Of a DNA stretch of 37,294 nt, positions 1-37,294 are shown piece by piece. This DNA comes from Dokdonella sp. (GTDB lineage Bacteria; Pseudomonadota; Gammaproteobacteria; Xanthomonadales; Rhodanobacteraceae). The stretch spans positions 1 through 37,294 of the forward strand of contig DASWPR010000507.1 in the NCBI GenBank assembly GCA_036398455.1, in the 5' to 3' direction. The notes below the pieces were generated by a model. The model was not told the DNA's origin. It saw only the letters and a program-made list of their open reading frames with translations, and ran no database searches. Position 1 is the stretch's first letter; the number at the start of each line of letters is the position of its first letter. Made by a program: the position numbers and the translations under genes.

Positions 1-281
<281 letters not shown>

Positions 282-307
282 CGAGGCGGACGCGTTGAAG
301 AGCTGAC

Positions 308-385
308 CGTCATCGCCGCGGAAGCGGGGGCCATTTTTCCGCTCGCAAGAGGGCACAATGGATTCCCGCCTTCGCGGGAATGACG
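308..385. repeat. CGTC-type REP-like inverted palindrome pair
   Basis: CGTCATCGCCGCGGAAGCGGGGGCCAT (from 308) and inverted partner ATGGATTCCCGCCTTCGCGGGAATGACG (358-385). Related copies at 28791-28818 and, degenerate, 20546-20565. Confidence 0.8.
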
Positions 386-417
386 ACTACTCCAGCTGGC
401 GCCTGTTTCCACCCCGA

Positions 418-1371
418 ATGGCCATCGCCCGCTCCGACACCGCCACACTGTTTGCCGAAGGGACGGTCAGCACGCTGCGGCTGATCGTCTATCTCGCCTG
501 CGCGGTCGTGCTGATGGTGCTGGATCATCGCGGCAGCTATCTGGAACTGCTGCGCCACACCGGCAGCGCCCTGGTCGAGCCGGTCTATCGGCTGGCCGCG
601 TTCCCGGCCGACGTCGCGCGCGCGACGCGCACCGCGGTCGCCACGCAGGACCAGCTCGCCAGCGAAAACCGTGACCTGCGCGAAGCCCTGCTGCTCGCGC
701 AGGCGCGCCTGAACCGGCTCGATACCGTGGTCGCGCAGAACGCGCGCCTGAAGGGCCTGCTCGATGCGCAGAAGAACCTGGGGCTGTCGGTGCAGTTCGC
801 GCGCCTGATCGACGTCGATCTCGATCCGTTCCGCCATCGCATCGTGCTCGATGTCGGCAGCAACCAGGAGGTCGCGGTCGGCCAGCCGGTGATCGATGCG
901 CATGGCGTGATGGGGCAGATCGTGGAAGTGCTGCCGAACACCGCGGTCGCGATGCTGATCACCGATCCGACGCACGCGATCCCGGTCGTGGTCGAACGCA
1001 GCGGCGTGCGCACCATCGCCTACGGCAGCCGCGCGATCGATGAACTGAATCTGCCGAACGTGCCGATCAGCGCCGACGTCAAGGTCGGCGACAAGCTGCT
1101 GACCTCGGGCCTGGGCGGGCGTTTCCCGGCGGGATTCCCGGTCGGCGAAATCATCCAGGTCAAACCGGATCAGACCGGCATGTTCGCCGCGGCCGTCGCG
1201 CGGCCCGCGGCGGCCCTGGATCGCAGCGGCGAGGTGCTGCTGCTGCACGATCAGCCGCAGCCTTACGGTCCGCCGCCCGCACTCGACGAAATGGGGCCGC
1301 CGGCCGACCTCGCCGGACCGATGCCCGCGCTGCCGGCGACCGCGGCGGCCGCAGCGGAGCCGTCGCGATGA
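418..1371 (+). CDS. mreC: Rod shape-determining protein MreC
   Basis: N-terminal TM, coiled coil (LASENRDLRE...NARLKGLL), GDKLLTSGLGGRFPAGFPVG motif. Start put at ATG 418 because the ORF-track start 358 lies inside the REP. Confidence 0.93.
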   Translation: MAIARSDTATLFAEGTVSTLRLIVYLACAVVLMVLDHRGSYLELLRHTGSALVEPVYRLAAFPADVARATRTAVATQDQLASENRDLREALLLAQARLNRLDTVVAQNARLKGLLDAQKNLGLSVQFARLIDVDLDPFRHRIVLDVGSNQEVAVGQPVIDAHGVMGQIVEVLPNTAVAMLITDPTHAIPVVVERSGVRTIAYGSRAIDELNLPNVPISADVKVGDKLLTSGLGGRFPAGFPVGEIIQVKPDQTGMFAAAVARPAAALDRSGEVLLLHDQPQPYGPPPALDEMGPPADLAGPMPALPATAAAAAEPSR

Positions 1372-1862
1372 ACCGCGTGCGCGCCCAGGGCTGGTTGTTC
1401 GCCGGCAGCCTCGCGGTCGCCTTCCTGTTGCAGCTGATGCCGCTGCCGCAACTGCTGCTGCCGGTCAAACCCTACTGGGTCGCGCTGGTATTGATCTACT
1501 GGGCGATCGAGCTGCCCGAGAAGATCGGCCTCGGCTTCGCCTTCCTGTTCGGCCTGGCGGGCGACGTGCTGACCGGCGAGCTGCTCGGCGAGCAGGCGCT
1601 GCGCCTGGTCGTGCTCGCCTTCATCGTGCTGCGCTTTCGCGCGCGCCTGCGCTTCTTCCCGATGTGGCAGCAGGCCCTGGCCGTGCTCGCGCTGCTGCTG
1701 AACGACCGCGTCGTGATGCTGATGGTGCGCGGTTTCTCCGGCGAAACGATACCGTCGGCCTCGTACTGGCTGGCGCCGCTGGTCGGCATGCTGATGTGGC
1801 CGTTCGTGTTCCTGCTGCTCGACGATCTGCGCACGCGCTTGCGCGGCAGCGAGCCGCGGTGA
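1368..1862 (+). CDS. mreD: Rod shape-determining protein MreD
   Basis: Hydrophobic 164 aa with KPYWVALVLIYW and GLAGDVLTGELLG; ATGA overlap with mreC. Confidence 0.95.
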   Translation: MNRVRAQGWLFAGSLAVAFLLQLMPLPQLLLPVKPYWVALVLIYWAIELPEKIGLGFAFLFGLAGDVLTGELLGEQALRLVVLAFIVLRFRARLRFFPMWQQALAVLALLLNDRVVMLMVRGFSGETIPSASYWLAPLVGMLMWPFVFLLLDDLRTRLRGSEPR

Positions 1863-1874
1863 AGCATTGCCGTC

Positions 1875-3785
1875 ATGGCTAGCGTATTCCGTCCGCTCAA
1901 GGAAACGCGTCACGAGGCGGCGCTGTTTCGGCGGCGCGCGCTGGCGGGCTTCCTGATCATCGTCGTCTGCCTGGTCGCGCTCAGCGTGCGTTTCCGCTAC
2001 CTGCAGATCGTGCAGCACGACGAGTTCGCGACGCGTTCGGAGCAGAACCGCGTGCTGACCCGGCCCCTGGCACCGGCGCGCGGCTTGATCTACGACCGCA
2101 ATGGCCTGCTGCTCGCCGAGAACGTGGCTGCGTTCCGGCTCGAAGTGACGCCGGAGCAGGCGGGCGAAATGCAGCGCATGATCGACGCGCTCGGCAAGGT
2201 CGTGCCGGTCAGCGACGACGACATCGCGCGTTTCAACACGCTGCGCCGGGGCAAGCGCTCGTACCAGGGCATTCCGCTGCGGCTGAAATTGTCCGAGGAG
2301 GAGATCGCCCGCTTCTCGATCAACCGCTGGCAGTTTCCCGGGGTCGACGTGGTGCCTTATCTGACGCGCGCGTACCCGCTCGGCGCGGAATTCGCGCATA
2401 CGGTCGGCTACGTCGGCCGCATCGACAACGACGACGTGGCGCGGCTCGACAAGGACGAGTACGCCGGCACCACGCATGTCGGCAAGACCGGCATCGAGCG
2501 CTACTACGAAGAGCGCCTGCACGGCGAGGTCGGCTACGAGAAGGTCGAGGTCAATGCCGATCATCGGCCGCTGCGCGTGCTGCCCGACGGCCTTGCGCCG
2601 AAACCCGGCGAGAACCTGCATCTGTCGATCGACGCGCATCTGCAGGAAGTGGCCGAGGCCGCGTTCGAGGGCCGCGCCGGCGCCGCGGTCGCGATCGATC
2701 CGCGCAGCGGCGAAGTGCTCGCGATGGTCAGCGTGCCGAGCTTCGATCCGAATCCGTTCGTCAACGGCATTGCCGGCGTCGACTACAAGGCGCTGCTCGA
2801 TGCCGAGGACAAGCCGCTGCTGAATCGCATCCTGCGCGGCGGCTATGTGCCGGGTTCGACGATGAAGCCGTTCGTCGGCCTCGGCGGCCTCGAACTCGGC
2901 TTGCGCAAGCCGAGCGACACGGTGCTGTCGACCGGCGAGTTCTTCATTCCCGGCCAGTCGCGCGCCTATCGCGACGACATCCGCGGCGGCAGCGGCCGCG
3001 TCGACCTGGTGCAGGCGATCGCGCAGTCGGTCAACACGTATTTCTATTCGCTCGCGCTCGACATGGGCATCGACCGCTTCAGCGGCTTCATGGACCGCTT
3101 TGGTTTCGGCAAGCCCACCGGCATCGACCTGGTCGGCGAGAGCGGCGGCGTGGTGCCCTCGAGAGACTGGAAGCGCGCCCACTTCAACCAGCCCTGGTAT
3201 CCCGGCGAAACGGTGATCGCCGGCATCGGCCAGGGCTACTGGGTCGTCACGCCGATCCAGCTCGCCAATGCGGTCGCGACGCTGGCGAACCGCGGCATTC
3301 CGCACGTGCCGCATCTGCTGCGCGCCGCGCAGAGCGGCATCGACGGCAAGGTCGAACTCGTCGACAAGGCGGCGCCGCTGCCGACGGTGATCAAGAAGCC
3401 GGACAACTGGCTGGCGATCGAGGAAGGCATGATCGCCGTGGTCGGCACCGGTACGGCGCACGGCATCAACGACAACTTTCCCTACGTGATCGCCGGCAAG
3501 ACCGGCACGGCCGAACGCTATTCGCGCACCGACGACACCTGGACCAGCATCAGCGCGAGTCCGATCGAGCGCCATCGCGTGCTGTTCGAATGCTTCACGC
3601 CGGCCGACGATGCGCGCATCGCGGTCGTGGTCGCGCTCGAGGCCGGCCGCAGCGGCGCGCATGACGCCGCGCCGATCGCGCGCAAGATCCTCGATGCGTG
3701 GCTGCCGGGCGATCGCGAACAGCAGGGCCGCCTGTCGGAGGCGCCTATGGGCGTGCCGTCGGCGAGCGCGCAGGCCGCGCGGTGA
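1875..3785 (+). CDS. mrdA: Penicillin-binding protein 2
   Basis: TM anchor, RGLIYDRNG, transpeptidase motifs STMK, SVN, KTG; between mreD and rodA. Confidence 0.96.
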   Translation: MASVFRPLKETRHEAALFRRRALAGFLIIVVCLVALSVRFRYLQIVQHDEFATRSEQNRVLTRPLAPARGLIYDRNGLLLAENVAAFRLEVTPEQAGEMQRMIDALGKVVPVSDDDIARFNTLRRGKRSYQGIPLRLKLSEEEIARFSINRWQFPGVDVVPYLTRAYPLGAEFAHTVGYVGRIDNDDVARLDKDEYAGTTHVGKTGIERYYEERLHGEVGYEKVEVNADHRPLRVLPDGLAPKPGENLHLSIDAHLQEVAEAAFEGRAGAAVAIDPRSGEVLAMVSVPSFDPNPFVNGIAGVDYKALLDAEDKPLLNRILRGGYVPGSTMKPFVGLGGLELGLRKPSDTVLSTGEFFIPGQSRAYRDDIRGGSGRVDLVQAIAQSVNTYFYSLALDMGIDRFSGFMDRFGFGKPTGIDLVGESGGVVPSRDWKRAHFNQPWYPGETVIAGIGQGYWVVTPIQLANAVATLANRGIPHVPHLLRAAQSGIDGKVELVDKAAPLPTVIKKPDNWLAIEEGMIAVVGTGTAHGINDNFPYVIAGKTGTAERYSRTDDTWTSISASPIERHRVLFECFTPADDARIAVVVALEAGRSGAHDAAPIARKILDAWLPGDREQQGRLSEAPMGVPSASAQAAR

Positions 3786-4900
3786 TCGACGAGGTCGTCG
3801 CCCAGCTGCGCTACCGTCTCGGCACGCTCTGGCGCAAGCCGCGCGTGGACCTGCCCCTGCTCGGCGGACTCGCGCTGCTGATGGGCGTCGGGCTGATGAC
3901 GCTGTACAGCGCCAGCGATCTCGATCGCAGCCAGGTGATTTCGCAGGCGCTGCGCTTCGTGCTCGGCCTGGTGCTGATGCTGGTGATCGCGCGGATTCCG
4001 CCGCTGGCGCTGCGCAACTGGACGCCGTGGCTGTACGCCGGCAGCGTGTTGCTGCTGCTCGCGGTCGCCGTGCTCGGCGAAGGGCGCGGCGCGCATCGCT
4101 GGCTGGATCTTCGCGTCGTGCGCTTCCAGCCGTCGGAACTGCTCAAGCTGACGATGCCGATGATGGTCGCCTGGTATCTCAATGGCCGGCCGCTGCCGCC
4201 GAGCTGGACGACGCTGGCGATCGTCGGCGTGCTGATCGCGATTCCGGCCGGCCTGATCGCCGAGCAGCCCGACCTCGGCACGGCGCTGCTGATCGCGGCG
4301 AGCGGCGCGTTCGGCGTATTCCTCTCGGGACTCGCCTGGTGGCGCATCGGCTTGCTGCTCGGCGCGTTCGCGGCGGCGGTGCCGGTCGGCTGGCATTTCC
4401 TGCACGACTACCAGCGCAATCGCGTACTCACCCTGCTCAATCCGGAAGCCGACCCGCTCGGCAACGGCTGGCACATCATCCAGTCGAAGATCGCCGTCGG
4501 TTCCGGCGGCCTGTGGGGCAAGGGCTGGCATCACGGCACGCAGTCGCGGCTGGAATTCCTGCCCGAGCACACGACCGATTTCATCTTTTCGGTATTCGCC
4601 GAGGAATGGGGCCTCGTCGGCGTGCTGCTGCTGCTGGTGCTGTACGTGTTCATCATCGCGCGCTGCCTGTGGATCGCGGCCGAGGCGAAAGATACCTACG
4701 CGCGCCTGCTCGCCGGCGCAATCAGCATGTCGCTGTTCGTCTACGTGATGGTCAACGGCGGCATGATCACCGGCATGCTGCCCGTGGTCGGCGTGCCGCT
4801 GCCGCTGGTCAGCTACGGCGGCACGTCGGCCGTGTCGCTGCTCGCCGGCTTCGGCGTGCTGATGTCGATCCACGCGCATCGCAAGGCGGTTGCCGGCTGA
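3782..4900 (+). CDS. rodA: Peptidoglycan glycosyltransferase RodA (SEDS family)
   Basis: FQPSELLK, EQPDLGT, LPEHTTDFIFSV, PLVSYGGTS motifs; GTG start at 3782 overlapping the mrdA stop. Confidence 0.95.
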   Translation: MIDEVVAQLRYRLGTLWRKPRVDLPLLGGLALLMGVGLMTLYSASDLDRSQVISQALRFVLGLVLMLVIARIPPLALRNWTPWLYAGSVLLLLAVAVLGEGRGAHRWLDLRVVRFQPSELLKLTMPMMVAWYLNGRPLPPSWTTLAIVGVLIAIPAGLIAEQPDLGTALLIAASGAFGVFLSGLAWWRIGLLLGAFAAAVPVGWHFLHDYQRNRVLTLLNPEADPLGNGWHIIQSKIAVGSGGLWGKGWHHGTQSRLEFLPEHTTDFIFSVFAEEWGLVGVLLLLVLYVFIIARCLWIAAEAKDTYARLLAGAISMSLFVYVMVNGGMITGMLPVVGVPLPLVSYGGTSAVSLLAGFGVLMSIHAHRKAVAG

Positions 4901-4918
4901 AGCCGTCCACGCGGCCGG

Positions 4919-4947
4919 CGGACGCGCGCGCCGCACGCGCACGTCCG
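4919..4947. terminator. GC-rich hairpin between convergent rodA and Roadblock genes (possible terminator or stabiliser)
   Basis: CGGACGCGCGCG-ccgca-CGCGCACGTCCG, 12-bp stem with one mismatch; no clear U-tract. Confidence 0.4.
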
Positions 4948-4973
4948 TGTGCAGCAAAATGCGCCGCTGCTCT

Positions 4974-5333
4974 TCAGAGCGACAGCGACTGCTCGACGTC
5001 GAGCGTCGAACGCCGCGCCAGCGCGAGATTCGAGCGCGCCTTGTCGAGCACGAGGTAGATGAACAGACCGGTCTTGGCCGCGATCGGGCGAATGATGTGG
5101 TATTGCCTGCCGAGGGTGATCAGGATGTCTTCGATGTTGTCGTTCAGGCCGAGCGTCTTCATGGTCTTCAGCTTGGCGCGCACGACTTCGGTATTGCCCG
5201 CCGCAGCGAGTTCGAGATCGACGCCGCTGCCGGCCTTGCCGAGCAGCATGCCGCTGTTGGCATCGACCAGCGCCGCGCACAGGGCGCCGTCGATTTCGAG
5301 CAGTTTGGCGAGACTATCGTTGAGATTGGCCAT
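4974..5333 (-). CDS. Roadblock/LC7-like protein
   Basis: 119 aa, IDGALCAALVDANSGMLLG...AAAGNTEVVRAK...IEDILITLGRQYHIIRP...NLALAR; RBS-like AGGGG upstream. Confidence 0.85.
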   Translation of the reverse strand: MANLNDSLAKLLEIDGALCAALVDANSGMLLGKAGSGVDLELAAAGNTEVVRAKLKTMKTLGLNDNIEDILITLGRQYHIIRPIAAKTGLFIYLVLDKARSNLALARRSTLDVEQSLSL

Positions 5334-5400
5334 GATGTTGCCCCTGTCGAGACATCCGTAGGAATCGCCGCCGGCGTTGTCTCGTCCGCCGCACGGCGCG

Positions 5401-5796
5401 TCATTCGTGAATCAGCCGGGCGAGGGCCTGGCAGCAATGCCGCGTCGCCCACAGCAGCTGCCCGAGCACCGCGGTGCGCCCGGCGACGACCGCGAGCGAC
5501 ATCGCCTGATCGTTGTCCACGCGCATGATCGTCACGGTGCCGTTCTTGCTTTCGATCGTCGTGCGTTCGAACTCATGCAGGCCCGCCTCGGCCGAGATCG
5601 CGCTGCCGAGCGCGGCGAGCGAGCTGCCGATCGCCGCGAGCCGGCTCGCGGCGGCGGTGTCGGCCGCGTGCGAGGCGATCTCGAAGCCGTCGGCGGAAAA
5701 CAGCACCGCCGATTGCACGCCGGTGACGGTGCCGAGGAGTTCCAGCTGCTTCTTGGCCAGGTCGCGCGAGGCGCGGCGCACGCGATTGGGACTCAT
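5401..5796 (-). CDS. Roadblock/LC7 (MglB-like) protein
   Basis: 131 aa, GVQSAVLFSADGFEIA...RLAAIGSSLAALG...LGQLLW; ATG at 5796 overlaps the GTPase stop. Confidence 0.85.
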   Translation of the reverse strand: MSPNRVRRASRDLAKKQLELLGTVTGVQSAVLFSADGFEIASHAADTAAASRLAAIGSSLAALGSAISAEAGLHEFERTTIESKNGTVTIMRVDNDQAMSLAVVAGRTAVLGQLLWATRHCCQALARLIHE

Positions 5797-6356
5797 GCCG
5801 CGGCTTCCGCGTTGGCCTGCGCTTCGAGGATGCAGGCGAGCGTGCGCACCAGCAGGAACACATCGCGCGACTGCCGGGCATCGATGGAGAAGACGGGAGC
5901 GGTGATTCCGCGTGCGCCGAGCCGCGCGGCGAACGCCTCGCTGCCGAGCGCGCCGGGCAGCGTGGTGCGGCCGAGTCCGATCACGAGTGCACCGGAAGGC
6001 ACCAGCGGCAGGAACGCATCGACGAACATGTCCATCTGCACGAGCGCTCCGGCCTGGGTCGCGTCGAGCAGCACGATGACGCCCGCCGCGCCGCGGCCGA
6101 GGATGTCCCACATGAAGCGGAAGCGCGCCTGCCCCGGCGTGCCGTACAGGTGCACGATCTGTCCGCTGGCGAGGGTGATGCGGCCGAAGTCGAGGCCCAC
6201 CGTGGTCGAAGCTTTCGTGTGGGCGATCAGATCGCTGTTGGCCACTTCGGTCGCCACCGGAGCGACTTCGCTGACCGCTGCGATGGCCGTCGTCTTGCCG
6301 GCGCCCATCGGGCCGGTGAAGACGATCTTGAACTCGCCGTCGTCGACCGTGCTCAT
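5793..6356 (-). CDS. Small Ras-like (MglA/conservon-type) GTP-binding protein
   Basis: 187 aa, P-loop GPMGAGKT, TTVGLDFG, LYGTPGQARFRFMW; ATGA overlaps on both sides. Confidence 0.9.
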   Translation of the reverse strand: MSTVDDGEFKIVFTGPMGAGKTTAIAAVSEVAPVATEVANSDLIAHTKASTTVGLDFGRITLASGQIVHLYGTPGQARFRFMWDILGRGAAGVIVLLDATQAGALVQMDMFVDAFLPLVPSGALVIGLGRTTLPGALGSEAFAARLGARGITAPVFSIDARQSRDVFLLVRTLACILEAQANAEAAA

Positions 6357-7282
6357 GCGACGCGCAACAGGTGGCGGCGCAGGTCGGCGACGAAGCGGGT
6401 CCAGGCGCCCCGCGCCGGCGTCGCGGCTTTCGGGTGCTCCAGCACCTCGGCGCGCGTGAACGATGTGAGCAGGCCGGCGAGCGACGCCGCGGCGAGGAAA
6501 CGATGCGCGTCGCCAGGCGTGCAGCCGGCGCGGTTGGCGAGCTCGGCGGGCAGGTGCGCGCGCGCGGAAGCCTCGGCGGCCAGTTCGATCAGATGAGGGA
6601 CCGCGCCGAGGCGGCCGAAGTCCGGCCACCGATGCACGCGGTAGGCCGCGTCGGGCCGCAGCCAGGGAGCGAGTTCGGCCGGTCCATGCGCGCCGACCCA
6701 CCAGGCGACATCGCGCAGCGCGCAGGCCTGTGCCGCCGCCGGCGGGCGCTCGGTCGCGGCGGAAAATGCGCCCAGCGTGACGCTGCCTTCGCGCAGTCCG
6801 CGCAGCGTCGCCGGCAACCCATGCGCCTGACCATCGCCGACCCATAGAAACGATCGATCTCCGGCATGCGCGATATGCCAGCCGCGATCGCCGGTCTGCG
6901 CCATCAGGTGGCGCAGCGATACCGCGCCGGCCCAGGCCGCGCCGTCGCTGGGTACCCGCGTCGAGCGCGAACGCAGGTGTTCGGCGATGCTGTCGAGCAG
7001 CGACAGCAGCTGCATGACGCGAAACGGATAGCGCAGGACGAACGGTGCCGGCGGCCAGCTGGCGCGATCGTCGATGACCAGGACGGCCGGCTTGCCGCTG
7101 GAGGTCCAGGCGCTGAGCGCGCCGGGATTGCTGTTCACATGGACGAGAAGTACGTCGGCGTGGTCGGCATCGCTGGTCTGCCACGAGGCGACCGAGCGTC
7201 CGCTGACGATCTTCAGCATCGAGTGGAATGCCAGCGAGGCGTCGATCGACAGCCCGATATCGCAGATCCTCAGCGTTTGCAT
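6353..7282 (-). CDS. Hypothetical protein, first gene of the GTPase/Roadblock operon
   Basis: 309 aa, RBS AAGGA; degenerate receiver-like N-terminus and helical C-terminus (WPDFGRL...AHRFLAAASLAGLL); coupled to the GTPase. Confidence 0.75.
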   Translation of the reverse strand: MQTLRICDIGLSIDASLAFHSMLKIVSGRSVASWQTSDADHADVLLVHVNSNPGALSAWTSSGKPAVLVIDDRASWPPAPFVLRYPFRVMQLLSLLDSIAEHLRSRSTRVPSDGAAWAGAVSLRHLMAQTGDRGWHIAHAGDRSFLWVGDGQAHGLPATLRGLREGSVTLGAFSAATERPPAAAQACALRDVAWWVGAHGPAELAPWLRPDAAYRVHRWPDFGRLGAVPHLIELAAEASARAHLPAELANRAGCTPGDAHRFLAAASLAGLLTSFTRAEVLEHPKAATPARGAWTRFVADLRRHLLRVA

Positions 7283-7401
7283 GTACGTCCTTCGTCGTGC
7301 CCACGAAATCGCGTCGCATCGTGCGCGGTACGACCTTGGTCGCCTGCGTCGCCACGGATTGCGCCGTGCCGTCGATCTTGGTCAGGCGAATGTCTAGAGG
7401 A

Positions 7402-7435
7402 CGTGAGGGAATGACCCAAATCGGCGTGAGGGAAT
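7402..7435. promoter_or_regulatory. Direct repeat upstream of the GTPase operon (putative operator)
   Basis: Exact CGTGAGGGAAT at 7402-7412 and 7425-7435. Confidence 0.4.
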
Positions 7436-7628
7436 TCAACAAACGCCGTTCAGTGCGCGGTGGACCCGGCGCCCGCATTCGACGAATCTGCGACGACGTT
7501 CACGGAACCGGTCGCGCGATTGCGAGCCGCGGACGACGGGTCGGTGCATTGCGGCCCGACGAAGTGGAGGGGAGGCAGCCTCGCAGATGCCGCCTCGCTG
7601 CGGCATCTGCGTTTCCGCGCGCGGCGCG

Positions 7629-8120
7629 CTACAGGCAGTCGATCAGCCCGTCGTAGATCGTCGTCTGCGTGCCCGGCAATGGCGCCTGCAACGGATGGCT
7701 GACGGCCAGCGCGGCCAGCAGCGCCGTCATCTTCGTGCGCGCAGCGAGCGGTGTCGGGCAGTTCCAGGTGCGGGCGTCGACGCTGATCGCGCCGCTGGCA
7801 GCATCGATTTCTTCGTAGCTGCCGGCGAACGTCCAGATGCAGCTGCCGATGCGCCCGCTGACCTGTTCGACCGAGCAGTGGAAGCTCAGCGGCTGCAGGT
7901 TGCTGTAGTCGCCTTCGCAGAAGGTATCGCCGCAGATGTCGTCGAAATCGCTGCGCAGGCCGGTGGTGAGTGCATACCAGTCTTCGTATTGCGCATCGCT
8001 GGTGAAGAACTCGTATTCCACGACGAAATGCGGTTGCGGGGTCGATGGCAGCGCGGCCTGCGCGCAAGGCACGCCGGCGAACAGGATGGCGGTGAACAGC
8101 AGCGGCGAACGCAGATGCAT
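7629..8120 (-). CDS. Secreted cysteine-rich hypothetical protein
   Basis: Strong RBS AGGAGGA before ATG 8120, signal peptide ending AQA, six Cys in the mature part (FDDICGDTFCEGDYSN...IYDGLIDCL). Confidence 0.8.
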   Translation of the reverse strand: MHLRSPLLFTAILFAGVPCAQAALPSTPQPHFVVEYEFFTSDAQYEDWYALTTGLRSDFDDICGDTFCEGDYSNLQPLSFHCSVEQVSGRIGSCIWTFAGSYEEIDAASGAISVDARTWNCPTPLAARTKMTALLAALAVSHPLQAPLPGTQTTIYDGLIDCL

Positions 8121-8330
8121 GGGATGTCCTCCTTGGACGAAAGCACGTGGACTCCCCGTCGTCGCGAGCCGGGTTGCGGACGGGGAGAGCACTCAGCTTG
8201 CGGCGTCGCCCATGCCGCGCCGAGCGGCGTTCGGTGCGTGCGCGCGTCGGTCGATGCCGCCGCTGCATGTCGGAAAATTCCGATGCGCGCGGACGAGCGC
8301 AATCCGCGCATGCGATGGTAAAGTAGCCGC

Positions 8331-9359
8331 GTGCTCGTTCCCGCCCGGTTTTTGCCTATCCGAATCCGTTCTTTCCTGATCTGTGCGCTGGCCGCCGGCA
8401 GTGCTTCGGCCGCGGCGAAGACTGCGCCGCCGTTGGCGGAGCCGGGCACCGATCAGCGTGCATTCGCCGCCGAAGTCGCGCGCGAGGGCGGTCCGTCCGA
8501 GGCGAGTGTGCTGGCGACGCTGGCCGAGGCGAAGGTCCAGCAGAGCATCCTCGATGCGATCGCGCGCCCTGCCGAGGCGACCAAGCCGTGGAAGGACTAT
8601 CGGCCGATCTTCATCACCGACAAGCGCGTCGACGACGGCGTGGCGTTCTATCGCGCCAACCGCGCGCTGCTCGAACGCATCGGCAGCGAGTACGGCGTGC
8701 CGCCGGAGGTGATCGTCGCGATCATCGGCGTCGAGACCGGCTACGGCAGGATCACCGGCAAATACCGCGTGATCGACGCATTGTCGACCCTCGCCTTCAA
8801 TTATCCGCCGCGCGCGAAATTCTTTCGCGGCGAGCTGAAGCAGCTGTTCCTGCTCAAGGACAAGCAGCTCGCCTATCCGATCGACGAACTCCGGGGTTCC
8901 TACGCCGGTGCGATGGGCTGGGGCCAGTTCATGCCGACCAGCATCGAGAAGTGGGCGAAGGACGAGGACGGCGACGGCCGCATCGACCTGTGGAATTCGC
9001 TGCCCGACATCACCGCCAGCGTCGCCAATTATTTCGCCGATCACGGCTGGCAGAAGGGTCAGCCGGTCGCGGTGCGCGCGCAGCCTGCCGGTGACGCGCG
9101 TGCGATCGCACCGGCGAATTCGGAGCCGGTCTATCCGCTGCAGCAGATGGAGGCCTGGGGCTACGCGCCGCTCGAGCGCGTCGAGGCGGCGACGCCTTCG
9201 ACCCTGCTCCAGCTCGATGGCGAGCGCGGGCCGGAATACTGGCTGACGTTCAAGAATTTCTACGTGATCACGCGCTACAACAAGAGCCCGCTGTATTCGA
9301 TGGCGGTCTGGCAGCTCGCCCAGGCGATCGCGGCGGGCGTAGCGACGCCGTCGTCGTGA
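8331..9359 (+). CDS. mltB: Lytic murein transglycosylase B
   Basis: IIGVETGYG, GSYAGAMGWGQFMP, DEDGDGRIDL, ITRYNKS motifs. Start uncertain. Confidence 0.93.
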   Translation: MLVPARFLPIRIRSFLICALAAGSASAAAKTAPPLAEPGTDQRAFAAEVAREGGPSEASVLATLAEAKVQQSILDAIARPAEATKPWKDYRPIFITDKRVDDGVAFYRANRALLERIGSEYGVPPEVIVAIIGVETGYGRITGKYRVIDALSTLAFNYPPRAKFFRGELKQLFLLKDKQLAYPIDELRGSYAGAMGWGQFMPTSIEKWAKDEDGDGRIDLWNSLPDITASVANYFADHGWQKGQPVAVRAQPAGDARAIAPANSEPVYPLQQMEAWGYAPLERVEAATPSTLLQLDGERGPEYWLTFKNFYVITRYNKSPLYSMAVWQLAQAIAAGVATPSS

Positions 9360-10333
9360 GGGCGCTGCGCCCGCTCTGCATCGTGCTGCTCGGCGGTGCG
9401 CTCGTCGCCTGCGCCGGCCACAAGCCGCGCCCGAACACCGCGCCTGCACCTGCGCCGCGCGGTGCCAGCCTGCCGCCCGATACCTCCCGGCCGCAGTCCG
9501 ATCGCTACCGCCAGAACGACGACAACGGCCCCGCCGCTCCGCCGATCGACGTCAGCAAGATTGCGGAGCCGGTGCCGAAGGCCGAACCGCGTTCGCGCTA
9601 CGGCAACAAGGAAACCTACAGCGTCCTCGGCCGGACCTACAAGCTGCTGCCGGACGCGAGCGGCTACGTCGAGCGCGGCATCGCCTCGTGGTACGGCAAC
9701 AAGTTCCACGGCTACATGACCTCGTCGTTCGAGCCCTACGACATGTACGCGTTCAGCGCCGCGCACAAGACGCTGCCGCTGCCGAGCTACGCGCGCGTGA
9801 CCAATCTGGACAACGGCAAGAGCGTGGTCGTGCGCATCAACGACCGCGGGCCGTTCCACGAGAATCGCATCATCGATCTGTCCTATGCGGCGGCGGTGAA
9901 GATCGGCGTCTGGCCGAAGGGCACCGGGCTGGTCGAGGTGCGCGCGATCGATCCGGCGCATCCGCAGGCCGATTCAGTGGCGCCGCCGCGAACTGCGCTG
10001 GTGACGCCGGCAGCGGCGAAGCCGTTCAGTGAATCGCCGCACGCAGCGGCGACGCAGACACCGCCGGTCCGTGTGCCGCCGGCTGCCGGCGAGGCGCCGC
10101 GCATCTATCTGCAGCTCGGCGCGTACGGCGAGCGTGCCAATGCCGAGCGCGCCGTGGCGAATGCGACGCGCTCGGGCATCGACCGCGTCGCCATCCAGTC
10201 CGTGGTCGTCGACGGCCACACCGTCCATCGCGTGCGCGTCGGCCCGCTCGCCGACGTCGACGCCGCCGATGCGATGACGCAGCGCATCGAGCAGCTCGGC
10301 CTCGGTGCGCCGCGCGTCGCGATCGAGCGATGA
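9356..10333 (+). CDS. rlpA: Septal ring lytic transglycosylase RlpA (lipoprotein, SPOR domain)
   Basis: Lipobox LVAC, GIASWYG, AAHKTLP, RINDRGPF, IIDLS; C-terminal SPOR (YLQLGAY...HRVRVGP). Confidence 0.95.
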   Translation: MRALRPLCIVLLGGALVACAGHKPRPNTAPAPAPRGASLPPDTSRPQSDRYRQNDDNGPAAPPIDVSKIAEPVPKAEPRSRYGNKETYSVLGRTYKLLPDASGYVERGIASWYGNKFHGYMTSSFEPYDMYAFSAAHKTLPLPSYARVTNLDNGKSVVVRINDRGPFHENRIIDLSYAAAVKIGVWPKGTGLVEVRAIDPAHPQADSVAPPRTALVTPAAAKPFSESPHAAATQTPPVRVPPAAGEAPRIYLQLGAYGERANAERAVANATRSGIDRVAIQSVVVDGHTVHRVRVGPLADVDAADAMTQRIEQLGLGAPRVAIER

Positions 10334-10437
10334 ACGCAGGCACACCGGCCGGCACCTCGACGCAACGATGTGATGTTTTAGCGGCCACGCTTTGCGACAA
10401 TCCCGCCTTTATACCGTTGCAGGACCGATTTCCCGAG

Positions 10438-11838
10438 ATGAAGCTGCCCGTTCCGTTCCGGCCACTCCTGGCTACCGCGCTGCTCCTCGCGCTGTCCGTC
10501 CCGCCCGCCCAGGCGCGCACCAAGTCGCACGCGCAACCGCCGGCGCAGCAGCAGGCCCAGGCCGCAGCGCCCGCGAACGACGCCGCGACGACGGCACCGC
10601 CCGCCGCTGCGCCCGCGAGTGCGGCGCCGGCCGCCAATCCGAATCTGCCGACGCCGCAGCCGGTGACGAAGGCCGCGCCCTTGCCGACGCCCGGCGCGCC
10701 CGGCAGCGGTCCGGTGCCGCCGCCGCCATCGATCGACGCCAAGAGCTGGGTGCTGATGGACTACATCAGCGGCCAGGTGCTGACCGAGAGCAACATGGAC
10801 CAGCGCGTCGCGCCGGCTTCGATCACCAAGGTGATGACCTCCTACGTGGTCTCGGCGGAACTCGCGCACGGCAAGATCCACAAGGACGACAAGGTCACCA
10901 TCAGCGAACGCGCCTGGCGTTCCGGCGGCGCCGGTACCGACGGTTCGACCAGCTTCCTGCAGTTGAACAGCCAGGTCGATCTGAAGGACCTGCTGTACGG
11001 CATGATCATCCAGTCCGGCAACGATGCGGCGATCGCGCTGGCGGAACACACGGCCGGTTCGGAAGAAACCTTCGCGCAGCTGATGAACCAGTACGCCGCG
11101 CGCATCGGCATGAGCGGCACCAACTATGTGGACGCCAGCGGCCTGCCGAACCCGAACCACTACACCACCGCACACGACATCGCGCTGCTGTCGCGTGCGC
11201 TGATCCACGACTATCCCGACGAGTACAAGATCTACGCGGTCAAGGATTTCGAGTGGAACGGCATCAAGCAGCACAACCGCAACACGCTGCTGTGGCGCGA
11301 CTCGACCGTCGACGGCATCAAGACCGGCCACACCTCGGAAGCGGGCTTCTGCCTCGCCACCTCGGCGCTGCGCGGCGACCAGCGCCTGATCGCGGTCGTG
11401 ATGGGCGCGCCGAGCGAGAAGCAGCGTGCCGACGACAACCAGGAACTGCTCAACTACGGCTTCCGCTTCTTCGAGACGCACAAGCTGTACGAGGCGAGCA
11501 AGCCGCTGGCCAATCCCGAACTGTGGAAGGGCGCCGTCGCCAACCTGCCGCTCGGCGTCGCCGAGGATGTGCTGATCACCTTTCCGCGCGGGCGCTACGC
11601 CGATCTCAAGGCCAGCCTCGACATGCCCTCGCGCCTGGTCGCGCCGATCGAGAAAGGCAAGCAGGTCGGCAGCTTGAAAGTGACGCTCGACGACAAGACC
11701 TTGCTCGTTCGCCCGCTGATCGCGCTCGCCGACGGCGGCGAGGGTGGCTTCTTCAAGCGCTTCTCGGACGGGGTCTGGATGTGGTTCAAGGGTGACGCCG
11801 GCCCGGCGGTTTCGGCGACCGCACCGAAGAGCAACTGA
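10438..11838 (+). CDS. dacC: D-alanyl-D-alanine carboxypeptidase (PBP5/6 family)
   Basis: PASITK, SGN, KTG motifs; signal peptide from ATG 10438, then a Pro/Ala-rich linker. dacA versus dacC cannot be resolved. Confidence 0.9.
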   Translation: MKLPVPFRPLLATALLLALSVPPAQARTKSHAQPPAQQQAQAAAPANDAATTAPPAAAPASAAPAANPNLPTPQPVTKAAPLPTPGAPGSGPVPPPPSIDAKSWVLMDYISGQVLTESNMDQRVAPASITKVMTSYVVSAELAHGKIHKDDKVTISERAWRSGGAGTDGSTSFLQLNSQVDLKDLLYGMIIQSGNDAAIALAEHTAGSEETFAQLMNQYAARIGMSGTNYVDASGLPNPNHYTTAHDIALLSRALIHDYPDEYKIYAVKDFEWNGIKQHNRNTLLWRDSTVDGIKTGHTSEAGFCLATSALRGDQRLIAVVMGAPSEKQRADDNQELLNYGFRFFETHKLYEASKPLANPELWKGAVANLPLGVAEDVLITFPRGRYADLKASLDMPSRLVAPIEKGKQVGSLKVTLDDKTLLVRPLIALADGGEGGFFKRFSDGVWMWFKGDAGPAVSATAPKSN

Positions 11839-11885
11839 CGCACGCGATCCGGCGATGGCGGTGCATTGATCGACAGGACGATGGA

Positions 11886-12176
11886 ATGAAAGATCTCGAC
11901 GACATCCATGCGCAGAATCCGGATCAGGGCTTCCAGTTCCCTGGCGTATTCGAGATCACTGCGATGGGCAGCTCCGTCGCGCAGCTCGAACGGCGCGTAC
12001 CGGACATCCTCGAAGGCCTCGGCCTCAGCGTACTGGCCGGTTCCGCGCGCGTTCGCCCGTCGCGCGAAGGCAACTACGTCTCGGTATCGGTCAGCTTCAC
12101 CTGTCCCACGCGCGAAAAATACGACGAGGCGCACGCTGCGCTGCGCGCCGACCCGGATATCCGCTGGACCTTGTAG
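11886..12176 (+). CDS. ybeD: YbeD/DUF493 family protein
   Basis: FQFPGVFEITAMG...SREGNYVSVSV...IRWTL; conserved position between dac and lipB. Confidence 0.88.
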   Translation: MKDLDDIHAQNPDQGFQFPGVFEITAMGSSVAQLERRVPDILEGLGLSVLAGSARVRPSREGNYVSVSVSFTCPTREKYDEAHAALRADPDIRWTL

Positions 12177-12180
12177 CGGT

Positions 12181-14250
12181 TCAGCGGGCCCGACGGGCCT
12201 TCTTCGCGGCCCACTTTTCGGCGGGCGATTTCCAGTCCGCGGCGGGTTCCTCCGTGCCGAGGCGGGCAGCGGCGAGCCGCAGGGCTTCGACGTCGCCGAC
12301 GCGGCGGATATCGTCGAAATAGCGATCCAGAGCGGCCCCGCCGCTGGAGAATGTCGGCATCAACGATTCGCGCCACCAGGCGAGCTGGCGCGCGCGTCCG
12401 GCGTCGCGCGCATCCATCGCATCGAGCGCGTGCAGACGGCTCTCGCCGAGCATCGTCGCGACCAGCGAGGTGCCCGAGTGCAGTTGCAGGCGGGCGAGCG
12501 CGATGCAGTTGTCCTTGCGTCGGGCCGCCTCCGCTGTGTCCTTGGAGGCGCAGAGGCTGTCCTGGGTCGTTTGCGAGCCGATCGAGCTCGAGTAGGCCAT
12601 CATCATCGCGATGCCCTGGGCGGCGCTGTCGTTATCGGTGGCCGTGCCGGCGGCGCCCATTTCGCGCAGCGTCCCGACGAGTTCGGCCGGCGGCGGTGTG
12701 CGCCGCACGGCATCGAGCCATACGCCGAAGATTTCGCCGGTGTGCTCGTCGTAGCGGCCGCTCGCGGCCATGCGCTGCAGGATCGCATCGGTCTGCGCGG
12801 CGTCGCCGGCACTGGCCGCTAGCGACAAGCCCAAGGCTGCGGCGTTGCCGCTGTCGAGCCGCTCCGTATCGGCGATCGCGGCCGCTTTGGCCTCTGCGCC
12901 GACATCCGCGCCGCTCGCATGCGCGGCGACCCACTGTACGAGCAGGTCGTCCGGATGCGCGGCGGCGATCACGCCGATCGAATCGGCTTTCGGAGCGGAA
13001 TTCTCGGTGGATTTCGAAGGGTCGCTGTGGTCTTCGTCCGTAATCAGCGCCAGGGCGCTGCCGGAGCCGGCGGCGAGTGCCTGCTGATGCACGTCACCAC
13101 TGGCGCGCATCGCATCGACCAGCGATTTCAGATAGTTCCTGTACGCCGTCATTGCGGCGCCGGCGTCGACGTCGCTTTCATCGGCGGGCGCTTCCTTGAG
13201 CCAGCCTGCCGGCGCCTGCAGCGGCTGCCCCGTGCGTTTCAGGCGCCGTTCGATCGCGTCGATCTCGGTGTTCGCGCCCTGCCAATCGGCCGCGACGTCC
13301 TGCGGCCGCTCGCTCATGACTTCGAAATTGCGCATCGGATTGGCGGCATGCGCTTCGTACCAGTCGTACTGGCGCTGCAGCGAGTCGATCGCGTCGCCGT
13401 GTTCGCCAATGGCGCCGAGCAGCTCCAGCCCCTGTTCACGCAGGGCAAGGCTGCCGCCTTTCGACGCCAGCGTGTGCGCCGCGTCGGCGCACCAGCCAAG
13501 GCGCTGCCAGGCACGATCGGACGACGCATCCGGCTTGCACGTCTCCAGCAGGGTGGACTTGGCCGGGGAATAGTCGGCGCTGACCTGCTGCAGCGCCGAG
13601 AACAGCGTGCGTGCTTCGGGCGGGGCGTCTTTCCAGGCGCGCGCTCGCATCGGCATCATGTCCGGCTGCGCCGCGTAGGTTTTCTTCCACTCGTTGAGCT
13701 GCTCGACGAGGTGATCGTCGGCGCGCGGCGCCGCGGCCATGCGCGAGAGCGCCTCGTCGATGCCGGCCTGGTCGCCTTTCGCAGCGGCGAGCGCGACCGC
13801 GTACTGCCAGGCTGCCGCGTTGTCCGGCTGCAGGCGAATCAGGTTGGCGACCTCGGCGTCGGGCCAGGTCGTCGGCCCGCAGCGGCTGCTCGTATAACTG
13901 CCCAGGCTGGCGCCCTGCCATTGCACGAACGCATCGTCCGGCGCGAGCTGCACGGCGCGCGCGACGACGTCCTCGCGCTTGGGCCGCAACGCGGTGGGCA
14001 CGGCATCGTCGTTGCCGAGATAGATGTGGCCGACCAATATCTGCTGACGCGGCGAGGAGTCTTCGCGCAATCGGTCGAACAGGGCGGCCTGGCGCTCGCC
14101 GTACGCCTCCGTCATGGCGTCGCTGTCGTCATCGGCGTCGTCGCCTTCGTCGGCCGGTTCGGGCGGCGGCGGGGGAGAGTGGGCCTGCGTGGACAGCGAG
14201 CACGCGAAAAGAACGAGTACCATCCATCGACAGATCGGCCGCAATCGCAT
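12181..14250 (-). CDS. Large secreted hypothetical protein with an internal tandem domain duplication
   Basis: 689 aa, signal peptide, two similar halves (APDDAFVQW...LQPDNAAAW...ALSRMAAAPRADDH versus AHPDDLLVQW...LDSGNAAAL...ILQRMAASGRYDEH). Confidence 0.8.
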   Translation of the reverse strand: MRLRPICRWMVLVLFACSLSTQAHSPPPPPEPADEGDDADDDSDAMTEAYGERQAALFDRLREDSSPRQQILVGHIYLGNDDAVPTALRPKREDVVARAVQLAPDDAFVQWQGASLGSYTSSRCGPTTWPDAEVANLIRLQPDNAAAWQYAVALAAAKGDQAGIDEALSRMAAAPRADDHLVEQLNEWKKTYAAQPDMMPMRARAWKDAPPEARTLFSALQQVSADYSPAKSTLLETCKPDASSDRAWQRLGWCADAAHTLASKGGSLALREQGLELLGAIGEHGDAIDSLQRQYDWYEAHAANPMRNFEVMSERPQDVAADWQGANTEIDAIERRLKRTGQPLQAPAGWLKEAPADESDVDAGAAMTAYRNYLKSLVDAMRASGDVHQQALAAGSGSALALITDEDHSDPSKSTENSAPKADSIGVIAAAHPDDLLVQWVAAHASGADVGAEAKAAAIADTERLDSGNAAALGLSLAASAGDAAQTDAILQRMAASGRYDEHTGEIFGVWLDAVRRTPPPAELVGTLREMGAAGTATDNDSAAQGIAMMMAYSSSIGSQTTQDSLCASKDTAEAARRKDNCIALARLQLHSGTSLVATMLGESRLHALDAMDARDAGRARQLAWWRESLMPTFSSGGAALDRYFDDIRRVGDVEALRLAAARLGTEEPAADWKSPAEKWAAKKARRAR

Positions 14251-14360
14251 GACACGCCCCTATGCATTCCCGGTGCGGCGAGTCTAGCAAGCCGGACGTG
14301 GCGGTTTCGTGCACGCAATGCAGGGATTGTGAACATGTCGGACGCACCCATTTGACGGCG

Positions 14361-15053
14361 ATGGAACGATCACTGCAGGTGCGCCGCCTGGGCCGCCAAC
14401 CCTACGAACCGGTCTGGCGCGCGATGCAGGCCTTTACCGATGCGCGCGGGCCGGATACGCCCGATGAGCTGTGGATGCTCGAGCACGATCCGGTGTTCAC
14501 CCTCGGCCAGGCCGGCAAGTGGGAACACGTGCTGATACCGGGCGACATCCCGGTGGTGCCGGTCGATCGCGGCGGGCAGGTCACCTATCACGGCCCCGGC
14601 CAGATCGTCGCTTACCCGCTGTTCGACCTGCGCCGGCTGAAGATCGGCGTGCGCGAACTGGTCAACCGCATCGAGCAGGCGCTGATCGACACCCTGGACA
14701 CCTGGAACATCGTCGCGGTGCGCCGCGAAGGCGCCCCCGGGGTGTATGTCGGCGATGCCAAGGTCGCCGCGCTTGGCCTGCGCGTGCGCCGCGGCTGCTC
14801 GTTCCATGGCCTGGCCTTCAATATCGCGATGGACCTGGAGCCGTTCCATCGGATCAATCCCTGCGGTTATCAGGGCCTTGCGGTCACCCAGGTGCTAGAC
14901 TTGGGCGGACCAGGCTCGCTGGCCGAGGTCGAAACGGTCCTCATCGGCGAACTGGCGCGGCAGTTCGGCCTCGCGCCGGTGGCCGCCGCTGCGACGCTTC
15001 CCCCTGTCATTCCCATACCCGTCGACGCTGCGCGCGTCGGCGAGCCCGCCTGA
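14361..15053 (+). CDS. lipB: Octanoyltransferase LipB
   Basis: [43 protein letters not shown] motifs; start put at ATG 14361. Confidence 0.95.
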
Positions 15054-15062
15054 TCCCCGCGC

Positions 15063-16049
15063 ATGAACGACGCCAAGACCATTCCGCTTTCCGTTGTCGA
15101 GGCGCCGCTCGACAAGCAACTCGGCGAAGACAAGATCGCGCGCAACCGCGCGACCTTCGCCGACGCCCCCATCTTGCGCAAGCCGAGCTGGATCCGCGTA
15201 CGCATCCCGCCCGGCAACGCCGTCGCCAAGCTGAAGGCCAAGCTGCGCGAGAACCGCCTGGTCACGGTGTGCGAGGAAGCATCCTGCCCGAACATCCACG
15301 AATGCTTCGGCAAGGGCACCGCCACCTTCATGATCCTCGGCGAGGTCTGCACGCGGCGCTGCTCGTTCTGCGACGTGGCGCACGGCCGGCCGAAGGCGCC
15401 CGATCCGCTGGAGCCGGCGCACCTGGCGGGCACGATCCGCGACATGGGCCTGCGCTATGTGGTCATCACCTCGGTCGACCGCGACGACCTGCGCGATGGC
15501 GGCGCAGCGCATTTCGCCGCCTGCATCCGGGCCGTGCGCTTCGAGAGCCCGGGCATCCGCATCGAAATCCTGACCCCGGATTTCCGCGGCAAAGGCCGCA
15601 TGGAGCGCGCGCTGGAAGCCCTGGCCGGCAATCCGCCGGACGTGTTCAACCACAACCTGGAAACGCCGCGCGCGCTGTACCGCGAAGTGCGCCCGGGCGC
15701 CGACTACGACTGGTCGCTCGACCTGCTGCAGCGCTTCAAGGCGCAGCACCCGGATGTGCCGACCAAGTCCGGCATCATGCTCGGACTCGGTGAAACGTTC
15801 GCCCAGGTCGAGGAGACGTTGAACGATCTGCGCGCGCACGATGTCGATATGGTTACGATCGGTCAATACCTGCAGCCGAGCGCACACCATCATCCGGTGC
15901 TGCGCTACTGGACGCCGGACGAGTTCAAGGCATTCGAAGAACTCGGCTACCGCATCGGTTTCGAGCATGTCGCATCGGGTCCGATGGTACGTTCCTCGTA
16001 CCATGCGGACGAGATGGCGCATGCCGCAGGTTACGTACAGGTTGCATGA
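15063..16049 (+). CDS. lipA: Lipoyl synthase LipA
   Basis: [12 protein letters not shown], radical [11 protein letters not shown], and RSSY motifs. Confidence 0.97.
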
Positions 16050-16133
16050 TTTATTGATGGGTTGGTCTTGCAGGAGCCCGTTCGCGGGCGATCCATGGCC
16101 GAAGGCCCCCTCGTCCCACAGTCGGAGACAGTA

Positions 16134-18461
16134 ATGCGGAAGTTGTTGCTGAGCGTCGCGCTGACGGCCCTGATGGGTCCCGTTCTTGTCGATCCTGCGG
16201 TCGCCAAGCCCACCCAGGAGGCTGCCGCGCCGCTGCTCAAGGCGACCCCGTCCGAGACCGAGGCGGCCGTCTGGGCGACCCGCTTCCTGACCCGTTTCCA
16301 TTACAAGCCGACTCCGCTCGACGACGCCATGTCCGAGCAGATCTTCAAGCGCTATCTGGATTCGCTCGACGGCGACAAGCTGTTCTTCACGCAGCCGGAC
16401 ATCGACAAGTTCGCCGGCTACAAGGACAAGCTCGACGACGCGATCTACGACCAGGACCTGGCCGCGCCCTACGCGATCTTCAACATCTACGAGCAGCGCG
16501 TCGGCGAACGCGTCGCCTATGCGCGCTCGCTGCTCGCCAAGGGCTTCGATTTCAGCGTCGCGGAGACCTACCAGTACGACCGCGAGAAGGTGGCCTGGGC
16601 GAAGGACGAGGCCGAGGTCGATGATCTCTGGCGCAAGCGCATCAAGAACGACTGGCTGCGCCTGAAGCTGGCCGGCAAGGCCGACAAGGACATCCGCGAC
16701 ACGCTCGACAAGCGCTACGCGGCGTACCTCGACCGCGTCCATCAGCTCAACAGCGAGGACGTGTTCCAGACCTTCATGAACGCGTACGCCTCGTCGATCG
16801 AGCCGCACACCAATTATCTCGGCCCGCGCGCGTCTGAGAATTTCGACATCGCGATGAAGCTGTCGCTGGAAGGCATCGGCGCGGTCCTGCAGCGCGACGA
16901 CGACTACACCGCGATCCGCGAGATCGTACCCGGCGGCCCGGCAGCGCTGTCCGGCAAGATCAAGGTCGGCGATCGCATCGTCGGCGTCGGCCAGGGCGAG
17001 CACGGCGCAATGGTCGACGTGGTCGGCTGGCGTCTGGATGATGTCGTCGAGAAGATCCGCGGCACCAAGGACACCGTCGTGCGCCTGGAAATCCTGCCGG
17101 CCGACGCCGGCACCGACGGCAAGCACGAGATGCTCGCGCTGACGCGCAAGAAGGTCAGCATCGAGGAACAGGCCGCCAAGAAGTCGGTCATCGAGGTGAA
17201 GGACGGCACCCACACGCGCAAGGTCGGCGTGATCTCGCTGCCGACGTTCTACCAGGATTTCGATGCGCGCCGCCGCGGCGACAAGGACTACAAGAGCGCC
17301 ACGCGCGACGTCGAGAAGCTGCTCGCCGAACTCAAGCAGGACAAGGTCGACGGCGTCATCGTCGACCTGCGCAACAACGGCGGCGGTTCGCTCGCCGAGG
17401 CGACCGACCTCACCGGCCTGTTCATCGACAAAGGCCCGGTCGTGCAGGTCAAGAACGCCGGCGGCCAGATCGAATCGGAAGAAGACACCACGCCCGGCAT
17501 GGCCTGGGACGGCCCGATGGGCGTGCTCATCAATCGCGCGTCCGCGTCGGCGTCGGAAATCTTCGCCGCGGCGATCCAGGACTACGGCCGCGGCGTCATC
17601 ATCGGCGAGCCCTCGTTCGGCAAGGGCACCGTGCAGAACCTGGTCGACCTCGACGACGTCGCGCACAACGAAAAGCCGACCTTCGGCGAGGTCAAGATGA
17701 CCATCGCGCAGTTCTTCCGCATCAACGGCGGCTCGACCCAGCTGCGCGGCGTGACGCCGGACATCAGCTTCCCGCTGACCGTCGATGCGAAGGATTTCGG
17801 CGAATCGAGCTACGACAACGCGCTGCCGTGGACGTCGATCGCACCGGCCAAGTACCAGCCGGTGGCGGACCTGAAGCCGGTCGTGCCGATGCTGGTCGAA
17901 CGCCACAACGAGCGCACCGGCAAGAATGCCGAGTGGCAGAATTTCGAGGCCGACCTCGCCGACATGCGCAAGCTGCGCGACGAGAAGACGGTGTCGCTGA
18001 ACGAGCAGGAACGCCGCAAGGAACGCGACGAGCAGGAAGCCAAGCGCAAGGCGCGCGACGAACTTGCGAGCGGGCACGCGACGCCGGATGCGGACCCGGC
18101 CTCGAAGACGGTGCAGAAGATCGGCGACGACGCCAAGGATCGCAAGACGGCGAAGCGCACCGACATCGCCGATCAAGCCGCCGTCGCGGCCGCGACCGAC
18201 AAGTCGGCCACTGACAAGTCGACCAAGGCCGCGGACGGCGACAAGGCCGACGTCGTCTCCAGCGACGACGGCCTGCAGCCCGACGAACGCGACATCAGCA
18301 GCGACCTCAAGCGCGAGAAGGAAGCGAAGAGCAAGCGTGACGTCGTCCTCGACGAAGCCGCGCATATCCTCGCCGACGAAGTCGGCTTGATCCGCACCGA
18401 CATGAAACTCGCCGCGCGTGTACTGCCGTACGGCGTGGTGCCGCCGATGCAGGTGGATTGA
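16134..18461 (+). CDS. prc: Carboxy-terminal processing protease Prc/Tsp (S41)
   Basis: Signal peptide after RBS GGAGA, PDZ (LEGIGAVL), DLRNNGGG, SASASEI, GKGTVQ, GVTPDI. Confidence 0.94.
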   Translation: MRKLLLSVALTALMGPVLVDPAVAKPTQEAAAPLLKATPSETEAAVWATRFLTRFHYKPTPLDDAMSEQIFKRYLDSLDGDKLFFTQPDIDKFAGYKDKLDDAIYDQDLAAPYAIFNIYEQRVGERVAYARSLLAKGFDFSVAETYQYDREKVAWAKDEAEVDDLWRKRIKNDWLRLKLAGKADKDIRDTLDKRYAAYLDRVHQLNSEDVFQTFMNAYASSIEPHTNYLGPRASENFDIAMKLSLEGIGAVLQRDDDYTAIREIVPGGPAALSGKIKVGDRIVGVGQGEHGAMVDVVGWRLDDVVEKIRGTKDTVVRLEILPADAGTDGKHEMLALTRKKVSIEEQAAKKSVIEVKDGTHTRKVGVISLPTFYQDFDARRRGDKDYKSATRDVEKLLAELKQDKVDGVIVDLRNNGGGSLAEATDLTGLFIDKGPVVQVKNAGGQIESEEDTTPGMAWDGPMGVLINRASASASEIFAAAIQDYGRGVIIGEPSFGKGTVQNLVDLDDVAHNEKPTFGEVKMTIAQFFRINGGSTQLRGVTPDISFPLTVDAKDFGESSYDNALPWTSIAPAKYQPVADLKPVVPMLVERHNERTGKNAEWQNFEADLADMRKLRDEKTVSLNEQERRKERDEQEAKRKARDELASGHATPDADPASKTVQKIGDDAKDRKTAKRTDIADQAAVAAATDKSATDKSTKAADGDKADVVSSDDGLQPDERDISSDLKREKEAKSKRDVVLDEAAHILADEVGLIRTDMKLAARVLPYGVVPPMQVD

Positions 18462-18492
18462 AGGCACAGGCAACGAGTTCGAGGCGGCCGCC

Positions 18493-19104
18493 ATGATCAG
18501 ATCGTGGCGGCCGCTTCTTTTTGTACTGATCGGCGCGTGGTTTGCAGTCGCGCGCCCGTGCTCCGCGCAGGCGCTCATTGACGGCGATCTGATTTTCCAG
18601 ACCTCGCGTTCTGCGCAGAGCGCAGCGATCCAGAAAGCGACGCACTCGCGCTACAGCCATATGGGCGTCGTGCTCAGTGCGCATGGACGCAGGTACGTCT
18701 TCGAGGCCGCACGTACCGTTCGCATGACGCCTCTGGATGAATGGATCGAGCGCGGTGTGGGCGGGCACTATGTCGTCAAGCGGCTGCATGCGCCGTTGTC
18801 GGACCGGCAGATCGATCGGCTGCGGCAATCGACGCGGGACTTCGAAGGCAAGCCGTACGACGCTGCCTTTGCATGGACGGATCAGCGCATCTATTGCTCG
18901 GAACTGGTCTGGAAGATGTTCGACCGTGCGCTGGGTATCCGCATCGGAGCCTTGCAAACCCTCGCTGAGTTCGCGCTCGATGATCCGGTCGTGCGCGCCG
19001 GCTTGCGCGAGCGCTACGGCAACGCGATCCCGCTGGGGGAAGCCGTCATCTCGCCGCAGGCCATGTTCGCCTCGCCCTTGCTCGACAGTGTCGTCGAGCG
19101 CTGA
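18493..19104 (+). CDS. YiiX/YebB-like permuted papain-like amidase
   Basis: DGDLIFQTSRS, YSHMGVV, KPYD...IYCSELVWK; signal peptide. Confidence 0.88.
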   Translation: MIRSWRPLLFVLIGAWFAVARPCSAQALIDGDLIFQTSRSAQSAAIQKATHSRYSHMGVVLSAHGRRYVFEAARTVRMTPLDEWIERGVGGHYVVKRLHAPLSDRQIDRLRQSTRDFEGKPYDAAFAWTDQRIYCSELVWKMFDRALGIRIGALQTLAEFALDDPVVRAGLRERYGNAIPLGEAVISPQAMFASPLLDSVVER

Positions 19105-19134
19105 AGCGGCGAGGTCCGATGATGTGGCCGGGCT

Positions 19135-20535
19135 TCAGGCCGCGTAGCGGCGCCGCACGAACTCGAAATACGCGCGCAATCCCTGCGCCTCGCCGCCGCG
19201 CGGATGGCCGGGCTTGTCCGAGTCGTTCCACGAATACACGTCCAGGTGCACCCAGGCCTGCGCCTCGGGCACGAAGCGCTCCAGGAACAGCGCCGCGGTG
19301 ACCGCGCCGGCGTGGCGCGAGGCGCCTGCGTTGGCGAGATCGGCGACGTGTGAATCGAGCATCGTGAGATACGGCCGCCACAGCGGCATGCGCCAGAGCG
19401 GGTCGCGCGTGGTCTGCGCGGCGTCGAGCAGGGTGGCGGCGATCTCGTCGCGATTGGCGAACAGCGCCGGCAGCTCGGGACCGAGCGCGACGCGTGCGGC
19501 GCCGGTCAGCGTGGCGAAGTCGAGGATCAGATCGGGTTTCTGCTCGCTGGCATAGGCGAGCGCATCGCACAGCACGAGGCGGCCTTCGGCGTCGGTGTTG
19601 TCGACTTCGACGGTCAGGCCTGCGCGTGTCGTGATGATTTCGCCCGGCCGGTAGGCGTTGGCCGCGATCGAGTTTTCCACCGCCGGAACCAGCAGCGTCA
19701 GGCGCAGCGGCAGTTTCGCGGCGAGCACCAGACTGGCCAGCCCGATCGCGTGCGCGGCGCCGCCCATGTCCTTCTTCATCCAGCGCATGCCGTCGCCGGT
19801 CTTGATGTCGAGTCCGCCGGTATCGAAGCAGACGCCCTTGCCGACGATGACCAGATGCGGCGCATCGGCCGGTCCGCAGGTGAGCTGCGCAAGCCGCGGT
19901 GCACGATGGCTGGCGCGGCCGACCGCATGGATGGTCGGGAAATTCGCGGCAAGCAGCTCGTCGCCGACCCATTCGCGATAGCTCGCGCCATGCTGTTCGG
20001 CGAGTGCGCGCACCGCGCCGGCGAGTTCGGACGGTCCCATGTCCTCGGTCGGCGTGTTGATCAGGTCGCGCACGTGATAGATCGCCGGCGCCACGGTCGC
20101 CACATGCGCTGCCGTCGCCGCGTCCACGACCAGGCGCGCCGGCGCGCGCACGGGCCTGCGATAGCGCGTGAACTGATACGCGCCGAGCGCCCAGCCGAGG
20201 GCGACGTCGCTCGCATTCAGCGCAAGTCCGCGCGGGTCGAGTGCATAGCGGCCTTCCGGCAGGCGCACCGGCAGCGAGGCGAGACCGAATACCGAATCGC
20301 GGCGATCGCAGCCGGCGAGCAGCGCGATCGGCGTGCCGTCCGTGCCGGGCAGGGCGAGGAAACGCCCGTTCTCGCCCGCAAAACCGTTCGCCGCGCACCA
20401 GCGTTTCGCTTCGGCGCCGAATGTGTCGACGACGTTCGCGAAGCTCTCGCGATCGACCGCGATCAGCGGCGTTGCGCCGGCGGCGTCGGCAGGGGAGATC
20501 CAGGCATCCATCGCAATCCTCATCGTAGTGGTCAC
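19135..20535 (-). CDS. M17 leucyl aminopeptidase (PepB-like)
   Basis: VGKGVCFDTGGLDIK, MKKDMGGAA, NTDAEGRL, ATLTGA motifs. Start uncertain (20535, 20523 or 20511). Confidence 0.92.
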   Translation of the reverse strand: MTTTMRIAMDAWISPADAAGATPLIAVDRESFANVVDTFGAEAKRWCAANGFAGENGRFLALPGTDGTPIALLAGCDRRDSVFGLASLPVRLPEGRYALDPRGLALNASDVALGWALGAYQFTRYRRPVRAPARLVVDAATAAHVATVAPAIYHVRDLINTPTEDMGPSELAGAVRALAEQHGASYREWVGDELLAANFPTIHAVGRASHRAPRLAQLTCGPADAPHLVIVGKGVCFDTGGLDIKTGDGMRWMKKDMGGAAHAIGLASLVLAAKLPLRLTLLVPAVENSIAANAYRPGEIITTRAGLTVEVDNTDAEGRLVLCDALAYASEQKPDLILDFATLTGAARVALGPELPALFANRDEIAATLLDAAQTTRDPLWRMPLWRPYLTMLDSHVADLANAGASRHAGAVTAALFLERFVPEAQAWVHLDVYSWNDSDKPGHPRGGEAQGLRAYFEFVRRRYAA

Positions 20536-20633
20536 CGCGCCGGCCCGTCATTCCGGCGCATGCCGCGGCCCGGTGCCGTCAGGCCGCCAAGCCACGCCCA
20601 TCGCCGCCCGCAGGCCGGGCGTGGCGGATATTC

Positions 20634-21350
20634 TCAGGCATTCTGCTCGATCCAGCGCGCAAGCTCGCCGAGATCGCGCAGTTCGAGGTCCGGCGCGATC
20701 GCGGCGTGTCCCTGCGGCAGGGCAGCGGCGTGATCCGACCATGCCGCCGAACCGCGATTCAACCAGGCCGTGCGCAGGCCGGCGCCATGCGCGCCGACGA
20801 CATCGAGCAGAACGTCGTCGCCGACATGCAGTACGTTCTCCGGCGCGAGGCCGAGTAGCTCGCAGGCGTCGTGGAAGATCGCCGCCGCCGGTTTCGCGCT
20901 GCCGAATTCGCGCGCCGAAATGCAGTGGGCGAAGTGCTGGCGCAGGCCGATGCGCTGCAGATCGGCGTTGCCGTTCGAGATGCTGACGAGGGGAAGGCGC
21001 GCTGCGAGTGCGGCCAGCGCCGGCAGCGCATCGTCGTAGCAGTCGACCCGATTGCGCGCGGTGTAGTAGACCTCGAAGGCGGCATCGACATGTTCTTCGC
21101 CGATGCCGCAGGCGGCGAACGCGCGCTGCAGCGTCAGCAATCGCTGCGCGGTGAAATCATGCGCGAGGTCCGGGCGTTCATCGGCGATCTGTTCGCGCAA
21201 TGTGCGCATCGCCGCGATCGGCCATCGCGCGGCCACTTCGCCGTGGTGCGCGCGCAGCCATTCGTCGAGTTGCCGCTCCGCCAGCTGGATGACCGGCTCG
21301 ACCGGCCACAGCGTGTCGTCGAGATCGAGCGAGACCGCGAGGATGCGCAT
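20634..21350 (-). CDS. HAD-superfamily hydrolase (YigB-like)
   Basis: Motif I DLDDTLW, SNGN, KP, HVGDD...DVVGA. Confidence 0.9.
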   Translation of the reverse strand: MRILAVSLDLDDTLWPVEPVIQLAERQLDEWLRAHHGEVAARWPIAAMRTLREQIADERPDLAHDFTAQRLLTLQRAFAACGIGEEHVDAAFEVYYTARNRVDCYDDALPALAALAARLPLVSISNGNADLQRIGLRQHFAHCISAREFGSAKPAAAIFHDACELLGLAPENVLHVGDDVLLDVVGAHGAGLRTAWLNRGSAAWSDHAAALPQGHAAIAPDLELRDLGELARWIEQNA

Positions 21351-21372
21351 CGATGCGGCGGCAGGCGCCTGC

Positions 21373-22719
21373 TCAGCCGCCGGTCGTGCCGCCGCTGACG
21401 TTGCCGAACGTGACCGGCTTGGCAGGCTTGGCTGCGTCCGCCTTGGCGGTCGCCTTGATCTTGGCGTCCTTCTTCGCCGCGGCAGCCTTCGCCGTTGCCT
21501 TGGCCGGCTCCGCCTTCTTCTTCGGCACGGACGCGACCTCGGTCTTCTTCGCCGCATCCGGCTTCGCGGCGACTTTCTTTGCCGCCGCCTTCTTCGCTTC
21601 CGCCTTGGCCAGATTCTCGCGGGCGACCTGGGTCGATTCGGCCGTCGGCGCGATGCTCTTCTTGGCTTCGAGGGTTGCGCGCGGCGCCGAGACCGGTGTC
21701 GGCGTGGCCGCTGCCGCAACCGTCGGCGCGGCAATCGTTGCGCCGGCGGCCGCCATGGCCGCCGAAATGCCGGTGGCATCGCGGCCGACATGCTCGTCGA
21801 TGAAAGCCATGCGCTTATCGTTGCGCGCAATCACGTCGCTGGCATCCGAGTACGGCGTCAGCTGATGCCTGCGCGCGATCTCCTTCGCCGCCGGCGTCGC
21901 CAGGAACTCGAGGAAATGATCGATCGCGGCCTGCTTCGGCGAATCGACGCGCTCGGCCAGATACAGCGTGATGTAGAGCGGATAGCTGCCGTCGGCGACG
22001 GTCGCGGTGGTCGCGCCGACGCCCTCGACGCCGAGCATCTTCACGCCCTTGTTGGCGTACGTGTTCGCCATCGTCGACAGGCCGAGGCCGGCCGGATCGA
22101 GCGTGATCGCTTCTTCGAGCTTGGCGGTGTTGATGTAGAGGCGCGGAGCGGCGACGCGCTGGTCGCCATTGCGGAACACCAGTTCGCGCAAGGAGTATTC
22201 GACGCCGTCCAGCGGCGAGGCGATCGCATACAGGTTGATCGGTTTGTCTTCGCCGCCGAGGTCTTTCCAGTTCGTGATGCGGCCGTAGTAGATGTCGTGG
22301 ATCTGTTTCAGCGTGAGGCTGCTGACCGGATTCTTCGGATGCGTGATCAGCACGGCGCCGTCGAGCGCGACCGGGATGAAGTTCAGCGCGGCTTCTTCCG
22401 GACGGCGCGAATACTTGGCGCGCGCGCTGCCGGCGAAATCCGCGCTGCCCTGCGCGACGGCGTCGAGCCCGGACAAGGTGCTGAACGGCTGCAGCGAGAT
22501 CTTGCCTTTCTTGTCCTTCGCGTACTGCTTGGCGAGATCCTCCATCAGCGCGCGACCGGTCGCGTGGTCGCCGCGCCAGATCAGGTCATCGGCCGACGGC
22601 GCGGCCGCGGCCGCGGCGGGCGCCTTCGCTGCGAATGCGGGTGAGGCGATCGAGAAAAAGACGATCGAAAAAAGCGAAGTCGCGAGAACGAGAGATGTGC
22701 GGAAGCGGCGTAGCGGCAT
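21373..22719 (-). CDS. PstS-like periplasmic substrate-binding protein with a Lys/Ala-rich C-terminal tail
   Basis: Signal peptide, PVALDG, LTLKQIHDIYYGRITNWKDLGG, TVADGSYPL; tail AKKAAAKKVAAKPDAAKK... Confidence 0.82.
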   Translation of the reverse strand: MPLRRFRTSLVLATSLFSIVFFSIASPAFAAKAPAAAAAAPSADDLIWRGDHATGRALMEDLAKQYAKDKKGKISLQPFSTLSGLDAVAQGSADFAGSARAKYSRRPEEAALNFIPVALDGAVLITHPKNPVSSLTLKQIHDIYYGRITNWKDLGGEDKPINLYAIASPLDGVEYSLRELVFRNGDQRVAAPRLYINTAKLEEAITLDPAGLGLSTMANTYANKGVKMLGVEGVGATTATVADGSYPLYITLYLAERVDSPKQAAIDHFLEFLATPAAKEIARRHQLTPYSDASDVIARNDKRMAFIDEHVGRDATGISAAMAAAGATIAAPTVAAAATPTPVSAPRATLEAKKSIAPTAESTQVARENLAKAEAKKAAAKKVAAKPDAAKKTEVASVPKKKAEPAKATAKAAAAKKDAKIKATAKADAAKPAKPVTFGNVSGGTTGG

Positions 22720-22861
22720 GGTGTGGGATTCGCGCAGGAAAGTCGGCAAAAAGCGGGCGCAACCTTAACACGCGCGCCCGAGCGCTGCCGCAAACACGTG
22801 TCACATCGTGCGGTTCAGGCGCGCCTTTGCGGCGACCGGGGGGAGCGAAAGATCGAAACCC

Positions 22862-22927
22862 GAACAACACGAAGGTCGGGCGACGAAAAATCAGGCGCCC
22901 GCTTTTCCTTCGTGCCCTTCGTGGTTC
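22862..22927. repeat. Imperfect inverted repeat downstream of degP
   Basis: GAACAACACGAAGG...CCTTCGTGCCCTTCGTGGTTC enclosing an inner CGGGCG/CGCCCG stem. Confidence 0.45.
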
Positions 22928-22951
22928 AGGCTTCCCTGCTGCAGGCAGCGA

Positions 22952-24325
22952 TCACTGCAACAGCAAGTAATACGCCTCCTCGCCGCGCAGCAGGGTCAGC
23001 ATCAGCTGGCGCGGATGCGCGCCGACGAGTTTGCCGAAATCCGCGGCGCCGTCGAGGTCGCGGCGGTTCACCGCGACGATGACATCGCCACTGCGCAGGC
23101 CGTTCGCATAGGCACGACTGTTTTCGGCGACGCGGCTGACGCTGACGCCGCCGATGCCCTGGCGGCGCATGCTGTCGCCGAGTTCGCTGAACTGCACGCC
23201 GGCCAGGCGCGGGTCGAGCGCGTCGCCTTTCAGCGTCTGCAGTTCGGTCGCCTTGAGCGCCGTGTTCACCGTCAGCGGCTGGCCGTCGCGCAGCACGCCG
23301 ACGTTGACCGCGGCGCCGGCCGCGCTCAGGCCCTCGACGTTGTGCAGATCCTGCTCGCCGGTCACCGCCTTGCCGTTCAGCGACACGATCACGTCGCCGG
23401 CGCGCAAGCCGGCGCTCTCGGCCGGCGAGCCGGCGCGCACGCGCGTGATCACCGCGCCGCGGGTTTCCTTGATCGCGAGCATTCTTGAAATTTCCGGCGT
23501 GAGGTCCTGCGCATCGACGCCGAGCACGCCGCGTTTGACCGCGCCGGTCGCGACCAGCTGGCGCATCACGTCCGCCGCGAGGTTGGACGGGATCGCGAAG
23601 CCGATGCCGACGCTGCCGCCGGAGGGCGAGATGATCTGCGAGTTGATGCCGATGAGTTCGCCGCGCAGGTTGACCAGCGGGCCGCCGGAGTTGCCCGGAT
23701 TGATCGAGGCGTCGGTCTGGATGAAGTTCTGATAGCCGGAACTGCGCAGGCCGCTGCGGCCGAGCCCGGACACGATGCCCGAACTTGCGCTCTGGCCGAT
23801 GCCGAACGGATCGCCGACGGCGACGACGAAATCGCCCATGCGCAACTTCGACGAATCCGCCAGCGTCAGTGCGCTGAGCTTGTCGGCGGCGATCTGCAGC
23901 ACGGCAAGGTCGGTATCGGGATCGGTGCCGAGCACCTTGCCCTTCACCGTGCGGCCGTCGGCCAGGGTCACGTCGATGTCGTCGGCGCCTTCCACCACGT
24001 GGTTGTTGGTCAGCACGTAGCCCTTGGCGGCATCGACGACGACGCCGGAGCCGAGCGACTGCTGCACGCGTTCGCGCGGCATGTTCGGCACGCCGAAGAA
24101 GCGCCGGAAGACCGGGTCGTCGAAATACGGATTGCGCACCGCGATGCGCGTCTTCGAGGCGATGTTGACGACCGCCGGCGTCACCTGCTCGAGCATCGGC
24201 GCGAGCGAGGGCAAGGTCTGGCCGTCGATGGCCGGCGGCAGCGCCGCCTGCACGGTGCTCGCGAACAGCAGCGGAGCGGCCAGCGCCAGCGCGAGGGAAA
24301 CGGAAAGGCGGCGGATTCTCGGCAT
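22952..24325 (-). CDS. HtrA family serine endoprotease (DegP/DegQ), two PDZ domains
   Basis: LGSGVVV, TNNHV, DLAVL, TDASINPGNSGGPL; RBS AAAGGA before ATG 24325. Confidence 0.94.
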   Translation of the reverse strand: MPRIRRLSVSLALALAAPLLFASTVQAALPPAIDGQTLPSLAPMLEQVTPAVVNIASKTRIAVRNPYFDDPVFRRFFGVPNMPRERVQQSLGSGVVVDAAKGYVLTNNHVVEGADDIDVTLADGRTVKGKVLGTDPDTDLAVLQIAADKLSALTLADSSKLRMGDFVVAVGDPFGIGQSASSGIVSGLGRSGLRSSGYQNFIQTDASINPGNSGGPLVNLRGELIGINSQIISPSGGSVGIGFAIPSNLAADVMRQLVATGAVKRGVLGVDAQDLTPEISRMLAIKETRGAVITRVRAGSPAESAGLRAGDVIVSLNGKAVTGEQDLHNVEGLSAAGAAVNVGVLRDGQPLTVNTALKATELQTLKGDALDPRLAGVQFSELGDSMRRQGIGGVSVSRVAENSRAYANGLRSGDVIVAVNRRDLDGAADFGKLVGAHPRQLMLTLLRGEEAYYLLLQ

Positions 24326-24372
24326 GGGGAAACGTCCTTTTTCGGAAAGTGAGGCAAGCATCGAGGCATCGC

Positions 24373-24399
24373 TCAGACCGCACAAATCCTGTCCGGTTC
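24373..24399 (-). promoter_or_regulatory. Putative sigmaE (RpoE/AlgU-type) promoter of degP
   Basis: Minus strand reads GAACCG-16 nt-TCTGA, close to the GAACTT-N16/17-TCTGA consensus; degP is a classical sigmaE target. Confidence 0.6.
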
Positions 24400-24483
24400 G
24401 CGCGCTTTCAAGCGTTCTCTCAGTAGTCGCGGAGTCGCCATTCAGCTTCGCGGCGAGGGCGCGACAAAGGCACAAAAAAGCAC

Positions 24484-24512
24484 TTTACTTCAAGAGTTCG
24501 CAGGGGTACGGT
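24484..24512 (+). promoter_or_regulatory. Putative sigma70 promoter of nrdJa
   Basis: TTTACT-17 nt-TACGGT just upstream of the NrdR boxes. Confidence 0.35.
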
Positions 24513-24524
24513 ATCGCTCGGGCG

Positions 24525-24572
24525 ACACAATATATTGTGTTGGGCCGCGTTCACCTAACCTATACATTGGGT
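24525..24572. promoter_or_regulatory. Tandem NrdR boxes
   Basis: Perfect palindrome ACACAATATATTGTGT (24525-24540) and AACCTATACATTGGGT (24557-24572), 32 bp apart, matching acaCwAtATaTwGtgt upstream of an RNR gene. Confidence 0.92.
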
Positions 24573-24809
24573 CGGATCGAATAGCGCGATTGAATGGCGC
24601 GGGCGCGCCGACGACACGCTGCAAGTACGCGATACGGGGCAACAGATCGTCGACACGAATGCCGCAAACAGCGCTGACGACTGCATCGACGGGTCGCGCT
24701 GTGCGCAGCCGTTTTCGCAGAGAAGGGGCTGCAAAAGCGCTGCAGGGTCGACGCTGGCAAGCAGGTCGGACGCAACAGGTCCGCAGGAATCTCGGGAGAA
24801 ACAACAAGA

Positions 24810-26957
24810 ATGAGCACGGTGCGCCTCGAACAACTCGCGCGCGGCGCGGCGGACATTCCGCTGCAGCCAGCTTCATACGACATCTGGGACAAGAAATACC
24901 GCCTGAAATCCAAACAGGGCGAAGCGGTCGATACCTCGATCGATCACAGCTACCAGCGCATCGCCAAGGCGCTCGCCGATGTCGAGGCGACGCTGGAAAA
25001 GCAGAACTACTGGTACGACCGTTTCCTGTGGGCACTGCGCCGCGGTGCCATCCCGGCCGGGCGCATCACCTCGAACGCCGGCGCGCAGGAACACAAGCCG
25101 AAAACCTCGACGATCAACTGCACCGTGTCGGGCACCATCGAGGATTCGATGGACAACATCCTCGATCGGGTGCACGAGGCCGGGCTTACGCTGAAGGCCG
25201 GTTGCGGAATCGGCTATGAATTTTCCACATTGCGACCTCGTGGCGCGTATGTGTCCGGTGCGGGCGCCTACACCTCCGGCCCGCTGTCGTTCATGGATAT
25301 CTACGACAAGATGTGCTTCACGGTGTCGTCCGCCGGCGGGCGACGCGGCGCGCAGATGGGCACGTTCGACATCAGCCATCCGGATGCCAAGGAGTTCGTG
25401 CGTGCCAAGCGCGAGGACGGCCGCCTGCGCCAGTTCAACCTGTCGCTGCTGATCACCGACGGCTTCATGGATGCGGTCGAGCACGATGCCGATTGGCCGC
25501 TGGTGTTTCCGATCCACGTCAAGGAACAAGGCGAGATCGATCTGACCGACGCGGCCAAGGTGGTCTGGCGCGAATGGCCGACGCACAAGAACTACGTCGT
25601 GCGTGACGACGGCCTGGTGGCCTGCAAGATCTATGGGCACATCAAGGCGCGCCACCTGTGGGACATGATCATGGTCTCGACGTACGACTACGCCGAACCG
25701 GGCTTCATCCTGATCGACCGCGTCAACGAGATGAACAACAACTGGTGGTGCGAGCACATCCGCGCTACGAACCCCTGTGGCGAGCAACCACTCCCGCCCT
25801 ACGGCTCCTGCCTTTTGGGATCTGTGAACTTGACCACGTTTGTACGCGACCCGTTCGGCCCGAAGGCGCGCTTCGACTGGGAGGAATACCGTGAGGTGGT
25901 GCGCGTGTTCACCCGCATGCTCGACAACGTGGTCGAGATCAACGGCCTGCCGCTGCCGCAGCAGCGCGCGGAGATCGAGAGCAAGCGCCGCCACGGCATG
26001 GGCTTCCTCGGCCTCGGTTCCACCCTGACGATGCTGAAGCATCGCTACGGCACGCCGGACGCGGTCGCATTCACCGAGGAGGTCAGCCGCGAAATGGCGC
26101 TGGCCGGGTGGGAGGTTGCGCTGTCGCTGGCGAAGGAAAAAGGCCCCGCGCCGATCCTCACGCAGGAATTCAGCGTCACCGGCGAGATGCTGCGCAAGCG
26201 GCCGGAGATGGCCGCCGACGGCTGGAAGCTCGGCGATATGATCCCGGGCCGCGTCCTGCATGCCAGATACAGCCGCTACATGCAGCGCGTCGCCGGTGTC
26301 GCGCCCGAGCTCGTGCAGGAACTGGCCGAGGTCGGCGCGCGCTTCACCCACCACAGCTCGATCGCGCCGACCGGCACGATTTCCCTGTCGCTCGCCAACA
26401 ACGCCAGCAACGGCATCGAGCCGAGCTTCGCCCATCACTACAGCCGCAACGTGATCCGCGACGGCAAGAAGTCGAAGGAAAAGGTCGAGGTCTTCAGCTT
26501 CGAGCTGCTCGCCTACCGCGAACTGATCAACGGCAAGGCGATGCCGCTCTCGCAGGAACCGGAGGAAAAGCTGCCGGACTACTTCGTCTCCGCCGACGAC
26601 ATCAGTCCGGTCGAGCATGTCGATATCCAGGCCGCCGCGCAGTTGTGGGTCGACTCGTCGATCTCGAAGACCGCCAACGTGCCGACCGACTACCCCTACG
26701 AAGACTTCAAGGACATCTACCGCTACGCCCACAAGCAGGGCCTGAAGGGATGCACCACGTTCCGCTTCAATCCGGCGGCCTTCCAAGGAGTGCTGGTGAA
26801 GGAGCATGATTTAGCCAACACCACTTACCGTTTCGAACTCGAGGACGGTTCGGTGGTGGAGGCCAAAGGCAATGAAGAGATCGAGTACGATGGCGAAACG
26901 CACACCGCGGCGAACCTGTTCGATGCTCTCAAGGAAGGGTATTACGGCAAGTTCTAG
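24810..26957 (+). CDS. nrdJa: Adenosylcobalamin-dependent (class II) ribonucleotide reductase, large subunit
   Basis: PAGR, TINC, GRRGAQM, TNPCGEQPLPPYGSCLLGS, IAPTGTIS, GLKGCTTFR; lacks a C-terminal Cys tail, which is on the downstream nrdJb. Confidence 0.95.
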   Translation: MSTVRLEQLARGAADIPLQPASYDIWDKKYRLKSKQGEAVDTSIDHSYQRIAKALADVEATLEKQNYWYDRFLWALRRGAIPAGRITSNAGAQEHKPKTSTINCTVSGTIEDSMDNILDRVHEAGLTLKAGCGIGYEFSTLRPRGAYVSGAGAYTSGPLSFMDIYDKMCFTVSSAGGRRGAQMGTFDISHPDAKEFVRAKREDGRLRQFNLSLLITDGFMDAVEHDADWPLVFPIHVKEQGEIDLTDAAKVVWREWPTHKNYVVRDDGLVACKIYGHIKARHLWDMIMVSTYDYAEPGFILIDRVNEMNNNWWCEHIRATNPCGEQPLPPYGSCLLGSVNLTTFVRDPFGPKARFDWEEYREVVRVFTRMLDNVVEINGLPLPQQRAEIESKRRHGMGFLGLGSTLTMLKHRYGTPDAVAFTEEVSREMALAGWEVALSLAKEKGPAPILTQEFSVTGEMLRKRPEMAADGWKLGDMIPGRVLHARYSRYMQRVAGVAPELVQELAEVGARFTHHSSIAPTGTISLSLANNASNGIEPSFAHHYSRNVIRDGKKSKEKVEVFSFELLAYRELINGKAMPLSQEPEEKLPDYFVSADDISPVEHVDIQAAAQLWVDSSISKTANVPTDYPYEDFKDIYRYAHKQGLKGCTTFRFNPAAFQGVLVKEHDLANTTYRFELEDGSVVEAKGNEEIEYDGETHTAANLFDALKEGYYGKF

Positions 26958-27087
26958 GAATGCGCGAAGACCCGGAAGGGTCACGGCAAGTTCTGAGCAG
27001 CGGTCGCAGTGTCGTTCCCAACGCAACCCGTGATCACCGTATCCGTACCAACCATCAGGCTCACAAGACTGGAGAGGGGAACCTACC

Positions 27088-27642
27088 ATGCATAGTGAAG
27101 GTGATAGTTCCGGCAGTTCGTTCGACCATTTGAAAGAAGGCGCTTCGCAGATCGGCGGTGCCGTCGCCGACATGGCTGGCGCCGTTGCGACCTCGGTCAG
27201 CAATGCCGCTTCCGATGCCAAGGCAGCCGTCGAAAGCACCGCGAAGAAGGTCGCCAAGACCGCTGTGAAGGCGCGCAAGCAGGCGGCCCGCAAGGTGCAG
27301 GCGGTCGTCGCCAAGGCCAAGCAGGTCGTTTCCAAGAAGCCGGCGGCTGCCAAGAAGGCAGCGGCGAAGAAGGCCGCACCGTTGAAGAAGGCGGCGGCGA
27401 AGGTGGCGAAGAAAGTTGCCAAGAAAGTCGCCAAGAAGGCCGCACCGGTGAAGAAAGCAGCCAAGAAGGCCATCAAGAAAGTCGCGGCGAAGAAGGCGGT
27501 GAAGAAGGTCGCCAAGAAGGTCGCCGCGAAGAAGGTGGCGGTCAAGAAGGCAGTCAAGAAAGTCGCCAAGAAAGTTGCGAAGAAGCCCGCCGCCAAGAAG
27601 GTGGTGAAGAAGGCCGTGAAGAAGGCCGGCAAGCGCAAGTAA
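27088..27642 (+). CDS. Histone H1-like Lys/Ala-rich protein 1
   Basis: RBS GGAGAGGGG; about 50-aa helical N-terminus, then repeated AKKV/AKKA/VKKA units; strong AAG codon bias. Confidence 0.88.
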   Translation: MHSEGDSSGSSFDHLKEGASQIGGAVADMAGAVATSVSNAASDAKAAVESTAKKVAKTAVKARKQAARKVQAVVAKAKQVVSKKPAAAKKAAAKKAAPLKKAAAKVAKKVAKKVAKKAAPVKKAAKKAIKKVAAKKAVKKVAKKVAAKKVAVKKAVKKVAKKVAKKPAAKKVVKKAVKKAGKRK

Positions 27643-27660
27643 GCCGAACGCCTGTTGCGT

Positions 27661-27690
27661 CACCGGTCGATCCGCGGCGGTCGACCGGTG
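27661..27690. other. Perfect 10-bp GC hairpin after histone-like gene 1
   Basis: CACCGGTCGA...TCGACCGGTG; no U-tract. Confidence 0.55.
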
Positions 27691-27723
27691 GCGAGGTCGT
27701 CCAGAGCCGCAATGGAGAAGCGC

Positions 27724-28077
27724 ATGGCAACCCGCAGACGCACCACGATGTACAGCAGTGCCGGCAAGAAGCTCTACGCCGTCCGCAACGCCGACGGCTC
27801 GTTCAAGGACATCCAGACCTACGAACGCGCGCACCGTGCCGACATGGCGCACAAGAGCGCTGCGGAGAAGGCTGTCGCCGCGAAGAAGGCCGCCAAAAAA
27901 CCGGCAGCCAAGAAAGTTGCGAAGAAAGTTGCGAAGAAAGCCGCTGCCAAGAAGGCCGCGGTGAAGAAGTCGCCGGCAAAGAAGGCCGCCAAGAAGGCCG
28001 CCAAGAAGGTGGTCAAGAAGGTGGCCAGGAAAGCCGTCAGGAAAGCACCCGCGAAGAAGGCCGCGAAGAAGAAATAA
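27724..28077 (+). CDS. Histone H1-like Lys/Ala-rich protein 2
   Basis: RBS GGAGAAG before ATG 27724; non-repetitive N-terminus (KKLYAVRNADGSFKDIQTYERAH), then AKK repeats. Confidence 0.85.
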   Translation: MATRRRTTMYSSAGKKLYAVRNADGSFKDIQTYERAHRADMAHKSAAEKAVAAKKAAKKPAAKKVAKKVAKKAAAKKAAVKKSPAKKAAKKAAKKVVKKVARKAVRKAPAKKAAKKK

Positions 28078-28093
28078 CTCCGCGTGCCCGCGC

Positions 28094-28125
28094 CGGGCGC
28101 CGCTGCCGATTGCGCGCGGCGCCCG
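28094..28125. other. Perfect 10-bp GC hairpin after histone-like gene 2
   Basis: CGGGCGCCGC...GCGGCGCCCG; no U-tract. Confidence 0.5.
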
Positions 28126-28180
28126 TCATCCGGCTTGAATTCCGCCCCCCCCACCTCCGCACCACGATCCAGGCAAGCGC

Positions 28181-28987
28181 ATGAAGATCAGCAAGAAGAT
28201 CAAGGGCTACAGCGTCGTCAAACCCGAAGAGACCGTGAAGGTCGTGCCGCCCGAGGACGCGCCCAGCAGCGCGCCGGCGGTTTCGATCGCCGAAATCATC
28301 CAGATGCACGAGAAGGTGGAGCGCCCGGAGACGCTGATCGGCGCCACCTACAAGATCAAGTCGCCCCTGTTCGAGCACGCGCTGTACGTCACGATCAACG
28401 ACATCGTGCTGAACGCCGGCACGGTGCATGAGCTGCGCCGCCCGTTCGAGATCTTCATCAACTCGAAGAACATGGACCACTTCCAGTGGATCGTCGCGCT
28501 GACCCGCATCATGAGCGCGGTGTTCCGCAAGGGCGGCGACGTCACGTTCCTGGTGGAGGAACTGAAAGCCGTATTCGACCCGCGCGGCGGCTACTTCAAG
28601 GCCGGCGGCGTCTACATGCCGAGCATCGTCGCCGAACTCGGCAGCGTGATCGAACAGCACCTGAAGATGATCGGCCTGCTGCACGACCCGGACATGTCCA
28701 ACGAGCAGCGCGCCCTGATCGCCGAGAAGCGCGCGATCTACGATTCGCGCCTAAAAAAAAATAGCGGAGTAAGCGAGTCCCCCGAAGATTCGTCATCCTC
28801 GCGAAAGCGGGGATCCATCGCCGCCGACCTGGCCGGCGCCGGCGCCGAAACCGCCGCGATCGAACCGGCTGCCTCTGCCGCGTTCCCGCCTGGCGCGGCC
28901 ATGTGCGCCAAGTGCAATACCAACGCCGTCATCCTGATGGATGGGTGTGCGACGTGTTTGAATTGTGGATATTCGAAGTGCGGGTAG
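28181..28987 (+). CDS. nrdJb: Class II ribonucleotide reductase small subunit NrdJb
   Basis: MHEKVERPETLIGATYKIKSP, LYVTIND, RPFEIFINSK, ALTRIMSAVFRKGG; C-terminal CAKC...DGCATCLNCGYSKCG. Confidence 0.93.
   Translation: MKISKKIKGYSVVKPEETVKVVPPEDAPSSAPAVSIAEIIQMHEKVERPETLIGATYKIKSPLFEHALYVTINDIVLNAGTVHELRRPFEIFINSKNMDHFQWIVALTRIMSAVFRKGGDVTFLVEELKAVFDPRGGYFKAGGVYMPSIVAELGSVIEQHLKMIGLLHDPDMSNEQRALIAEKRAIYDSRLKKNSGVSESPEDSSSSRKRGSIAADLAGAGAETAAIEPAASAAFPPGAAMCAKCNTNAVILMDGCATCLNCGYSKCG
28753..28771 (+). other. A9 slippery run in nrdJb with near-immediate stops in both shifted frames
   Basis: CTA AAA AAA AAT AGC GGA GTA A: one extra A (or -1 shift) gives TAG at 28762-28764; one fewer A gives ATA GCG GAG TAA. 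Confidence 0.65.
28791..28818 (+). repeat. Single REP-like palindrome inserted in frame in the nrdJb linker
   Basis: CGTCATCCTCGCGAAAGCGGGGATCCAT, similar to the 308-385 element; translated as SSSRKRGSI. Confidence 0.75.
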
Positions 28988-29050
28988 TTTGGCTACTTGA
29001 CTGTTGATCAAGGAGCATTGGTTCGAGTCCAACTTAGGGCGCCGATCACA

Positions 29051-29746
29051 TCAAGGCCTGCGGCGATGCAGGCCCAGCACGCCCCGCACCTCGTCCGCCC
29101 AATGTTCCGCTTCGCCGCGGCCGCCGTCCACGTACAACAGAATCGGCTGCGCGCCGGACAGCAGTACGCGGAGCTTGAGCACCGGCTCGCCGTCTTCCGG
29201 AAAGTCGACACCGACCTCGACGCCGGCGACGTCGATGAAGCGATGGTGCACTTCCCGCAGCCCGCGCGCCGGCGAGCGTCCGCTATGGACGATGCGCTGC
29301 TGGCGCGAGTCGAAGAACACGGTTTGCTGGGGCGTAAACAGCCCGTGCTTCAAACAAAATCCGCCGAACCACCAGAACCCCAACATTCCGGCCACCGAAG
29401 CGACAATGCCGCCCGCCTTGGCCGGCGTGGATGGAACGCCGGTCTGGCGGATCAAGTCGACGAAGAAGAACGAACACACGATGGCTGTCACGCCGGCGGT
29501 CACGAACAGGCTGCGCAGCGAGGACGTGCTGCCGCGTTCTTCGTAGAGGAGTCCGTCGTTGGCAGGGGTGAACGGCATGGGCAGATGGCGGCGGTAGGGC
29601 TTGTCCATCATCATCGCAAAGTCGAGGCCAGAATCAGCGGTGGACTTCGCAATGCTCAGATCATCCGTCGTTGTGTTTGCCGGCTTGCTGTTGACCGGCC
29701 GTGGCATTTCCAGGGAGTCCGTCCGGCCGGGCGGAGTGGTTGTCAT
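29051..29746 (-). CDS. Hypothetical membrane protein (two TM segments)
   Basis: LFVTAGVTAIVCSFFFV and GGIVASVAGMLGFWWFGGF hydrophobic stretches. Start uncertain. Confidence 0.55.
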   Translation of the reverse strand: MTTTPPGRTDSLEMPRPVNSKPANTTTDDLSIAKSTADSGLDFAMMMDKPYRRHLPMPFTPANDGLLYEERGSTSSLRSLFVTAGVTAIVCSFFFVDLIRQTGVPSTPAKAGGIVASVAGMLGFWWFGGFCLKHGLFTPQQTVFFDSRQQRIVHSGRSPARGLREVHHRFIDVAGVEVGVDFPEDGEPVLKLRVLLSGAQPILLYVDGGRGEAEHWADEVRGVLGLHRRRP

Positions 29747-29819
29747 CGAGATCGTGTTATCCGGGCCATCACACGAATGAGTACCGACCTCGATTCATCT
29801 ATGCCTTGAAGGCGAACAC

Positions 29820-30683
29820 GTGACGAATTCCGCTTCCGACCCACCACTGCGCAAACTATCCGATCCCGGGGCTGCCCCGCGTAGACCGTGGCTCGCGGTG
29901 CTGCTGGCGATCCTCTGTCTGCCCGCTGGATTCGCCTACGTCGGCCGACTTGCGTGGTACATCGTTGCATGGCTGCTGACGGTCGCTGCGCTGGTGCTGG
30001 CGGGGCGGGCAGGATGGCTGCTGTCGCCGCAGGGGCTTCTGGGCTACATCGCGCTTGCCGTGGGGGTGAAGATCGCCTCGATCGTGTTCGTCTGGATATT
30101 CGCGCGCGCGCAGCGGCGCGAGTATCGGCTGCGCTGGTACAACCGTTGGTATTTTTATCCGTTGCTGGCGGCTGCCGTCGGCGTGTCGACGTTGCTGCTC
30201 GTCGCGAACCGCGAATCGATGCTCGGCTATGCGACGTATCGCATCCCCTCCGGCAGCATGGCGCCGACAGTCGAACCCGGAGATCTCATCGTCGTCGATA
30301 CGCGGCCGCCCACGCTCGCATCGCTGCGTGTCGGCGATATCGTCGTCACCGATTCGATCCGCCGTCCCGGCGAGCGCAATCTGCGCCGCATCGTCGCCCT
30401 GGGCGGCCAGCATGTCGTCATCGACGATGCGCGCCTGCAGGTCGATGGCGTGTTGCAAGCGCATACGCATCAGCAGGGCGCGGACCTGATGGCGCCGAAC
30501 TGGATGCGGTTTGCGGACGTCGAACTCGATGACGATGAGCTTTATCTGATGGGCGACAATCGCGGCAACAGCGTCGACAGCCGCACCGAGGGGCCGTACA
30601 CGCGGTCGCAGGTGCACGGCAAGGCGACGGCCATCTGGTGGTCGTCGGATTCGCGGCGGCTCGGTGCGCTGTTGTCCGATTGA
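29820..30683 (+). CDS. Signal peptidase I family (S26) paralogue with a multi-TM N-terminus
   Basis: IPSGSMAPTVEPGD (catalytic Ser), GDIVV, MGDNRGNSVDSR; box D reads NLRRIV in place of the usual xxKRIV. Confidence 0.85.
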   Translation: MTNSASDPPLRKLSDPGAAPRRPWLAVLLAILCLPAGFAYVGRLAWYIVAWLLTVAALVLAGRAGWLLSPQGLLGYIALAVGVKIASIVFVWIFARAQRREYRLRWYNRWYFYPLLAAAVGVSTLLLVANRESMLGYATYRIPSGSMAPTVEPGDLIVVDTRPPTLASLRVGDIVVTDSIRRPGERNLRRIVALGGQHVVIDDARLQVDGVLQAHTHQQGADLMAPNWMRFADVELDDDELYLMGDNRGNSVDSRTEGPYTRSQVHGKATAIWWSSDSRRLGALLSD

Positions 30684-31085
30684 AGGCCACACCGATCACG
30701 TCAAACGTGCGACGCGCGCGGCCGTCGGCCAGGCTGTCGCGCATGAAGTGCATCGACCAGCACGGACCTGGGCGGATCGGTTGCAACAAGGGGTTGCGGA
30801 CTTGCCGCATCAGGCACCTTCGCCGACGGCCCCGGATCGACGGGCCGTGCTGCCGATACAGCCGTTCGGTCCGCTGGTGATTGATCCAATGCCCTTCGTG
30901 GCGCAGTTGCCGATGCAGCTCCGGACAACCCCACGCCGCACGCGCGTGAGCCAGATCGAGCAGGCGCGCCTCCGCCGCCGGCACGTTGTCGATACGGCCC
31001 CGATGACGCAGCGCTCGCTTACCGACTTCGTCTCCTTCAGCCAGCTCACCGCCCAGTGGCGTTGCGCCGGCGTCACCACCTGCGG
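30684..31085 (-). mobile_element. Degraded IS3-family transposase (OrfB) remnant
   Basis: Fragments in different frames: VTPAQRHWAVSWL...SER, and WG..LHRQLRHEGHWINHQRTERLYR...CWSMHFMRDSLADGRARRTFDVI. Frameshifted, with an altered and truncated DDE core. Confidence 0.8.
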
Positions 31086-31307
31086 GGCAAGGGCCGAGGG
31101 ACTCGCTGACAGTTACCGGCAGCGGACGATTGGGCTCATCCCTTCCAGGCGCCTGTAGAACTCGCTCGGCATCCGAATCGCGGACGTTGAGAGAAGCAGC
31201 GTCCGGCGGTCGCGGCGTTGCCCGTGCCGATGTCCATGCGCGCGCCGAAACGGCGTTACCCAATAGGTCGTCGCATGACGGCAGTTCAAAACTTTCAGGA
31301 GCAATCG

Positions 31308-31496
31308 ATGAAACGAATGATCTTCACCTACATGCGTCCGCTGGTATTCGGCCTTGCGCTGGGCGCAGCGGCTACCACGGCGCAGGCCCTTCCAAGAGGC
31401 GGTGGCGGGACTGGCTGCGCGGGCGGCGACGATCTTGCGGCATGCGCCGGAACGTGGCTTCCGGTGTGGTGGTGTTGCATGGTGTACGGCATGTAA
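31308..31496 (+). CDS. Small secreted cysteine-rich peptide (62 aa)
   Basis: RBS AGGAG, signal peptide ending AQA, predicted 35-aa mature peptide LPRGGGGTGCAGGDDLAACAGTWLPVWWCCMVYGM. Confidence 0.7.
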   Translation: MKRMIFTYMRPLVFGLALGAAATTAQALPRGGGGTGCAGGDDLAACAGTWLPVWWCCMVYGM

Positions 31497-31568
31497 GGCG
31501 CAGGCCCTCGCCGACTATTGGGCGATACGGATGTCGCCATCTGCCGCCGTGAAACGGGAGTCAATACC

Positions 31569-31967
31569 ATGAAGGAAGGCCAGCTCAAGCACCTTGCGCT
31601 GACACTGGCTGTGATCGTATCCGGCGCAGCGATCGGCTGGATCGGTGTCCGAGCGATGGGGGCGATGAATGCGTCGCCATCGGTCGAGGCCGGTGACTAT
31701 TCGAAGATCGTCGATGCGGCCCAACATTCCGCCGTGCTGTTCTCTACCTCGACATGCCCTTACTGCCGCAGGGCGCGCGACCTTCTGGATGCGACCAAGG
31801 CCGACTATCGGGTCTACGAAATCGACACCTCCGAAGAAGCCCATCGCCTATACCAAGCCTTGGGTTTCAGCCGCGTTCCGGTGCTGATCACACGCGATAC
31901 GCGGATCGTGGGTTTCAGTGAGAACCTGTATCGGCTGCGAACGAATCCTGCCCCTGCACGCGAGTAG
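31569..31967 (+). CDS. Membrane-anchored glutaredoxin-like protein
   Basis: RBS GGGAG, N-terminal TM, CPYC active site, cis-Pro motif RVPV, IVGF. Confidence 0.85.
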   Translation: MKEGQLKHLALTLAVIVSGAAIGWIGVRAMGAMNASPSVEAGDYSKIVDAAQHSAVLFSTSTCPYCRRARDLLDATKADYRVYEIDTSEEAHRLYQALGFSRVPVLITRDTRIVGFSENLYRLRTNPAPARE

Positions 31968-31971
31968 CCGT

Positions 31972-32009
31972 CGAGAACGGGGTCCGAGAACGGGGTCAGA
32001 GACACTTTT
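31972..32009. repeat. 13-bp tandem duplication followed by AGAGACACTTTT
   Basis: CGAGAACGGGGTC at 31972-31984 and 31985-31997. Confidence 0.6.
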
Positions 32010-32292
32010 CATCTGCCGCAGGTGATTTTCGACGAAGCATCGGGTGGCGCCGCTACAGTAGCGACTTCGACGCGCGGCGGTCGCGTCAAGACGGTACGTC
32101 GTCGATTTATTTCCCCGCACTGGGTAGAACCCCGCGCGCCCCGCTGAGTGGAACTCCCTATCGCCAACGCGCACTCGAAGCCGGACGCTGCCAGCACATC
32201 GACCCGGTGCGCTGGTGGTCCGACCATGAGGGCCGAGCCACGTGACCCGTGACGCCGTCGCGTCGGTGCGTTATTTCACTGGGGATTGACCG

Positions 32293-33102
32293 ATGAAAAC
32301 CTTGAATCTGATGGCGGCCTTCGCGTTCTGCGTCGTGCCGATGCTGACGACGGCCGCGACGCAGGATCGCCTGTACGACTTCACCGATGCGTATTACCTG
32401 CAGAACGGCATCGACCCTGCCGCCATCGACGGCCGCCGCGAGGCGGTTCTGCCGTTGGCCACCGAGGACCTGCCTTTCTTCAGCTACCAGCGCAACGTGC
32501 GCATGCTGCTGAGCTTGCCGGCCTACGACCACAGCGGCAGTCCGTGGTACTTCACGGTGCTCGGCGGCTTGCGCGGCAATGCTTTTCTCAACAACGCGGC
32601 CGGGCGTCGTACGCGGCAAACTGCCGACAGCAGTCCGGAATACCTGTTCCCGCGGGCAGGAACCGATCCGCAAGGGCTCGGGGCGTTTCGCCAGTCCAGC
32701 GTGCTCGACATGCGCAACGGCTACTTCAGCAACAACAAACTGGGTTTGTGGATCCACACCTGGGTCGCCTTCACGCCGCGCGCGCTGAACACCGCGGATG
32801 GCCGTCGTGCGCTCAGCGACCTCGTCTCGCGCAATGGTCGCGATCTCGACGGCACGCCGATCATCAAGACCGTCAGCGACATCGACAATCTCTACAGCCG
32901 CGGCTACATCACAAAAACGACGCGCGCTTTCGGCGATCCGCTGCGCTACGCAATCTGCCCGGTGGTCAAAGACCCGCGACGCGGCGGCATCGCACCGGAC
33001 CAGTTTCTCGCCTATACGACGCAGCTCGACGGATCGCCACTGGAGCCGCGACTGGTCGCGAACTTCGAAAGCCTGCGCCTGACCGGCGAACCGCTGCACT
33101 GA
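32293..33102 (+). CDS. Secreted hypothetical protein
   Basis: 269 aa, signal-like N-terminus, host-like codon usage, normal composition; no family recognised. Confidence 0.75.
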   Translation: MKTLNLMAAFAFCVVPMLTTAATQDRLYDFTDAYYLQNGIDPAAIDGRREAVLPLATEDLPFFSYQRNVRMLLSLPAYDHSGSPWYFTVLGGLRGNAFLNNAAGRRTRQTADSSPEYLFPRAGTDPQGLGAFRQSSVLDMRNGYFSNNKLGLWIHTWVAFTPRALNTADGRRALSDLVSRNGRDLDGTPIIKTVSDIDNLYSRGYITKTTRAFGDPLRYAICPVVKDPRRGGIAPDQFLAYTTQLDGSPLEPRLVANFESLRLTGEPLH

Positions 33103-33487
33103 GTGGGCGCTACTGCTGCGCAGTACGGGCCAAAGGCGCCGTTCTGCGCAGCTCTCCTGCACTGCGTAGTGCAGGCCGGCGCGGCAGTGAACAATGATCA
33201 CCTTCAATACGCAATCGTAAAGATCGATGGAGTGATCGTCCCGGACGTCAAGCGATTGCGCGCGCACCGAGCAGTGCTTCGACGCATTCGTGGACGCCAC
33301 CTACATCGATGACTCAAAAGCCTACGCACCTGCGGCGAGCGACGGCTACTCGCTGATGCTGGCGCCGCCTCCGGCGGGCCACCATCACCTGTCCGTACGC
33401 GCCAACTACTTGAATCCGCAAAAGGCCTTCGGCGAGATGATCCAGTACTTCGACTACGACATCGACGTGGTCGATCCGGCTATCTGA
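33103..33487 (+). pseudogene. Frameshifted, 5'-truncated gene fragment
   Basis: ...IDGVIVPDVKRLRA continues in another frame as RTEQCFDAFVD...AASDGYSLMLAPPPAGHHHLSVRANY...; adding 2 nt to the GC dinucleotide run near 33260 joins the two frames. Confidence 0.55.
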
Positions 33488-33644
33488 ATGGCCTGTGGCG
33501 GTGTCCGAAGCCCGAATCAGGATGGATTTTCCAGGTGGTCGAGACCTGCTGCGCGCGATCATTGCGCCAGTATCACCGCGGATCACGAAACGTTGCGGAC
33601 TGATGAGGCCGCGCAGGAAAGTCGGCACCGATTCCGATTTACGA

Positions 33645-34811
33645 CTAGATCGCCACCGACTCTGCCAAGTCGCGGCGAGCCGTTCGAAAGCGTCGGCGAT
33701 CCTTGAGCCGCAGCGCGGGCTTCTCGATGAAGAACCACGAAGCCGCTGAGATCGGAAGCAGGAAAATCAGCGTGATCGCGAAAATGTATAGCGGCTCATT
33801 CAGATGCGTCAGCAGCACCACCGTTTGCTGGACGGGCCAGGCCCAGATGTATGCGCCATAAGAAAGGTCCGCCTGATATGGCATGGGCGGCAAGCGGGGC
33901 ACATACGAAAACCAAAAAACGAAGTAGGCGACTGCGAGCCAAGTGAATGGAGTCGCATGCACGCTGTTTCGCGCTGCGAAGCAGGCGGCTGCCAGCAGCA
34001 GCATGAGGCCCGTGGAAACGGGGATATGTCGCCGCAGCAGGCAGGCTATTGCACCGGCGCCGAAGAATCCCTCGATCATCAATACATAGGGTGGCGCGAT
34101 GCCCTGGATCATGGGCCATAGAAGGGTCACGCTGAATAGCGTCGCGATACCGATGCTGGTGAGCCACGGAAACCGGAACAGGCGCAGCACGCCTGCGCCA
34201 GCCACCCACAAATACATGGTGGCTTCGACAACGAGTGACCACAAGGGCGTGTTGACCGCGCCCGGCGCCACGCTCGTCGTGGTCCGGAACAAACCGGGAA
34301 GCTCGTTCACGCCCTTCAGCATCGAGGCGCGATATGCGACATAGAGGTATGGATTGTCGGGTCTGCTGGTCGAGAAATACTCGTGCAGCGGAACGCTGGT
34401 CAGCCATGGACCGAGTACGAAAGCGCAAAGCACGAGGCAGACGATCAATGCGGGCCACAGGCGGAGTGCGCGTGCGCGCAGGAATCGCAATAGCTGAGGG
34501 CGTCTCACGAACGACAGCGAAATCAGAAAGCCGCTGATGGTGAAGAAGATCATCAATCCGATTGGATGAACCCAGGTATGCGGAAGAAAATAGTTGACGG
34601 GGTCGTAGCGAATGCTGCCCGGGCCGCCAATGTTGCTGTGACCAAGAACGACCATCAGGGCCGCCATCAGCCGCAGCTGAAGAATATTGTCCCGTCCGCT
34701 CTCGACGCATGCTTCCAGCGTGCGTCCGGTCATCATCGTGATGATCGCGGTGCGCCAGCGCCGGCGAGACTCATGGACTGCAGGTAGATCCTGCATGGCT
34801 TGGTTTGCCAT
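33645..34811 (-). CDS. Acyltransferase family 3 (OafA-like) membrane protein
   Basis: LRLMAALMVVLGH, FFTISGFLI, RARALRLWP, NTPLWSL..E, DLSYGAYIW, SWFFIEKP. Start uncertain. Confidence 0.9.
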   Translation of the reverse strand: MANQAMQDLPAVHESRRRWRTAIITMMTGRTLEACVESGRDNILQLRLMAALMVVLGHSNIGGPGSIRYDPVNYFLPHTWVHPIGLMIFFTISGFLISLSFVRRPQLLRFLRARALRLWPALIVCLVLCAFVLGPWLTSVPLHEYFSTSRPDNPYLYVAYRASMLKGVNELPGLFRTTTSVAPGAVNTPLWSLVVEATMYLWVAGAGVLRLFRFPWLTSIGIATLFSVTLLWPMIQGIAPPYVLMIEGFFGAGAIACLLRRHIPVSTGLMLLLAAACFAARNSVHATPFTWLAVAYFVFWFSYVPRLPPMPYQADLSYGAYIWAWPVQQTVVLLTHLNEPLYIFAITLIFLLPISAASWFFIEKPALRLKDRRRFRTARRDLAESVAI

Positions 34812-35036
34812 TACGGGGTTCCTTGAGATCCTGGCGGGTGTCTTCTGACTACGCCGAACGCCAGTGCGAGCGCCGGCGCGATGGCCTGTCACGGCCATGC
34901 AACCGCACCCGCCGAGCAGACGGTACTTGGGAATGCGGCGCGACGCTCGTCGGGCGCCACTCGCAGCGTGCGAATCATCGCGCAGGCACCGGTGACAAAG
35001 CCAGCCGCGGTCTGCCCTCGTTTGAAGCCGCGGGTG

Positions 35037-35909
35037 CTACGGGTGCAAGTGCAGCAAGCCAGCCCGCGGCGTCTTCTGGATGAACCCAACCACATCCTCG
35101 AGCGTCGTCGCCAGCGATCGAAAGCGGATGCCCGCCAGAATGCGGAAGTGACCCACGCCGGCGTAGCGCCTGAAGCTGACCGCATCACCTTTGGCGCGCA
35201 GCGCGTCGGCCATCGCCGAGCTGTTGCGCGGTTCGACGATCCGGTCTGCGTCGCCTTGCAGGAGCAGGAACGGCGGCTCGTTGCCGGCCACGAAACGGAT
35301 CGGCTGCGATGCGGGCCATTGCGATGGTGCGCCGAACACTTCGATCAGCTTCGGATCGGTCAGCGGCAGGAAATCGTACGGGCCAGCGACGCCGATCACG
35401 CCGGCGAATGCGTCCGGTCGCAGGGCGTGAGCCGCGAGATACTGCCGGTCGGTCGCCAGCAGCGCGGCGATCTGCGCGCCGGCCGAATGGCCCATCAGGA
35501 AGACGCGACGGCTGTCGCCGCCGAGTTCGGCGGCATGATCGATCGTCCAGCGCGCGGCCTGCGCCGCGTCTTCCTCGAAGCCCGGAAAGCGGCATGCCGG
35601 AAACTTGCAGTAGTCCGCGACGATCGCGAGCACGCCGCGTGACGCCAGCGCGCGCCCGACGAAACCGTACTGCGCACGCTCGCCGGTGCGCCAGCTGCCG
35701 CCGTAGAAGAACAGCACGACCGGCACGGGTGCGTTCGCGCCTGCCGGACGATACACGTCGAGCTGCAGGCCGCGATCGGCCGCGTAGGTGTACGACGCGG
35801 GCGCCATCGCGGCGCTTCCGCTGTCGACCGCCTGGAAGAACGCTGCCTGGCACGCACACAGCAAAGGCAGGCTGGCGAGCGCCAGGAGTGATCTCGGAAT
35901 CTTTCGCAT
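35037..35909 (-). CDS. Alpha/beta hydrolase (carboxylesterase-like), probable lipoprotein
   Basis: LCAC lipobox-like, FYGGSW, GHSAG nucleophile elbow, QGDAD, GVGH. Confidence 0.9.
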   Translation of the reverse strand: MRKIPRSLLALASLPLLCACQAAFFQAVDSGSAAMAPASYTYAADRGLQLDVYRPAGANAPVPVVLFFYGGSWRTGERAQYGFVGRALASRGVLAIVADYCKFPACRFPGFEEDAAQAARWTIDHAAELGGDSRRVFLMGHSAGAQIAALLATDRQYLAAHALRPDAFAGVIGVAGPYDFLPLTDPKLIEVFGAPSQWPASQPIRFVAGNEPPFLLLQGDADRIVEPRNSSAMADALRAKGDAVSFRRYAGVGHFRILAGIRFRSLATTLEDVVGFIQKTPRAGLLHLHP

Positions 35910-36112
35910 GCCGGCCCGTCGTCCTTCGCAAGGTGTCGCTACGAGAACATACGAGGCGAGTGCCGGTTCGGACGCAGAAAGCAGCGCGATCTGGAGCCAT
36001 TGCGTTCATCGTGCCAGGCAAGGCATGTCGGAGTTCGGCGCAAAACCTCGTTATTGGCCTTTAGCGGCAGCAAAGCTTTCGTGATCGTCTTCGCCGAATC
36101 GGAGTTCCAGAC

Positions 36113-37294
36113 ATGCCCATCCGCACCGCTCATTCCCTCGATACGCTTGCCCTGCGCCCCCTCGTCGCATGCCTGCTGGCGGTGTGCGGCGCGAGCATCG
36201 TCCACGCGACCAATATTCCAGTCACCAGCTGCCAGGACAGCGGCAGTGGTTCCCTGCGCGCGGCGGCGCAGATGGCCGGCAACACCGACACCATCGACCT
36301 GACGCAGCTGCAGTGCAGCCAGATCACGCTGACGACGGGGCGCGTCGAGCTGCCGAGCTTCATCAGTGTGATCGGTCCGGGTTCGTCGGCGGTCACGATC
36401 GACGGCAACCACTACGACCGCATCTTCCAGCACTCCGGCGGCGGCGTTCTCTACATCGAGGGGCTGACGCTGACGCATGGCTACGGCAACCTCGCCGGCG
36501 GCTGCGTCTATTCCGGCGGCAACGTGCAGTTGAACGACGTCGACGTGCGCGCGTGCAAGGTCATCGGCAACGCGGGAACCAGTACCTATCGCGGCGGCGG
36601 CCTGTTCGTCAGCGGCATCCTTGCGATGGTCGCCAGCAAGATCGAGGACAACGAGGTCTACACCTCGCTCGGCAACGCGGTCGGCGGCGGTGCGTACGTG
36701 AGCGGCGACCTGTCGATGACGACCAGCACGATCAGCGGCAACCGCGCGACCAGCGCTGCGCCGCAGGGGTCAGCCAAAGGCGGCGGCGCCTACATGACCG
36801 GTGAAGCCGCAGTCGACTATTCCACGATCTCCGGCAACTCGGCATCGTCGGTCTATGCGCCGGGCGGTAGCGGCGGTGGACTGATCGCGAATGGACGCGC
36901 GGCAATCCATGCTTCGACGATTTCCGGCAACAGCGCCGGCACGGTCGGCGGGATGCTGCTCAAGGGCGGCGACACGAATCCGGCCAGCGAGATCGTCGAC
37001 AGCACCGTGTCCGGCAACAGCGCGACGCTGAACACCATCGGCGGCGTGCTGTCGCATGCCGCGCTGACCCTGGCGAACTCGACGATCGCATTCAACACCG
37101 AAGCGCTGGCGCTCGGCGCGGGACTGTTCCAGGATGGCTTCCCGGCGAATTTGCAGAGTTCGATCATCGCCAGGAACACGGGACCGCAATCCTCGCCCGA
37201 TGTCGGCGAAGGTCTGAATGCCGTGTTTGGCGGCGCGAACAATCTGATCATGGTGCCGGGGACCTCGCCGGTGCCGACGGATACGATCGAGCAG
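36113..37294 (+). CDS. Secreted beta-helix repeat protein (choice-of-anchor Q / polymorphic membrane protein-like), truncated by window end
   Basis: Absent from the ORF track because there is no stop in the window. RBS GGAG, ATG 36113: MPIRTAHS...VTSCQDSGSGSLRAA...IDLTQLQCSQITL, with repeated GGG/STISGN units. Confidence 0.85.
   Translation, partial: MPIRTAHSLDTLALRPLVACLLAVCGASIVHATNIPVTSCQDSGSGSLRAAAQMAGNTDTIDLTQLQCSQITLTTGRVELPSFISVIGPGSSAVTIDGNHYDRIFQHSGGGVLYIEGLTLTHGYGNLAGGCVYSGGNVQLNDVDVRACKVIGNAGTSTYRGGGLFVSGILAMVASKIEDNEVYTSLGNAVGGGAYVSGDLSMTTSTISGNRATSAAPQGSAKGGGAYMTGEAAVDYSTISGNSASSVYAPGGSGGGLIANGRAAIHASTISGNSAGTVGGMLLKGGDTNPASEIVDSTVSGNSATLNTIGGVLSHAALTLANSTIAFNTEALALGAGLFQDGFPANLQSSIIARNTGPQSSPDVGEGLNAVFGGANNLIMVPGTSPVPTDTIEQ

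Follow-up and report, generated by a model that had tools for sequence, protein, structure and literature searches.

The 37,294-nt stretch of Dokdonella sp. DNA analyzed here, hereafter the window, carries a split class II RNR locus (Table 1). NrdJa scored 581.6 bits against TIGR02504 (cut-off 399.95), and a domain search returned PF02867 and PF00317 only, with no ATP-cone match and no Cys tail; a tail-less NrdJa partner encoded near nrdJb is what identifies a split class II enzyme. NrdJb combines the TSCPD/IscU-like domain with the six-Cys tail by which NrdJb proteins are recognized, and NrdJb is also the name given by NCBI to close relatives of the window protein. The nrdJa-nrdJb gap holds two histone H1-like Lys/Ala-rich ORFs (window positions 27088-28077) and measures 0.3-1.35 kb in most close relatives and <250 bp in most other Gammaproteobacteria. 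Directly behind nrdJb, positions 29018-29043 form a tRNA-like 3′ fragment with 25/26 identity to G000:C569:4011-4036, possibly an old integration scar; no whole tRNA gene or Rfam match was called near nrdJb. In the relative G705, 1.25 kb lying 3′ of nrdJb (L265:8345-9592) is absent from the strain of the RNA runs described below and represents a variable insertion site.

Table 1 Features of the split class II RNR locus in the window
Feature	Position	Strand	Basis
nrdJa, catalytic subunit of split class II (B12) RNR, 715 aa	24810..26957	+	TIGR02504
nrdJb, 268 aa, 28.9 kDa: TSCPD core, helix, linker, 6-Cys tail	28181..28987	+	PF12637
TSCPD domain (aa 63-161), SufE/IscU-like fold; present in the long form and the predicted short form	28367..28663	+	Pfam
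Putative A9 slip site, where the final helix of the folded region ends	28753..28761	+	
TAG, −1 frame stop, met after one extra A (194 aa, 21.8 kDa)	28762..28764	+	
TAA, +1 frame stop, met after one A lost or two gained (196 aa, 22.0 kDa)	28770..28772	+	
Variable disordered linker (aa 202-232)	28784..28876	+	pLDDT <50
Cys-rich zinc-finger/redox tail (C242, C245, C256, C259, C262, C267), full-length form only	28904..28984	+	

The predicted structure of NrdJb consists of a SufE/IscU-like core (residues ~46-168), a helix that ends at the A9 run, the disordered linker and a confident zinc ribbon past residue 240, a layout that agrees with the one described in PMC9669993. Fold matches of the predicted structure were weak (Z 5-5.8, among them IscU at Z 5.2), and a sequence search for a solved-structure relative returned none. 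The six tail cysteines are invariant among 68 aligned proteins, and the tail is modeled with pLDDT >90. Within the linker, a REP-like palindrome (~28790-28818) forms an in-frame insertion with 18 further matches in the genome, and the linkers of orthologous nrdJb genes contain other REP-like motifs; many orthologues also show lower GC3 in their final codons.

An earlier note, made from the sequence of the window, had singled out codons 191-194 of nrdJb (CTA AAA AAA AAT) as a candidate site of programmed slippage, and its reading of the letters is borne out. The A9 run is the longest of all A/T runs in the window, followed by four A6 runs, and lies in a gene that encodes Lys by 16 AAG and 4 AAA codons (two of these AAA within the run) and Leu by CTG at 14 of 17 positions. 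Adding one A, or shifting by −1, leads through K to TAG, while the loss of one A leads through I-A-E to TAA, as does the gain of two. The note had placed the run at the end of the conserved domain, which holds insofar as the run lies near the end of the folded part; more precisely, it is found ~30 residues past the Pfam TSCPD match (63-161), at the close of the final helix in the model (174-197, moderate pLDDT). Among the 28 A/T runs of at least 8 in the 4.04-Mb assembly (81% complete), the nrdJb A9 alone lies within a long high-GC3 ORF, and the one other ORF-flagged run of that length sits on a terminator-like hairpin. The GC3 at the A9 site is 0.4 and the codons there are rare for these genes; synonymous recoding of the window peptide yielded the run together with both stops at P = 0.00015-0.0017. 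The A9 site in nrdJb is not a product of chance.

Orthologues were collected as 239 loci, giving 231 distinct nrdJb genes: 80 best matches among species genomes, 30 from a class-wide sample, and 29 best plus 100 picked among 150 listed matches from an order-wide sample, the picks taking in listed lower-scoring two-piece matches of close families. The set is skewed toward close relatives, with 204 genes (including that of the window) grouped as Xanthomonadales-like, 121 by family code and 83 because they are kin or similar (the titles of some MAGs name other taxa), and 27 of the 231 from other Gammaproteobacteria. A run of at least 8 A's occupies the boundary in 151 of the 204 Xanthomonadales-like orthologues, and the distribution of lengths is sharp and bimodal (9 in 139, 8 in 6, 10 in 6, 6-7 in 6 and ≤5 in 47), so that 139 of the 151 share with the window the coding run of about nine A/T typical of dnaX-type slippage sites. 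By family code, such runs were found in 18/38, 24/33, 14/19, 8/13, 6/9, 6/6, 1/2 and 1/1 genes. Later sampling of the family with 1/1, a deeper one, gave A9 in 9 of 30 genes (21 had no run), in the second codon phase and with a −1 stop in 9/9 and a +1 stop in 6/9, and another deeper family had the run in 0/11; exactly nine A's were present in 25/25 genomes of the genus to which a named Lysobacter belongs. None of the 27 other Gammaproteobacteria first checked had a run of 7 or more (longest, 6), and when 301 class genomes were searched by pattern, two from outside the order turned up with A9 followed 1-2 codons later by a −1 TGA, a count that is a lower bound because the pattern fails to catch the window's own site.

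The A9 genes place the run in three different codon phases (125, 11 and 3 genes), indicating that the run itself is kept rather than the peptide. Run-bearing genes differ down to 72% core identity and encode Lys in their cores by 157 AAA and 1196 AAG codons, and the linker behind the A9 site is highly variable among orthologues. The absence of the run from 47/204, 21/30 and 11/11 genes indicates that it is dispensable, and on a FastTree phylogeny built from alignments free of the linker (six loci with 6-7 A's and the outsiders left out) its state changed 25 times.

Near stops in both non-zero frames, another property of dnaX-type sites, accompany the run. Within six codons of it, the 151 run-bearing genes carry a −1 stop in 149 cases, a +1 stop in 134 and both in 132, compared with 12, 3 and 1 at the matching place in the 47 run-less orthologues. 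The run and both stops are thus conserved, and lost, together, whereas the earlier note had named orthologues with AAG AAG or lacking near stops as the outcome that would speak against its claim. When the peptides were recoded with core or linker codon usage, 2.3-9.7 runs were expected among 150 genes (G538 excluded from the 151), and only 0.02-0.27 genes with the run and both stops, as against 132 observed, which together with the three phases places conservation beyond what the peptide needs. Across 11 independent pairs with good support, the −1 stop tracked the run at 7.8 vs 0.1 (median p 0.008) and the +1 stop at 9.7 vs 0.0 (median p 0.002). At the fixed +1 position (n = 125), the triplet is TAA in 39 genes, TGA in 30 and TAG in 22, and never TGG, while elsewhere in the linker TGG is commoner than stops (47 vs 37); the 30 TGA stops arise where the codon before ends in TG. 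The −1 stop, which in orthologues is mostly TGA one codon later than the TAG of the window, is the stricter of the two. This swapping of stop types that avoids TGG, and the co-variation of run and stops, point to selection for termination rather than for rare codons or a promoter. At the level of DNA comparison, these counts demonstrate nucleotide-level selection on the nrdJb signal, and A9 with its off-frame stops is, on this comparative evidence, a real and conserved recoding signal.

Seven RNA-seq assemblies were compared at contig level at the locus L257/L265 of G705. Nine A's were present in X1, X2, X3, X7 and X8, and X5 had no indel there among the rows listed, while the X4 consensus contig (depth 305) had ten and no further indel in the gene; the 16 substitutions of X4 are also those of X1-X3. 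Mixed run length in RNA was thus seen as A10 in one of the seven assemblies, a comparison of contigs alone in which X4 has no same-sample DNA beside it. Over 20 kb, no other listed indel differed where two RNA runs overlapped, and this stretch contains no second A/T run >6 to act as a homopolymer control. The small-share runs X13 and X14 were left out, and X16 (run kind unspecified), a different strain by its substitutions and hence not a matched control, has nine A's. Assembly retains a path only where coverage is close to equal. Logan contigs are the best guess of the major allele (10.1101/2024.07.30.605881), and the ten A's were therefore probably near parity in X4. This is no more than suggestive of RNA slippage, as the contig could hold a DNA variant of its sample; the ten A's and the stricter −1 stop fit a heavy one-A insertion. 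Counting against the polymerase, the E. coli enzyme is less prone to slippage on runs of A than on runs of T (PMC6260861).

The short products would contain none of the six cysteines, and a tail-less NrdJb could not re-reduce the active site. The earlier note had proposed a short form that binds NrdJa and cannot pass electrons; the latter holds in that residues 1-196 are free of cysteine, while docking of tail-less NrdJb on NrdJa is something we infer. In P. aeruginosa, NrdJb performs thiol-disulfide exchange within (NrdJa-NrdJb)2 and is essential in vivo, and the consulted passages of its description (PMC4520616) do not map which part of NrdJb contacts NrdJa. A complex prediction of NrdJa with NrdJb 34-193 scored 0.00, which has no bearing either way. 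Class I RNR does not track the run, being present in 24 of 41 run-bearing genomes (41 of 78 were taken for this check) and 29 of 39 run-less ones; a search for its beta subunit came up empty in 17 of the 41.

Naturally tail-less NrdJb-like genes of 141-181 aa were present in 6 of 57 viral loci (L425, L429, L430, L431, L435 and L437), and two more look broken. Their products stop around residue 165-185, short of where the predicted slip product ends, and none of the 57 viral relatives has a run >6. Of these loci, 41 have no nrdJa within 3 kb, and an RNR barrel was found in 0 of 5 viral records tested, two of which are complete phage genomes (G728 and G729) that each encode a tail-less protein. 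These homologues lend indirect support, from sequence, to a NrdJb core that can work alone, and the stand-alone phage proteins are possible modulators of host RNR.

Taking these observations together, a programmed frame change of some kind that yields a short nrdJb product is very likely, and RNA polymerase slippage is probably its main route. Transcripts would carry nine A's, ten as the main variant, or some other number, at which X4 weakly hints, and, as follows from the sequence, any change in A count that is not a multiple of three would meet a stop only a few codons on, with the folded core and the last helix intact and no cysteine in the product. By analogy with gamma in the clamp loader, short NrdJb may then enter the (NrdJa-NrdJb)2 holoenzyme, and such mixed holoenzymes would have fewer electron-shuttle tails. 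We therefore favor, with fair confidence, a model in which the A9 site produces by polymerase slippage both the 268-aa NrdJb and a Cys-free form of ~195 aa, the latter likely docking on NrdJa as a competing subunit and lowering the share of active sites that are re-reduced; an action of short NrdJb on NrdJa, taken by itself, stands about evenly balanced.

Of the two routes offered by the earlier note, transcriptional slippage is thus preferred over a −1 ribosomal shift. The ribosome could make both products from a uniform mRNA, by −1 frameshifting on A_AAA_AAA/G or by sliding along the A run as far as out-of-frame stops, which ribosomes do in E. coli extracts (PMC4363877). Every A9 contains an in-frame A_AAA_AAA heptamer, of the X_XXY_YYZ type that a −1 frameshift site combines with a −1 stop, that stop is present in 149 of the 151 genes and is the stricter (149 vs 134 of 151; 9 vs 6 of 9), and 45 of the 151 have A_AAA_AAG in frame; the related loci L023 and L025 have A_AAA_AAG only, with the −1 TGA retained and a 5-bp GC hairpin ~6 nt downstream, and may have switched to a ribosomal cassette for the same predicted short product. 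The upstream Shine-Dalgarno sequence and 3′ stem-loop that would complete such a site are lacking, however, with no Shine-Dalgarno excess upstream of the run (46/151 vs 44% in controls) and no conserved downstream hairpin (median folding z −0.55, 26/151 below −2, a hairpin in a minority). The exact length of nine in three phases, the A10 contig of X4 and a +1 stop kept equally with A_AAA_AAG (40/45) and without it (94/106) also argue for the polymerase, and we regard a purely ribosomal origin as improbable. Least probable of all is the absence of any recoding, with the site acting as a rare-codon pause, internal promoter or antisense terminator: the site codons are rare (GC3 0.4) and a weak −35-like hexamer follows the A-tract, but no −10 is present (at best ≤3 of 6 in 124/125), a perfect stem of at least 6 lies beside the run in just 11/150, and neither the +1 TGA built in 30/125 from a codon ending in TG nor the missing TGG is accounted for. 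Promoter, terminator, Shine-Dalgarno and hairpin readings of the site were rejected on the −10, stem, Shine-Dalgarno and folding counts.

Replication might instead mutate the run in the DNA and so turn off the tail in a fraction of the cells, a phase variation that would suit G538, in which A9 (L266:3796-3804) leaves an intact Cys tail in the −1 frame, the 3 frame-broken genes among 119 metagenome matches, a 199-aa database entry equal to the +1 product, and X4, which could be such a variant. Phase-variable tracts differ among genomes in length and frame, yet this run is in frame in 150/151 run-bearing genomes, 25/25 of one genus and 116/119 metagenome matches, two A8 contigs have other indels nearby, and loss of NrdJb would likely be costly in the 17 of 41 genomes in which no class I beta subunit was detected, so that this account appears highly unlikely. 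G538, whose nrdJa is unbroken, has either an allele that makes full-length NrdJb only by slippage or a misassembly. The 199-aa entry, from a strain with a second, full-length record, is probably an assembly error; such an error fits both, and neither was counted as support. The main rival of the competing-subunit reading, simple dosage control, shares its mechanism and differs in the role alone: selected slippage would only lower full-length NrdJb, the short piece being waste and the stops serving to avoid junk tails. The near stops fit both readings, and the distance of 0.3-1.35 kb between nrdJb and nrdJa in most genomes may call for a dosage correction. Against this, the cut in the structural model falls exactly after the last helix and leaves a whole domain, L076 has the run though nrdJa adjoins, and tail-less homologues occur naturally in phages; we consider dosage control alone unlikely, if the most serious of the alternatives.

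Polymerase slippage as favored here has a close precedent in dnaX of T. thermophilus, where extra-A transcripts give gamma and tau at about 1:1 (PMC5009743, PMC1088944). As described there, dnaX resembles nrdJb in being an in-frame gene with nine A's and close stops in both other frames, and in a short product that lacks a C-terminal functional domain. The nrdJb case differs in that it concerns an RNR subunit, the part lost is a redox zinc finger, the run has been repeatedly lost in relatives, and the mRNA mixture and the two proteins are predictions. Ribosomal frameshifting in E. coli dnaX and copA uses Shine-Dalgarno and stem-loop stimulators. These genes likewise obtain a short and a long product from one ORF, and the A_AAA_AAG motif is shared by 45 of the 151 nrdJb genes (the sole one in L023/L025), but nrdJb has no conserved Shine-Dalgarno or stem-loop and conserves a second off-frame stop. 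The P. aeruginosa NrdJa/NrdJb enzyme is a split class II RNR as well, and the main text of its description mentions no slippage, frameshift or truncation (PMC4520616). The S. nassauensis NrdJd has a comparable six-cysteine zinc finger that shuttles electrons within a domain that drives oligomers; it differs in being a fused enzyme, and its engineered truncation takes the whole domain rather than the tail alone (PMC5704485). We found no report of nrdJb slippage or of an RNR subunit recoded into two lengths (subscription papers, GeneTack/Recode and bioRxiv supplements lay outside the scope of the search), and the nrdJb case did not appear in the accessible portions of PMC5009743, PMC3711429 and PMC1088944 or the supplements of the latter two. 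The mechanism is thus already known, and its use in an RNR subunit is apparently new.

Control of RNR is known at the levels of transcription, allostery and oligomerization. The case bears on how class II enzymes lacking an ATP cone limit their activity: in a scheme we hold to be speculative and rather doubtful, A9 slippage would set the ratio of NrdJb to a cysteine-free decoy on NrdJa, the rate could follow the balance of ATP to the next nucleotide, and some phages would have captured a tail-less module for the same action on the host enzyme. It also bears on the role of the unexplained IscU-like NrdJb domain in the absence of the tail. The signal spans eight families of an order with culturable Lysobacter and Rhodanobacter, and, if true, would be a rare case of in-frame recoding in a core housekeeping enzyme, of a kind that escapes screens for broken ORFs.
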